Below, one piece after another: positions 1 through 64,000 of a stretch of DNA of 64,000 nucleotides. The stretch comes from Mayamaea pseudoterrestris (taxonomy: Eukaryota). The position numbers were made by a program, and so were the translations under genes. The notes beneath the pieces are model-generated. The model saw nothing but the letters and a program-made list of their open reading frames with translations, was not told the origin of the DNA and ran no database searches. Location of the stretch: assembly GCA_027923505.1 (NCBI GenBank), contig BROI01000003.1, forward strand, positions 806,001 through 870,000, given 5' to 3'. The number at the start of each line of letters is the position of its first letter. The stretch's first letter is position 1.

Positions 1-414
1 CCAAGGAGACTCGGTCGTGGAGCCGGGCGCTTCCCTCGCTGGAGGTGAGTTTGATGCGTTTTCGGTGCGAATGACCGGAGAGTTCCGATTCGTCCAAGTG
101 ACAGCAAGAACTCGTCGCGATCCGGGATGGGAGGCAGCGTTCAAGCTTTTGCTTTGCTTGTGCGTTTGGTTTTAACTCTTGGTTGCTCAAAGGCTATGAT
201 TGTAGTGGTTTCAAAGCCACGATTCGGTCCTGGTTTTGCTGCATTGGAGGAAATTCCGAGGCTCGCAATGCTGGCGGATAACCCAACGAGGCACAAGTTG
301 TTGCAACGTGCACCTCGCAGGACTCGTGCATATATGAAACGTCGCAGTTGCAAATGTCGAAAGACCAGGACGCTTTGTTGTCTTACACTGCTATAAATTT
401 GTCTTTTACGTCAG

Positions 415-2025
415 GCAAAGAATAATGTGAGCAGCAGTCGACCCGTCGTCGACCCAGCTCATTTCGAACCTCTCGGTTCATGGACGTCGGACAAGCAGAA
501 TGCATCTCGACGCGACAATCCATTCATGATGACTTGGGTACCTGGAAAATCTCGAGAGTCTGTGCCGAACATGACTCATGGTACGAATGAAGATGTAGCT
601 TTCGTTTTGGCCGATCGCCTCTAGTCGTACCTCATGCTCATTCGTCATTCTCATTCGACCTTGCTAGGCGACGGCGTTTATCTGTACGACGATCGAGGCA
701 AGCAATACCTTGACTGGACATCGCAAGCAGTCTGCTCGAACCTTGGACACTCGCTGCCGGATGCAGTCATTGATGCAGCTGCTTATCAAATGAAGCTGTT
801 GCCTTACACGTACGTTGAAAGCGCTTCTACTAGTTGACTCGAATTTTAGTAATGAAGTGCTCACAAGTTAAACACCTTCTCTTTCAGCTACGGAGGCATT
901 GGCATAACGGAAGTGCGCACTCGAATGAATCAACTTATGGCGGAGATTCTTCCTGGAAACATTCGACCAGCTGTCTTTCCGTCCTCGGGCGCGGAAGCAA
1001 ATGAAGCTGGCATTATGATGGCGCGTCGGTTCACTGGTCGACGAAAGATCATTAGCTGGTACCGATCATATCACGGAGCAACTGCGAATGCTGGAGCAGC
1101 CACTGGAGACTATCGACGCTGGTTTGGATCGGACGATGTTCCCAACTTTGTCAAGGCATTTAATCCATTTCCGCTCTTCTTCCATCACGGTGGCAGCGAT
1201 GCAACTGAGGAGGAGCGCGTTCAATCTGCATTAAACATGTTGGAGGAACAGATTTTGAATGAAGGCCCCGACAATGTGGCGTCAATCATGATGGAGAGTA
1301 TTGTTGGTGCAGGTGGGTGTCTGATCATGCCTCCTGGTTACATGCAAGGCATTAGAGCAATCTGCGACAAGTATGGCATCCTCATGCACATGGACGAGGT
1401 CATGGTGGGTTTTGGACGCACCGGAAAGCTTTTTGGATTTCAGAACTACGACGGGGTTATGCCTGACATTATCACTTGCGCCAAGGGCATTTCCGGAGCC
1501 AGTCTGCCACTGTCGATGACGGCTTGCTCACAGCAGATTCTCGAATACTTTGACGACAAGCCGCTTGGATGGGGTTCGACGTATCAAGCTCATCCGGTGG
1601 CCATGGCGGCTGCTTACGAAAGCGTTAAGCATATTTTGAAGGAAGACATTGTTGGTCGCGTTCAAAACATTGCGCCATTGTTCGCTGAAGGTATGCAGGA
1701 CCTTGCGAACCGACACCCATGCATAAAGCAATTTCGAGCAATCGGCCTATTTGGTTGTTTTGACGTTATGGACATTAGCGGATCGAATCCAAAGCTTCAG
1801 CACGAGGTTTCGCATGACGCCTTTCACAAGTACCGAGAGGCATTTACCGAGAATGGTTTGGTTGGGCTTCATCGATACCCTCATATCCATTGCGCTCCTC
1901 CACTCATAATCAAGGAGCATGAACTCCTGGATGGCTTTAATCGCCTTGATAGAGCGTTGTCAGTTTTAGACGACGCCTTGGGCTTTTACAACGCGAGCAA
2001 GGACGTGTCGCTTGTCGGTCAATAG
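415..2025 (+). CDS. Class-III PLP-dependent aminotransferase (omega-amino acid/taurine/beta-alanine-pyruvate type); exons ~415-580, 668-809, 888-2025; true 5' end unresolved
   Basis: Three ORF fragments join in frame over GT-AG introns 581-667 and 810-887 (..THGDGVYLYDDRGKQYLDWTSQ..LPYTYGG..). Motifs SGAEANE, SYHG, DEVMVGFGRTG and the PLP lysine in CAKGIS. Confidence 0.9.
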
Positions 2026-3306
2026 CAGACGCAGTCTGACGTGCTATCATGCCTAACGGTATACATGGCTTGTCGATGACGATCTCATAATATGTTCATC
2101 TATTAGTACTTTCTTTTCACTTGTATAGCGTTTGTCTACGGTAGTCAAAATAGTCGTTCCTTTACGGTAGAATACTGGCGGATCAATTTCGGTTGACATA
2201 GCAACCGTCGCAGCGGTCATTACCTTGGGCGCAAATTTTTGAGGAGTTGGTGCTAGCTGTGAGCATATACTACTTTGCTGAACACCATCCTGGAGCTGGT
2301 ACGTACAAACCACTTCCTTAAAAGTCATACTGCCAAAAATGACTTTATCTCGCCAGCCATCAGCTCAAGTTTACTCGCACTGCTTCATGGTGTCATCAGG
2401 CTGCGCGCCGGCAAATGCACAGGTTGGCTCACGAAAGAATCGCTGGCCGAGTCACGGAAGAAAACAAGTAGGGAGCCAAGGTGAGTTCGCGCCAAAATAC
2501 AACCAAAGACACGACTGGCGCGCCAGCCACTGTCGAAGCGATGAGTGCAAGCACAAAATCAAGACGAGTCGCTGCTGATGATGTTCGGAAGCTTGTCCTC
2601 CTTTTGAACCATCCCAAGCAGCACTACTTACAACGGTCATAAACTACGCAACGACTCTTTGCCAGCAATCATTGTCGCTCGCTCTTACAAAAAGCAGCGC
2701 TGAACAGTGCATGCTGATTGAAGTTTGATTGGAGGTGAGTGAGGTGCGTGCCCTCACTGCATTGCATCGTGCATCATTGGTCGTTCGTCTTCCATGGAAG
2801 CGAAAATAACATATGTTCCGTCGATCATTGTCACCTGCGCACCTACCTTACAAAATCTAATTTGATTTATGTTGGAGCCGGGCAATCGTCGTCGATGATG
2901 TGAATGCTCGAGCGCCCTTCATTTTTATTCACAATCGGATTGATCGTATATCCATGATTTAGCAATGCATTGCACTTCCGAACGAACATTTAAAGCGGCT
3001 TAAAAGGCTCCGTAAACCGTAAACGGCGTGTCTTATATCAGTGATTGATTCTCCCGATTCCATCCATTGCGACCGTCGTGTCTCGAAAGAAACTTCCTCG
3101 ACGACGAGAAAGCATCTATCAGCTAGCAATTTGTGTGTGCCTTACCTGACTCGCGATCATGACTCCGACGCCGGCATTTCCACGAATGCTCACAATTTCA
3201 CTCGGGGTCATCCCGTTTAGTGACATGCAACGGCTAACTCGTATTTATTTGGTGCACCTTTACTTCATGACTGACACTTGTCTTTCCGCCTCTCTGTTTC
3301 GTTAAG

Positions 3307-4369
3307 ATGCGATACATCGAAGCTGACGACGGCTATTTTGATCTTGCAAGGGGACCGCCGCGGACATACTACTACAACGACTACTATAACGGAGGAATGC
3401 AGCAACAAGAGCAGGAACCATACGATCGCGCGCAACCGGGAAGCAACATTTGGCCGATGCAGCAGATTGTGCAGCCTCACAACAACGACATTTTGATGGG
3501 CAGGGGAGGTGAGTGCCCTGGGGTCGTTCGGACTTTAGTTTGCTGCAATCTTCTCACTTTTGGTAACACTTACAGGCAAAAACAACCAGCATGCTGGCAA
3601 CGAACGCCTACGTCAAATGGCCCGACATTACTGCGAGCAGTACAAGGTCTCGAAAAAGAAAGGAAAGTCTAACATCTCCCGGACATTGGTTGGAATGATT
3701 CGGAATCTTGATCCACCCGGAAGGTGAGTCACTTACTGCTCGATAACTCTTTAAAGCTTTCCATCCGAAACCCACTCACTCGTCATGTCGCTTTGATGAT
3801 GCAGATTCTTAAAGAAAGACCCAACGAGCCGCCTTTGGGAGGATGTGGGAGACGAAACTGCGCGAGAAAAGGCGAGCCAAGTTCTACGAGATGCTGTAGC
3901 CTTGGCGCATCCGGAGCTGTACGCAGAAGAGCAAAAGCAGCAGCACCCAGAAAGTCTCTATGGCGTTCCTTCTCTGGATGAAACGGCAGCAAGCTCTACT
4001 GAAGATATGCAAGGAAATCAAACGGAGTACTTCTTTCCTCCAACGCCAATTCAGAGCAGATACAAGCGTGCGCGAATAAGTGATCCACGGGAGGGATCTA
4101 TTGTACCGCGTCCAGACTTGGTGCCTTCAAATGTAAGCGGTCTTAGATTTACAGGCGGAGGTGATCCTTTACTGGGGCGTCCTCCAGCGTTGCTCTCGGT
4201 CGACCGCCGTAATAGCTCCACTGCTACGGCGGCTAGCTTACTGGGCGATCTACACGCAGACGGGAATTCTGCAATGCTTTCTGAATTTGACTTGTTCAAT
4301 GGTACTTTGCTTGACAGTGGCGAGCATTCATCATCTACTGCTGCGGCGGGGGCTCGCAACATGCCATAG
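3307..4369 (+). CDS. DUF6824-domain protein; exons 3307-3508, 3576-3723, 3805-4369
   Basis: Splicing at introns 3509-3575 and 3724-3804 (both GTGAGT...CAG) gives PHNNDILMGRGGKNNQHAGNERLR...LDPPGRFLKK...WEDVGDETAREKASQVLRD, the typical diatom DUF6824 pattern. Confidence 0.85.
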
Positions 4370-4568
4370 AAATACGTTTATAATTGTGCCGAAATTATGG
4401 GGAGAGTGACTGACTTTGAGCTCAAGAAATCGGCAGAAGGTCGAGCATGCCATTCTGTTTGTCAGTCCACTGCTAATAACAATTTTTTATAATGTGACTA
4501 GAAGTTTTTAGTATACAACTTATCTGTCAGTAGCAATCTTGCAGTAGCTCACGAAATAGATTACAGAT

Positions 4569-6080
4569 CTATTGCTTCTTGCGCTTCTTCTTGTCGTTCG
4601 AAATTGCTTCAGCTGGAGCCGCTTTTGCTTGAGCTTTCAACTTCTTTTGTACCGCATCGACTCCATACTGCACTCCTAGAAGGATCAAAAGTATCGGCAA
4701 AAACACGCACACCTTGTCGAACCACATGCCACCCTGCTCTTCGCCAAACTTTTCAACCAGGACGCGATAAAAGTGCAGGACTGGACCTGGAAGCGTCCCA
4801 CCAAAGGGCAGCGCGAATAACGGCAAGGCGATGCGTCGCGCATGGGAGACTGGTGTGGCGTAAATGTATTTCCGAGCAACATACAATCGACCGCTCGGTG
4901 GTAGTAGTCCGTGCAATGATTTAAAATCAAAGTCGCGGTGCTCGTCAGTGTTATGATGAACAACGGCCATTGCTTTTGTCGCACGAATTTTGATTGGATC
5001 CGTTCTTGTCGCAGGGTAAACGAACTCGCCTCCCTGAACGTCGTCGTTCAAAAAGATGGTGACAGTGGCCATAGGTTGATCGACACCAATGTTATCGTAG
5101 TGGGCGTTCCAATAACTTCCTGCCTCAAACTTGTGAATGGTGAAGTCGCTAAAATGACTTGACGGAAATCCAGTAACTTGTTCAATGCGCTCCTCAATCG
5201 CCTTTTGCGCCGGTCCCTGCAAGAGACCTTGCCAAAGCGCGACAGTCTCAACATTAACAAGAGTTTCAGCGTCATGGATAAGTTGCAAAGTGTCCGGTGT
5301 CTTGCCAGCAGGTCGGAACCTTGAACCTGCTCTTCGAATGAGGCTGTCGCACTCGTCATCCGTCAACAGATTGTGGATCAAGTACACGACGGGGTTCGTT
5401 GTCTCCACGTCTTCAAAGAATGGGCGATCGCCGCCAGCGTAAAGTCTGACGCGTTCTGGCATTCCGTTGTTGACAATTTCATGAGTCTGCATAGACTGCG
5501 TGACAGTCGCCGTCGTCAAGACATTTGCCGAGTTCAACGATATCATGACGACTGGAATCTCAATGTTCTCCGATCCCTCGTCAGCGGGCAATCGAAAGAC
5601 ATCTTCAGGACGCTTCTCATTCGTATTGACTAAAAGTAAGGCCGCTGCTCCACTCAGTTGCGCAATCTGTGCCATTTGAACCCCAGTAAGTTTCTTCCCC
5701 TGGTTCGTCATGACACAAACGTTACCATGAACTTCTTCTGCATTCTTCAACTTTTGAATGACAATGCGTCGCTCCGTTGTACCATCTCCAACATCTACAT
5801 CTTCCTCTTGAACACCATTCAATGGTTCAGCAAAAATAGGCATGGCTTCAACTTCCAGCAAGGCTGCTTGTGATGTTTGTGGTCCAAAGTGGGCAACGGA
5901 GGCGTCGAGCGCCGAAATGACAGCCGAGTGTCCCCATTCCAAGACGGCTGCCTCTTCCGCTGTTCTACGTGGATATAACCGATAATTTTCAAGTTCCTGC
6001 ATGGATGTGAGATGACTGCATGATACTTGATGGAGTAAAGTCATAGACAATAAGCTAGAGAGGAACCGTAGGCTCGCCAT
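4569..6080 (-). CDS. Type-I membrane protein: PA (protease-associated) domain + prolyl-4-hydroxylase-like 2OG-Fe(II) oxygenase
   Basis: ATG at 6080 starts a signal peptide (MASLRFLSSLLSMTLLHQVSCS). PA-like AQLSGAAALLLVN...IPVVMIS; P4H-like VYLIHNLLTDDECDSLI, IEERI, HYD, ATVTIFLND..GGE, SLHG; C-terminal TM helix and KKKRKKQ tail. Confidence 0.8.
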   Translation of the reverse strand: MASLRFLSSLLSMTLLHQVSCSHLTSMQELENYRLYPRRTAEEAAVLEWGHSAVISALDASVAHFGPQTSQAALLEVEAMPIFAEPLNGVQEEDVDVGDGTTERRIVIQKLKNAEEVHGNVCVMTNQGKKLTGVQMAQIAQLSGAAALLLVNTNEKRPEDVFRLPADEGSENIEIPVVMISLNSANVLTTATVTQSMQTHEIVNNGMPERVRLYAGGDRPFFEDVETTNPVVYLIHNLLTDDECDSLIRRAGSRFRPAGKTPDTLQLIHDAETLVNVETVALWQGLLQGPAQKAIEERIEQVTGFPSSHFSDFTIHKFEAGSYWNAHYDNIGVDQPMATVTIFLNDDVQGGEFVYPATRTDPIKIRATKAMAVVHHNTDEHRDFDFKSLHGLLPPSGRLYVARKYIYATPVSHARRIALPLFALPFGGTLPGPVLHFYRVLVEKFGEEQGGMWFDKVCVFLPILLILLGVQYGVDAVQKKLKAQAKAAPAEAISNDKKKRKKQ

Positions 6081-6330
6081 GGTGATCGATCCAAACCTTT
6101 CAAAATCGAAATTGTGACGAGCGGCGGCGGTCGCGTTTCGGCGCGGCGTGACAAGTGTCGCAACGGTTACGATGACGTCATTATCGCGCGCGAAGGGGCG
6201 GCGCGGATCATCGATGCGTTTCACTCGTCGCAATTTGCAACGGTCCGCTTCCCCTCCTTTCACAAGCAACCAACCATAGTCGCGACGGGTCGTCGAACCG
6301 CGTAAAAGCTACTTTATCATCGTCATCATC

Positions 6331-8997
6331 ATGCTTCAGCCTCCAGGATCGCGAGGACCGCGTACGCCGGCCGTATCGAGTCGTCGAAAGGTAAAGCGAA
6401 GATTGAAACATGATGTTCATGCATACGTATCCAGTGGCAGCAGCAGCAGCAGCAGCAGCCGTATTTCGACCTTTGTAAATCCATTTTGCATTAACTTACT
6501 CATGTTTTGCTCTTCATTCTACTGGTAGGCTGTGGAAGTACCTGATGACGTGATTCGTCAATTGCAACGCCTCGGCCCAAACAAGCGCTGCGCTGACTGT
6601 ACCTCCAAGCTTCCTGGATGTGTCAACCTTACGGTCGGATCATTCGTCTGCATGACATGCGCGGGTATTCATCGCGAATGCAACCAAAAGATCAAGGGAG
6701 TGGGACACTCGAGCTTCACGCCTGAGGATGCCGAGCAAATGAAGAATACGGACAACGACAAGGTCAATCAGCTGTACCTGGCGCGCTACAATCCAGCGAC
6801 GGAACGGCTTCGGGCGCCGCAGGGCAATCATGACCAGAACCATCTGCGGGCATGGATCAAGGCCAAGTATGTGGAGAAAGTCTGGGCTGGACCGACGGGA
6901 CAGCAGCAGCAGCCTAGTGCGGGGACGTTGGCACAACTGTCGCCAGGACAGCGACATCAGCAATATGGACAGCCGACGGTTGTTCAACTGCCGAAAGAGC
7001 CAGAAGTTGATCTATTCGGCAGCGGCAACTATAGCAATGCGCTCAATCCGGCCTTGAGCGGCAATCAGGGATGGGACGCCTTTGGAGGAAGCCAGCAGCA
7101 ACAGCAGCAGCATCAGCAGCCCCCTGCCTTTCAAGCGAACTTTGCCAATTTTGATGCTCCACCTCAACAGAATCAGCCACAGCAGTCTTATTCGCAACAA
7201 CAAAACGACGCGTTTCCTGCCGACTTTGGGTCGTCGCAAGTTCGCCAGCAGCTGCAGCACCCGACACAGCAACAGCAGATTCAGCAGCAGCCGATACAGC
7301 AGCAGCAACCGACACTGCACCAACATATTCAGCAGCAACCCGCCTTCCAGGCGAACTTTGCCTCTTTTGATCAGCAGCAACAAACGCACGAAACACAGCA
7401 GCACGGATTTGCCAACTACAATGACCAACAACCACAACAACAGCAAATGCAACCACACACGCAGCAACAGCAGCAGCCTAGTAATTTTGCAAATTCTAAT
7501 CAGGAGCCTACGCCAATTCAACAACGCCAGACGCAAGGAAACGTGGTAAATTCTGACCAACAACAAACTCAGCAGCCGCATGGATTTGCGAACGTTAGTC
7601 ATCAAACGACGTCTCCGACTCAAGTTCAGCCGTCGAGTCATCATCACCCGCCAGGATCTTTCGCAAACTTCACTCAGCCACCAGCCTCGTTAACGCAACA
7701 GTTACAATCACACGTAGCATCATCGCATCACCCACAGCAGAATCAACCGCCGCAAAATAGTGTTTCACAAGATTCAAATCAGTTTCAAGGTTACCATGCA
7801 CAGAGACTTCAGCTGAGTGAAAGTCAGGGAAACCAGCAGCAGCTTGGTTCATTCGCTGCGTTTCAATCACAGCCGATGGTGCCTGTTGCATCGGGACAAT
7901 TACAACATGTCGGCGCTTCAACTAATGGCGAGTCAACTCATCAACCAATGTCGTCAACGCAGCAGCAGCATAGTGCGTCGACGGCGATGACACCAGCTGA
8001 GCGGGGGTCATCTGATTTAGAGACGCACGCAGTTGACCACTTTGCATCGTTGGCAGACTTGACTCCTACAAAGGCGAAGCCGTCATCGACGGCGGAGATT
8101 GTTACTGCCAAGGAAAAGGTTTCTGTTACCCACAAGCCCGTCGCTGGCGCATCCAAATACAAGTCAGGTCAAAGGGTATATTACACAAGCTCAAGCTTTG
8201 TTGGTATGGTAACCATTGTCAAGGTTCATGTCGACGATGAACTCGAGCCTTTTTATACCATAGCCGTCGACGGCAAAGAGCGACAGACTGACAATGAGCA
8301 TTTGGCGGAAAAAAGTCCTACCCAAATCGAGATTGAAGCTATATTATTGGAACTGACGGATAAGCAACTGGAAGATGTTTTAATTTACACGAACCGGCTG
8401 AAAAACGGGTCACATGGATTGACCGATAGCGTGTCTCAATCTGCTTCACACCGGTCAGATGGCCCTTCCATTTCGTCGTCCATCTCTGAAGGCCAACAGG
8501 CGCAGCTACAAAGTGCACAGTATGCAAGCCAGATGGCCCCAAACAAGTTATCGACCGTGCATGGTCAACCGGACATTGCTTCAAGATCTGCATTGCCGCA
8601 TGCTCATGGACAATTGTCCATGACTGTCCAGCATCACCATCAGCAGCCGGCACTTGCCGCGCAACAACAGCATCAGCTACATAATATGATTGTTCGAGGG
8701 CCGCCTTACACTTCAAGCCCACCTCAGAATCAACAGGAGCAGAGGACAGGTGGTTTTGTCGGAAATGCTCCGTTTGGAGGCATTCCAAGCCCAAGCGGTC
8801 TTGCGAGTCCAACAGCAGATCAGTCGTTGAACGCGTTCCAGGGCGCAACATCGATCTTACCTGGACCGCCGCTCGCAACACATCCTCAGATGCATCCGCA
8901 ATTGCAACATGGTTTCACTGAGACGCCCGGTGCTGTGCAGATCCCACAACAGCAGGATTCGTCGTCTCAAGGCGGCAATCCGTTTGACATTTACTAG
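6331..8997 (+). CDS. ArfGAP (AGFG-like) protein with long Gln-rich region; exons 6331-6390, 6529-8997
   Basis: CADC-x16-CMTC-x4-R ArfGAP zinc finger, WIKAKYVEK, repeated FANF-like motifs and C-terminal NPF. Intron 6391-6528 (GTAAAG..TAG) links an ATG exon in frame. Confidence 0.88.
6438..6458 (+). repeat. (CAG)7 microsatellite in ArfGAP intron 1
   Basis: Direct reading of seven CAG units. Confidence 0.9.
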
Positions 8998-9532
8998 CAA
9001 TACAGAAGTGAATGTAATAAACCTTGCAGTAGTTATACTTCTTGTCGATTATGAAAATTACTGATTCCAAAGGCCACTTTCACCATCAACTTTCTTCACA
9101 TTCTTCCTCGTCATTCAATCCACTGACTGTGAAGCAACTTAATGAATCATCACAAAGTAGTAGTCAATCACCACATAACATGCTATGTCTGATGTCCGCG
9201 ACTCCGCACCGAGGCCATAGCTTTAATGGCGCTCAATTCCATGCCCATTGCCACATCCACCGCCTTGTTCGGCAAGCTATCTAGCTTCTTGCAATGTTCG
9301 AATGTAAAAAAGTCTCAATCGGTAATCAATGTCTTGGGTTGACGCCAGTGATCACAGTTAGTACGACGAACAACTCGACATCAGTCCCACCTCTGATTAT
9401 AAGCTTGGTCGATAAATTAAAAGCGATTCATCGGTTCATCAATCAATGAAGACTTCTAAGCTCCGACACGCTCGTCACGGCGAGCATGATGCAGCATGAT
9501 GCACACTGGTCGCAATGATTGTGACGCTTGAA

Positions 9533-9893
9533 GGCAATAGTATGAAACGAGTGCCAGTGAAAACTACGTCATCAAGGGTTATATACGAAACGAGTGCCAG
9601 TGAAAACTGGGTCTGAAGGGTTATATATAAAACGAATGCCAGTGAAAACTGCGTCAGAGGGGTTATATACGAAACGAGTGCCAGTGAAAACCGCGTCATG
9701 GTTTTGTGGACTTGAAAGCAACGCCATGTGACGTAATTGACACTGGCACTCGTTTCGAACTATTGCCTTGTGACGCAATTGACACTGGCAGTCGTTTCGT
9801 AATATTGCCTTGTGACGTAATTGACACTGGCACTTGTTTCATTATATTGCCTTATGACGTAATTGACACTGGCACTTGTTTCGTACTATTGCC
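9533..9893. mobile_element. Foldback/MITE-like non-autonomous element: two inverted arms, each of four ~42-bp tandem units
   Basis: Left core RTGCCAGTG at 9551, 9594, 9636, 9678; right core CACTGGCA at 9741, 9783, 9825, 9867. Termini GGCAATAGTATGAAACGAGTGCCAGTG and CACTGGCACTTGTTTCGTACTATTGCC are reverse complements at 25/27 positions. The repeat structure is certain; the transposon identity is inferred. Confidence 0.7.
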
Positions 9894-10118
9894 TTGTGAC
9901 GTACTATGTCAGTAGTTGCGATCAACGTGCAGCATGTCGCGGAGCCACAACAATCATTACAAACCTTCCATCGACTGATCATTACACAAACAGAGTTGAT
10001 CCGCACTTTCGTTATAGTTTCAAAGAATAGTGAACCTCTGCGACTTGATTTTTGGCTTCTGTCTCTTCCTTTTGCAAAAAAGGTCGATTATTTCCCTCGC
10101 GTCATTGACTGTGAGTCA

Positions 10119-10996
10119 ATGATTCCATTACTGCAAGCTTTTACACCTTTATTGACTTTATTTGCCATGTCTAAAGCGGTCGAGGAGGATTCAGAGCGAT
10201 TAGCTCGATGGAAATCAAGGGTAAGTGAGACGCAACAATTTAACCACAAAATGCAGCATAATTTGATCGAAAGAACATACTCTCACAACCCTGTCGACTT
10301 GCCTCGTCGCAGTGGGACGACAACAAGATTGGCTGGCATGAAGCATCACCGCATGAGTCGATTATTAATCATGGACATTTGCTTTTTCCCACGGTCAATG
10401 ATCATGCTGCACTTACTGCTGATTCATCATCCTGTTCAAAACCACTTCGAGTCTTCGTTCCCCTTTGCGGAAAATCAGTCGATATGGCATATTTCGCAAA
10501 GCAAGATTTTGTGCAAGAAGTTGTTGGCGTTGATGGAATCCAGAAGGCGCTCGACGCTTTTGCTGCGGAACACGCTGATTTGAACCTGCAACCTGCCGAG
10601 CCTATCGGCCAATACGACCAGTTGAAAGGGGAAAAGATTACGCTGTTACGTGGCGACTTTTTTGAAATGGACGAGGCAGACACAAGTGGTCGTTTTGATG
10701 TTATATTTGATCGGGCATCAATGGTTGCAATTGAACCGAGCTTGCGTGAGGACTATCTCAAAACGATCGGCCGGCTCTTGGCGCCAGGTGGCAAGATTCT
10801 CCTCGTGACAATTGAACGCACGTCGGGTACGGATGAGGATAAAGGAGGACCGCCTTTCTCGATCCCTGAAGCTGAAGTCAGGAGGTTATATGAAGCACAA
10901 ACTTGGGTTGACTCTGTATCTATCTTGCCGGGAAACGAGGCACGAAACGAGGGGAGCACGAATGTTTCGCACTTCTTCCTCATACAAGCGACATAA
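10119..10996 (+). CDS. Thiopurine S-methyltransferase (TPMT)-family SAM methyltransferase; exons 10119 (or 10167)-10220, 10313-10996
   Basis: Intron 10221-10312 (GTAAGT..CAG) yields WKSR|WDDNKIGWH. Motifs RVFVPLCGKSVDM, GDFF, FDVIFDRASMVAI, GGPPFSI. Confidence 0.9.
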
Positions 10997-11038
10997 AGTA
11001 CTTTTATATTAAGCTTTGAATTTCCACGATCTACATGA

Positions 11039-13249
11039 TTATAACTCAATTTCAAAGCCTTTGTTTTCATTCACGTCTTCGCTTTCCTCGTCGTCCTCAT
11101 CATGTTGGTCCGTTTCAGCATCCGCAACCTCTTCTTCGGCCGAGCCATGATCGAAGTCTTCGTCGTCAAAGTCTCCGTTATGATCTTCAATCACATCATG
11201 TAAGTGAGGTTCGGATACTTCATGCTGGTAGAAATCCTCCTCAGTCCGCTGCTCGCCGACAATTTCTCCATCAAATCCTTCCCCTTCCGCGCGACCTTCT
11301 TCTTCTGCACTATCCTCTACAACCTGTGATTCAGCTTCAATAGCTTTTTGATCGCTGTCTACTTCCCCTTGCCCGCCAATCACATCAAGCTCTACTTCAT
11401 CGCGAATCTGCGCAATAAACTCCATGGAATCTTTATGCACTTCATCAACACCATTAGCAACCGAAGTAAGTTCCATTGTTGGCCGCGAAGTGTTATCAGT
11501 CAACGGAGGACATTCGTATGAATGTACTAAGCGCTTCCTCGTTTCAGTAAAACCCATATTTGGAAGAATATCCGCTTGCAGCATGAAGAAGTTAAACCGA
11601 ACCAGGTGACGGTTTAGATTGTCAACACCAATCTTGTTCTCGCGATCCCACTCTTTACACAAATAGCTCCACAGGGCTTCTCCATCTTCACCTTCTAGCC
11701 CCGCCAAATAAGGAAACGACCGCCACCGGCCAGGACGCGCCGTCGCTGTGCAGGGCGCCCCGTCACCAGGAAGCTGCCAACTAACTTGGTCGCGACGTCC
11801 CCAAACATCCACAAAGGTCGACCCATCCTGCAACTCGCCTGGAGCGATCTCCCAAGTCACATATTCCTCTGCTCCAACAAAGACGTTCCAACGGTTGTGA
11901 AACACCGTGCTCCAGATATGCTTGACACTTTGTTGGCAAGTGTCGCTGTACAACCAGACGTTTCCTGCTGCCATAATTAGCAAACATATGATTGAGACAG
12001 CATACCAAACCTTTGTGGCCACTGAGCGCGACAGGCAAATGAATGAGTCGGATGCGGGCGGTAAAAACAAACACCATGGTGCACACGCCACGAGGGATAA
12101 AAGTGTCGAGTTTCGGAGGCAAAGGGCAATGCCAACATGCATGGAAACAATCATTGTGACCGCAAGATAAACCATCCACATCCACGAGCGATGGAGACCC
12201 AACATGGCTACTGGTGTCGCGAGTAGTTCCACCCACACCACTACTGGAGTCATGACTCTCAACCCATGCGGACCAACAAGCGCGTATAGATACTGCGCCG
12301 GCAGCGTGTGACGAGCATACGTGTCGAGTGCCGGCAATGGATCAGCGCCATAAGTCCATCCTCCAAGTGGGTCCATGAGCTTGCCATAACCAGCGTCAAA
12401 ATAGATCCAGCAAAGAAGAATCTTTAGCGCAACTGTTGCTGGATTGACCGTCCACGCCTTGCGAGGCTCGGACCACGGAAGAAAGATGGAGAGAAAAAGC
12501 AGATAGTGAAAGTATCTGTCAAGAATGTAGCTCATCCAAGTATTACGCAGCGTCAAGGACAAGTACATGAACCATGAAACTGCCGCAGCGAATCTCGTGA
12601 AAATTCCAAGCGTAAAAAGGATTGCAAAGACAAGCTCGACACTGAGCAAAACATATTGCTCCCAAAGCTTGCCAAATCGACAATGAACACAGACAAGTCT
12701 GTAAATGTCATCAACCTTGGGCACGAGAAGTCGAAGAGGAAGCGTTCCCTCGTCCGAATAAAAGGGCCGGAGGAAGCGAAACCGGAGAGTCAATTCAATC
12801 ACCAAAAGACCCCCCAGAACCAAACGAAAGAGAGCCAAGTGACTCCCGCATGTTCCCCAAACGGCTCTCCATCCGCGAATGGTTCCGTCAGCGTTGGTTG
12901 TCTGGTTGTCGTGACTGTTGCTCTTGACAGCTGATGGTTGCAGCTGCGTAAGTTCGTTTTCGACTCGTCGCAACTCCCCGTGGTGATAGTCAAGATTCTC
13001 CTTCATCATACTCTGTGTTGACGCATCCTGACTCAGAATAAATGAAATCCCCTGTAGCAGCATAGCCTTTTCTTCCTGTAACTCTTCCGTTCGACTCGGT
13101 TTGGGACGAAGTCCAGCGTTTTCTTCCGCGAATCGATTGATTCGAGTGAAATCAACCATGCATTCGTGACAGCTCTCGCGTCCATGCGACTGGCAGAAGC
13201 TACGGCCCACATTGTCCGTTTGAGTAGAGGAATAGTACATAAGGTACAC
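11039..13249 (-). CDS. HTTM-domain polytopic membrane protein with N-terminal Cys/His module and acidic tail; start uncertain
   Basis: HTTM-like segments LALFRLVLG, FYSDEGTLP, LGIFTRFA..SW, LRN, IYFDAGYGKL, MHVGIAL; many hydrophobic helices; 736-codon ORF. Confidence 0.75.
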   Translation of the reverse strand: MYLMYYSSTQTDNVGRSFCQSHGRESCHECMVDFTRINRFAEENAGLRPKPSRTEELQEEKAMLLQGISFILSQDASTQSMMKENLDYHHGELRRVENELTQLQPSAVKSNSHDNQTTNADGTIRGWRAVWGTCGSHLALFRLVLGGLLVIELTLRFRFLRPFYSDEGTLPLRLLVPKVDDIYRLVCVHCRFGKLWEQYVLLSVELVFAILFTLGIFTRFAAAVSWFMYLSLTLRNTWMSYILDRYFHYLLFLSIFLPWSEPRKAWTVNPATVALKILLCWIYFDAGYGKLMDPLGGWTYGADPLPALDTYARHTLPAQYLYALVGPHGLRVMTPVVVWVELLATPVAMLGLHRSWMWMVYLAVTMIVSMHVGIALCLRNSTLLSLVACAPWCLFLPPASDSFICLSRSVATKVWYAVSIICLLIMAAGNVWLYSDTCQQSVKHIWSTVFHNRWNVFVGAEEYVTWEIAPGELQDGSTFVDVWGRRDQVSWQLPGDGAPCTATARPGRWRSFPYLAGLEGEDGEALWSYLCKEWDRENKIGVDNLNRHLVRFNFFMLQADILPNMGFTETRKRLVHSYECPPLTDNTSRPTMELTSVANGVDEVHKDSMEFIAQIRDEVELDVIGGQGEVDSDQKAIEAESQVVEDSAEEEGRAEGEGFDGEIVGEQRTEEDFYQHEVSEPHLHDVIEDHNGDFDDEDFDHGSAEEEVADAETDQHDEDDEESEDVNENKGFEIEL

Positions 13250-13489
13250 TGGGAAAAATTGATAGCAATGCAGTGATGGTGGTCCTGTCGCGATCCACTA
13301 TCCACTCGTTGATGGATCCATCCACTCGCAGCATCAGCGTGACATCTGTCGTAGCGGTTCTCAATTCGAATCGTCGATCTTCCGATCCTCGATCCTCGTT
13401 GCCCGTTGCCCCTTCATCTTTCTCGCTCGTTGCTTCGTCGCCTCAAGGAATCTCCAGTAAACTTCTTCAGCAATTTTACTCGTCCGATC

Positions 13490-14383
13490 ATGGAGACGAA
13501 TGCAAGTAGAGATCTTAACGAGGTGATCGTCTCTGGCTTTGGCCGCATTCAGCGTGACATTGCCGCTCCGTCACCGTTGACGTCTACCTTATCCAACAAC
13601 GATACATCATTGCTGTACTGGTTCTGCGAACCAAAAGACAGCGGCTCTTGGGCATTGTCGAACAACCTTTCCGTCTTGACCATTGTACCTCCCCGCAAGC
13701 AAGACTTTTGGCGGAGGACGCACTATGATCCGACCATTGTCAAGGACGATGGGCCATTTCTCTACGTCAAGCTTCCTTACGATCCTACTCTATCTAATGA
13801 TTCTCATCATTACATAGTTGAATCAGAGTTCACTTTGCGCGCTGTCCGACAATTCGATCAAGCTGGAATCATGATAAGACTTAGTTACGAACACTGGCTC
13901 AAGACAGGCATTGAAGTTGTCGACAAGCAGCCGCGTTTATCCTGCGTCGTCACCAACGTTTACAGTGACTGGTCGGCACAGCCTTGGTTGTCATCAGCGC
14001 AAGATGCAAATGTTTTTAACACGCCACAAGAAAACACAGAGCAGGGCACGCCTTTAGCGTCAATGGCAACTCCAGTGGTCATTGCGCACTGCCATTTGCG
14101 AGTCCATGTGAGAGACGAGACTTTTGTCGTAGAAGTCAAAGCGCATAGTGGATCTTGGGAGTTTGTTCGGATTGCATTCATTTCAAAGCGAATGGTGGAT
14201 TTGGCGCGGCGCAAGCAGGAAGGAGTCGAAGTCAATGCATCAAGCCATGGGCCAGATCCAGCCAGTGGCCAACTATGGGCTGGCGTTTTTGCTTGCTCGC
14301 CAGAGGAGCAACAGGGTGGATCGGCAACCTTTTCAAACTTTCGTATAACCAAAGGATCATCATTTGATCATCAGGCCATTTAA
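13490..14383 (+). CDS. DUF1349 / Ree1-like concanavalin-A-fold protein
   Basis: KQDFWRRTHY..KDDGPF, QFDQAGIMIR..HWLKTGIEVVD, SCVVTNVYSDWS, AGVFACSP, ATFSNF. First in-frame ATG at 13490. Confidence 0.85.
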   Translation: METNASRDLNEVIVSGFGRIQRDIAAPSPLTSTLSNNDTSLLYWFCEPKDSGSWALSNNLSVLTIVPPRKQDFWRRTHYDPTIVKDDGPFLYVKLPYDPTLSNDSHHYIVESEFTLRAVRQFDQAGIMIRLSYEHWLKTGIEVVDKQPRLSCVVTNVYSDWSAQPWLSSAQDANVFNTPQENTEQGTPLASMATPVVIAHCHLRVHVRDETFVVEVKAHSGSWEFVRIAFISKRMVDLARRKQEGVEVNASSHGPDPASGQLWAGVFACSPEEQQGGSATFSNFRITKGSSFDHQAI

Positions 14384-15252
14384 ACCGCTCTTTCCGAGTA
14401 GGTCAATGCAGAATGCTGCCTTGACAAGTGTTGATTAGACATTCCCAGCCATGTGAATATCCAGCAGTATCAACTGCAAAATATTTAAAGCGGTCAATAG
14501 TTTGTTGGTGTCTATGGATGGAATAGGCCTTGTCATGGAACATAAAAACCAATACTGCAAAGACCTGGCCATCCCGTCAGGGAGAGGCAATGCACGGTAA
14601 GGTATGGGCCATCCTTAGTATATAGAAAATTCAGTTGCTTCAAACTAAACTGAAACCATCATTAACAAGATATCTGGGTAGTGTGGTGTCCTAAGCTGCC
14701 TATCTAAAAAGGGGAGCGCCAGTAACCACTGTGTTGCTGTGCTCGCCCAGTTGTGCCGCGGGAATGTGAGTACCGGTACTATGTAATGAAAACTTGTACG
14801 ACACGTCGACTCGTCGTCCCGCGTGTGCGATTGTGAAGTCGCCTCCACCTCCAGCAATCCATGATCATGTCTCTCGTCTTGACAAGTTGACACTGCTCCT
14901 TCAAAGAGGCATGCCAACGTCACCCCAACTTAAGTTCGTAATCCTGATTTGGCACAGTGCGATACATGGATGAGACGTCAACAACAAACGTCGTCCTTTA
15001 ATTTGCATCTCAACGATCGTCGGAATTCATCAGCAAATGCCCAGCACCAACAATGGCCATCACAATTCCATCAGCATACATGGGCTTCACCAAAACGAAA
15101 AAGTGTGATAACGATCATTGTCCGCGGTAGCTTTGCAGCACTTTTCCAGAATCTTGGTGGCCATTGCACCAAAGTGCTCGTCAAATCATATTTGTTCTTC
15201 AAGAAAAAGGTCTCTAGGACGAGGCACGAGATCCGATCTGGCACCTGTCAAA

Positions 15253-16848
15253 ATGGTTGGCCGCCTATCGCTTAGCAATATTGGCATTGCATCGTCTTTT
15301 CTTGTGACTGCTTTTACATATCGACATGGAGTAGTTGATGTTTTCGGTACGCTTATGTGGTTATTACTGCAATCGCAAATGTTCCTAAGCGGCTTGTCCA
15401 AGAAATCTATGCTACTTGGAGCCTGGATAGCCGCTTATATGTTGCTAGTGAAGTTCATTATTGCAAACAAGTCGGGCCGATTACGACAATGGGTCATGGA
15501 CGTGCAGTGCTCAACCAATTCGGCTATGGTACGAGCGAAGTCAAGTGAGACAGTGAATCGCATTTGTTCCAGCGCCGCTGCTACCTCTTGCGCACGATTA
15601 TTGACGTTAGCGGGTTGTGGGCACACTATAAAACACGAAGACAGAACGCTGGTTATTTCAGCCGCCGAGTCATTCATTTCAGTAGACTTGATTGCTACTC
15701 TCAATTTGGTGGATATTAAGCGTCTTTTCTACTATGCACGGCACGTCAACAATGGCGCATTCGATCGAGAAACTTTTCTTTCTTCCCTAAGACCGCCTGC
15801 GAGGCTTGCCCTTTATTTGATGGATGAGGTAACAGCGACGTCGCGCGGCGGCGTCCCTCTTTCAAACTCACGACGCGACATGGACGCACTATACTACGCT
15901 GCCGTTTTGCGCATTTTCGCCGAGTGGCGTTACGTTCGACTCATCCCTCGAAACTCAGGGCAACGATATGTCTTCGGCATGGGAATGGCTCGACGTGACT
16001 TAGTACAAAACATAGCGAAGATTGAAGCTGCTGCGCATCATTGGCTCCTGTTCCATGAGTGCTCGGCCCGGCAGTGGCAGCAGGAGAATGACGACCCAAG
16101 TCAGTCGCCCATCGAAAGTCCAACAATACGCCAACTGTTAGAAAGCGAGATCAAAGGTAACCTGCATCGACGACTCCCATGTCTTGCTGACCAATCCGCT
16201 GCGTCTGGCCTCTTGTGGTCCAAGCGACAGCTGCAGTATCAGACAAGCTTTTTTGAGTTCATTCTACAAGTCCCTTTTACATATCACAGCTCCAAAGAAG
16301 CGGTGTATGCAGCCTATAAGTCGACTTATGACAAGTATCATGGCTTCTTTGTAAGGCAAGTTTTCCACAGCTCTTTTGAGGCTGCTCCTTCTGCCGATAA
16401 CATATTGTTGTGTGTCCGATCCGAAGGCCAGGTGGACGATTATTCCCAAAATGCCGACATGTCAGACACTGACAGTGAGGATAATTGCAAGTACTTGGCT
16501 GAGCTTCCTATTGATCAGTCTGTGGATGTGGCTTTGCGCGAAAATGCTCAAGATGCATTACCTTCGAATCATTTGTTACAAAATATGTTCGACCGCATTG
16601 TCAAAGAGGTTCGCATTTATGTGACGCAGTGCATCGGACACGGTAAAGTCCAGTCGTCACACCACAGCAATGTATTAAAGGCAACTGAACATGCGCAAGC
16701 TAAGAGTGCAGCGATCAATACGGAGTATGTGGCCTCTCCAAGTACTACAACAGACATTCCGGCTTTCGTTCTTGTAGTCAAACCGCTACTCCTCGAGCTT
16801 GATAGCCTCATTGCTCGATTCAACATGAACGACCCAACTAAGGTGTAA
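15253..16848 (+). CDS. Protein with C-terminal glycolipid transfer protein (GLTP)-like domain and N-terminal hydrophobic segments
   Basis: SAASGLLWSKRQL, AY..TYDKYHGFFVRQVF..AAP and terminal MNDPTKV resemble the GLTP/HET-C2 fold. ATG at 15253. Confidence 0.7.
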   Translation: MVGRLSLSNIGIASSFLVTAFTYRHGVVDVFGTLMWLLLQSQMFLSGLSKKSMLLGAWIAAYMLLVKFIIANKSGRLRQWVMDVQCSTNSAMVRAKSSETVNRICSSAAATSCARLLTLAGCGHTIKHEDRTLVISAAESFISVDLIATLNLVDIKRLFYYARHVNNGAFDRETFLSSLRPPARLALYLMDEVTATSRGGVPLSNSRRDMDALYYAAVLRIFAEWRYVRLIPRNSGQRYVFGMGMARRDLVQNIAKIEAAAHHWLLFHECSARQWQQENDDPSQSPIESPTIRQLLESEIKGNLHRRLPCLADQSAASGLLWSKRQLQYQTSFFEFILQVPFTYHSSKEAVYAAYKSTYDKYHGFFVRQVFHSSFEAAPSADNILLCVRSEGQVDDYSQNADMSDTDSEDNCKYLAELPIDQSVDVALRENAQDALPSNHLLQNMFDRIVKEVRIYVTQCIGHGKVQSSHHSNVLKATEHAQAKSAAINTEYVASPSTTTDIPAFVLVVKPLLLELDSLIARFNMNDPTKV

Positions 16849-17395
16849 AGACGACATGTCCAACCACTGCCCATCCATATACACATTCGTCGCAGCTAAT
16901 CGTTCGATGCTATCATACTTTCTTACTTCTCGGCAAGATTGACTATCAGCCCCTACTACCGGAAAGTATTTAAAGTCACGTCTACTCAAAGATATCGTTG
17001 TCTAATTGTCTTGGCAAGACTAGCAGTGACATACACAAGTCACGGAATAGAGTAGAGTGAACTACACTACCGGATTTTCTTGGTGATCTGTAGCGTTCAC
17101 TGGTTCCCCATTTTAGGTAGCTAATTCACCACCGGGTCTCTCATTCGCGAAAATGTAACCGTCTATTAACGCTTACTTTCGATTCGTGTGATCCAACGAT
17201 TGACTACCGGAAAGACGGTAGTAAACTTTCCACGTAATTCTACAAGGTAGTGACGGCACCCCGCAACCGCGCCGTCGCGCCAGCCGCGCGCCGTAACTCT
17301 CGTCTCACAATCTTCACATCGCAATCGCAATCCGTCGACTCACAAAACACAAAACGAGTCCTCATTGCCGAGCATATCACATACATCAGCACAAC

Positions 17396-17902
17396 ATGCC
17401 GTCTTTCACAAGAACTTCTATCTCATCCCCATTGCAAGAAGTGATCACTCCAAGAGTTAAACGATCTGCCACCGAATGCCAATGGACGATTCCACCTGCA
17501 CCGAAAGTTCGCCGTTCTGTCATATACGACGAAGACTTTCAGACCGACCTTTTCCTTCCTGATCTACAAGAAGAATGTGAGGTTGCGCTCTGTCGTCCAT
17601 TGAGCTATCGTCCCCATCTACCGGGCTCATTCTTTGATATGGCGTTCGTTAATGTGTTGTCAAAGGATATCTCCGAGGCCTGCCCAGTGGCTATCCCCTC
17701 CTGCTCCAGCGACAGCTCTGCGAGTGGCTTCTCAATAGACCAAAGCTTTTTGATCAATGAATGTGCAATGATAAGTTTTGACGAATGCGAGCTGATTTCT
17801 GAGAACGTACCTCGAATCAACTTGCGGCCTCGCTTTTCGTTTGACGAATTCGACTCAGCTTTTCTGCAAGACGACTGCAGCCACTGCAGCTTTGATCGTT
17901 AA
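17396..17902 (+). CDS. Hypothetical protein (168 aa)
   Basis: ATG ORF preceded by an A/C-rich leader; no recognisable domain. Confidence 0.55.
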   Translation: MPSFTRTSISSPLQEVITPRVKRSATECQWTIPPAPKVRRSVIYDEDFQTDLFLPDLQEECEVALCRPLSYRPHLPGSFFDMAFVNVLSKDISEACPVAIPSCSSDSSASGFSIDQSFLINECAMISFDECELISENVPRINLRPRFSFDEFDSAFLQDDCSHCSFDR

Positions 17903-18647
17903 GCTGCGGCCGATGATCTTATTCTTTCATTACAAGATACCAGAGCTGTCGTCATACAAGCAATCATGATGGGGCTTGGCGCATATCGCCAGCTGCAACC
18001 GTAAAAGCGGAGAAGCACTGACTATATTCTATAAAAATTGTATGTTACTCTACAACTATAATTATAAGTTACACACTATCACACTCCATTTAACTCTAGG
18101 CCACAGTGAATTTGCTGGCCGGGACAAGGACGACTCGAGCAAAGGCAAGCAAAGATAATGCGGTGATACCCAACTGCACCGTAAAGAACATGGCATGTGC
18201 AGAAACACCGTGGGAAGCATCTTGTTCGAATGTGGCATGTACAATGTATGCCGCATTTCGCATAATGCCCCGAAAATGTCAGTGCATCCGCGACATGTGC
18301 AGAGATACGCTCCGCCACCCGGCAAGACGCTTTGCACACGCGTAATCCGGGATATATGAAGTTGTGCTGGACAAGTTTGAGCCACAGTACAAACAGTACC
18401 GGTAGAGTTGATTTCACTACAGTAGTACATACCGGTATACGAGACAGTCAGTAAGATTCATGCATCATCACAGTCGCAGCAATTGAAATATCGGAACGGA
18501 AAGTGTGACTGACTGCGTTGTGATGAGAACCGGTACGACGTCACACTCGTCCAGCAAACCACAAACGCCAACTTCCGTTTTCATCCTTCCTTAACGTTTC
18601 TTGTTGCATCCTTGAAGTCGGCTCATTCGAAACAACAAGGTGTTGCC

Positions 18648-19287
18648 ATGGTGAACATACGTCAGGCGACAGTCAACGACTTGCTGGAAATGCAGACGAC
18701 AAATTTGCTTTGTTTGCCGGAGAATTACCAGGTCCGTGGTGGCTGGCAGCAAGCAGCAAGCATCATGATGATAGCGAACAAGCTGTTTCGTCACATCCTC
18801 ACTAACAAGTTGTTTCGTCACATCATCGCAGATGAAGTACTACTTCTACCACATACTGAGCTGGCCGCAGCTACTATGGGTGGCCGAGGACGACTTTGGT
18901 AAAGTTGTCGGCTACGTATTGGCGAAAATGGAGGAAGACGAGAGCCAACCAAAGCACGGCCACATTACGTCGCTCAGTGTTATTCGAACTCATCGCAAAC
19001 GAGGAATTGCGACTGCACTTATGCGCCGGTCGCAGCGGGAGATGGAGGATGTGTTTGGTGCCGAGTATGTCAGCTTGCATGTGCGAAAGTCGAATAAGGC
19101 GGCATTTCACCTTTATAGTGTCACCTTGGCTTATGAAGTAAATGACGTCGAAAAGGGATACTATGCAGACGGTGAAGACGCTTACGATATGCGCTGCTAC
19201 TTTGAGAGCAACGCCAAATCCAGGCCGCCTGCGAAAGAAATGGCGGGCTTGAGCATCGAGGGAAAACCGAATGCCAATAAAGCGTAG
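18648..19287 (+). CDS. NAA10: N-alpha-acetyltransferase catalytic subunit (NatA, ARD1); exons 18648-18731, 18832-19287
   Basis: [52 protein letters not shown]; intron 18732-18831. Confidence 0.97.
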
Positions 19288-19707
19288 ATGTGGGTTGACG
19301 GATAATACCGGGAAAAGCTTTTGTCACTCTTCTTGTTGTCTTCTTTGCTGTCAACGAATAGCCGCAGAAATTAAACTAGGTGGCCGACTCACTCTCTGCG
19401 ACTGAGTAGCAGATGTTTGGCATGCCTTGCCGCCTTTGGCGCGACCGGTATAGCTACGATTATCTTCCAGTGCCATTATCGCATCACTTCATACATAGTG
19501 TGCATGCAAAGAGATCGCGAAATGAATAAATGAGCATGGTGCATACATAGCTTTCAACCAACACCATTCTCCAAACTATCGATAGCCTGATCCCTAATCG
19601 TAGAATTCGCCATTTTTCGGCGCCGCGCCAGTTTTGTTGCACGACAATGTGCACCATGACAACAACAACGCCAGCATATCATCATATTCAGTAATCGTCC
19701 AACAGCA

Positions 19708-21849
19708 ATGACCTCCTTGCAGCCTGCAACCTCGTCGTCAGAGGCAGAAGGATGGGCTGTTAAATTTGTTCCGTTTTCATCTGCCATCGATTCGCCATTC
19801 TGGGTCAAATATTGTCAAGAAAAACTTGACACAATTAAGCTCAGCGAAGACCCCATCTCTATCAGACCGTCCTATAGTCCCGAGTCGCCACCAAGAGTAC
19901 AGTGTCAGGAGAGCTCGCTGCAAATTTCAACCGCAAGCACCGTTCTTGTTCCAAATGAGCGCATTGCAATGATGGGTGAACTCATCGGATTCAACACTTT
20001 GGAGTCCTTTCAAAAGGTGGACAAGAACAAGCTTTTGAACAAGTTTTTTGTTCCTAATTTCCTTGAAGGCAAAGTTGATTGCCTAGCATCAGTTCTATTG
20101 CTGACGTTTGCCGATTTGAAGAGCCACAAAGTCCTCTACTGGTTCGCCTTTCCGTCGCTCATGTTGCGTCCGGGGTGCTTCATTCGAGCGCTGCGTCAAG
20201 AGAAGCTTCCCGACGCGTACTCGAGTCTCGCTTTGAACCTTGACTTTATGCGCCGATCGCTTCTCGCTGACGGATACAAAGGGATGCCGCCCTATTTCCT
20301 CTTTACGCGGCAGTCTTGCTTGCCACTATCGGTCGAATCTTATGCAGCGCTAAAGTCTGACTGTGGAATCGCCGACGAAATTGTGTTTGGTTTCTTCGAT
20401 CCGTCTGGTCCAGTCTCGCATTCGCAGTCAGATCAGCCCATGGGGTGGCCGATGCGTAATCTTGTAGCTTTTCTCTCTCACCATTTAGATTTGGGAGGCA
20501 AGATTGTCAGAATTTTCAGTTGTCGCACTAAGATTATGCGCCGCATTGACTCCGAGAATGTTAATAGCTCTCTTAATTCCGCTCATCTGGATGGGATTGT
20601 TCTAAACGTTTCCATTCCCGCAGTGACGGACTACAACGCTGTCGATAGTGCTGACGATCCCATCCAGGCCATTGGATGGGAGCTGAATGCGCGATCAAAG
20701 CCTGGCCCACGATGGGTGAATCTCCGCCCTCTGCTCGACTCGAAACACTTGGCTGTTCAAGCAGCGGATTTAAATCTTAAGTTAATGAAGTGGCGCATGA
20801 TTCCAGATTTGCAAGTTGAGCAACTGCAAATGACCAAGGTGTTGCTTATTGGCGCCGGCACATTGGGTTGCAGCGTCGCTCGCACGCTGCTCGGTTGGGG
20901 TATACGCCGTTTCAAATTTGTTGACTATGGCAAGGTCAACTACTCAAATCCTGTTCGACAGAATCTGTTCACTTTGGATGATTGCGACGCGGACAATGGA
21001 ACGGGACGCCCAAAGGCTGCGGCAGCTGCGAATGCCTTGAGCATGATTGCTGCCGATGCTGACGCGGAAGGCGTTTCGCTTTCAATTCCCATGCCGGGAC
21101 ATGCAGAGTCTCGAGAGTCCCTCCAAGCATCAGTGATTGCACTAGACAAGCTTGTAGCTGAGGCCGACGCCGTTTTTCTCTTGACGGATACGCGCGAATC
21201 GCGCTGGCTGCCTACAATCATGGCGGCTAGTCATGGCAAGATTCTTATCAATGCTGCGTTAGGTCTGGATAGCTGGCTAGTCATGCGTCATGGCGGGGGC
21301 GTTGCCTGTGGTGCTGCGAGTAGACTTGGATGCTACTTTTGCAACGATGTGGTCGCTCCTGAAAATTCAACGCGCAACCGTACCTTGGACCAGCAGTGCA
21401 CCGTTACTCGACCTGGGTTGGCTCCAATTGCAAGTTCAATGGCTGTCGAGATGCTGATCTCGCTGTTGCATCATCCCGAGAAAGTTCATGCCGCAGCTCC
21501 GACAGCCTCGAACGTGATTGCGTATTCGCAAACTGTGACCAGTAATGCAAGCACCAGTCCATTGGGAGTCATTCCTCATCAGATCCGTGGGTCACTCGTG
21601 AGTTACACCATGATGACACCGACTGTCCCGGCGTTTAAGCATTGTACCGCTTGCTCAATGCCGGTCGTGGAGGCCTATCTCCATGACAAGGTCGAATTTG
21701 TGTTTCGCGTTTGTGAGGCATCGAGTAGTTCCGTTCTGGAGGATATATCAGGCCTCACTACATTTCGAGCTCAGTCTGCGGAGATGATGAGCCAGCTTGA
21801 GGAGGACATTGACTGGGGCGAGGAAAGCGATGAACAAGGCGATGAGTGA
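19708..21849 (+). CDS. ATG7: Autophagy E1-like activating enzyme
   Basis: GAGTLGC, DLNLKLMKWR, SNPVRQ, LTDTRESRWLP, LGCYFCND, catalytic Cys in LDQQCTVTRPG. Confidence 0.97.
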   Translation: MTSLQPATSSSEAEGWAVKFVPFSSAIDSPFWVKYCQEKLDTIKLSEDPISIRPSYSPESPPRVQCQESSLQISTASTVLVPNERIAMMGELIGFNTLESFQKVDKNKLLNKFFVPNFLEGKVDCLASVLLLTFADLKSHKVLYWFAFPSLMLRPGCFIRALRQEKLPDAYSSLALNLDFMRRSLLADGYKGMPPYFLFTRQSCLPLSVESYAALKSDCGIADEIVFGFFDPSGPVSHSQSDQPMGWPMRNLVAFLSHHLDLGGKIVRIFSCRTKIMRRIDSENVNSSLNSAHLDGIVLNVSIPAVTDYNAVDSADDPIQAIGWELNARSKPGPRWVNLRPLLDSKHLAVQAADLNLKLMKWRMIPDLQVEQLQMTKVLLIGAGTLGCSVARTLLGWGIRRFKFVDYGKVNYSNPVRQNLFTLDDCDADNGTGRPKAAAAANALSMIAADADAEGVSLSIPMPGHAESRESLQASVIALDKLVAEADAVFLLTDTRESRWLPTIMAASHGKILINAALGLDSWLVMRHGGGVACGAASRLGCYFCNDVVAPENSTRNRTLDQQCTVTRPGLAPIASSMAVEMLISLLHHPEKVHAAAPTASNVIAYSQTVTSNASTSPLGVIPHQIRGSLVSYTMMTPTVPAFKHCTACSMPVVEAYLHDKVEFVFRVCEASSSSVLEDISGLTTFRAQSAEMMSQLEEDIDWGEESDEQGDE

Positions 21850-22527
21850 GCATGTGCGTTTGCTGTGAGCATCTACAAGCTTTGTATTCACAAATGCTCT
21901 ATATGATACCGGTTTGTCCACTTGTGTAAACTACATTTTCTACTGTCTCTTCCTTCTAAGACAGCTGTTTTCGGAGTACCTATATTATAAATGGCAAAGT
22001 AATCAAGCGAAGACAGTAAAGATCTTAGTGATGCTTTCTCTTTTGTACCGGTGCAATTGTGTATATCAATTTCAATTTACAGTTGTTAGCTCCGAAGGAG
22101 CTGCTAGCTACGGTGCGTTTTCGTACCGGTATAGGCGTGATACGGTAAAAAAGCATGTCGCACCGTCGCAAAAGCTGTCTCGGTGCGACGTGCCAGTCCC
22201 TTAAACGAATTTTTGGGTTGTGCGCGAGGCAGCATCAACGCCATCATCTTTCATTTGACTATCGTGCAGCTTGAGCTCTGTTGATAAGGCAACTCACTTT
22301 TCCTAATTTTTGTAAGCTAAGAGAAGTGAGCGAATACGTAATTTATTGACGTAGATCAACAGCGAGCCAAGTGGACGGGTCGTCACAAGTGGATTTTGTA
22401 GAAGCATTCACAGCAGTCCGGCACGGAGCACTTTAAAACCCAAATCGAAACCGTTCCTACATCTTGCTTATGCACGGAGAACTTGAAATATCAATAACAA
22501 CATTCAATACACGACTCTACCTGAATC

Positions 22528-24307
22528 ATGACTGACAACATTCGCCTGGCAGATGCCTATGATACAGAATCACCAGAAATCGTCGACCATCGAATACTGG
22601 AATACAATCGAGCATACTTTGCCGACAAGGAAGCTCGGGATGCAGAAGCTGCGACCCAAACAGATGATGGAAGATTTTCCCAAACTATTAGAGGAAGTCG
22701 CCGCTCTAGTTCCAAACGAAGCAGTGATTGCAGTGAGTCAAGGATGGAACAGCGTCAGTCGCCTTCGCGTTCCCCATCAAAGTCGACTCGGCGCACACAA
22801 ACCCAGCCTACTACTGACGATGAAGACGCGCCAAAAGTCACTGCATCTCCGGTACAAGACACGGAAATGGAAGAATCTGCCCTTCGCTACTCAGTCTCGG
22901 AGCTGGTTGCGACTATTGGAGGTCAAGAGGAAGTGTCCAAGCTGCCGGCCGAGTTGCAGCGTAGAGTCTTGGACTTCCGTCTCGCACAGCAGAAGAGACG
23001 AGAAAAGTATGGACGCCAACAGAAGTGGGGTACGTTTCATTTCAACTTTGTTTCGTTTGTGATTTGAAAATTCTAGCACGAGGCGCGCGATCAACTCACC
23101 CACATCCTTCTCGATAGGCATTTTTGGTCTCTATGCCTACTTGTCGGAGCTCCGTATCGATCTCGAGTGGGCAGAGGATTCAGCTTGGCGACGCAAACAT
23201 TCACGTCCATATCTCAGCTGGACTGACTTTGAGCAGCTGCACAACAAGGGTGCCAACCGCCCGTGGTTCACCTACTCGCTTCTACTTGTCTGCACAATTA
23301 TGATGTTTGTCGAATTTGGGCTCGGCGGCTGGAAAATTGCTCCGCTTTCACAAAATCCAATGATTGGGCCGAGCGCTGAGGCTTTGATCAAGTCAGGCGC
23401 TAGGTACACTCCCTTGATTGTTGATGAGGGACAGTGGTTCCGCATCTTTTCGCCTCTCTTTCTCCATGCTGGCTTGGTGCATTTCTTTATCAACATGGCA
23501 GCACTGTGGTTTGTTGGAGCTGCAGTGGAGCAGACGCATGGGATGCTGAATGCAATGATCCTGTTTTTTGTTCCCGGTATTGGTGGCAATATATTGAGCT
23601 CCATTTGCCTTCCGAAATACATTAGCGTGGGCGCCAGTGGTGGTATTTTCGGTTTGATTGGCGGCTGTCTTGCAGATATTGCCATGCATTGGCAATTACT
23701 GTTCATGCGAACGGAAGATCGAGGAGATGAGGATGGAGCATCCGCTAGGAACCCACGAAAAGCGAACGTTGTCGCTATCATTTGGCTGGTCTTTGACATT
23801 CTGCTCAATATCATTATTGGATTCACGCCATATGTGGACAATTTCTGCCATCTTGGCGGGCTTGTATATGGATTTGCTTGTGGCTGGTCAGCGATTGAAC
23901 CTATGGCTGTCAAGTTCTTTGGTGTTCGCGACTCAAAGGTATCGAAAGTCTGGAAGGTTGCAGCGCGATTTTGTGGATTGATATTTAGCATGGTCTTGAT
24001 CATCGCTACGACGGGTATTTTAGCATCCATGGGCTCGGACAGCTCACCATGCAGTAACTGTCGGTACATTTCCTGCATTCCTTTTCCGCCGTTTCGTGAC
24101 GACAAGTGGTGGTACTGTGATGACTGCACGTTTGTAACGGCGTCGCTCTACAAGGAAGGCGATGATCCATCTGTTTTCACGAGAATTGAAATGACATGCC
24201 CCAACAAACAGATTGAAAACATTCCAATCAATTCAACTGACAGCACTGCTATAGGCAAACATCTGCCAACTTATTGTCGAGACTGGTGCGACGATAGGTT
24301 TGCTTAG
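22528..24307 (+). CDS. Rhomboid intramembrane serine protease; exons 22528-23029, 23118-24307
   Basis: NPMIGPS, WFR, FLHAGLVH..NM, catalytic GASG and HLGG; intron 23030-23117 restores the frame (KW-G-IFGLY). Confidence 0.93.
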
Positions 24308-24353
24308 CTAGTTTGGCGCGACGTTTGGATGTAACGTAATTGGGAATGTTACA

Positions 24354-25340
24354 CTAAAGGCGACTACTCATCTTTACGTTGTAGTTTTCTACGCTCGTTC
24401 TTGTTCGTTCCCATCCACCTTTGGTTGCAAGGAAGTGCAGCGTCCCTACACTGCTCGTACGTCCTTTACTCACTAAATCCACTTTAACCGTAATGATGGG
24501 GCTTTGTGCCGACATCGGTAACACTTGAACAAGCAGTTCCGCCTCGTGTTGGCTGGGAGACGACAAGTATTCAACATGGATCGAATCTAGCGTCGCTGCC
24601 ATGGTAGGATGAAGCTTAGTGATCGTCTCAGTCGCTGCCATCTCTATCAGTACGGCTTGACAGCCACCATGAATTGGTCCACCAAGACTGGCATGCTCTG
24701 GACCAACGCGAAAGGTTGCTCGTGTATCTGATACCATTTGAAAGGATTCAAAGAGGGTAGCCAATGGTCGAGGGTCGTGTGGCTGAGCGGCCGCAAGAAA
24801 GTTGTCAGCGTACCACTGCGCAATGTGGGATCCTCGTCGTGAAGTCATAAAGTCCATCAGTTGACCCATGGGCAGGAACTTAATATGAGATCCATGACAA
24901 ACCAATTCTCCAGTGCGTGTATCGGTGATTTCGGATTGGACAAATCCGAGATTGCGACCAACTTTTGTGATTTTGGCCGACACGTCCACCGAATCCGTGG
25001 GAAGGTGAGCGGCTGGACCCCACGAGGCGTCCAATGAGACACTGACTCCAGCTCGACCTCGCTCCTTGTCAGCCAATACAAACGCCCAAGTCGTTGTCTC
25101 GTCTATAATGGCGAGGTAAGTTGACAAACTCGTTGCGTTTCTCTGTGGCAGGAAGATTTGTGGCGAGATAGGCATGCGCACGTGAAAGGTATCCTTGTCA
25201 AAACTGAGTTCCTCTGGAGACAATTTGCTGTAAAACTCGGGCGTCAAACCCAAGTAATTGGCGAATCCAGGAGCTTTCTCCATTTTTGAAGCAACTTTTA
25301 GAACGTTGATAAGGCGAGAAACGGTTCGAGTGCGAGACAT
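24354..25340 (-). CDS. Double hot-dog (PaaI/ACOT13-like) acyl-CoA thioesterase with C-terminal PTS1 (SRL)
   Basis: GVSVSL, AKITKVGRNLGF, GSHIKF, second domain PIHGG..IHVEYL; ends KMSSRL. Confidence 0.82.
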   Translation of the reverse strand: MSRTRTVSRLINVLKVASKMEKAPGFANYLGLTPEFYSKLSPEELSFDKDTFHVRMPISPQIFLPQRNATSLSTYLAIIDETTTWAFVLADKERGRAGVSVSLDASWGPAAHLPTDSVDVSAKITKVGRNLGFVQSEITDTRTGELVCHGSHIKFLPMGQLMDFMTSRRGSHIAQWYADNFLAAAQPHDPRPLATLFESFQMVSDTRATFRVGPEHASLGGPIHGGCQAVLIEMAATETITKLHPTMAATLDSIHVEYLSSPSQHEAELLVQVLPMSAQSPIITVKVDLVSKGRTSSVGTLHFLATKGGWERTRTSVENYNVKMSSRL

Positions 25341-25802
25341 TAAAGACCGAGAAAATCTGCGTGACAGTGTGACAAGATTCGAATGTAGACCCGGACAACG
25401 ATTTCTATCTCAGCAGTAGCTACGTAGGCTATGACAGAGAGTTAAGTACATGAATGAATGACGCTGCCACCATCGTCTAGCGACCACAATTTCGGATATG
25501 CTTCCTCGTCGTTCCACCGCAAGTACCGGTCTGAAACGTCATTCTGTCGCACAATGACTGTTTAAAATTTCGAACATTCGAAATTTCGTCTCTCAACGCT
25601 TCGTCAAAGCCATCACGCTTTGCAACTCACCTCTTCACGCGCACTCCCAATTAAAGAAAGGAACACTCATTAAATGTTACTTACGTGTGGGTGATCATTT
25701 CGACGAAGAAAGTACTGAAGCAGCAAGAAAGCAAGCAAGCAAACCAGTAGAATTTTCCGATTCTCCGTTCTCCATTCACACTCGAATCAGACAGTAGAAA
25801 TC

Positions 25803-27431
25803 ATGGGAGTTGCTCCAAAAATTGTTCCGGTGCCAACCATGCTGACAACGGACACTGATGACAACACGGTTGAATCGGAGCTTACTGATCCTTTGGCGAC
25901 TTGGTCTGAAAACATTGCCAAGGTTGCTTCGAAGTGGAACCCATGCGTTTCCGATGCGAACGAGAAACCATCCAGCGCCTCTCATAGTTCCGATACTCAG
26001 ACTGAATCCGAAACAGAGACTGAATACGAAACAGAGTCGGAAGATAGCAGTGACGGTAACTCGAGCGAGAGCGATGACCGCGACGAGGAACGTATCAGAC
26101 GACGACAGCAACCGTCCCTCCGCACAAAGAAAACGAAAGTTATGAGGACATTACGTGACAATGACGACGACACGACAATCTTCGATCCGGTCCAAGTCAT
26201 TTTTGACTTTGTTGGATGGTTGCTGGAGACTACAGCCGCCACTACGACTAAAGGCACGGAAGGGTGGTCAAATATGCTTGCGGTTTCTGATGCGGAATTA
26301 CTTCACGACGATGTTACAGACGAGGATCCAACGTCAAAGAGGATACCAAAAGAGCTTGTCAAGAATACTAGTCACCTGGACATAAATGAAACTCTTTCGG
26401 AGAGTGGGTGTCACCTTGATCCTGAGATCGGAGAACTGCAACCTGATCATGTCGTCGTTGCGACGGAGGTAAGATGTGTGAGATGTATGGAATGATCGTT
26501 CCTTCTAGCAGTGATCAAAGTACCTGATCAAGAATTCATCTTCTTCTCCAATTAGGCTCTTGCTTTAGGTGACTTTAACGCTGATTCGGCGGCCATTCCG
26601 AAAATGATTCGCAACAGCTTTGTCGGTACTATTCATCATTCTGGACCCGAAGCGAAGGTAATTGGCCTCAAGCATGGCATGCGCGTCGCTTCGATCGCCC
26701 AGTGCGAGTTCAACTCCAAGTATGTGTCAGTGCCCGTCGAAAACTTGTACGTTGTACCAAAAGCTCTTGACGCAGCCGAGATGGCTGTACTCTTTGCGTA
26801 TTATTTACCAGCCTTTGAGGCACTGCACCACGGACGAACGCGACCGTATCGATTCTCCCGGAATTGTCTCAAGGGTCGAAAGATACTGGTCACTGGCGGC
26901 AATCAGCTGGAAGCGCAAGCTGTACTCCGCCTTGCTCGTTTGGCTGGTGCGACTGACTTGTTCATGACGGCGCCACTTGATTATCATTCTGTGCTGGGAA
27001 AAATTGAAGGAGTCAAGCTACTCGAAGATTTTCCAAAAGACGAGTGGCTTTCGGTCGTTCGAGGCAAAATGGATTTGGTGATTCACTATGAATTCCCAAC
27101 AAGCCTCAAATCGGTGCGCAAGGCCATGGCCCGAAAGGGCCGGCTTGTGTGCGTCCAAAACAAAAAGAAACCGCTGCTTAACAGTGTATTTGAGCAATTT
27201 CGCGTCTCCTCTGTAAAGCGCGCGTCATTGTTTGACTACTCAGAGAATTTAAAGATGGGTCTGGAGGAGGTCCATGAGGATGTTAAATTTCTTCTAGAAC
27301 AGCTTTCACAACGAAACATTCGACCCGCCATTGATCGATTCATTGACCTAAGCGACGTTCCGTCAACTACGGAGAAAATCATAGGAACCCCTTTGACGGG
27401 TGCGGTAGTTTGCGAGATCCGAAAGAAGTAA
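25803..27431 (+). CDS. Divergent medium-chain dehydrogenase/reductase (quinone oxidoreductase-like) with acidic N-terminal extension; exons 25803-26468, 26556-27431
   Basis: GroES-like FVGTIH..G..V..LKHGMRVAS, VPKALDAAE, YLPAFEALH, Rossmann-like KILVTGG; intron 26469-26555 in frame. Confidence 0.72.
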
Positions 27432-27762
27432 GCAATCGATTGCTGGACTTGCTGTGTATCTGTGTTGAAGCTCGCTTCAGAGGAAGCGGCTTCCGATACC
27501 CTTTCCATTTTGTAAAATAATGAAAGCGTTACGCGCGTTTTTAGGCCATACAAGAAATACTACGAGTAAAGTCATGTTGCTGCGTATGAGGCCAGCCTTC
27601 CGTCTCGCAATCTATGCAAGCTTCAAACTAGAAGCACTAGGTGATTAATAGTCAAAAGTATTGATAAAATCATGAATTTATAGCCGTGCGGGAAAGGAGA
27701 GTCGTTTCGTTAAAGTTGAAGCGTCACGTCGGCATATTAGCCTCTCTGCAGGCGGCATTGCC

Positions 27763-29447
27763 CTACATTTGCATGGGCTCGACGCGCGCCATGTCATCCA
27801 ACTGCAGTCCAATGCCTCGAGCGCTGTCCTTGGAGCGATGAAGGGCATCGGGGTCGCAGTTGCTCGCAAGCCAAGGATGGGTTAGAGCTTGCTCCGCCGT
27901 GTAGCGATACTCAATATTATAAGACAAGAGGCACGAGACAAACGCCATGGCCTCGTCCGAAACGTCGCGAAAGAGCTCGTGTGGGAACGTATATTCGCCC
28001 TGGACAATTGAAGCTTTGATCGCTTCGTCATTCTTGCCGTAAAATGGCGGCGCTCCGCTGAGTAGCATGTATACAATAACTCCCAAGCTCCACAAGTCGC
28101 ACGCTTCCGTGTACGACTTCTTCAGCACTTCAGGGGCGACGTAATAGCTGGAACCAACGACGCGGCTTAATCGTTGACCTGGCGAAAAGTGCGTCGATAG
28201 CCCAAAGTCAATGAGCTTGAGTGGGCTCCACACATCCTTGCCCGACTCGAGGACCCAATTTTCCAACTTGAGATCACGATGACATATATTCTTTGAGTGC
28301 AAGAACGCAACACTGGAAAGCATCTCTGAGACAGTCTTGGCTACAAAAATAAGAAGATGGAGGAAGAAAGTATGTGTAAGACAAGGTCCCGAGTAGGAAA
28401 TAGGAAGAGTCGAGGCACAACATTCATCATCGTACCTGCATATGCTTCCGTTACTCCATGTTTGGGATGTGTCGTAAGCAAATGAAACAAATCCCCACCC
28501 CTTCCAAGTTCAGTTATTATAAACAACTCATTGTCGACACAAAAGACATCAAACAGTCGAATGACATTCGTATGTCCGCGAAGCTCACGCAATACATTAA
28601 CCTCCTCCTGCAATTTGCTAATGTACTTGGGATCATTTCGAAGCATGACGCACTTGCAGGCAAACTTTTTGCGCTTGCCCGATCGTCCAATGGCATGTCC
28701 TTCTGGTTCGCCTCGACTGGCGATGCAGACTTGTCCATAAGAGCCCTTACCAATGACCAAGTCGCGGTGCAGCAAGTACGCTGGACGGAGCTGCTGCTGT
28801 CGCTGTGAAGCTTCCGATGGCTGCGGCGAGTCCGCTGTAACGGCAGGGGGCGGGTACGTTGGTTGGAGCATGGTTGCTTCCGGTGGAGTACTTGAGGCAG
28901 CCAATGGATCGCGGTAGTGCTGCTGCTGCGATGTTTGAGGGGGTGGAGCGTAGTGACTTGCTGGGTAGTGCGGCTGCTGCGAATGCTGGCTCATGGGAAC
29001 ATTCGCTGGTCCAGACGGTCGCGACGAAGAAGTCGAAGTAGAGTATGGAGAGGTTGCCATGGGACGGTGCTGCTGGCCTGAAGACCCCCGACGCTGAGCG
29101 TCACGGCTCGAAGGCCGTCTCCCATGTTCCTCTGGCATTGCTCTTGTCGAACGATCGTAGGCCTTGCTGCTGCTTGATGAAGGAGGCTGATAGGACGCAG
29201 GAGGCTGAGAGTATTTGCTCGAATGGTGTTGCTGTTGATGTTGATTGAAATCGACGTCCATATTGACAGCAGTCGCATCATATCCACCCATTGCTTGTTG
29301 ATGCTGCTGGTAGGCTCCAGATCCAGCAGCCGAGGGCATTTCGGTCCTTGGAGGAGATGGGAATTCGGACTGATGCTGAGGAGGTTGTCTTTCGTCGGGT
29401 TGAGATGTATCACTTTGACCAAACCCCCGACGAAGCCACTTGCTCAT
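27763..29447 (-). CDS. CDPK/CAMK-like Ser/Thr protein kinase without EF hands; exons 29447-28436, 28340-27763
   Basis: GKGSYG, FACK, HRDLKLEN, DFG, GSSYYVAPE, DLWSLG; intron 28341-28435. Confidence 0.93.
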
Positions 29448-30934
29448 CGTCTGCTAGCGAAAATAGAGCGAGGGAGCGAGGAGAAAAATCCTCGCAAGCA
29501 CTGCGTCTTCCGACACTGTAAGCTAGCGTATTCGTCTTTGCGAGTTACAAGGACTTGACCTCACGCTTGCTCAGTCCGACTTCGTCAAGTTTAGAATGCA
29601 CCTTGAGTCTTCGTTCCTCACCTCGTTGCAGCGTAGCTCTGGGTTCGCTGACGGCAATGGATGGCAACCGATCAAGTTGCTTGCCTTGCCTCTACAACGA
29701 CGATACAATCTGGAAGCTCGCAACGACAGCTCCGACTCTCTATTGCAATGTTGTTAAAGGATTGCAAGGTCGTTCGATACAAGTTACAGCGATGGAACCT
29801 CCAAGTAGCAGCCAGTCGAGCTCTTTTTCGATCAAGTGGTGAAAATGTGTTGACGGTTTCCGGTCAAGACGCGTTGCCGCAAAACCAAAGTCGGTCCCCA
29901 CTTACGCAATAGCCGGCTGGCGTAACGGCTATTCGTGGAATAATAGGGGAGGACTGCCAATGCCGGCGAAAGATACCCCTCGCTGTTTTCTCGAGTGGCG
30001 AGGAGGGGCGATCCAATGGCGAGACTGAAATTTAGGGATGACCAAAAGAGAGACGACGCGCGAAATTTTGGTAAGGACAAGGATGAATCATGACCGAAGC
30101 GTTTCAATAAAGTAAAAGTAAGACCGTATGAATGGGTGAGGTGCAATCATTCTTACAGTTCCCGCCATTCGCACCTCAGCATAGCTCCTCCAGTCAAAAT
30201 GACTCATACTCTCGCCCCATGACTCCTTTACATATAATCGTGCGATTGCGACAAAAATGGCTGTCATTACTACTCATCACTTACCAGATACCGTAGTTAT
30301 ACTAGGTATTTGTTAGATTGAAAGCTCAATGTTCAATGAAAGAAAGCTATGGTTGTCTGATCCCTCGTTCATCGTCGGTGTCCGACGACCAATCCATGGA
30401 CATCCGTCCACGCTTTCACGTCAGTTGAGACCTTCCGTTTCTCCTAAGGCTATACAAACATCTTCCTAGAATATGTCACAAGCATTGGCATTTAGAATTA
30501 TGAGCGATGAAGGCTTAAGCTGACCACGACTCACGATATCATTGGCTCGTCGAAACAAAAAGTCACCATTTTGGGCTCGCCTCGCGTGCTGGAAGGAGAA
30601 ACCGACGAAAGATACCTTCGACTGAAGCCTCTCGACCAACCATGAGAGGCGGCGGTGCGCATTGGATCTCATCCATGGTCAGTTATTTTCCTCCGTCATT
30701 TGTTTTGTTGCTGCCAATCAATCATTGGACAGTTTTTAAAGCAGCTGCACATCAAGGCTTGAGGGTCTTATAGCAGTAGCAGTAGCATTGGCATTGGATT
30801 TTTCCTCCGTCGTTGCGGTTCATCGATCGGATCATCGCCTGGAGAACGACATTCCATCTCAGTAACCAACCAACTGCTGTCTCGTCTCGTGACAGCTCTA
30901 CAACGCCGGCAGCAGAACACTTTAAATATACGCA

Positions 30935-33289
30935 ATGATTCTTGAACTCGAAAATTGGTATCTCGGCTACCAACAAATTTTGACGGATTGTCGGCCCGAC
31001 GAGGATGGAGTCTCAGGATCCGTTCTTCTGCTTTGTTCTGCCGATGTTGATGCCATGGCGGGCGCTCGCATTTGGACCTACATGCTTCGGAACGATGGTA
31101 TTTCGTATCAGATGCTTCCATGCATGAGCTACAGTCAGCTTGAAGCATCAGTGGCGGACAAAACCGCGGATGACGTGCGTGCAGTCGTTTTGATGAACCT
31201 TGGTGCCTCGAGGAACTTGACTCGGCTCTTTGAAAAGGGATTGAATGCTTCCGTCAAGGTGTACGTCTTGGATTGTCGAAGACCTGTGCACTTAGCTAAT
31301 GTACACGCTGGAAACAATGTGGTTGTCTTCTTTGACTCGGTGCAGAATGATGATGTTCCGAGCGATGGTGACAATTTGTCCGGCAATGAAAGCTCGTCCG
31401 ATGAGGAAGAAAGCGACGACGAGGACGATGCAAGCTCGGATGATGAGGGCGAGCATGAGTTTGACGACGAGAGAGATGAAGGTGAGACTGAGTTTGAAGC
31501 TGGCGACGCCGCCAATCCGCAGGACGAAACAAACTCTGCGGAAGGAGACGATGAACCTCAGGATGGACTCGACTATGACGGAGAGGACGAGAGCGAAACT
31601 GAGGGACCAGTGAAGCGACAAAAGACTGGTAAAGCAGGTAAGGGTCGCGATGACGATCTTGATTCAGGTTCGGACGAAGAGTCGGCCGTTGGAGGCAAAG
31701 AAATGACGGCCAGTACAGCACCAACGACACAACTAGGCTCGCTCCCTGCAATGACCCCACGTGAGATGCATCAGGAACGCCGTAATCGTCTTCGTACCTA
31801 CTACTCGAGCGGATCTTTTTACGGCTCGCCAGCTGCGTACATTGCCTTCCGTGTTTCAACGCAGTTGCGTTTTGGGGACAATGGTGACTTGCTTTGGTTT
31901 GCTTGGTATGTTAATCCCATTCCGATGTTCTTGATTGTCTACTCTTTCTCTGCTCACGAAACTTTATCTCGGGTCGACTCTTTTTTGCTTAGTGTTGGAG
32001 TCACGGATGCGTATCTTCACTCTCGCCTTGATATTACCGGCTACACAACGCTCGCAATGGACTTGCGCAGCCATTGCAACCGACTTTTCCCCAATGACAT
32101 GTTTCACCAAGTAGAAAACACAGTGTACGCAGAGCACTTGTCGGGAGCTGCAACAAATAGTGCAACACTGACAAAGATTAGTTTCACTGGGAGTGGGCGA
32201 ATCCTTTCTGAGCCCGACTTTCGGTTCTTTTTGCTGCGACACACTTCCTTATTTGACGCCATGGTGTGTTCTGACTTCATCTCCACGCGCTTTCAGCTGT
32301 CAACGAGTGAAGGGATGCACAAGTTGCAGGAAATGTTGGCAAAAATGGGTTATCCATTAGAAGAATGTTACCAACCTTTTGCGTTTATGAAGCCAAAGCT
32401 GCGCCGACGTTTGCGGACTCAGATTCGCGATCATGCCGAGGAATATGGGCTTGAGAATTTTGAATTTACAAGCTTCTTTCGCGTCACGGGCTATCAATCT
32501 TTGTTATCTGCTTCCGACACGTCGTATGCGGTGACGGCGCTGTTAGAGTACGATAGGTCAGTGCCAGGCCCAAAGAATTTAAGCGCCGAAGCTGAGGAAG
32601 CGGCAGAGTCGCTCCAAGCGTTTAATCTGGCCTTTGACGCTCTCAGCAAGAGCGAAGCATCAGCCGTCACACTTAATGGACTCTCAGGTGAAGGCACGAA
32701 TATGTTGGGACTGGTAAATGGGGGCAACCTTTCTGGCACGACGGGACTTGGAGCAGGTATTCGCTTGGCAATGACAATGCAACGAACGATTATGGCGACC
32801 GCAGCAAGTTTGATTGAGCGCCATGCAATAACTCGGCTTTCACACTTCCGGTATGCATACCTTACTTGTACGAGTCAGAGTGAGAACCAAGGACCGGGTG
32901 GAAACGACCTCACTCCAACCAATCGCCTACGAGCAAGCGAGGAGGAGAAAAGGCATCTTTTTGCCAAGCCACTTGCGCTCACTCGACTTGCGCACTACCT
33001 CATGGATTTGCATCGTGAGAATGAAAAATGGACGGGGAGCAAAGCACGTCCTCTCATTCTCGTGGCAGAGAAACCAAGGACAAACACTTATCTTGTCGTT
33101 GGATACGAATATACTGAGACGCCAAGCCTTTTCGTCAAGAATCGGTTCGGAAACAACTTTGAGCTTGTTGCGCAGTCGATGAATGGAACTTTCAAGTTTG
33201 ACAGTTTCGATAAGAATGTGGCGGAAGTAGGTGCAGCTGATGTGCAACGATTCATCGAGCAGCTGCATTACCTTATGGATTCGTTGTAA
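30935..33289 (+). CDS. CDC45: Replication initiation factor CDC45; probable intron 31906-31992
   Basis: DVDAMAG, NLGA, DCRRPVHLANV, LLWFACVGVTD (after splicing), RFFLLRHTSLFDAM, LAKMG, SASD, NRFG, FDSFD. Confidence 0.95.
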   Translation: MILELENWYLGYQQILTDCRPDEDGVSGSVLLLCSADVDAMAGARIWTYMLRNDGISYQMLPCMSYSQLEASVADKTADDVRAVVLMNLGASRNLTRLFEKGLNASVKVYVLDCRRPVHLANVHAGNNVVVFFDSVQNDDVPSDGDNLSGNESSSDEEESDDEDDASSDDEGEHEFDDERDEGETEFEAGDAANPQDETNSAEGDDEPQDGLDYDGEDESETEGPVKRQKTGKAGKGRDDDLDSGSDEESAVGGKEMTASTAPTTQLGSLPAMTPREMHQERRNRLRTYYSSGSFYGSPAAYIAFRVSTQLRFGDNGDLLWFAWYVNPIPMFLIVYSFSAHETLSRVDSFLLSVGVTDAYLHSRLDITGYTTLAMDLRSHCNRLFPNDMFHQVENTVYAEHLSGAATNSATLTKISFTGSGRILSEPDFRFFLLRHTSLFDAMVCSDFISTRFQLSTSEGMHKLQEMLAKMGYPLEECYQPFAFMKPKLRRRLRTQIRDHAEEYGLENFEFTSFFRVTGYQSLLSASDTSYAVTALLEYDRSVPGPKNLSAEAEEAAESLQAFNLAFDALSKSEASAVTLNGLSGEGTNMLGLVNGGNLSGTTGLGAGIRLAMTMQRTIMATAASLIERHAITRLSHFRYAYLTCTSQSENQGPGGNDLTPTNRLRASEEEKRHLFAKPLALTRLAHYLMDLHRENEKWTGSKARPLILVAEKPRTNTYLVVGYEYTETPSLFVKNRFGNNFELVAQSMNGTFKFDSFDKNVAEVGAADVQRFIEQLHYLMDSL

Positions 33290-33367
33290 TTATCTAACTA
33301 CTATAAGGCACACCGGTAAATTTCAACACTTGATATTTTAAAACACTGCAGAGTGATGGAAAAATAC

Positions 33368-35333
33368 TTACATTCCATTGGCGATCGCATTTTGAACATC
33401 TTCTACCGTGACAATCACTTCTTCGGGTGCATACGCTGGCATACGAGACGAGCCCGGACTGAGCACCTTGATTGGGCTCATGGTACCTCGCGAGGCAGTG
33501 TCGTCCCAAATAGCTCGCTTTCGCATTTCAGAGCGCACTCCCGTCAGTAGCAGCTCCGCAATGCAGCCATTACGATCGGCTCGCCAATCAGGGTCCGTGT
33601 TCGACTTGACGAGACTCTCAATGTACGGAATTGTCACTCCTTCTCCCGGAACCAATCCCTTGTCCGTTAGCTTGGCCAAGAACATGCGCGCAATCTGTTC
33701 CGATGTTGGGTCGGGAAATTGAATTGTCGTCAAGAAGTGTCCTTTGAATCCAATGTCGCTCGACAACACTCGCTGCAAGTCCAAGGGCGATCCGGTCAGA
33801 ATGACAAGTGGACTACCCGAGGGCAGCGATCGAGCAATTTCTCGCAAAGCTGCAGCGCCATGGTCACGTCCTCGTGGGCGAGCCGTGGACGGCAGCAACA
33901 TGTAGGCCTCATCAACATACAGGACGCCACTTATAGCTTTCTCCATCACCTTGCGCGTCTTGAAGACAGTTCGGGCTTCGCTCTTGGGGTCAACCAGGTC
34001 GTCCCTGCTCGCTTCGACAAAGTTGCGGCTCTTGACAGCGCCGATATCGTAGAGAATACCTGCAAGTTTGCGGGCAACTTGTGACTTGCCTGTGCCTGGG
34101 TTTCCGATAAAAGCCAAGTGTCGCGGCACGCGGGAAAGGGCACCGTCTTGAGTAGCTTCAATCTCCAAGGTACGACGCAGGCCGCGAATCTGATTCTTGA
34201 CCGTTCCAAGCCCAATCACATCGGCAAAAGCTTGTTCGACAGGATCATCAGGCGGGCATAATGAATCCTCAATCAACTGAGCTTCCAGTTCTTCGTCGCT
34301 GACTCCAGGTGGAGTAGCTTCGTCGGCGTAAGACTTTCGGACCTGGCGAAAGGCGAGACAAGGATAGAGCCAATGTCAGCATGAAATTTCTATCATGGCG
34401 ATGTGCAGCAAGAAACAAGAATACGCAAATTCAATCTCCTCTTCTTCCGTACCTGAGTAAGCAAACCGTCAATATCATGGACCGACTTGGGGTCAATCCC
34501 CGCACTATACAAGGCATGCGGCTGCTTCTCCTTAATCTCCATCAACATGGTCAACACAATATCCCGATCCTCCCCAAGTCCATCATGCTGCTCTAAACAT
34601 CGCTGCAGTTCCTTCTCCATGCGCTCGCATTTAATCTTGGCCGCGACCAAAACTTCGTCGTCGTTCGGTGGCACCGACTGTCCCTGCAAAAGTGCGACAA
34701 CATTTGGACTGGCGCCATCAGCAATGGCCAGATCCAATGGAGTATTGTTGTCGTTATTCTTTTGCAAGGCGCCGTCCGGATAGGCGTGATACAAGGCTTC
34801 GACAATGGGAAGTGGAGCATTGTAATGAGCTGCGTAATGCAAGGGCAAATTGCCGTGATTGTTCTTGGATGCTGCGCCTTCAGGATATACTTTGAGCAGA
34901 ACTTTCATGACATCAAGGGGTCCCTTTTTCCATGCCGTAAAGTGGAGGGGAAGGTTTCCGTAATTGTTAGTCATTGAGGCAGCTTCAGGGTATGCTTCCA
35001 GCAACGCTTCGGCAACGTCAAGCGGTGCTCGAAAGGAAGCGGCAGAATGGAGAGGAAGGTTACCGCGATCATTCTTGATCTTTGATTCGTTTCTTTAGTT
35101 TATAATGAGGTGATTGTTGTAAGCAAATTGATGTATAATTGATATAAAATCGGACTACATGAAGCGAAACGAAGGACTCACCTAGACGTTGGATCCTTGG
35201 CTCGAGCAATCGCAGCCTTCCATCCCTTTGCTATTTCATGAAGTTCAATAAAGCTTCCATTCTCGGCTCCAGCAAAAGCTCCTGCCGTTGTTGAGTCTTG
35301 CTCGGGCGAAACAAGGTTGGGAGCAACCATCAT
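33368..35333 (-). CDS. Ankyrin-repeat + CbbX/SpoVK-like AAA+ protein, paralog A (~588 aa); exons 35333-35182, 35092-34453, 34342-33368
   Basis: Four GNLPLH/TPLDLA ankyrin repeats; VIGLGTVKNQI, HLAFIGNPGTGKS, GVLYVDEAY, IQFPD. Introns 35093-35181 and 34343-34452 are GT-AG and frame-preserving. Confidence 0.88.
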
Positions 35334-35548
35334 GGTGGTATTGTAGTGATAGATTGCGATGGCGTCTCTGGCCGCGACGCGACGCGAGAAACCGCCCGTG
35401 ACGCGCCGGCATAGCTTGACCGGCGAAATAATTCGCACGACTGACCGCCAAAAATGGTTCGTGACTCGCCGCAGCACGAATTTTTGAAACGGCCGATGAA
35501 TCAAATGTAAAAGCGACCTGCTTGTCTCGTTTGTACAGCTTCTTCACC

Positions 35549-37637
35549 ATGACGGACACTGTCCTGCACAACCTATGCAAGGGCTTTGGGGCTCTTTTGA
35601 GTCGAAGCAAGGTTAGTATATAGCAGAATTTGAGGAGGCGAACAGCAAGATGGGGACGATGAGTGACTTGCGAAAGACCGACGGCTGTGATTAATCGGAC
35701 GCGCTGATATGCACTATCGTACAGACAATGGCAAGATGGCCCATTTTAAAGCAAAGCTTCTTGCATTAGAATCAGGCAGGAAGTCCAAAATGCTTGTTCC
35801 GAGTTTTTAATTCAGCTGGCTTTGCGCGCAGCAGCCAAGAAGTTTAAATCTTCATTGCTTGCAATTGCTTCTTCCTTTTTTGAATCGTTTTTCCTCGCTC
35901 ACTTTTGATCAATCATTACTACAGGAACCCAATTTTCCGGAGGAAGCTGCTCGACTTAATGAACGTGGAAATTTGCCTCTGCACGCAGCCTGCAGCTTTC
36001 AGGCGACGGCGGATGTTGTGGAAGTTCTGTTAAAGGCGTATCCTGGAGGAGTCAGTCAGCCGAATAGCGCAGGAAATCTTCCAATCCATCAAGCCGCCAT
36101 GTGGCAAGCTCCACTCGAAACTGTTCAGTTACTGCTCGCGCGTCATCCGCAGGGAGCCACCGTTCGCAACCAATATGGTTCGCTGCCGCTACACATGGCG
36201 GCGAGCAACCAAGCATCACCCGACGTGGTTCGTCTCTTGATAGACTCGTACCCTGATGCTCTACATTTACAAAATGATGATGGCATGACGCCCCTAGACC
36301 TTGCTGTTGCCGATGAGAGTGCTAACGAAACGATCATTGCCATGCTGGAGGGCCGTCCTCCACCACCCGAACTTTCCAAACGCCAGCAGGCGGAAAAGTA
36401 TGAGGAACGGGCGCTGGCTTTGGAACGCAAGCTAGGATCGCTTCGAAACACGGGGGGACGTCAAGATAATGACTTGAAGGTGGCGTTAGCAGCGGTTCGA
36501 CGATTGGCTGACCGATTTCCGTCGGCCTTGTACGTGGCGGGAATTGATCCGAATGAGCTGGAAATTGCGTTTTCCAATAATGCTAACCGCAAGGAGGAGG
36601 ATGCGGAACTCATTCTCATGGATGCGGTCAAGAAGCGAGCAAGTACGGCGAATCGCGATGTTCGAAACGGCGATCCAATGATGCAGCAGGGCTTGGGGTC
36701 GGGCGCAGTGAGCCCACGCGATCGATTGGAGGATTTGCTAAGTACAATTGTTGGATTGGAGCATGTCAAGAGCCAAGTGCGTGGCCTGCGCCGAACAGCA
36801 GAGATTATGGATTTGCGCGAGAGCTTAGTTCCAACAAGTCATCGAGGACGAGGACCGGGCGCTCTGGCCCTGGTGTCTCCGGCGCTTGCGGAGGAAGGTG
36901 GTCGTCCCACGGCGAGTCACATGGTATTCATGGGAAATCCGGGGTGTGGAAAGACCGCTGTCGCTAGACTTTTAGCAAAGGTGTTTCATGAGTTAGGCCT
37001 CGTACGAAAACCAAAGTTTTTGGAGGTGGAGCGCATGGACTTGGTGGCACGCGACAAGCAAAACACGATAGTCAAGACGAGAGAAGTGCTTGACGAAGCT
37101 CGTGGAGGAATATTGTACATTGATGAAGCGTTTACGCTTGGCATGGCATCGAGAAAGAATAAGGGTGACGCCGGTAATGAAGCCATTGCGGAGATTGTTC
37201 GCAGCATTGAGGAGGCTGAGAAGAATGACGCGGACAAAAACTTTCCGGTGATTATCTTGGCAGGTTTCCCGCTGGAAACGCAGGCGTTCTTAGCGTTCCA
37301 GCCCGAGCTTCGCAAGAAGTTTCCGCTCGTGTTTGAATTTCCCGATTACACATGCGCCGAGTTGGCTCACATCTTTATCGACCTTGCAGCGGCCAAGGGC
37401 TTCGACATGGAACCTTCGTTGACAGAACGGATCATCACGCAGCTCCTGGAGAAAGAGACGACGGCTGCATGGCGCGGTGAGCGCAATGGCCGCATCAGCG
37501 AAATGTTGCTAGCAGGGATTCGAACCGAGATCCGGAAACGAATGCGAAAAGCTCAGATGGAGGAACAGGATGACTTTGACCCGCAGCTCGTGGTTCGCTC
37601 TGATTTGGAGAATGTCATGCGGTCCGATTTCAAGTAA
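35549..37637 (+). CDS. Ankyrin-repeat + CbbX/SpoVK-like AAA+ protein, paralog B (~591 aa); exons 35549-35611, 35925-37637
   Basis: Four ankyrin repeats; IVGLEHVKSQV, HMVFMGNPGCGKT, GGILYIDEAF, FEFPDY. The spliced N-terminus LHNLCKGFGALLSRSKEP aligns with paralog A LHEIAKGWKAAIARAKDP. Confidence 0.9.
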
Positions 37638-38433
37638 GACTCATACGACATTGAAAATTTCTAGAATTGTATGTCAGCTTTGTTAATGTTAATAATTTGG
37701 TGTCCTTGTACTTGGCTTAGAATCCAATAGTCTAAACTGCACAGAATGCCATTCCCTGGCGGAAACTTTCAACTCTAAAGATTGCGGACAAAGCTGACGG
37801 ATGTTGTGCTCTCTGCACACCACAACAGTCAAGGTATGTCCAACTGCCCGATCTTTGATCGCGATATCAGTCATTTCCTCCCATCGACTCTACATTCAAG
37901 CATAGAATCCACTCCTGATTGCGTCCACATATTCTAACAAATGGATCAGCCGTCGCATGCTCGTCGTCCCGCACCCAGCTTAATTAAGATTATTATCAAG
38001 CTTCCCAATGGTGTGTATCCTTGCTATCGATTGATTTGCATTAGAAATAGTGAAGCTGGATCTTCAACCCGTCGGAAGACAGAGTAGCTCGACCTTTTCA
38101 CGCCGCATGGCGGACCAATCCTTGCCAATGGCCGCTGGACACCCATGCAACCCACTTGAAGAACTCGTCCAGCTGCTAATCAAAAGTTGATAACTAACAT
38201 CATGTCGCCTTCTATGAGTGATGTCCGTCGGGTCGCATCATGGAGGCATCATAATAATGGATCATGGATCTTGCTTGGATGTGTTTCAGTACCGATCCGA
38301 CACACAAATGAAAAATGAGCTTCGACGAATGTTCCGTCGCGCAATTGCGACGACCATGAACACTCGTCGTTGTCGACTGGCCGAGCATATAGCTGCGCAG
38401 ACTTAACCAATCGTAGTCGCGTCTCAATTTCTC

Positions 38434-39825
38434 ATGACTGATAAAGTAATGGATAATCGAGATGAAGGAAAAGTAGCGGATGAGACACACACACAGAATG
38501 AGGAGGAGGACTCCTCTTCTCGGGTGGATCTTTGGTGGTCGAGCATCGCGCCGCAGTATCAGTTTCGACGAAAATTAACACATCAAGAGCATGATAGCAT
38601 ATCGAGCGCGCAAGAGACAACATCAGTTACTGATCTGGAGGAGTCTTGCGACCACTGCTGTACGCAGTATTTTCCTTGTTTCGGTTCCTGCCGTCGCAAG
38701 TCGTTTCAGATCTGTCAAGTAGAAACATTAGCGTCCAGCCGACAATGTCAAGTTGTGCATGTTAATTGGAAAAATCTCATCTTGGCCTTGTTCGCATCGG
38801 TCATGCTCGGTGTTGTTCTTTACACCAAGTCGTCGATTCGTGGTCGATGGTTTCTTAACGTTGGATTGAATCGTCGTTTAAATGTTCCCTACTGGCTCAG
38901 TCGAGAAATGACAGTCACGTCCTCTCAAACGGACTTTCCAAAGTCTCAACTTTTTGTGTACCACTTGGGAAAGCACTGTCCGCCGTTCTCACCCACGTCA
39001 GTGACGTTTAAAAAGAATCGAACGCTGCAGTTTGGTCGCTACCAATATCAAAATTACTACGAATACGACTTTTTGTACCTGAACGAAGGTTCAAGAATAT
39101 TTCTAGAGATGACACAGGCACATGGCACATCGAATGTCTATGTACTTCGCGGCCAAAATGTAATGGAGCGCATTCTGAATGACGCACACCAAGACAATCA
39201 AGGTGGGTTTGAAAAGCTTGCTCTCGAAAAGCGCACTCTATCAGCCGGAGAAGCTCAAGTTCTTCGATACAATGTTACACAATCGGACGATTATATCATT
39301 GTTTACGAGGATGCATCTAAGAAACACGGACAACTGCTGGTCCAATACACAGTCGATGCAACCATGTTTGACGTTGAGGACGAGGGAGCGTCAGTGTGCG
39401 ATGACCCCCTGGGCGATTGCACCATCCGCCTATCCTTACAGCATGAGTGCATTATCGTTCAAGCCAAGCCTGATGCAAATGAACCCTTCGGTCAAGCAGT
39501 CATGTTTGTCACGATAAAGACCAGGCATCGAGTCGGGTTGATCTTTCTCCTGTCAGTGATTCCGCTCGCACTTGCACTGCTAATTTCATGCATCTATCGA
39601 GACACAGCACCGATTGGCACATACGAGCCAATTGGTGATGTAGATTTGAATGTCAATGCTTCTCCTTCGACATTTTTATATCAGGACAGCATCGATAGCT
39701 CTTTGGTGGGCATTAAGTTTGTAAACGACACCACGCAGACGATACCGATATTGAAAGGTGAGGACTTGGCGTCTGCCTTTGGATCGACTGTACGTATCTC
39801 TCCGTCCTCTATAGTGCATGTTTAG
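38434..39825 (+). CDS. Two-TM membrane protein with a lumenal domain resembling the non-RING part of plant APD1-4 E3 ligases
   Basis: 463-aa ORF with two hydrophobic helices; FLYLNEGSRI and YNVTQSDDYIIVY resemble APD-type domains (weak, by eye); no RING seen. Confidence 0.55.
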   Translation: MTDKVMDNRDEGKVADETHTQNEEEDSSSRVDLWWSSIAPQYQFRRKLTHQEHDSISSAQETTSVTDLEESCDHCCTQYFPCFGSCRRKSFQICQVETLASSRQCQVVHVNWKNLILALFASVMLGVVLYTKSSIRGRWFLNVGLNRRLNVPYWLSREMTVTSSQTDFPKSQLFVYHLGKHCPPFSPTSVTFKKNRTLQFGRYQYQNYYEYDFLYLNEGSRIFLEMTQAHGTSNVYVLRGQNVMERILNDAHQDNQGGFEKLALEKRTLSAGEAQVLRYNVTQSDDYIIVYEDASKKHGQLLVQYTVDATMFDVEDEGASVCDDPLGDCTIRLSLQHECIIVQAKPDANEPFGQAVMFVTIKTRHRVGLIFLLSVIPLALALLISCIYRDTAPIGTYEPIGDVDLNVNASPSTFLYQDSIDSSLVGIKFVNDTTQTIPILKGEDLASAFGSTVRISPSSIVHV

Positions 39826-40011
39826 ACGTTTGATTGAATCATAGTGAGATTTACTAGTCGCTGCTTGTCAGGTATGACTGCGACATAACACTAACTGTAA
39901 ACCTACGTAGAATGAGCAGAGTTATGTAGGTCTGTGAGAGCTGTAGTCCATAATTCGACGCTATTCGAGAGAGTATCAGTTGCAGCTCTTCAAGTTGTCG
40001 CCATAAAGCCG

Positions 40012-41202
40012 TCATGCTAGTTTAGGCTTCTTGGCAGCAAAATTCCTCCAATTACCAATTCGCTTGTCAACGCGATCCTCCTGTTTCCATTCCCTGTCAA
40101 ACTTGCGGCCCTGGACTTCCTTTTGCTCCTCTTCGTCCTCCTGTTGCTGGGTACGCTGCTCGTACTGTCGTTCTCGTCGCTCAACTTCGCGTCGCTTGTG
40201 TTCAATCTCGGCGAATATTTTTTGAATCGCCTTGGACTGGCACTCATCAAGACTCGACAAAGGCGCAGATGACGTAGCCTTGAGTCTCTCCCAATCAGCT
40301 TGACCGCGAAGCATACCTTTTTCAATCAATTGTCGACAATGGCTTGCTTTGTTTTCGTCGTCAAGCATGGCCTTGGCTCGCAAAACTTCGTCGTACGCTT
40401 GTTGTGCCTTGGGTTCAGTTGTGTTCTTGTCGGGATGCAGCAGAAGCGAGAGTCCCTTGTATCGTCGTGAAATTTCCTCGGGCGTCGCCGTATGAGCAAG
40501 ATCAAGAACGTAAAATGGATTCAAGTTGCGCCATTGATAGTTTTCCTTGAGCAAGCGATCAATCTGGAATTGGGCAATTCCTAGCGCCTTCTTCTGCTTC
40601 TTAATCGCATCGGTCGCTTGCGGAAGCGCTGAAAGTTCCTTTTCCTTCTGAACTTGCGCGGCTGCATCTTCAACGTCATTGAAAAAGTCATCCAAATCGT
40701 CCGTGACTCCGGCATTTACAGATAATCCATTGTCCTTCTTGACCTCTTCTTCCTCCCTGGCCTGCTCCATTCGCACTTTCTCGAGCTGTTCCTGACAATC
40801 TTGCACTCCTTTCATGGCAGCTACATTTGTTGAATCAGACTCTAACACTTTATTCCATTCTTCCAACGCGGACTGCCATCGTCCCAATGACTGGAGAGCT
40901 GCCGCCAAACGTGAAATGCCCTTAGCGCCCATACTACCAAGCGCAACACATTTGGTGGCATCCTGCAGCGCCTTGCTCTTTTGCCCTGCCTTCAAGTAAG
41001 CAGCCGATCTGTTGCTGTAGGCGACGCAGAAGTCTGGATCAACCGACAGGGCCGACGTGTATTGGTTAATGGCTTCGTCGTAGTTGGCCGACTTGAACGC
41101 TTGATCGCCGGCTAGCTTGCAGGCATCACGCTGTACCTTCCAGTCATCTGATGGAGCTTCAAAGGGGTCTATGAAAATTGTTGGCTCATTATTGTCGGTC
41201 AT
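40012..41202 (-). CDS. TPR + J-domain co-chaperone (DNAJC8/SPF31-like C-terminal half)
   Basis: Three TPRs (GDQAFKSANYDEAINQYTSAL, YSNRSAAYL), NLNPFYVL..YKGLSLLLHPDKN, terminal RDKR-like RVDKRIGNWRNF. Confidence 0.88.
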   Translation of the reverse strand: MTDNNEPTIFIDPFEAPSDDWKVQRDACKLAGDQAFKSANYDEAINQYTSALSVDPDFCVAYSNRSAAYLKAGQKSKALQDATKCVALGSMGAKGISRLAAALQSLGRWQSALEEWNKVLESDSTNVAAMKGVQDCQEQLEKVRMEQAREEEEVKKDNGLSVNAGVTDDLDDFFNDVEDAAAQVQKEKELSALPQATDAIKKQKKALGIAQFQIDRLLKENYQWRNLNPFYVLDLAHTATPEEISRRYKGLSLLLHPDKNTTEPKAQQAYDEVLRAKAMLDDENKASHCRQLIEKGMLRGQADWERLKATSSAPLSSLDECQSKAIQKIFAEIEHKRREVERRERQYEQRTQQQEDEEEQKEVQGRKFDREWKQEDRVDKRIGNWRNFAAKKPKLA

Positions 41203-41368
41203 AGCGCTATGCCGCAATGGTGAATGTTTATGATACACTGTAATACCGTGTGCACGTATGCAATCGAAGTTGCTTCTTCATGGAGACTTTCGCAAGGAGA
41301 TCAGTCAAATTGTCGCATCGGGTTTGACCTTGATAAATCAAAGTTATTGTCACTCTCCATCAAAGAGT

Positions 41369-41465
41369 AGTGCCAAAAACTTTGATTTTTTTCAAAGTTT
41401 TTGGCACTGTACGCTCAACAGTAGTCATTCATGAGTCATTTGAAAATCAAAGTTTTTGGCACTGT
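41369..41465. repeat. Perfect 17-bp inverted repeat plus a third copy, in a divergent intergenic region
   Basis: AGTGCCAAAAACTTTGA (41369-41385), T6 spacer, TCAAAGTTTTTGGCACT (41392-41408); third copy TCAAAGTTTTTGGCACTGT at 41447-41465. Confidence 0.9.
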
Positions 41466-41709
41466 GATCCACATAGTACTTTCAGCTGTACTGTCGTCCA
41501 TTATAGGATTCGCCGCCAAACAGCTACGCGATGACGACGATGACGATCGCTCTTTGCTTCGTTCTTCAAAGAAAATCCGTCGGCTCTGCCACTGCTTGCC
41601 TCATATTCAGTCTCTGTTCTTGTTACCTTGGAGAAAGAGAGTGAAGAAACAGTGGCATAACGTTATGGAATATTAATAGCTTGACTGAGCCACAATTTCT
41701 TTTTCGCTA

Positions 41710-42330
41710 ATGAACAAACCTTTTCGAATGGATCCTCCGCCTGCCGTCATTCGGCCTCGCAAACGTGATCTGACAGATAATGATTCCCAGTCACAACTTA
41801 GCGACGAAAGCTCAGCGATTGATTCGTCACGGGCTGTTGCTAAGCCTCGGCGCAAGCGGCAGCGAACCTTTTTGAATGCCTTTTCGTTAATTACTCTACA
41901 ACGACCCAGCGACAGCATGGAGTGTCCGAGCGATGAGGATGACGACGCTGATAGTTCTAAAGCAGTTGCTGATGAAGGAGACGAGTGTGGGTACTCGGTG
42001 ACGAGTTCATTGGATGACGATTTATCGCAGGAGGATCGATTGCTCAGTGATAAGGAAGAGGCGGAACGGAAGGTCATGTTGGAGCTAGTATTTGGACCAG
42101 AAACAGAGCATAAAGATATCGTCGACGCTAAATTGGAAGGGCTTATTCGAAAGTCGCTTCAAAAGGCGACGACCGTGGGAAGCGTTGATGATATGGATCT
42201 GGAAACAAGCTACCAACGATCGAGCGATGCAGGAACTGTAAGCTCATTGGGGACGACCTCTTCAATGAAGCGGAGTTCGTCGCTTCCCAGCGTTTTTGAA
42301 GATTCCATGGATGTGGATATGATGAGTTGA
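41710..42330 (+). CDS. Hypothetical acidic, low-complexity protein with basic NLS-like patches
   Basis: 206-aa ATG ORF, RPRKR and KPRRKRQR; no domain recognised. Confidence 0.65.
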   Translation: MNKPFRMDPPPAVIRPRKRDLTDNDSQSQLSDESSAIDSSRAVAKPRRKRQRTFLNAFSLITLQRPSDSMECPSDEDDDADSSKAVADEGDECGYSVTSSLDDDLSQEDRLLSDKEEAERKVMLELVFGPETEHKDIVDAKLEGLIRKSLQKATTVGSVDDMDLETSYQRSSDAGTVSSLGTTSSMKRSSSLPSVFEDSMDVDMMS

Positions 42331-42418
42331 AGCTAGTGTAGCAGATAGCCAGGCTATAAAACCATATATCATACTATATTGAGCTTTTGTAGAAATGTTT
42401 TCCATCTTCAATTTACAG

Positions 42419-45400
42419 TCAATCAATCAAGTCGGCAAGCATTGCCTTCACTTCCTTCCGTTGCGCTGCAGACATTTGCTGCAAAGCCTGACCAAGACCT
42501 TCAATTATGCCGGCGGTTCCAATTCTGGCTGTATTTCCACCGGCAGTCATCACTTGAACGACTTCCTTAACAACAGTCTCCTTCGTGTAGGCGATAATTT
42601 TTTGTTCGAGCATCTTGTGCTGCTCAGACATCCATGAGAGAACAGCCTTGTCGTCATCCCAAAGCTCCATCGTTGTGGCATGAGTTTCCTGGAACCATTG
42701 CTTTATGAGCGCCGACGCTTCATTCGGCGTTGGTGCTATCACGCCTCTACCGACCTGAGCAGCCTCGTTGATTTTTTTACGCAAATCAAATTCTGCCAGC
42801 TTGCGACGAAGCCGCCAGTAAAAGATGGAGCGAGAGTCGCTCCAATCAACCTCGCGGTGGATAACGCCAACAGCCTTCATTCGTCCAGGAGTGTCATGCA
42901 ATTCACAAAATTTGACGGCGATTTGCTCGTACACAGGCAGCAGCATATGCTCGCGCTGAGTTATTTCCTTCTTAATGGCGCTTACATTGCTGCCAGCCTG
43001 TGTAAGCTCTTTGTCCAGCGCTTGCAACTTCTCGTCCAGTCGATGCATGGTCGTAACGAGATCCTTTGTGCGGTATTTAACGCTTGCTGCTCCACTCGCC
43101 TCCAAAACTCCTCCGCGAGCACTACCTTTGGCGGCGTACATCTCCATTACAGCCGAGTTGATTGACGCATCTAGAACGACCCAGGCTCCGCCGCGAATTT
43201 CAGCGAACGGTGGAATAAAGATAAAGACAGGCTGCTCGTACGATACAAACGCGTCGACAATCAGCGATCCATATTTGAGCACTTCGTCAAACATGTCTCG
43301 CTGTCCGCCGCTAAATCCTCGCCAATTAGCAAACACAATCAAAGGCAAGTCTTCCGTGCGAAAATCCTTAATTGCTTGTGCCGTCTTGTAGGCACTATTA
43401 GGGAACCAGACGCACCCAGCTTCTTGAATTACAGCTTCAGACGCACTTACATCCGCCGGGTCGGCAGGCTTGACGGCTTCGGCCGTACGATTCTCTGTAA
43501 TAATCACGCCCATCGGAATGCCGCCGAGACGAGCTCGGCCGCAAACAACAGTCTTGGCCCAACCTGCAAGCGTCTCTTTAAAGCTTCCTTTGTCAAAGAA
43601 CCCGCTTTCCCACACTCCATCGTCCCTTTCACCACCCGCAAGCAAGCATCGCGGGTCGTACGGGACGCCAGGTTTTGGACAAAAAGTGATAGGGCGTTCA
43701 ACTTCGTCAATACCGCGAATGTCTGTTATAGGGAGCATGCCGCCTCTCGTTGATGGGACGAAAGAGATCCAGTCAATTGCAGCCCTGACGGCTCGAAGGT
43801 GATCAGGTTCAACCAAGTGAGAAATTCCGTTTGAGTACATGATTCCAGGTCCACCTAGTTGGTCATTACTCTGGTATACATCGACACCCATAAGTTTATT
43901 CAGTGCCTGATAGCCGGTAAGAATTATTGGACTGGCGGACGATTTTTGTATGGTTCGCTGGCCTAATCTCACGAGATACGCGCCAATGCCGACAGTTCTG
44001 TTGGCGTTAGTGCAATGTGAGTCTTTGATTTTCTCGTCATCCATGCAAAATCCTTAAGCTACAAAAGTAACAACTTACCTGCCCAGCACAATTGTCATGG
44101 TGAATATATCTTCATAAGCTGCACTTGTCTCTCCAGCTATAAGCCCAGAGCCTTTGAGGTTTTCGACTCCCAGATCTGGCTCAGAGCCGATTATGTCCGT
44201 TATGCGATAGACGTCCAAGCCTTCGTAAGCAGCAGGCTCGGCGATTACTTCGTTGGTGGCATGTGTTAAAGTATTGTAATCTCCTTTTGTGACGTAGAGG
44301 AAGTCAAATCCACTCTCCGGCTTCCCTGAGTCTTTGAATGCAACCTTGAAAAGTTTCTGGACACTATCGGCAAGCCCAATCCTTGCGCCCGAATTAGCTG
44401 CAATGTACAATCGAGGTATGCGCATCTCGCGGGCGTATTCTGAAGCCATTTTGAAAACAACATCTTCCCGTGTTCCGAAACTACCTGCCTTGTGCGTGAT
44501 ATCATTCGCGATCAACACCACTTGGCGACCCTAAAAACACAGACACACAATTGTTTTAGTGACGTTCATCGTAACCACTTTCGTTCAAAGCGTGAGACTT
44601 ACATTTGGATACTCAAGTGTTTTTAGAACAACAAGCCACGCAACCATTCCAACGTTGTTAGCGCCGGCACCTCGATGCATGTGTGACAGTTCGACGCCAC
44701 CATTTAAGTAGTCGCTCATGGTCCAAGGATCAGCAACGGATCCATCTTTCTTCTTGACGACGAGTTCTGTCGTGTACATGACCATCAATGGACGAGATGC
44801 ATTCCGCATGCCGCCTGTAACCTTTGCTGCTTCAGACCATTGCTGTTCTACAGCAGCTTCGAACAAGGCTGGCAGATCGTAACAGTAGAGTGTATCAGAA
44901 GCTCTGAGAGCAGCCTTCCGCTGCGCATCGAACGGACGAGTCAATGGATACGGAATATTGACACCTTTTCCGTCCCATGAACTGTCGCCAGCACTTGCAA
45001 GATTCGCTTTGGTGCCACTGATAAGCTTGAATACGCGCTCGCCACTGTTGTCGACAGCCTCCACGTATGAATTCATCACGTGGACAAACCCCGTAGGATT
45101 ACTAGCAAATAGGCGAATTGCAATTGGCGGCGTATTGCCACTGAGGCAGCAGACGATGCGGACTTCCACCTCCACTATCCCAAGATTCGAAACTCTGTCC
45201 CCGTGTCGCTTCAGCGCCTCCACAACAACTTGCTCAACGACGACAGGATCAATAACTGCCCTGTCGAAGTCGCTCAGAAGATTTAGAAACAGATGATTGT
45301 CAGATTTTCCCGGCGGACTCAGGTCAAAAGCGTTAAGAGCGTCCACTAAAATACGTTCAAATCCTGCGGACGAGAACTCGACAGCAAAACTCAAGGTACG

Positions 45401-48400
45401 AGCAAATATACGCGGCCCTCTGTTCGCCAGCTTATCTTTAATTAAAGCCGCTGACCTCGGGATGGCTTCATAAAGATGGACGTAGCAGGTCGTGGACTGT
45501 CGGGAACCGATGCTCTTAATTTTGAAATTTGCCGCAACGCGGTTCAAGTCAAGGTGTATCGCAAGGCTTGGGTCAATTTGTCGAAACAAAGAGTCTTCAT
45601 GGAAGTCAGGATAGCGGTATGTAAACAGCGCAGGAAAGCTATGAGAATTGTCCTCTGGATCTTGCTCAAAAACGAAGCTCAGCCGTCTGATGTCCGCTCG
45701 CAGTAGATGCGGTTGGTAAGGTTCCAAAACATCTTCACAGCGCTGTGCTAAAACCTCATGCGACTCCTCATCGGTCCCGACAATTTCGCCCAAAACGATC
45801 AAGTATAGCACATTAACTGGCGCATCTTCGTTGACCGGAGCAGCGCCAGAGAACTGAGGAAACCTAGATAGAATGGATTCGAATTTCAACGCATCAGCGA
45901 CGTCATCAAGTGAATTAATGATAGCTTCAATGCCAACCCGAATAGCTGAAGGCGGAATCCGTTCATTGTTCTGAGCCGTGAGCAGACTGCTTGATCCGTC
46001 ACCAACCGAATCCGAGTCATCAGAGAGCTTGGTTAGCGACCCCGAGCTTACCATTCGGGTAAGATCCGTCATACTGGTGACAGAGGTTGACGCGCTGACG
46101 AGGCTTTCCGATGCTTTGTTTAGAAACGAGAACTTTATTATTCCCTCGTCTGGTGATTTCTCGAGAGACTTTATGGTGTACGGTCTATAAAGATGTTTGA
46201 CATGAAGCTCGAGCAATCCAATTCTTTCCGATTCTGAGTTAACGGTGCGGAGAAGCGGCAAGAATACGTCTACCATCGGTATGTGATCAGCGAGAAGCTC
46301 TTCAAACTCTCTGACAGGCTTAGTAGAATTTGAAAGGGCCTGCACGGCCGCCATAACTTTCAATGTGCGTTGCTCCAAGCTCGGCATGCTTTCCTGCATA
46401 AGTAGTTTTCTCGCCTTTAGAGCTACCTCTGCGTATTTGTCGCTGCTCCCCATTGAACCAATTTCGGAGATAGCAGGCAAAGCCGCCGCTAGACCATCGG
46501 CACCAGCAACGACTGAGAGTCGTTTACCGATAGCCGAGTGGTTTGTTTCAAAGTTAATTCGTGACCCATCTGCTATCGCAGATATGATTCGAATTATAAC
46601 ATCTGTTGTCATTGGCAGCTGCTCGTGGGCGCGGCAAACCCCAAACACTGCAGCTGGATCGGCTTTGTGCGTCTTGCGCAATGATTCAATAGCGTCTGCA
46701 TATGACCTCCCATCGCAAAAATAGCGCTCGACGGAGATCCACTTTCGAAGAATCGCGATAAAGCTTTGCAGGACACGCTCAGATCCTGGAACGCCGGGTG
46801 CCAAACTTCGAGTATACGGAATCGCTGCCTCTTTCAGGCAAGATATCAAGGCCTCAAATGCAGACTTCTCGGAGGAAAGCTTAATGCCATTAGAGTGGTT
46901 TGTAAGCAATGCCAATATTTCAAGTGCAGGAAATCTGTTGGTATTCGGGAAGGTGTCAGACAAATGGGTTGGCGATTCAAGCAAGCTACAATCGTCGAGC
47001 CACTAACCGTAATTGAACTCCGGTACCAGCTTGCCTTTCTGCCGTCGAACGAAAGTCGATCAATATGTTCGATATTGCATCCATTAGCGACCCAGGTATG
47101 CGTCCGCTGAGTACGGCCACCTGCTCTTCGACCTCACATAGCGGTAGCGTAGGATCAACCACTGCTCGCGCAATGTTCGACAGAGCAGAATCAATTTCGT
47201 CGCAATTGAGTATAAAACCGGATATGGCTGCATTCAGTTTCTCAAGAGAGGCCCGCAGCAACAGATGCGGTCGATCAATTGTGGATTCGACAGACGCTGC
47301 CCGACCATCAAGAGTCAAATCGCCATTGAATACGGATACCTGCGCAACGTTTTCGGGGTTATCGAGTTCAAGAGTACCCAATAGATCCCCTGCCGAAAGT
47401 GATGCGCCTTCGTTAACTTCCCACGTCAGTACGCCCGATTCTTCTACCTTAAGCGGCATAAACATCTTCATTACTTCAATTTCGGCGTACGCCTCGCCCT
47501 TCTTCACTCGAGATCCATCTCCTTTCAGCTTCTTGACCAATTTTCCAGCCACGTCTGTCCGCAGCGTTGATGGATCATAGTCAGGTGAAAATGCCACGTT
47601 CGTTCCACCGACACTGATTCGCATGCCGGTACCGGCATCACCTCGGGTCGTGAGATAACCCACATGGCTGGCGCCACCAAGCTCAATGAGATAACCACCA
47701 TCGCTAAGTAGACGGACGTTGACTCCAATTGTTTTTGTTCGATCGTTTGCAAGAGAAATGGAGAGACTATTGGCTCCGTTACGAGTGCAAACCAGCACAT
47801 ACTTCACTCCATTTAGTATGAGCTCCACTTCATGCTCCAATTTCAGCAATGAGCGCGCTGGCAGCTGCCCTTTTTCAAGTAGCTCCAAGAAAGTCTTCTC
47901 ATTCTTAATGCATCTCTCATAAGCCAGAATTGTCGCTCCCGTGACAACGTAAATATGGCTGTGCAACGTATTGATCTTGACGGAAGACTCGCTCCGCGTC
48001 AAAAAATTCTCTGACGCTTCAGTGACATTCACATTCTGGCTGATTAATTTATCCAACCAGCCGGTGTCGATATTGTTAGCAACAAAATCTTCCAACTCAA
48101 TGAGTTTGGAAATATAATCAACCGTCGTACTGATGTCGCCACGAATCGACAATTCCTTCAGACCCAAAACCATATTTCGTCTTGCCTGTTCACGATCCGC
48201 CCCGCTGGCAAATAAATGGCCAAACTGCGAATCAGCAAATTCATGCACAGAGCCTGAAGAGTCCATACTGAAGTAACCCCACACGTTGGGTGTCGACCGA
48301 AAATTCAACTCTTGCAAGCACCCACTAGTCGGTTTGAATCCAGCTTCGGCATTTTCGGCAGTTATGCGCACAGCAATGCAGTGGCCATTCGGAGGCACTC

Positions 48401-49806
48401 GCGGCGTTTTCTCGAAGTCAATCTTAGCGCTAGACAAGTTCAACTCATCCTCAAATCGATTTTTACCATATAGCTCACGAATTTCCGGAATGTTGTGCAA
48501 GGGTATACCCATGGCGACTTGCAGCTGAGCAGCAGGTAGATTGACGCGTGTGATCATTTCAGTGACAGGATGCTCAACTTGCAAGCGCGGGTTTAGCTCA
48601 AGAAAAAAGAATTTCGAATCAGGCTCCGAGTACAAGTACTCGACGGTTCCAGCGTTTGTATATTGTACTGCTTTAGCAAGGGCGACGGCTGCCTTCTCCA
48701 TTTCACTCCATACCTCTGCTTTGGCGGCAATCGGCGGTCCTTCCTCTATAATTTTTTGGTGCCGTCGTTGTACGGAGCAATCACGCCCATTCAAAGCAAC
48801 AGCTTCTCCATATTCGTCCGCCAATAGCTGCACCTCCAAATGCCGCGAGTTGGATGAAAGCTTCATGATAAAAATGGGACTCCCGGGAACTTCTCCACAG
48901 ACTTGTCGAAAAGCATTGGCAACGTCTTCTTCCTTTTGTACCATTCGGATTCCCTTGCCTCCGCCGCCCTCGGATGCCTTGATCATGACTGGGAAACCAA
49001 TTTTAGCGGCTGCTACTTCTGCGTCGGATGCTGTCGCAATGGAAGCGTCCTCGAGTGCCTGATCAGGCAACTTTCCAGATGCCCTATCATAATCTGCCAT
49101 TACATGTTCACCATTCCATCGTATGCATGGTACACCCGCTGTCTGAGCAATGATGGTACTTCCAATCTTGTCTCCAAGAGCTCGCATTGCGGCTCCAGCT
49201 GGTCCAATGAATTTAATGTACGGTTTACTCTTAGCCAGTGTATCGGGAAGGGCTGGATTCTCGCTCGCATGTCCCCAACCTGCCCATACTGCATGAACGC
49301 CATGCAGTCGCGCCAGCTCTACAATGAGTGTCACGTTGGCGTAGTTGTGATTGTTGGATCCTCCAGGAACGTCGACAATGACATCGGCCATGCGAATGTA
49401 CTCGGCGTTGGCTCTGACATATAAATGATAAGAAACATTTAGCAGAACGTCAACTTCATTCATTTACTGCTCGTGTATAAGACTTGGCCTCGGTTTGGCT
49501 CAAAACATACCTCATATCCTCCGGAGTAGCCATAACGACAAAGGAAATGGCACGATCATTGCCAAACAAATCGTATGCCCACTTTCGAATGGATCGAATC
49601 GCCTTGACGGCAGCTACTCCATTATTGGCAATCAAAATTTTGGTAATGACTTGCTTCTTCGATCCTCCAAGCTCCGAGACAAAGGCTTCGACGGAAGGAA
49701 ATCTGCGATGAAAATTCTGTGAAACGATTCGTTCCATCCGAGGATGATGTTGCTGTTTCACAGAGTCGCTGTATGGAGTATTTTCATCCATGAGTACTTC
49801 TGCCAT
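42419..49806 (-). CDS. ACC: Homomeric acetyl-CoA carboxylase, probably cytosolic (~2354 aa); exons 49806-49511, 49413-47008, 46934-44603, 44530-44079, 43997-42419
   Basis: BC domain [32 protein letters not shown]; biotinyl site EVMKM; CT domain [21 protein letters not shown]. Four GT-AG introns give 7065 nt in frame. No signal or plastid-targeting presequence is evident. Confidence 0.97.
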
Positions 49807-50298
49807 GCTACTTTCTGTTATTTAATATAAAGAATACATTAATCAGTCAATACATGCGCTTGATGGACAGTAGCTTGTAAACTACCATAGCATATCGCGA
49901 CGCTTCAATGACGTACACTTGGAAACGGATCCGATACGCTACACAGAATTTGCCTGTACTGCTCCAGCGCTTTTTTCAGTAGGCAGCCAAGCACTCGAAT
50001 ATGCGAATGTCTGTATGTTAGACTCTTAAGGACCAAAAGTCTCCTCACCCAGTCTCGACTCGCTCCTTTGCGATGGTGGCAGGTTGTCGCTCATTTTTTG
50101 GTGCGTTGCACCCGACCCGGAGGTGTGACGATGAGCAAGGGAAAGTGAGCCATCACCATCAATGAGAAAAGGCAGCTTCCTACTGTAGCTAATTCGACCG
50201 ATTTATATTTAACTTTACTCAATTAGTAATGGTAGAGTCTTGGCATATATAGTTGTATCATTCTGAAGACAAAGCCTTTGAATCAGAGCTTTTACACG

Positions 50299-51455
50299 CT
50301 ACGACAATCTTGCACTGCTCTGCAGCGCAATGTCCACAGCTTGAGCAACTAGCCCATTGCGATAAAAGACTTCTGCCGGTGGTGAATCAGCTGCAGCATG
50401 ATGGCGAGGAAGCGAGTCGAGGATAGCAGCATTTCCGTCGGCGAGGCTCGGTTCCTCAGCGGGTTGCTGGCGTTTGGCTTCCTTAGCTAGCTGCCTCTGA
50501 CGTTTGCGATGCTGTCGGTAAACCCGATCTTTTCGATTAATGTCTCTCATGGCTTGACATGCCTTTTGAATGGCATCCTCGTCCAAAACCTCTTCCCACT
50601 TATCGGTCAACGCTGTCGGATCCGCGATCTTGGACAGAAAGCGTCCTGGAGGATCCAGTTCTCGAATTTTTTGCAGAATTTCAACGGCCAAGGTTCGTTT
50701 CTCTGTATAGCTTCCAGTGTCAAACAAATTCTTGCGTTCCAAAGCCAACTGACGAAGGCTGTAAAGGCGATACGGTGTGAGAATATATTTAAATCAAATT
50801 ATCAAAGTGCACGACAGACTCACCGCTCATTACCAAGATGCGCATTGATAAAAGCTCCTCTTCCAAGAAGGACGTCATGAAGATGAACTCCTTCTAACAC
50901 CTCAATAATAGGTTCCATTGCTACGCCAGAAGCTGGAGGGTGGACATTCAGACCGTCAATAGCAGAAGGAAGACGTCTCTTCTTCGCATTCTTGTCGCGT
51001 TCCTCTCGATCAGGCCGTCGATAATCACGCATGACTTGCTGCGCCTTGGACTGAGCTGCTTCAATGTCCATTTCAACCCACGGTCCAGCATTGCCTTGAC
51101 GCTTCAAGAACCTCGCATGTGACGTTTCCTTGGTTTGTCGCACAATATCCAGGGCTATTCGCCGCTTGGCGACTGGATTCCCGGCCTCAAATTCAGCCTT
51201 GCGAGTAAAACAGAGAGATCGGAATCGTATATTGCCGAGATTCGCGTTGATAAAGGCGCCACGGCCACTAAGCACGTCGTTCTCTGTGAATATTAAAATG
51301 CTGGTAGCATTATCATCATCAAAATATGGCATCGGCGCATCGTCGTCGTCAACGGCCGGCGCTGCTTGCGTAACTGCTGCATCATCTGCGCGGTTGATAA
51401 GCTGAGGATGAGCGTAAGCGTCCAGTAAATCCTGTACCGGTGACGATTGACTCAT
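50299..51455 (-). CDS. Protein with two tandem DUF6824 domains; exons 51455-50824, 50758-50299
   Basis: DVLSGRGAFINANLGNIRFR..RFLK..W..KAQQVMRD and DVLLGRGAFINAHLGNERLR..PPGRFL..W..KACQAMRD; intron 50759-50823. Confidence 0.87.
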
Positions 51456-51781
51456 AGTAGTATGCCGCTCGTCAATTGAAACAGCAGCGTCGTCAAGTTG
51501 ATCATGCCGCGACGACTATGAGCGCCTTCATTCACATGCGCTGGATGAAGCTGCGACTACCGTTAAGGTCGCTACGGTACTCGATGCTACTACAACGAGG
51601 TGCAGTAAGTGCTTGTGCGTTAACTACAATCAAGCTTGTTTCATTAACCTTCTATGAATTGTTACTCGCAGCCATGAATGTGGAAGCACCTTGTGACCAC
51701 CATTTGGATGCGAAATAGAGGAGGATGATTAAAGAATCCAAAAGTCACATTACACAATCTTTACAATTAACTTCATTTATT

Positions 51782-52934
51782 CTATCTCCTCTTCTTGGTT
51801 GACTTTCCAACAAAATCATTGACATCCTGTAACGATGTTAGCAGCTTGTGCGTTGATTGGATCAGTTTGTCAACCTCCTCCGGACTTGCCTGGCCCGAGC
51901 CTGCAAATCGTACGCGGCCTAATCCATCGAGCAAGAAGACATAGCCCGGCAAAAGGTTGTGCATCCGAAGTGGATCTCGAAAAGCAATTGAGTCATTTGA
52001 AAAGTGAAGCAAGGTCCGATCATAATCGTGCGGGTCTGTGTTAGCCTTGACGCTGGCTTGCACCGCCAATCGCAAGATGTATTTGGTAAACCAGCCTTCC
52101 GAAACTATGAGCTTGTATGTTTCGACGCGATTGTTTCCTTCAAACTCTTTAATAAAAGGTTCTGTCCATGATGGTAGGTGCTTGAAACCAAAATCTCGAA
52201 ATGAAACAGCCAGTAGTGTGGATTGTGCATGAGGGTCGTTTGATTTGTTGCGACGCAGTAGGACATCCGGCAACGACACGTTGTCCCCCGACAAGGTTTT
52301 GACATTTTCCAATAACGGAAACACCTTAGCTTGCTTTTCAGGTATTATCGTCGTCTGCAGCGGTTTCTCATTGGTCTTTTTAAGATCTTTGAGCATCCAA
52401 AAGTACTAAATGACGAGAGCGACATGTGAGTATGATGGTTTGTGACGTTTGTTGTCAGGATTATTTGACGACTCGAGACTGAAACACCCCAGTCTATGAA
52501 CTTACACCGTACACTAACTCCGTATACCTTTTCTATGAAAAAAGAGGAGTTGAACGCAAGTTAATCGAGGCGTAATACATGGTGCTGCAAAAAACTTGAA
52601 ATAGACCTGCGCGGCGACACTATCTACGCACCTTCAAGGCACCATTGCGAGTCTTCTTCATAATAACATTACCCGGTAATATTTCGTTGGCAATCGATTC
52701 CGGATGAACCAGAATGCCTCCATGACGACTGGATTGTGATTCGTCGTGGTCGCCGGCAGATGGAGAAGTCGATGATGAGCTGACAGTGAATGAACGCGCT
52801 GGAAGACGTGCTAATACCACTTTCCTACTAGTACACTCGGCATACTGGCTGAGTGTTGTACATTTTACGATGAAGTGGTGGTTTAGGCATGAAGTGGTCC
52901 ATATTTGACGCAGGATGGATGAACGAAGCGCCAT
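51782..52934 (-). CDS. ATP10: Mitochondrial ATP synthase assembly factor ATP10-like; exons 52934-52632, 52532-52506, 52405-51782
   Basis: R/S-rich presequence; C-terminal GYVFLLDGLGRVRFAGSGQASPEE; a 27-nt micro-exon joins the frames. Confidence 0.82.
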
Positions 52935-53257
52935 GGTCGATTATTTGACGGTCGTGAAGAATTTCTTCCATTCCAGTACCGCTACGATGAGCATAGTGAC
53001 GGAGCTACGGTATCTGCCGCGCCGTCGCGGCGACTACTTTTTGCCATAGTTGCTTTGGATCTGATTGTTTGTTACTTCGCGCATGGTATAAACAGCTTGC
53101 ACCCTGCCACATTTGAGTGCCTTTATAGGAAGCGCCACTGCTAATAAACGCCGGTTCGCGTCTGGTGAGCGCCAAAGTTTAGTCAAATTCAATGCCAATT
53201 TCATTGTTTGTCATCACAGACGACATTTACAGTTTGTGGTTGTATATCTAACAACGG

Positions 53258-56200
53258 CTAGTTACGCCACCGACTATTTCCCTCTGATGACGGAGGTCCA
53301 GGCGCACGGTCACGGGTTTTGCTATCATATCGACCTCCTCCGGGGTAGGACGAACCGCCGGTTCCGGCGTTGCCAGATCGACTACTGCTGCCAACTCCGC
53401 CAATAATGCCTGCTCCAACTCGGTCACCGCCTCCGCCAGCATCGCCACCACGTTTTGATGGTGGAACATATTTAGTAGGACCTTTCTCAAGCTCCTTTCT
53501 GCGCCGTTCATCATCCATGCGTTGCAACTCCTTTTCGCGTGCAGCTTCCTCCTTTACTTCCTTCTCGCGCCTCGCGTCCTCGCGGGCCTGTCGCTCCGCT
53601 TCAAGACGAGCCTCCTCCTCTTCGCGTAAACGTCGTTCTTCGTCTTCCACTATTCTCCTTGCTTCGTCGGCTTTGCGCTCCTTGGCGCGTTCTAGTTTAC
53701 CACGCTCTGCGTCTAGCTCAGCTCGTTCCTCGGCCACCCTACAGGCTGCTTCATGCTGCGCCTTGCGACCAACCATAACCTGCTCATGGAACTCGGCAAT
53801 ATACTGAAACGCGCCAAATGTATCAAGAAGCTGCTTTTCCTTGACATCTGACTCCCATTTAGAAGTGGCTTTCTTGATCTTTTCAATGTTGTCTTGCTCA
53901 TACTGTGTTCGTTCGCGTGCAACGCGCTCTTCGTATTTTTTCTTAATCAAAGGCAACTCCTCAATACGAATCGCTCGGACCAAATAATCCAACTTCTTGG
54001 CCGTCTCTTTCTGTTTGCGTTCCGCGTCTTCCTTCTTTTTACGAAGCTTCTCCTCGTGCTCTCGCTGGAGCGCGTCGGCATCGATCGCATCAAGTTTTTC
54101 GGCCGTGATTTCCTCCGCCTTTTTGCCCATGGTTGCGCGCAAAAAACGCAACTTTTCTTTGTGCTCCAACTCCTGCTGAATCTTCTTTTGCTTCTCAACT
54201 TCGCGCAAACGCTGCTCTCGCTGCATGCGTAAATCATCCTCTGCACGACGAGCAGCTTCCTCCTCAGCCTTTCTACGAGCTTCCTCGCGAGTTTTTTCCT
54301 GGGCAATGCGCTCTGCTTCTTCCTTACGATCCTCCACCAACTTTTTACGCTCTAAAATGGCCGTATTCTCTGACTGCAGGTTGGCGCGAACATGTTCATA
54401 CAATTTGCTGCGGCGAGTGGCAACAAGGTTGCTATCGGCGGGGGCGAGGACTTGGTTGACAGCTTCCAACTGCTTGGCCAAGGTGGTCAACTGGGAGCGC
54501 ATCGCATGCGACTCCAAGTCTGTGTTGCCGAATCGAAGACACCCAGCACGATGATCAATGCGGACGCTCAAGGCCTTGGTCTGTGTCAATAACACAATAG
54601 CCTTTTCCACTTGCTCAAAAGTCATGTCAAGTCCGGAGGTGAGCTTCTTCAAGTGATCAATCGACACCGTATGATAGGCCGAAGAAAGACTTATGACAAG
54701 CTTGAGAAGCAAAACCTTGGTGAGCGGCTTGACGTAGCGACCCAACGAAACAATGCCAATGTCGTCCATTCCCTCCTCTCCAACGCGGGCTTTCAGTTGC
54801 TCCAAGAAAGGTCGCGTCTTTTCTACCATGATCAAAGGATCCGCATTACTCTCCAAAACATCGTATAAGTCGCGAAAGTATTGTGGAACCTCATCCAAAA
54901 TGTTTTTGGCTTTAATTTCCTGCAGCAAAGCTTCACGCGTTGGATTGCGCGTTTGAAATCCCAGCAAGGTGGCCATGCGTGCCATCTTTTGCTTAACAAT
55001 GTCATCCTCAGCCGTGGAAGCAATTCCGTGTTCCTTGTTTCCTTTAGCGCTCGCTTGTGTTTGTGGAATGCAAAGGGCCGCCAAGAGAACGGCCGATGCC
55101 TGCATTTCCTTCATTTCGGGTGTCATTCCGCGATTGTACTCGCGCGACAAGCCGTAAAATTTGAAGGCTGCAAATGCATGAAACAAGTAGTTTTCCGAGA
55201 CCCAAAAAAGTGTCGTTAGCTTTTCGTAGTAGTTTGCCATAAGCTTGGCCTTTGGAGGCTTCTTGCGCGCTTGTGAGATTTGTAGGATATTGTAAATATC
55301 TTCCACTGTGCGAAAGCCTTCCTGGTAGCGATGCAAGTCACTGGCTGTTTCAAGTTGAGCAAATCGCGTCTGTAAATGAAGCTCAATGGATTCTGTAGAC
55401 CATCCTTCCCATCCGCGGACCTGCAAAACGATGGTGAATGAACGACAAAGTGAGAGACGCGATTCAATCGTTTGAATAACCGCACCTTGAGAACGACATG
55501 ACTTCCACCTTTTCTCAGACTCTTTCATACATTCATTGAGTTTCTTACCTTACTGTTGGCTTTGAAGTCGTCTGCCGTTGCATCTCCGATTCCATACTGC
55601 CTCAAGTTGCCTAAATGGGATCGCAGCATTTCGCAAAGGTGTCTAAACTCGACGCGTCGCTTGTAATTGCGGCAAAACTGTAACGCATTCTGGGCCGCCT
55701 TGTGGTAAACATGCTCTAGCTTTGAGTTAGATCTGAGAATGTCCAAGACGGTGCGATAAATCTCCCAAAGAAACTTGAGCGCCGGCATGAGCAGTGTTGA
55801 ATCTCGCTGACTCTTGGCTGGGTCCGTCGACATGGTTGTCATGAGAATGGATTGCGGCGAAACTCCAAACTCGTCATCTTCCGGCGAGTCTGAGGCGAGT
55901 GAAGTTTCATGCGCTAAAGACTCTGCATCAACTAGTTGCTTGGCCGCTTGGCATTGTAGTTCAGCTTGCTCCAGCAAATGCAGCATGACCTTTTCCAACG
56001 AGCCTGGCGCTTGCGTTTGCGAAAGATTGCGATACTGATGCAAACCATCCTTGGCTTCTCGACTCTTGTGAAGCTTCAGGCACAGATTAACATATTTCAT
56101 CATGATTCCTTCATAGGCCGGACTCCAAGTACGATGGCGGCGCGAGGAAAGTACTTCATGGAGCAATGCAAGGGCGGCATCATCCTGCTGAATATGCTCG

Positions 56201-56265
56201 AGTTCAATGGCGCGTCGGAGAGCCAGCTCGGGCTTGTGAAAAAAGGGATTTGATCCTCCAGACAT
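53258..56265 (-). CDS. EIF3A: Translation initiation factor 3 subunit A; exons 56265-55549, 55420-53258
   Basis: KPELALRRAIEL, KDGLHQYRN, LWEIYRTVLDILRSNSKLE, NYLFHA, PCI region and long coiled coil; intron 55421-55548. Confidence 0.96.
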
Positions 56266-56532
56266 GATATATACTCGAATATTCCTGTTTCAATTGCAAA
56301 AGGTCAGCACAGCAATACAGAATCGGAACCAGCAATCAGCAGCAGCAGACGGTCGGCAAGTCGAATAATGGGCAGTGAGAAACGCACCATTGAGCGGCCG
56401 CGACAAATGGCCCATGTCCTGATTGTAAACCGCTGCGACGTTCTGTGCAGCTTGGTCACAATTTTGCCAGCATCTTACAGTTAATACGGGATCTGAATCC
56501 ACTTACTGTTAGTAGAGCGTAATATCATTACA

Positions 56533-56922
56533 ATGGCGACCGAAGCAGAAGCTAAAACGAATGAGGCATTGGAAAAAGAAATAGCGAAACTTGAAGCCGA
56601 AACAGGCAAAAAGTTCAAGGTCAAGGAGAAGCTGCCTTCTGTGAACGAATTGATTCTGCAGAATGCCATGAAGCAAAAGACTTTTGCTGAGGCGGCTAAG
56701 TTTCCGGTCATTGTATTTACTTTGTTTATTGTACTGTTGCATTTGTTTCTCAAGTATATGCCGCCGTCGCAGAAGAAATTCATGCTACCTCAAGTTCGGC
56801 AGCAACAGCAACGACAGGCTGCTGCTGCTCAGCAAGTGACGAATCAGGCAATGCACGCGGAAAATAAGTACGTTGCCGAACCCATCGACGGCGAAGAGCA
56901 GCAAGTGCCGCAGGAACTGTGA
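56533..56922 (+). CDS. Small single-pass membrane protein, unknown function
   Basis: 129-aa ATG ORF with one hydrophobic helix (FPVIVFTLFIVLLHLFL). Confidence 0.7.
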   Translation: MATEAEAKTNEALEKEIAKLEAETGKKFKVKEKLPSVNELILQNAMKQKTFAEAAKFPVIVFTLFIVLLHLFLKYMPPSQKKFMLPQVRQQQQRQAAAAQQVTNQAMHAENKYVAEPIDGEEQQVPQEL

Positions 56923-57010
56923 TGGTGGCAACGATTTCAGTTGATTTTGAGCATGGACGCAATGTCCAATTTTGTATACGTTGACTAAATATAGTCTATC
57001 TACCAATACT

Positions 57011-59007
57011 TTACGCGAATTGTCCTTCGCTGTCGTCAATATTGTCGCCAGAGACTTGTAGTGTCAGGCTGTTGCGGTGCAATCCGTCTCCAGCGCTTCC
57101 AGTAGACTGTCGCCGTTGCTTCGTGTAACCCCGAGTTGATGCGACTCGTGCCATGTACAGATAAGTCAATAGCGACCCGACTAAAGCACTCAGTAGGCTC
57201 AGCACAACAACGGCAACATCATCGGAAGGCGTCCGAGTCCAGTCACTCGTTCGTTCTCTTGGGAGTGCAACAAACCCTTTGTCCACCTGACAATTTAGCT
57301 CACGAGTTGCAAACGGTTGAACTTGCGCCACCAATACTTGTGCATCGCAAAGTTGCAAGTCTTCTGAACATCCATCCATCAAGGGCGTCAATATCTTGCC
57401 ATTGTAGAGTAATCGAAAGGCAAAGTCGCTCTTGAATAATATCAAATCGCGGTCCGCCTCCAACTTGTGAATTTCTAGAACCAAGTGGCTCGCATAGGGC
57501 GTCCACTTGCGGTCAAATACACGCGGCCCGAGTGACATGAGCAACGGCATAATGGTTGTGTCATGACCCGAAACAAGTGATAGTTTAATAGTATCTTGCT
57601 TGTTTTCCAAGACCTTGTTGATGCCTTCCATAATCTCGGCCCACAAAAAGCTCATGGACAATTTGGCGTAGGCGGCATCATTGTCCGTTTGTTGTAAAAC
57701 GTAGCCCTTCACATCCCAATCGTATAGCCGCTGAAACAAGTTTTCGCCATAGTCGTCTTCATCATGTAATCGCCGCCGACGATTTTCATCGCCCGACGAC
57801 TCTCGCTTTACACTTGCATCGGCCGACATTGCAACGTCGCTTGTGTAATCATTGACAGCGTCCGGCAGCGTACGATCCGTGCAAATGGTGGTCATGAGAC
57901 AGTCAATGGCGTCCATTTTTTGGTCATGAGGTAGTTGGAGAACGTTGCGCTGAAAGTCAAGCAGCTGTTTGGCCTCCAAGGACGTCATGAAAGACCTGAA
58001 AGATTGCGACGCTCGAAACTCGGTCTCCATTTGTAGCAATCGGGGACAAACCTTATCGTTGGCTCCCAAAATGTCCCGACTACGATCGGCTGTATGAAGC
58101 GGAAGTAACGGATACTCCTGCTTGGCAGCAAAGTAGTTGTCAATCTCTTGTTCAAACATTCCTCGCAGTAAGACTTGACCTGACATCTGCGGGAAAAGGG
58201 TGCGAGTGAGAAGCATTTTTTCTTACTTGTACACAACCTATGTCCTTGCTGCACACGTACAATTGTCCTTTGATCATCATCTGCACGTAACCGGAGCTTA
58301 TCCTTGCTCCAGGGCTGGCTATTGCCTTGAATGCCGTCATCGTCAGTCGTTTCGTCGTTGACTGCAACGTCAATCAGTTGCATTCTCGCATCCGGTTGCG
58401 TCGTGTCATCCTGTTCGTTGCCATTACTACTATCATACACGTACGCCTTTCGAAAGTGCCTGCCATTGGTTATTTGCTGCTCGTAACCTTGAAGTAGCAA
58501 TTGACCCATTTGACAGGTTCCGTTCAAAAGGTTGGTCAAATTGTTCTTTGGATAGACGAGCGAATCGTAATGTTTCTCAAATAGAAACATTGCTCCCGAA
58601 TCTGACGTATCAAAAGACTCTTCTTCTTGCTGCTCCACAACCTTTGGTGATGGCGGAGCCAACCACGTGGTCAGGTCGCAGGACCAGGTTCCAGTATCGG
58701 CATTTGAGTATCCATTCCAGCAGTGCAAGTCACTGGTCCATGGCGTTCTTGCTCCATGCCGAATGACAGCCGTGACATGAGCGAGACGTGATTTTGACCC
58801 ATACTTCTTGCTGTTGTCGAGTGGAGGAATGGATCGCGACTCCATTTGCGATGGTGTCGAGCAGTATGGCGGGTATGCATCGTAACGTTGGTACCATTCC
58901 TCTGGTTTCTTCTCGTGCCATTCGAGTCGATCCGTGTTGGCAGCATTTATTGCCAATGCTATCAAAGCAGAAGCTACAGCATGAAACGAGTTCAAATAAT
59001 GCTTCAT
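57011..59007 (-). CDS. Histidine acid phosphatase (clade 2), signal peptide + C-terminal TM; exons 59007-58261, 58186-57011
   Basis: RHGARTP nucleophile motif, GQL..GYEQQ..NG, GHDTT proton-donor motif; intron 58187-58260. Confidence 0.92.
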
Positions 59008-59334
59008 GGTTGTAGAGCCTTTTGCTCCCGCATCGGATGCATATTTCTTTCAAATCTTGATATGTGATGGTCATCGCTTCGACGGAACTTGTTGACCGCG
59101 AATCTCGCGCGAATCGAAATTTGCGCTAATGAAAAGACGTTTCGCAACTGTGAAAAGCAAAAATTAGTTGCGCTACGACATCCACCAGCTGATGCCGATT
59201 CTCTGCGGCCATGAGAAACTGCTCGAGGTTTGTTTACATTCACAAACCATCAAGGACAGCGCAGCCTTTTCCTCTCGCTGGCTTACACTTACTTATAGAA
59301 ACAGACTGGAACAGAGGAGAGCCGTTTACATTGC

Positions 59335-62300
59335 ATGCAGGGAGCCATGAGCCAATCGCCACGCAAACTTCCGCCAAGCCCTCGAGATGCTGGATCAACA
59401 GGCAGCAACAGTACGAGTAGCACCGCCAATCGTCGACTATTTACGCAACCGCCATCTCCAAATCACATCAAGAATCGAACACCTTCCGAAGACACTCTAT
59501 CGGATTCCACCTATTCGGCCGTTTCAGTGACATCAAGTTATCGCCACCATAATTTCCCATTCGCGACGCAAACACCTGCCAAACCGGAACCTGTTCTAGT
59601 CAAGGACTCGAACCATAAACCAAAAACGACTGGATCATTTGGAGTCTTGGTCATTGGACTTGGAGGCGCCAATGGAACCACCATGCTGGCTGGAATACTA
59701 GCAAATCGACGTAACTTGGAGTGGCGTGGTCCCTACGGCGAACATCGGAGCGCCAATTACTATGGCTGCTTGACACAACTAAATCAACGAGGCATTCACG
59801 GCGGCGTTGGCTACAAGGATCGTGTCAAGGGACTCGCAAATGCCAACATGGCGGCGATTGGTGGATGGGATATTCGACCAGCCAAGCCAGGTGATGCACT
59901 CTTGGAGGCGCAAATATTGGACTATGATTTGGTACGACAAGTGCAAGACGAAATGAACAAGACCAAGGTGTTTCGAGGCATTTACAATCCACTATTTATT
60001 GGAGATTCGCAGCATGCGACGGCGACGCATGTCATATCGAAACAGGAAGCTCCGACGGACTCGGAAGCCTTGAAATGTTTGCGCGCCGACATTCGATACT
60101 TTAAATGGCGCAACGGGGTTGTCGGACACACAACCGTCATTTGGAGCGCTAGCGTAGAGCCCAATTGCGACTTGTTACCGAATTATGAAACGGCGGATGA
60201 CTTGCTAGAGGCGATTGAAATGACAGAGGAGGAGCGCGGCGGCCCACTGCCACCGTCAGTACTGTACGCGACGGCGGCATTGCTTGAAGGATGCTCGTTC
60301 ATCAATGGCGGCTCTCAAAATACAGTCTCGTGTCCCGGATTAGCCGACTTGGCCATGCAACAAACGGGTGTGTATTGCTTGGGTACTGATTTTAAGGCTG
60401 GACAAACCAAATTCAAGACGGCTGCTGTTGAGTATTTGCGAACCATGGGATTGAAGCCCCGCGTCATTGCGTCATCCAACCATCTAGGTAATAATGATAT
60501 GCGTAACATTGGATCGGCAAGCTCAAACATTGGAACAGCTAAGCTAAGAGTGAAACACGACATTTTTGCACCGTGGCAGGAAGATGAGTTGGATCATAAG
60601 GTGAGCATTATGTTCACTGAGTTTATCAACGACGACAAGCGCGATTTTGTCGAGTACACAAGTCTTGCCTTCTTGGGGCAACCTCATACCATGGTGACTT
60701 ATACGAGGGCGTCGGACTCGGTCTTGTGCGTCCCACTGATGATTGACGGAGCGGTTTGGTGCGACTTCTTCTCGTCGCGCAGCTGGCCCTACGAGCGAGT
60801 GGCCAAGGCATTGGCGTATCTGTTCAAGGTCCCAGAGGGTTCTGCCAAAGGTGTCGACCCAGGATTCTTCCGCCAAATGCAGGAGCTCGAGGTTCAAGTT
60901 CTGGCCGCGCATGAAGCGAAGCGTGGTAGCTTGAAACGAGAAGGCTCTATAAAGAAGCGAGTCCGAATTCGTCCAGACGAAAAGGTGGCTGAATGGGCCA
61001 TTCCGCATGATGCTCGGATAGTATGCGCTGGATTGGCATGTGTAGATATGCAGCTTAATGCCGCTACTGGTGGCGATGGAGGAGAGGCAATTGAAACTTT
61101 TGCTGGCGAAACATCCATTGGAGGCGGTAGTGTTTCCATGGCATGCAAAACGTTGGCGAGGCTGTGTCACGGAGCTGCTCTCGATGATGGCTACATGCAA
61201 ATCACTCCACCTGTTGTCAGTGCTGTTGTTCCACTTTGCATGGTCGGAACGGACTCGACTGGAGACAAACTCATTGGATTGCTCGAGGACTGCGGCGCTG
61301 CTTGTCGTAACGTTGAGACCAGATTTATCAAAGCCTCGCGATCGAGCGATCCAAACGCTCGCACGGCTCTTTCCATTCTTCCTATTTACCAAGATGGACG
61401 GCGAGGGTGCTTTTTCGACGCCGCCTCGAACGTCACCTTTTCAGCTCGGGAAATGACGCGCTTGATCAGCAACCTTTCCGCTGGGTCCACAAATCCAGAA
61501 TTAGATATGTCTCACATGTCGGCAGATGACGTTGATAATTACCAAGCGGATCTCGAGCAGATGACCCCAATTTACGGAGGCTTTGTCTTTGGGTATCCTC
61601 ACTTGATGCCGAAGATGGCTGGAGAAGCATTGGCGCAAATCCTTCTTGAAGCACGAAGTATCATGATTGAAGGAGGCATTGTCACGATAGACCTCAATGG
61701 GGTTCCACTGGGATCTTTTCCAGTTCGAGATGGTTTGCGTAGTGCGGGGAGTCTAAAATTGGATTCAGTAATTGGGCCTGCTCTCGAGCATGTTGATATT
61801 TTGCACATGAATCAGGAAGAACTATGTCTTTTAACAGGTTGCCATATTGAGGGAACTGCCGATTCATCACGAGAGGATGACTTCATTATTGCTCAAGCTA
61901 TCAATCTATTTCTGCGGTGCGGCGTTGCAGTTGTCGCCGTCACGAGAGGTCAGCAAGGGAGCTTCGTCGTTTGCAACGACGCCGATCGTTTTAAGCAAAG
62001 TCGAGCACTTCCAGCGTCTTGGATAGACTGCAACGCCAAGGTTGGATGTGTACAGTTGCCCAAGAACACATCAATTAATACGAATGGGGCAGGAGATGCT
62101 TTTACCGCCGGACTTTTGGTAGCTGCAATGCTGCGACACACAGGCCTCACAATGCCGAGCGATATTTCGCCTTCTGTTGTAAGCAGTCCGCGTGCGCCGC
62201 CTGCAAGTTCATTGACTCGAAAAGAAACCATTCCTGCAAGTGGCAAGTCCAAGCCTGACAAGAAACTTACACCCTACTCTCTATTCATGAGGGAGCACTA

Positions 62301-62706
62301 CATCTCTTTGAAGAAGAAATGCAACGATGACAAGAAAGCTATCTTTTCGACATGTCATGAAATGTGGGAGAACTTGACGGAACACGAGAGAGATTTGTAT
62401 GAACGAAAGGCGGCGGACGAAAATGAGGACACTGGCAAGCCGGATGCGGTTGCATTGAGTGTATTGACAGACATTAACGTATTAGACTCCACTGATCCGA
62501 AGCACGCACCGAGCCCCAGGGAGTCGGACACTCCCCGCAGTATGTACATGACAAACCGATCATTGACCCTTGAATCGGCCGTAACATTTGCCAGCCTAGT
62601 GGCGGCGTACCACGTTGACGAAAGTACGAGGAACCGACAGCACATTGACATGAGCAAGCTTATTGAGCGAGCTACAGTTGTACCGAAAGGTCTTGAAGAA
62701 ATATAG
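59335..62706 (+). CDS. INO1: Fusion: myo-inositol-1-phosphate synthase + PfkB/ribokinase-family kinase + HMG box
   Basis: MIPS motifs [48 protein letters not shown]; PfkB motifs [42 protein letters not shown]-like [27 protein letters not shown]. Confidence 0.9.
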
Positions 62707-63093
62707 CATGCCGAAGCAAAGATACAAATATGAGCTGTTGTTCTGGTTCAGGTCCCTTAGCGACTCATGCAATTATGTATGCCTTACTCATCCAGTTCGT
62801 GAAAGGTGGCGTTTATTACTTAGTTTGCCGGCACAAGATTTGATTAGAGCATAATTTCGATTTACTTTGAAGGCTGCTCGTTGCAATGTTTGGAGCTTGC
62901 CAATGTACGCTTTCACGGTTAAAGCGAATCAAACACGTTTAAATGTGTCGCACCGGCTTGAATAACGGTGATTGATACGTCGCGCCGAGCCGCGCTGTTC
63001 GTGAGGTTGATCCCGAAATGCATTTGATGCGATTCATCCAAGCGCCATCATATCCTTTCATCCGCAGGTACTTCTACATTTAGTATATACGGT

Positions 63094-63921
63094 ATGCTGC
63101 GATTCAAGAAATCTGGACAGAAACCATTGTCCCGCAAGACGACAGTGTGGCATTGGCGTGGCGCGCGAGCGGTGGCTCGAAGCAATTTGGCTGCAACGCA
63201 TGACAATCGATCCGCTTCGTATGGCAAACTAGCTTTCTACCAGCAGCTTGGTTCCAATGACGGCTGCCTCGATTCATCGTTGGTGAGCGTGAGCTCGTCG
63301 ACGAACAACGAATTGCTCGCACCATGGTCGACTGATGTCTCGTCGCAGCGTTGCTTGTTTGCGACACCGATCAGATCCGACGAATCGCGCGACGACCAAA
63401 ACACTCCTCCATCCTGCAACAACCACGAAACTGATTCTCTTGTTCAATTTGATCCTCGCCGCCACGACAAGTCTAAGCGTGTCATCTATGGAACGGTGCG
63501 AAGTCTTTTGCCTGGGCCTTTTCGCCCAGCGGCGGCGTCCATTGTTCGCGGCGATGACGTCTCAAATTCACCAAATGGTTGCGGGTCCTACTACGGCGAG
63601 TTTGATGTGACTGAGACCTTTTCGTCGCCGCCAATTCCTACTAAAACCACGACTTTGGAAGATCTTAAAAGTGTCCAGCAAGATCAGACACATTTCCGCT
63701 GCCGCGCCGACGATGAGTCCGCTGCGACGCCACAATCACGCCCCTCGGATGAGATCGCGCCGCCTCCAGCTGCGACTGGATTTACAACTACTACACATCT
63801 AGGGTTCAAGGTACAGTATGGAATGACACAAATAACTCGTTCGCGTCATTCAATGAGCACTGCTGACCTTTTCTCATTGCTCACTTTGCCATTCAGATTA
63901 CTGTCGTTTCCGAGCAACTAA
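63094..63921 (+). CDS. Hypothetical Ser/Thr/Pro-rich protein; exon boundaries uncertain
   Basis: 275-codon ORF with no recognisable domain. Confidence 0.4.
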   Translation: MLRFKKSGQKPLSRKTTVWHWRGARAVARSNLAATHDNRSASYGKLAFYQQLGSNDGCLDSSLVSVSSSTNNELLAPWSTDVSSQRCLFATPIRSDESRDDQNTPPSCNNHETDSLVQFDPRRHDKSKRVIYGTVRSLLPGPFRPAAASIVRGDDVSNSPNGCGSYYGEFDVTETFSSPPIPTKTTTLEDLKSVQQDQTHFRCRADDESAATPQSRPSDEIAPPPAATGFTTTTHLGFKVQYGMTQITRSRHSMSTADLFSLLTLPFRLLSFPSN

Positions 63922-64000
63922 AAATTTACGTTGTGAACTTGCTTTCGCCTCGCGGATGCGAATGCATCCGTCGGGCCATGCAGAAGCATGTGAATGTGAG

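Follow-up and report, generated by a model that had tools for sequence, protein, structure and literature searches.

Two paralogous genes, here termed A and B, lie head-to-head in the genome of the diatom Mayamaea pseudoterrestris, and each encodes a protein that joins ankyrin repeats to a AAA+ module. Is this arrangement peculiar to one genome or has it been maintained, and what might two such proteins do together? Gene A is on the minus strand and gene B on the plus strand, and no further paralog of either was detected elsewhere within the 64-kb window (the whole stretch of DNA that was analyzed). No paper describing the pair, and no described function for either protein, was found in the literature searched. 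A first-pass annotation had described the pair from the DNA alone, and every testable detail of that description was borne out when its gene models, domains, motifs, and relatives were checked.

Gene models, domain layout, and transcription

The annotated lengths (approximately 588 and 591 amino acids) match the deposited proteins exactly, and the gene models confirm start codons at 35333 and 35549 that are 215 bp apart (Table 1). As had also been reported, the introns of the two genes occupy different positions, after residues 50/51 and 264 in A and after residue 21 in B; the intron that follows K21 of B is present in Mayamaea and in 12 of 16 related loci.

Both proteins comprise an N-cap helix, four ankyrin repeats, a long helix, a HALYxAG[IM]DP linker, and one AAA+ module of the CbbX/SpoVK/EccA type. 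The four repeats and the single AAA+ module claimed for each are recovered by Pfam (ankyrin families and PF00004 AAA are above the cut-offs in both A and B) and by structure models with a 35-residue repeat period. In the model of A, the ankyrin domain forms four helix pairs at this period and residues 195-240 form a single helix of 46 residues; in the model of B, pLDDT is <50 over most of residues 190-348. The N-cap signature LHxxxKG reads ELHEIAKGW in A and VLHNLCKGF in B and is kept in 12 of 12 related loci with both genes, with the motif [DE]LHELAKGWKAA marking the A N-cap in 12 related loci. Similarly, the ALYxAGIDP linker noted in both proteins (ALYSAGIDP in A and ALYVAGIDP in B) is conserved among orthologs. 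A crude hydropathy scan revealed no hydrophobic N-terminal stretch in A or B, consistent with the annotated lack of a signal or plastid presequence, and likewise no membrane-span-like stretch in either protein.

Table 1. Coordinates of the A and B genes, their intergenic region, and the encoded domains and motifs within the window.
Feature	Position	Strand	Basis or remark
Gene A (MPSEU_000250400)	33368..35333	-	588 aa; spliced translation equals deposited protein letter for letter
Gene A exons	35333-35182, 35092-34453, 34342-33368 (stop included)	-	Introns of 89 nt and 110 nt
A N-cap helix, residues 30-46, ELHEIAKGWKAAIARAK	35196..35246	-	Helix 31-46 in model of A
A ankyrin domain, four repeats, residues 58-190	34675..35073	-	Pfam Ank_5 1.2e-21
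A long helix 195-240 and HALYSAGIDP linker (to residue 252)	34489..34662	-	Model, ortholog conservation
A AAA+ module, residues 297-545	33500..34246	-	Alignment to CbbX, ortholog counts
A Walker A GNPGTGKS	34082-34105	-	CbbX alignment
A pore-loop-1 position VDPKSEART, without aromatic residue	33968-33994	-	CbbX alignment
A Walker B VLYVDE	33908-33925	-	CbbX alignment
A FKGHF, where CbbX has FRSRI	33734-33748	-	CbbX alignment
Region between the two ATGs, 215 bp	35334..35548	.	Presumed bidirectional promoter and both 5' UTRs
Gene B (MPSEU_000250500)	35549..37637	+	591 aa; spliced translation equals deposited protein letter for letter
Gene B exons	35549-35611, 35925-37637 (stop included)	+	GT..AG intron of 313 nt
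B exon 1, N-terminal motif MTDTVLHNLCKGFGALLSRSK	35549..35611	+	Nearly invariant at extreme N terminus, 16 related loci
B ankyrin domain, four repeats, residues 33-165	35958..36356	+	Pfam Ank_5 2.9e-17; model
B helical region and ALYVAGIDPNELE linker, residues 170-240	36369..36581	+	Ortholog conservation, model
B AAA+ module, residues 285-565	36714..37556	+	Alignment to CbbX, ortholog counts
B Walker A GNPGCGKT	36933-36956	+	CbbX alignment
B pore-loop-1 position VARDKQNT; Asp398 at the CbbX Tyr114 site	37044-37067	+	CbbX alignment
B Walker B ILYIDE	37110-37127	+	CbbX alignment
B LRKKF, where CbbX has FRSRI	37308-37322	+	CbbX alignment

Contigs of two runs (X3 and X4), which are termed cDNA-like solely on the basis of intron-free contigs, have both introns of gene A removed at the exact borders of the model. 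For gene B, an X3 contig is without the intron, and the end of B exon 1 occurs as a loose end at 35923 in a contig of X4. Both copies are therefore transcribed and spliced, and neither is the untranscribed copy that the annotation had allowed for. Complete transcripts of the A type and of the B type also occur in several culture transcriptomes. The term co-transcribed, as applied to the pair, was wrongly worded since A and B are transcribed divergently from a common intergenic region.

The spliced A contig extends into this region to position 35366. Upstream of its junction, the spliced B contig continues for 90 nt. The distance between the start codons is 295-772 bp in 12 related loci (215-772 bp with Mayamaea included). 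The Mayamaea genome is compact, at 30.6 Mb with 11,019 genes in the part of the genome report drawn on here (PMC9724779), so the tight spacing of A and B is by itself ordinary. No 7- or 8-mer was common to the 13 intergenic regions above the level of shuffled sequences, and neither locus tag appears in two of the supplementary files of a copper-response paper on Mayamaea. As a presumed compact, natural bidirectional promoter, the A-B intergenic region may be of use for diatom engineering.

Ancient paralogs kept head-to-head

A and B are ancient paralogs, and throughout the diatoms they have remained head-to-head around a single short bidirectional promoter region. Identity between the two proteins is 40% in the ankyrin-plus-helix portion (E 1e-44) and 35% in the AAA portion (E 2e-49), in agreement with their earlier description as strongly diverged. 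Phylogenetic reconstruction placed the homologs in two clades, A and B, that are each monophyletic; the split between them has support of 99/94, was present in 100% of 200 bootstrap trees, and was also recovered in a tree with 196 rows. Both clades include pennate and centric diatoms, and each mirrors the diatom phylogeny. These observations uphold the claim of an old duplication.

The linkage is not unique to Mayamaea. An A-type gene was identified upstream of the B-type gene, on the opposite strand, at 10 of 10 metagenome loci whose upstream DNA extends for 2 kb or more, and the A N-cap motif was identified upstream of B at two more, such that the head-to-head arrangement is found in 12 of 12 testable loci. 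Linked loci were nearest to sequences from raphid pennates, Nitzschia, and Chaetoceros, and others were more distant (52-64% identity) and nearest to Ditylum or Attheya. In Cylindrotheca fusiformis, the names of an A-type and a B-type protein place them on a single scaffold, as its genes 24 and 26. The neighboring gene CDC45 was retained in only one of six loci with at least 2.5 kb of sequence beyond A. Diatoms conserve gene order poorly, as the retention of the neighbor in one of six loci illustrates; survival of the pair from centric to pennate diatoms is therefore a sign of strong functional coupling of A and B.

A and B rank with the better conserved proteins of diatoms; B orthologs exhibit 64-88% identity among the best 120 matches. 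No fused A-B protein was detected among 42 long relatives, none of which has both an ankyrin domain and PF00004; this is weak evidence against a joint machine of A and B. The best 150 matches of an exhaustive profile search were swamped by proteins with several AAA modules (CbbX-like, tandem) or many ankyrin repeats, and are uninformative with respect to single-module relatives outside of the diatoms.

Placement within the SpoVK-EccA-CbbX clade

The first-pass annotation assigned the AAA+ modules to the clade of CbbX, SpoVK, and EccA, and this assignment agrees with the best NCBIfam models and the best solved relatives of both A and B. By sequence and by structure, the closest relatives of both are CbbX, SpoVK, and EccA. 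Other signatures of the clade, as defined in PMC11513918, are only partly kept in the alignments. Both proteins depart from the definition at one signature position; where CbbX has N, B homologs among the best 120 matches have Q (85 of 119), N (31), or H (2), and A homologs have D (45 of 76), E (27), or N (4). The GY signature in the sensor-1 region is G-F in 118 of 119 B homologs (again among the best 120 matches); in A it is G-Y in 39 of 76, with S in 16, and it is G-S in Mayamaea A.

Among solved structures, CbbX is the closest to both AAA modules (3zuh/3syk; E 7.8e-27 for B and 1.8e-25 for A) and is also similar by fold (Foldseek E 6.6e-15, TM 0.65 on the target). However, A and B score 113.8 and 92.2 bits against a curated CbbX cut-off of 459.25, carry an ankyrin N-domain, and have no plastid targeting signal that was visible in the crude hydropathy scan. 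In addition, A lacks both arginines of the CbbX FRSRI motif, and the pore-loop-1 residue Tyr114 of CbbX is replaced by Asp in B (110 of 119 among the best 120 matches) and by Ser in A (75 of 77 rows). We therefore rejected an identity as CbbX, the red-type Rubisco activase, given the missed curated score and the absent pore-loop-1 tyrosine. In CbbX, Y114 is required for activase function but not for ATPase activity (PMC5437159, in part). The same source describes a precedent for two paralogs with unequal roles in one ring, namely the nuclear and plastid CbbX isoforms of red algae (CmN and CmP), which form a 1:1 hetero-oligomer in which the role of CmP is mostly structural (PMC5437159).

The best NCBIfam model for both proteins is that of Bacillus SpoVK, a chaperone directed at MurG (2.8e-46 and 1.6e-27). 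The scores of 157.7 and 96.2 bits are nevertheless below the curated cut-off of 422.95, and SpoVK (TIGR02881) equivalogs were rejected on this whole-protein score. EccA1, the type VII secretion ATPase, resembles A and B in having a repeat-type N-terminal binding domain and one CbbX-like AAA module (structure 9lur; E 8.6e-26 for B and 1.2e-22 for A), but its N-domain is of the TPR type, it is bacterial, and the scores of 123.6 and 87.8 bits missed the curated whole-protein cut-off of 466.65, such that EccA (TIGR03922) equivalogs were rejected as well. Members of the SpoVK-EccA clade are narrow-target chaperones with variable N-terminal recruiting domains (PMC11513918, in part), and the layout of A and B matches this logic of a conserved AAA module joined to a variable recruiting domain. 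Their N-domain is ankyrin, which is not mentioned in the main text and one supplement of that paper.

Ankyrin repeats are also combined with one AAA+ domain in Skd3 (human CLPB), a mitochondrial disaggregase. The Skd3 hexamer (7tts) ranked 13 in the fold search and CLPB-like clusters scored ~0.9 by language-model features, but the AAA+ domain of Skd3 is of the AAA_2/ClpB type and no PF07724 match was identified in A or B. Skd3 is thus an analog rather than a relative. By language-model features, the nearest proteins outside of the diatoms were those of two uncharacterized Streptophyta clusters of 407 and 433 aa, which scored 0.97 and 0.95, have ankyrin as well as PF00004 domains, and are shorter than A and B. 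At3g24530, which we take to be a protein of this Streptophyta type, was confined in the papers found to gene lists and to one kinetochore pull-down table, where its abundance was low.

Proposed division of labor between A and B

Conservation figures for B were compiled from its best 120 matches (at least 64% identity) and are inflated by this selection. Among these matches, the full set of cis-acting residues (Walker A K, Walker B D and E, and sensor-2 R) is present in 115 of 119 B homologs versus 27 of 76 A homologs, and at least one arginine occupies the two FRSRI positions in 119 of 119 versus 7 of 76. At the first arginine finger, which is R484 in Mayamaea B, all 119 of the same B homologs have R; A homologs have K (73 of 76) or R (3 of 76). 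Sensor-2 R is found in 115 of 119 B homologs from this set and in 49 of 76 A homologs, and the alignment of the Mayamaea proteins to CbbX places Arg544 of B and Cys524 of A at this position. The linked pairs repeat this pattern, in that B reads KDE-R-R-R in eight of nine readable loci and the first-finger residue of A is K in 9 of 10. Because A is without the trans-acting arginines that B keeps, it cannot be an autonomous AAA+ ATPase. Since A retains the Walker A lysine (71 of 77 rows) along with the Walker B glutamate (73 of 77 rows), it probably still binds ATP.

Ankyrin conservation exhibits the complementary pattern. Columns that are at least 90% conserved account for 105 of 132 in the ankyrin domain of A and 70 of 132 in that of B, as compared to 78 of 248 and 137 of 248, respectively, in the AAA module (B from the best 120 matches). 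Constraint is therefore strongest in the ankyrin domain of A, which is the most conserved part of either protein, and in the AAA module and ATPase motifs of B. This complementarity, together with the missing trans-acting arginines of A, lends indirect support to the hetero-oligomer suggested in the annotation. The ankyrin domains have a mean identity of 84-86% across diatoms (B from the best 120 matches), from which both are judged to be under very strong purifying selection, and 21 ankyrin columns are conserved within each clade yet differ between A and B.

These patterns bear on two readings that we regard as poorly compatible with the data. The annotation likened the pair to the sensor and helper of divergent paired immune receptors; in such a reading, the A ankyrins would serve as sensor or decoy and B as executor. 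The orientation of the genes, the degenerate nucleotide-site residues of one partner, and a weak nSTAND3 match in B are in keeping with this analogy, but that match (19.7 bits) is below the 27.2-bit cut-off and the AAA modules are classical AAA+ domains of the CbbX type rather than STAND NTPases. Moreover, ankyrin domains under purifying selection are the opposite of fast-evolving sensors, and the trees contain only the A and B clades, both of which follow the species tree. The analogy did not hold up and we consider it scarcely credible. Alternatively, the linkage might be nothing but a neutral relic, with A a duplicate in slow decay that serves no function of its own, as the eroding ATPase motifs of A and the compact genome could imply. 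Yet the A reading frame is intact in all sampled clades and is expressed and spliced, its ankyrin domain is the least varied part of the pair, and the adjacency has outlasted the neighbors, which renders a relic very improbable.

To our minds, there is about an even chance that A and B together form a cytosolic, two-subunit specialized AAA+ chaperone, with B as its motor and A as a finger-less, target-binding partner. Under this sequence-based model, the genes would encode two subunits of one chaperone of the SpoVK-EccA-CbbX clade. B would supply a complete Walker A, Walker B, and sensor-2 site and a trans-acting arginine for the ATP site of its neighbor, A would be specialized for binding, and the common promoter would keep the two in step. 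Since a ring of A only would be without a canonical active site, ATP-driven work by A would require an adjoining B. The 21 positions that are conserved in each clade but differ between them suggest that the two ankyrin arms probably hold two conserved clients or two faces of one. Likewise, since neither protein has a pore-loop-1 aromatic residue, which in CbbX is the tyrosine required for threading, the client is probably remodeled or assembled without classic threading of a tail.

Less likely than such a chaperone, but the most serious of its competitors, is that A and B are two independent homo-oligomeric machines with their own clients that have a promoter in common for co-timing only. The ankyrin domains of A and B are strongly conserved and distinct from one another, B has all that a homo-hexameric ATPase needs, and homo-hexamers are the rule for bacterial CbbX and have been modeled for SpoVK (PMC11513918, in part). 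However, a ring of A only would be without the first arginine finger in 73 of 76 A homologs, and SpoVK needs this finger, the loss of which abolishes its function (PMC11513918, in part). Co-timing alone would also leave unexplained why the genes remain adjacent despite lost neighbors.

The stoichiometry of a joint complex is a separate consideration. In a strictly alternating (AB)3 ring, the invariant ATP pockets of B would face the Lys/His of A and the often degenerate pockets of A would face the arginines of B, so that most species would have no fully canonical interface. The perfect conservation of B is more simply explained by B-B interfaces, as in B homo-oligomers or B-rich rings, in which case A would be a minor, asymmetric, or external partner. 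This consideration also favors a reading that we deem unlikely, in which the finger-less A serves as a regulator or brake, whether by capping, poisoning, or tethering oligomers of B or by holding a client for B, rather than as a stoichiometric ring subunit. The present observations do not set this reading apart from the two-subunit chaperone. The finger mutant of SpoVK is dominant negative when combined with the wild type (PMC11513918, in part) and A naturally has K at this position; the retained Walker residues, with the ATP binding that they make probable, are also compatible with a brake. A brake would, in contrast, have no need for a nearly invariant ankyrin domain of its own.

For the two-subunit chaperone, the sequence pattern provides a directly testable model: the motor is complete, its partner lacks the finger yet has an almost frozen ankyrin arm, and neither protein has a pore-loop aromatic residue. 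The model is relevant to the construction of narrow-target chaperones in the CbbX/SpoVK/EccA clade and to the division of labor among paralogous AAA+ subunits. A more specific version, which we regard as speculative and improbable, is a diatom-specific obligate hetero-oligomer that acts as a non-threading AAA+ switch or assembly chaperone. The finger-less A would gate the ATP sites of B, and the two different, almost invariant ankyrin arms would clamp two conserved clients of a diatom-specific structure. One example of such a structure would be the cytoplasmic side of the silica-forming machinery, where dAnk1-3, ankyrin proteins that have no AAA module, already act.

THAPSDRAFT_21258, a 64-kDa 'AAA domain-containing protein', was recorded in a bulk fraction enriched in silica deposition vesicles; it is outside of the co-expression cluster and the final proteome list, and no paper on it was found in the literature searched. 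The dAnk1-3 proteins are ankyrin proteins located at the silica deposition vesicle; an AAA module is mentioned zero times in the main texts of both papers, and the dAnk sequence as printed has a coiled-coil-like tail at its end.

Gene models and transcription

Genes A (MPSEU_000250400) and B (MPSEU_000250500) are head-to-head paralogs in a window with a G + C content of ~49% and spliced genes. Splice sites were read from the sequence, and scripted translation of the spliced models gave products identical to the deposited 588-aa protein of A and the 591-aa hypothetical protein of B from the pennate diatom Mayamaea pseudoterrestris. The two start codons are separated by 215 bases, and no third copy was detected within the 64-kb window.

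Genes A and B and their immediate neighbors (window coordinates)
Feature	Coordinates	Strand	Remarks
CDC45 gene	30926-33289	+	Pfam CDC45, E 1.1e-131; convergent to gene A
Gene A	35333-35182, 35092-34453, 34342-33368	-	introns of 89 and 110 nt
Gene B	35549-35611, 35925-37637	+	313-nt GT..AG intron
APD-like open frame	38407-39825	+	472 codons; downstream of gene B

Contig evidence for transcription came from four coded sequencing runs (X1 to X4), all from one study, and contig depth gives no ranking of expression. Introns were retained in X1 and X2 contigs. Both introns of gene A were excised precisely at the modeled borders in X3 and X4 contigs, and the intron of gene B was excised in an X3 contig; the end of B exon 1 was present as a loose end in X4. 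The X3 and X4 contigs that lack introns indicate that both genes are transcribed and spliced as modeled. A spliced A contig reaches to 35366 in the intergenic region and a spliced B contig extends 90 nt 5' of the exon 1/exon 2 junction, which leaves at most ~150 bp untranscribed between them.

Between positions 33000 and 38000, X2 contigs carried many single-base differences from the window, 12 of them within one 2.7-kb piece, and a 20-base insertion behind 37897 was common to three of the four runs; these differences look like allelic or strain variation. Intron 1 of gene B (35612-35924) directly follows the 21 conserved N-terminal codons (…SRSK, then GT). Its site in the window is shared by 12 of 16 related metagenome loci, and it is absent in L021, L042, L044, and L045. 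Intron 1 of gene A seems to be lineage-specific, since most related sequences read uninterrupted through DPATRH/Y.

Paralogy and head-to-head linkage

The A and B proteins are 40% identical over their ankyrin and helix part and 35% identical over their AAA part. Among the best 120 of 311 matches, B-type proteins (orthologs of B) with 64-88% identity came from named pennate and centric diatoms, including Amphiprora, Nitzschia, Pseudo-nitzschia, Cylindrotheca, and Ditylum. Across the AAA exon, A-type matches had 46-72% identity and belonged to Epithemia, Seminavis, Nitzschia, Cylindrotheca, Fistulifera, Thalassiosira, Chaetoceros, Attheya, Ditylum, Coscinodiscus, Proboscia, Discostella, and a dinoflagellate with a diatom endosymbiont (dinotom). 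Phylogenetic reconstruction with FastTree (196 rows) and IQ-TREE (14 A, 12 B, and one outgroup row) placed A and B on opposite sides of a long branch (length 1.78, support 99/94, present in 100% of 200 bootstrap trees). The diatom phylogeny is mirrored on each side of this branch, which dates the duplication to before the sampled centric and pennate lineages diverged. Every named ankyrin + AAA match, among the matches listed, was a diatom or this dinotom. Identity in the metagenome scan fell from at least 52% to at most 39%, and at or below 39% only the AAA part matched. The B type may be confined to diatoms, for which a scan with B-specific patterns is weak evidence.

Metagenome contigs were scanned with a B-profile and 80 loci were kept. 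An A-type gene was found upstream, on the opposite strand, in all 10 B-type loci with at least ~2 kb of upstream sequence, and these genes shared 49-72% identity with A but only 31-43% with B. The A-specific N-cap motif was detected upstream on the opposite strand in two further loci with shorter flanks, giving 12 of 12, a count that leaves out four genomic-looking loci with 174-726 nt upstream (L013, L023, L030, and L045) and short cDNA-like contigs. Distances between start codons ranged from 215 to 772 bp, and no short motif was shared among 13 intergenic regions. The best named relatives of the A genes were raphid pennate sequences for L003, Nitzschia for L038 (91%), and Chaetoceros for L034 and L035 (100% and 79%); for the other six loci, identity to the best named A was only 52-65%, Ditylum or Chaetoceros ranking first. 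L044 and L045 have identical N-terminal contexts of the B-type gene and equal identity values; they probably represent one organism or two sister organisms and should not count as independent.

The stop codons of CDC45 and gene A lie only 78 bases apart. On the other side, the APD-like frame gave a borderline score (25.7 bits; cut-off 25) for the middle domain of APD1-4 E3 ligases, and a 26%-identical relative occupies the equivalent place in L003. Both flanking neighbors were kept only in this closest locus, and CDC45 was absent from the five other loci with at least 2.5 kb beyond A. With A-B adjacency kept in 12 of 12 loci while the neighbors change, the pair is retained as a unit. The A-B pair is real and conserved.

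Domain architecture and relatives

Ankyrin repeats and one AAA domain (PF00004) were identified above Pfam cut-offs in both proteins. AlphaFold models (pLDDT 77.3 for A and 68.7 for B) comprise a compact AAA+ module and four ankyrin repeats that recur every 35 residues; in the A model, residues 31-46 form an N-cap helix and residues 195-240 a single helix of 46 residues, and the ankyrin-to-AAA region of the B model is of low confidence. A crude hydropathy scan revealed no stretch resembling a signal peptide or membrane span in either protein. Since the first 21 residues of B are nearly invariant among relatives, this N-terminus fits better as part of the mature protein than as a cleaved presequence.

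A and B belong to the SpoVK-EccA-CbbX clade as divergent members. Their top NCBIfam models were SpoVK, EccA, and CbbX, all with scores so far below curated cut-offs that A and B are ruled out as equivalogs of any of the three. The best solved relatives by sequence were CbbX (3zuh/3syk) and EccA1 (9lur), and CbbX was also best by fold. With respect to the three clade signatures given in PMC11513918, B keeps sensor-2 but has G-F for G-Y and mostly Q for Asn; A keeps each only partly. Skd3/CLPB has only its architecture in common with A and B, and, by language-model features, the closest clusters outside diatoms were uncharacterized plant ankyrin + AAA proteins. Our literature search found no paper on such a pair, or on this architecture, in diatoms; the text and one supplement of PMC11513918 make no mention of an ankyrin fusion.

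Very many long proteins (P0241-P0387; 1000-4500 aa) with 3-8 tandem CbbX/SpoVK-like modules were among the matches listed, outscoring single-module relatives in an exhaustive search, and some fungal ones pair such a module with SF1-helicase families. The A/B-sized, 64-kDa 'AAA domain-containing protein' THAPSDRAFT_21258 of Thalassiosira pseudonana was found in the bulk silica-deposition-vesicle-enriched fraction (supplement of PMC9894196) and is absent from the co-expression cluster and final vesicle proteome of that study.

Motif residues, constraint, and a candidate two-subunit machine

Mean identity of A-type proteins to the Mayamaea protein was 0.86 (ankyrin), 0.53 (helix + linker), and 0.59 (AAA); the B values of 0.84, 0.72, and 0.70 are inflated, as they describe the best 120 of 311. 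Columns conserved in at least 90% of proteins numbered 105 of 132, 12 of 68, and 78 of 248 in A for the same three regions and, among the best 120 of 311, 70, 33, and 137 in B. Ankyrin conservation was stronger in A than in B despite the wider sampling of A, and 21 ankyrin columns were conserved within both clades yet with different residues.

Motif positions were taken from a HMMER alignment of A to CbbX and evaluated in an alignment of 119 B-type proteins, 76 A-type proteins, and one row that turned out to be an outgroup. R194 of CbbX is presumably its arginine finger. Among B-type proteins, the Walker A lysine and Walker B Asp-Glu were invariant (119/119), the first arginine of the CbbX FRSRI motif was likewise invariant, the second position held R in 92 proteins and K in 16, and Arg occupied sensor-2 in 115. 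Among A rows, the Walker A lysine was present in 71 of 77 and the Walker B residues were Asp (48) or Asn (22) and Glu (73 of 77). The first FRSRI position of A-type proteins was K in 73 of 76 and R in three, the second was H (35), N (23), or R (5), and sensor-2 was Arg in 49. The full cis set was found in 115 of 119 B-type versus 27 of 76 A-type proteins, and at least one FRSRI arginine in 119 of 119 versus 7 of 76. The Mayamaea residues are K-D-E-K-H-C (A) and K-D-E-R-K-R (B), and this contrast recurs in the linked pairs of metagenome loci.

In AAA+ rings the arginine finger acts in trans on the ATP of a neighboring subunit. SpoVK requires its Walker motifs and first arginine finger, and the finger mutant is dominant negative (PMC11513918, 2024). 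Given these two properties, a ring of A only would have no canonical site, and A would then have to work either beside B or without ATP turnover. Members of the clade are described as chaperones with a narrow target range and with N-terminal recruiting domains that vary (PMC11513918), and red-algal CbbX forms a 1:1 ring of two paralogs, one mostly structural (PMC5437159). By analogy with this precedent and with the finger requirement of SpoVK, we favor a two-subunit machine in which B would be the engine and A the binding specialist. The shared promoter would co-dose the two subunits, and the machine would work without classic pore-loop threading.

The arrangement of the subunits poses one difficulty for this model. 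A strictly alternating A-B ring would have no fully canonical interface in most species, whereas the B site is perfectly conserved, which points to the existence of B-B interfaces and to a minor, asymmetric, or regulatory role for A. With regard to threading in the favored two-subunit machine, no aromatic residue was among the three commonest residues at any loop column of the A and B alignment. According to a review, the Y114A variant of CbbX keeps its ATPase and loses activase function, and this underlies the threading model (PMC5437159); at the Tyr114 position, B has Asp in 110 of 119 proteins and A has Ser in 75 of 77 rows.

Follow-up and report, generated by a model that had tools for sequence, protein, structure and literature searches.

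The window, by which we mean the whole stretch of 64,000 nucleotides analysed here (contig BROI01000003.1 of Mayamaea pseudoterrestris, positions 806,001 to 870,000), holds on its plus strand an open reading frame, 59335..62706, that combines an inositol-phosphate synthase (MIPS) domain, a PfkB-family kinase and an HMG box. It starts with ATG and runs through 1123 codons to its stop in a single exon, with zero interruptions, just as an earlier note on this DNA had claimed. By our own arithmetic, the probability of 1123 consecutive sense codons is about (61/64)^1123, or about 1e-23. The features are the following, in window coordinates:

59335..62706 (+), whole open reading frame (open-frame reading; jointless RNA-like contig 59606-62849)
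59335..59619 (+), N-terminal Ser/Thr/Pro-rich basic tail, residues 1-95 (net charge +5, S+T+P fraction 0.41)
59524-59550 (+), motif SVTSSYRHH in the N-terminal tail, residues 64-72 (alignment; kept in pennate diatoms)
59641..60891 (+), MIPS domain (NAD_binding_5), residues 103-519 (Pfam, PDB MIPS matches, motifs)
60400-60720 (+), Inos-1-P_synth catalytic subdomain, residues 356-462 (Pfam)
Residues 529-546, basic linker [18 protein letters not shown] between MIPS and kinase
60952..60972 (+), basic motif KKRVRIR in the MIPS-kinase linker, residues 540-546 (alignment, regular expression)
61000..62142 (+), PfkB kinase, first part, residues 556-936 (Pfam, alignment, fold)
PfkB landmarks (+): substrate Asp D571; GGGS 596-599; N826-x-x-E829; NGAGD 917-921 (62083-62097)
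62143..62250 (+), disordered linker L1, residues 937-972 (low pLDDT; sequence and length vary)
62251..62427 (+), HMG-box insert, residues 973-1031 (predicted helices ~980-995, 1000-1012, 1016-1034)
62428..62559 (+), disordered acidic linker L2, residues 1032-1075 (model, charge)
62560..62703 (+), last PfkB helix (~1079-1094) and C-terminal tail (alignment, fold)
62689-62703 (+), conserved C-terminal GLEEI

Such a long composite frame raises an obvious question: is it one gene? Run X1 yielded one contig of 3244 bases, 59606-62849, that passes jointless through the MIPS, kinase and HMG-box regions and the stop; X1 coverage has a gap at 59481-59605. The X1 and X4 contigs skip three CT..AC intervals in the adjacent minus-strand genes and therefore originate from spliced RNA, and it is on the basis of these joints alone that we call them RNA-like. 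The earlier note had proposed cDNA as a check for separate transcripts or for domains spliced out, and what the RNA-like contig reveals is three modules transcribed as one unit. An annotation or assembly artefact, in which two to three neighbouring genes or a retained intron are read through in one frame, is exceedingly improbable. This frame stays open in 167 homologues, among which are transcripts labelled complete, the RNA-like contig is continuous, the HMG segment is conserved at the protein level, and the helix encoded 3' of the insert is required for the PfkB fold. These observations already contradict an artefact, and we found none that support it. The gene is genuine, expressed, single-exon and nuclear, and comes from a raphid pennate diatom.

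Pfam recognises NAD_binding_5 (PF07994, residues 103-519, E 7.2e-61, 206.8 bits for a cut-off of 25), Inos-1-P_synth (PF01658, residues 356-462, E 4.7e-19, 69 bits for a cut-off of 27) and PfkB (PF00294, residues 816-931, E 3e-12, 46.9 bits for a cut-off of 25.8), all above their cut-offs, and HMG_box (PF00505, residues 976-1031, E 4.4e-5) with 24.3 bits, just below the cut-off of 25.4. These matches agree with the positions that the earlier note had read from the letters for MIPS (~59630-60900), PfkB (~61015-62615) and an HMG-like segment (~62260-62420), and the basic linker that it saw between MIPS and kinase is present. Its reading of the last segment stands as to identity, by profile and predicted fold, and needs refinement as to place: the HMG box is an insert within the kinase, not C-terminal to it, since the last PfkB helix comes later in the chain.

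This architecture is not peculiar to one species. The 167 fused homologues are of similar length, every named source among them is a diatom, and those from MMETSP include transcripts marked complete. The earlier suspicion that the protein might already be annotated in other diatoms proved right, under the name 'inositol-3-phosphate synthase', in Seminavis, Nitzschia, Fistulifera, Cylindrotheca and Fragilaria. Among the matches listed, PF00294 occurs in 120/120 fused homologues. In the same 120, many of which are incomplete proteins, regular expressions found a linker motif of the KKRVRIR type in 98, NGAGD in 108 and [EQ]EI at the C terminus in 86. Pfam applied to 24 fused members found NAD_binding_5 in 24, PfkB in 24 and HMG_box in 21 (E<=0.01, best 1.5e-6). 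The fusion is conserved in diatoms from radial centric to raphid pennate lineages. The three-module architecture that the earlier note had proposed is thus real, conserved and a single transcription unit, according to Pfam, the homologues and the RNA-like contig. Beyond the diatoms, Phaeothamnion and three further records contain MIPS-PfkB fusions without an HMG box, in which KKRVRIR is absent or partial. The link between synthase and kinase is therefore older, with the HMG box and KKRVRIR as diatom additions: the kinase had joined MIPS before diatoms arose, and the HMG insertion in this kinase is diatom-specific. The kinase subfamily also stands alone in red algae, brown algae, raphidophytes and one amoebozoan. 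As for gene neighbourhood, a metagenome scan for synteny gave two short contigs (L001 and L002), with zero neighbouring genes on them. The head-to-head neighbour in the window was considered as an inositol-phosphate phosphatase and rejected: it is a His_Phos_2 protein whose PDB matches are solely of the ACP6 / prostatic acid phosphatase type, and its first exon alone has zero matches.

Does the synthase domain still look like an enzyme? Solved MIPS structures (PDB 1jkf, 1vko and 9m53) match it at E 3.6e-61 to 6e-54, and its motifs, [44 protein letters not shown] and LFKVPEG, align to all three. The set used to judge the domain, namely the Rossmann NAD glycine motif and the NGSPQNT, DFKSGQTK, SYNHLGNNDG, DSKR, EDS and LKAP types, is present, and these motifs are identical in kind to those of the stand-alone MIPS of diatoms. 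In yeast MIPS, we take residues D320, S323, N350, N354, D356, K369, K373, K412, D438 and S439 to be the catalytic Lys/Asp/Ser set. A HMMER alignment, with numbering by our own count, has D320, N350, N354, D356, K373, K412, D438 and S439 kept, Ile at the K369 position and Ala at the S323 position, in a family-variable loop where the alignment is ambiguous. Catalytic changes at these two positions are thus possible; the K369 loop was discarded as evidence on catalysis, its variability across the family being too high to judge. The MIPS module would probably retain the conversion of Glc6P to inositol-3-phosphate with bound NAD+. With INO1/MIPS/ISYNA1 (1jkf, 1vko, 9m53) it shares both Pfam MIPS families, the NAD motif and most active-site motifs; it differs in its fused kinase, in the loss of the catalytic core from some orthologues and in belonging to a divergent diatom clade, which has IWSASVEP where the solved eukaryotic enzymes read LWTANTER.

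Stand-alone MIPS in diatoms is 53-58% identical to the fused MIPS. Cylindrotheca closterium and Amphora coffeaeformis have both forms, and the fused copy is therefore unneeded for bulk inositol synthesis. The accessible text of Kroth (2008, PMC2173943) goes no further than to report that each of its two diatom genomes has a gene for inositol phosphate synthase. The SxNHLGNND motif is missing from 11 of the 96 long homologues in our tree, and its loss amounts to 4 changes on the kinase tree. Homologues without the MIPS catalytic core, the Fragilaria crotonensis cluster among them, retain both NGAGD and the HMG motif; some lineages can therefore dispense with MIPS catalysis. The earlier note had suggested that the protein could couple de novo synthesis with salvage; with the core gone from several fused orthologues, such coupling cannot be a function common to the whole family.

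These losses bear on the possibility that the protein is a regulator first. The kinase and HMG box would then form the conserved core of a eukaryotic trigger enzyme, a regulator that responds to metabolites, and the MIPS-like domain would be mainly a scaffold without flux that binds ligands or oligomerises. Bacterial trigger enzymes such as PutA, NadR and BirA join an enzyme and a DNA-binding domain in one chain; the likeness is one of principle alone, as these proteins are bacterial, have unrelated folds and carry terminal DNA-binding domains, whereas the module is inserted here. The repeated loss of the MIPS subdomain from proteins that keep NGAGD and the HMG box, the existence of stand-alone MIPS and the conservation of the HMG box and linker motif through diatoms all suit a regulator. 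So does the precedent from plants: in the sections available of the two reports, MIPS1 of Arabidopsis moves into the nucleus, where it binds its own promoter (PMC3597657), and catalysis-independent nuclear roles are proposed for plant MIPS (PMC13210883). Arabidopsis MIPS1, for which the accessible parts of these sources report a nuclear, promoter-bound and partly catalysis-independent role, is like the diatom protein a MIPS protein; the diatom protein differs in having a built-in module of DNA-binding type, while Arabidopsis MIPS1 is without a DNA-binding domain and without a fused kinase. However, the window protein and most of its orthologues keep every MIPS motif of the stand-alone enzyme, which argues for retained catalysis, and the MIPS-PfkB fusion predates the HMG box, which fits a metabolic origin. 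We regard a protein that is primarily a regulator as a doubtful reading, if one to be taken seriously.

The kinase keeps its catalytic motifs. D571, GGGS, NxxE and NGAGD are invariant in the alignments, distant relatives included, as are, residue by residue, G597, G598, N826, E829, G918, A919, G920 and D921; we take the GG switch, NxxE and GAGD to be the PfkB catalytic motifs. The modelled kinase shows a full PfkB fold, including the helix after the insert: over model range 10..563 it superposes on YdjH (3h49_A) with Z 24.9 and rmsd 3.5 A for 293/307 residues, and a Foldseek search gave E 6e-12. The kinase belongs to an uncharacterised, ribokinase-like PfkB subfamily of eukaryotes and has all phosphoryl-transfer motifs intact. 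Compared with YdjH 3h49, ribokinase, PsuK, KDG kinase and IolC, it has the full fold (Z ~22-25) and the GG, NxxE and NGAGD motifs, but identity is ~12-23% the lid carries diatom-specific inserts, and an insert of ~140 residues, with the HMG box, lies ahead of the last helix.

What the kinase phosphorylates is not assignable from sequence or fold matches. NCBIfam gives generic PfkB matches alone, far below cut-off, with no equivalog match; the IolC domain model scores weakly (23.8 bits for a cut-off of 300); sequence and fold matches do not separate ribokinase, YdjH, PsuK, KDG kinase, IolC and adenosine kinase; and the ESM Atlas places residues 555-940 in generic PfkB clusters alone. MIPS would pair naturally with a myo-inositol kinase. 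The PfkB superfamily does include myo-inositol kinases, in plants (MIK/lpa3) and as the 3-kinases of archaea and bacteria; the fused kinase shares the superfamily with them, but specific similarity was not seen among the matches listed. No inositol kinase occurs among the PDB sequence and fold matches listed, a result compatible with such kinship. The generic character of the matches also leaves room for a kinase acting on a sugar unrelated to inositol, which would make glucose-6-phosphate for MIPS or serve another cyclitol or osmolyte pathway with a different cyclitol phosphate. The divergence of diatom MIPS at the IWSASVEP motif points the same way, but the stand-alone diatom MIPS, presumably the housekeeping inositol enzyme, has the same divergent motifs. 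Fused enzymes, moreover, usually act in one pathway, a general principle that would likewise speak for an inositol-related substrate. We consider a sugar unrelated to inositol highly unlikely.

The third module lies between the NGAGD helix and the last kinase helix, on two disordered linkers of ~40 residues each; in the model, L1 has pLDDT < 50 at model residues 389-426, that is, protein residues 938-975. A profile built from 19 segments found only HMG proteins at E<=0.01 (10/10 PDB matches). The modelled box (pLDDT 81) has helices at 16-31, 36-49 and 52-69 in model numbering, and VIA-align lists HMG boxes in 50/50 matches, the best being UBF box 5 (Z 9.3, rmsd 2.3 A, 66/66 aligned). By profile and predicted fold the insert is an HMG box; DNA binding is putative. 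HMGB1, TFAM, UBF, SOX and NHP6A share with it the sequence profile, the three-helix fold and the Pro-Tyr, Trp and Tyr core positions. It differs from them in sitting inside an enzyme fold and in a nearly neutral core: over 19 segments the net charge has a median of +1 (range -1 to +5) and the median pI is 8.3, while DNA-binding HMG boxes are generally far more basic. The residue aligned to what we take to be the usual intercalating wedge position of HMG boxes is small and polar. A conserved Lys-Lys precedes the box, and KKRVRIR in the linker looks like a nuclear localisation signal. To our knowledge, there is no other case of an HMG box inside the fold of a metabolic enzyme, and a box built into the kinase fold of such an enzyme is an unusual protein design.

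The near-neutral core, followed by an acidic linker, could also mean that the protein is a purely metabolic, non-nuclear bifunctional enzyme. The HMG insert would then bind no DNA; placed beside the kinase's nucleotide site, it would mediate protein interactions or autoregulation. Its position between the NGAGD helix and the last, fold-completing helix agrees with this, as we take that last helix to line the adenine pocket, from ribokinase structures. Yet HMG sequence and fold are preserved across diatoms, with a conserved Lys-Lys ahead of the box and a conserved KKRVRIR that is absent or partial in non-diatom fusions, and a purely metabolic role outside the nucleus seems to us unlikely.

We tentatively favour, at somewhat less than even chances, a specialised inositol-phosphate enzyme that is probably directed to the nucleus, with activities, kinase substrate, localisation and DNA binding as we infer them here. 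The fused protein would have two activities and be set apart from the housekeeping stand-alone MIPS; its kinase would act on myo-inositol or on the MIPS product; and KKRVRIR and the HMG box would bring it to the nucleus and then to DNA or a chromatin partner. The chromatin-sensing function suggested earlier is plausible. A stronger version, which we hold to be distinctly unlikely, is that a chromatin-tethered synthase-kinase makes inositol phosphates on the spot in the nucleus, independently of lipids, and that the HMG box sits beside the nucleotide site of the kinase so that its binding to DNA or chromatin and kinase activity gate each other. If this were true, the fused PfkB subfamily would supply the early kinase, for inositol or Ins3P, that is missing from the lipid-independent inositol-phosphate pathway.

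The earlier note knew of no characterised protein with this architecture, and our searches concur: we found no literature on a MIPS-PfkB-HMG fusion, whose gene may be listed in supplements under a model identifier, and nothing relevant joining HMG-box with pfkB. The accessible portions of PMC10276504 and PMC6742357 do not mention a fusion, and a bioRxiv preprint among the hits deals with HMG-CoA.

Diatoms are major primary producers, and a fused protein found throughout them carries an automatic name only. Through the old MIPS-PfkB fusion, a eukaryotic kinase subfamily that is uncharacterised becomes tied to inositol metabolism, a link that concerns which enzyme makes the opening phosphorylations on the lipid-independent path to inositol phosphates. 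Finally, the moonlighting of MIPS at chromatin is a contested idea that comes from plants. A diatom paralogue with an HMG box in its kinase, and with losses of the MIPS core, offers a natural test of it.

The fusion gene, which joins an inositol-3-phosphate synthase (MIPS) domain to a PfkB-family kinase carrying an HMG box, occupies 59335..62706 (+) of the window in a single frame of 1123 codons from ATG to stop, and base composition does not shift along it. Pfam places its domains where the earlier note had put them from the sequence alone:

residues 103-519, + strand: NAD_binding_5 (E 7.2e-61)
residues 356-462, + strand: Inos-1-P_synth (E 4.7e-19)
residues 816-931, + strand: PfkB (E 3e-12)
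residues 976-1031, + strand: HMG_box (E 4.4e-5; 24.3 bits, slightly below the 25.4-bit cut-off)

An assembly or annotation artefact behind this ORF can for practical purposes be excluded. The stretch is covered by four coded sequencing runs (X1-X4), all of one study. Contigs of X1 and X4 leave out three short segments with CT..AC ends in neighbouring minus-strand genes (53213>53271, 55418>55547 and 58186>58261), whereas none of these joints is present in X2 and X3, and X3 contigs read through the last two. Because of this difference we regard X1 and X4 as spliced-RNA-like and X2 and X3 as DNA-like; the joints are the sole basis for the assignment, the runs carrying no RNA label in the record. 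One X1 contig of 3244 bases (59606-62849) has zero joints; it spans the synthase, kinase and HMG-box modules and continues through the stop codon for another 143 bases. On this reading of X1 as RNA, the fusion gene is expressed as one unit. Its neighbours are as follows:

57011-59007, - strand: histidine acid phosphatase gene, two exons, intron 58187-58260; His_Phos_2 in both exons, RHGARTP motif
53258-56265, - strand: eIF3a gene, intron 55419-55546; eIF3a_PCI_TPR-like and PCI domains
63094-63921, + strand: 275-codon ORF downstream of the fusion gene, no Pfam match

The phosphatase and fusion genes are transcribed divergently, head to head, with 327 bases separating their start codons. Its product has a signal-peptide-like N-terminus and a C-terminal hydrophobic stretch, and among solved structures it comes closest to ACP6 and prostatic acid phosphatase rather than to phytases. 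Spliced contigs confirm its intron and, in X1 and X4, the 128-base eIF3a intron, which interrupts a codon. X1 depth over 63094-63921 is almost none, and we draw no inference on the ORF there.

A search limited to the length range 617-1966 residues yielded 167 homologues, with PF00294 and the MIPS families together in 120/120 of those listed; among these matches the named sources are diatoms without exception. They include Seminavis robusta, Epithemia, Nitzschia inconspicua, Fistulifera solaris, Amphora coffeaeformis, a Pseudo-nitzschia model set and source labels beginning "Amphip" and "Chae", and several are MMETSP transcripts marked complete. Cluster look-ups added Cylindrotheca closterium, Fragilaria crotonensis and Corethron hystrix. 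When 24 members were scanned singly, Pfam found NAD_binding_5 and PfkB in all 24, HMG_box in 21 and Inos-1-P_synth in 19. Where the homologues have database names, these are "inositol-3-phosphate synthase" or the JGI "myo-inositol-1-phosphate synthase/sugar/nucleoside kinase", and nothing else. The parts of the fusion are known families, and databases already show the architecture, though under a name so simple that it misleads; our literature search, at the level of main article texts, found no published description of it. The stretch SVTSSYRHH (residues 64-72, window 59524-59550) is kept in pennate orthologues within an otherwise variable N-terminal tail. At the other end, the protein closes with GLEEI (residues 1119-1123, window 62689-62703); [EQ]EI ends 86 of the 120 homologues, and the non-diatom fusion P0380 ends in ALEEI.

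How old is this arrangement? A profile search over 1.84 billion representatives gave 352 relatives at E<=1e-3. These include MIPS-PfkB fusions in which no HMG box is matched, namely P0288 (Phaeothamnion confervicola, an ochrophyte) and the database proteins P0304, P0305 and P0380, as well as stand-alone kinases of the same subfamily from Fibrocapsa (raphidophyte), Discosporangium (brown alga), Timspurckia (red alga) and Stenamoeba (amoebozoan). When all were aligned jointly, the non-diatom proteins ran straight on from the NGAGD helix to the last helix and lacked the basic linker motif KKRVRIR (residues 540-546), which is partial in P0305. The synthase-kinase fusion thus predates diatoms, and the diatom line added the HMG box with its linkers as well as the basic motif, all already there in Corethron. 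The N-termini of P0304 and P0380 have a hydrophobic stretch resembling a signal peptide, and in these lineages the fusion may be targeted to a different compartment.

The HMG segment sits within the kinase, after the NGAGD helix (917-921) and before a conserved helix, LESAV.FASLVAA.H, at about 1079-1094 in the alignments. The AlphaFold model of residues 550-1123 (mean pLDDT 67.9) is confident in its core and in the last kinase helix after the insert; the insert forms three helices (pLDDT 85-89) between stretches below pLDDT 50 (model residues 389-426 and 485-524). Searched with this predicted model, Foldseek and VIA-align return the ribokinase-like fold in full, last helix included, the best match being E. 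coli YdjH (3h49_A; Z 24.9, rmsd 3.5 A, 293/307 residues aligned, model range 10..563). Residues D571, G597-G598, N826-x-x-E829 and N915/G918-D921, which we take from ribokinase work to be catalytic, are invariant even in distant relatives. The fold is certain, but the substrate is not fixed, because no more than about 3 Z units separate ribokinases, pseudouridine kinase, KDG kinase, IolC and adenosine kinases, and NCBIfam gives generic matches alone, far under cut-off; the best kinase match of the sequence profile in PDB is ribokinase 6ilr (E 5e-6). Another sugar could be the substrate. The age of the fusion would favour a kinase working in the same pathway as MIPS, on inositol or the MIPS product.

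The profile of the insert, built from 19 aligned segments, matched HMG proteins in 10/10 PDB hits at E<=0.01: nine TFAM sequences (best E 1.1e-4) and NHP1 (E 2.5e-3). Predicted in isolation, the segment has a pLDDT of 81 and three helices (16-31, 36-49 and 52-69). Its Foldseek E values start at 0.2, a weakness to be expected from the small size of the domain, and all best matches listed except 7plo_I are HMG boxes; all 50 VIA-align matches listed are HMG boxes, UBF box 5 being the best (Z 9.3, rmsd 2.3 A, 66/66 aligned). The diatom-specific box and KKRVRIR would suggest a nuclear or DNA-linked role. Arabidopsis MIPS1 offers a precedent for a MIPS protein, being described as entering the nucleus and binding its own promoter (PMC3597657), and catalysis-independent nuclear functions of plant MIPS1 have been proposed (PMC13210883). 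The near-neutral HMG core (median net charge +1, range -1 to +5; median pI 8.3), the acidic linker after it and the kinase body of net charge -16 would count against DNA binding; the protein could instead be a cytosolic enzyme in which the insert serves as a loop for protein binding or autoregulation.

A search of shorter proteins revealed a second MIPS class, stand-alone, of about 470-490 residues and 53-58% identical to the fused domain, in Thalassiosira species, Discostella, Nitzschia sp. Nitz4, A. coffeaeformis and C. closterium, several as complete transcripts; the last two species have both forms. When 38 MIPS domains were placed on a tree, the 17 fused diatom domains grouped together (SH-aLRT 94), separate from the 17 stand-alone ones, while the branches of the non-diatom fusions were long and unresolved. 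Nested among the pennate diatom sequences of this tree is P0524, a stand-alone MIPS with a Myxococcota MAG label, probably because binning placed diatom DNA in a bacterial MAG. Diatom MIPS differs from that of yeast and animals (e.g., IWSASVEP vs LWTANTER), and because fused and stand-alone diatom domains share every motif examined, this divergence is a property of the diatom clade, not a mark of decay.

No motif of either enzyme is missing from the window's fusion protein, and so we propose that it would be an active synthase and kinase. In several fused proteins the MIPS catalytic core is gone, over a stretch running approximately from [10 protein letters not shown] via [10 protein letters not shown] up to DDKRD. 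The motif SxNHLGNND is missing in 18/120 homologues, partly through sequence truncation, and in 11 of the 96 (>=830 residues, both kinase motifs) placed with 4 outgroups on a FastTree kinase-half tree, where 4 changes are required; one clade of 8 such proteins includes the Fragilaria crotonensis cluster. As the kinase tree has the look of a species tree, these core-less proteins are orthologues, not an old paralogue, and neither NGAGD nor the HMG motif is lost in any of the 11. The fusion protein could be a regulator in which the MIPS domain mainly provides a scaffold, an alternative to the active synthase and kinase that the window protein's motifs suggest. Core loss is the strongest evidence that the function shared by the family does not depend on MIPS catalysis in every lineage.
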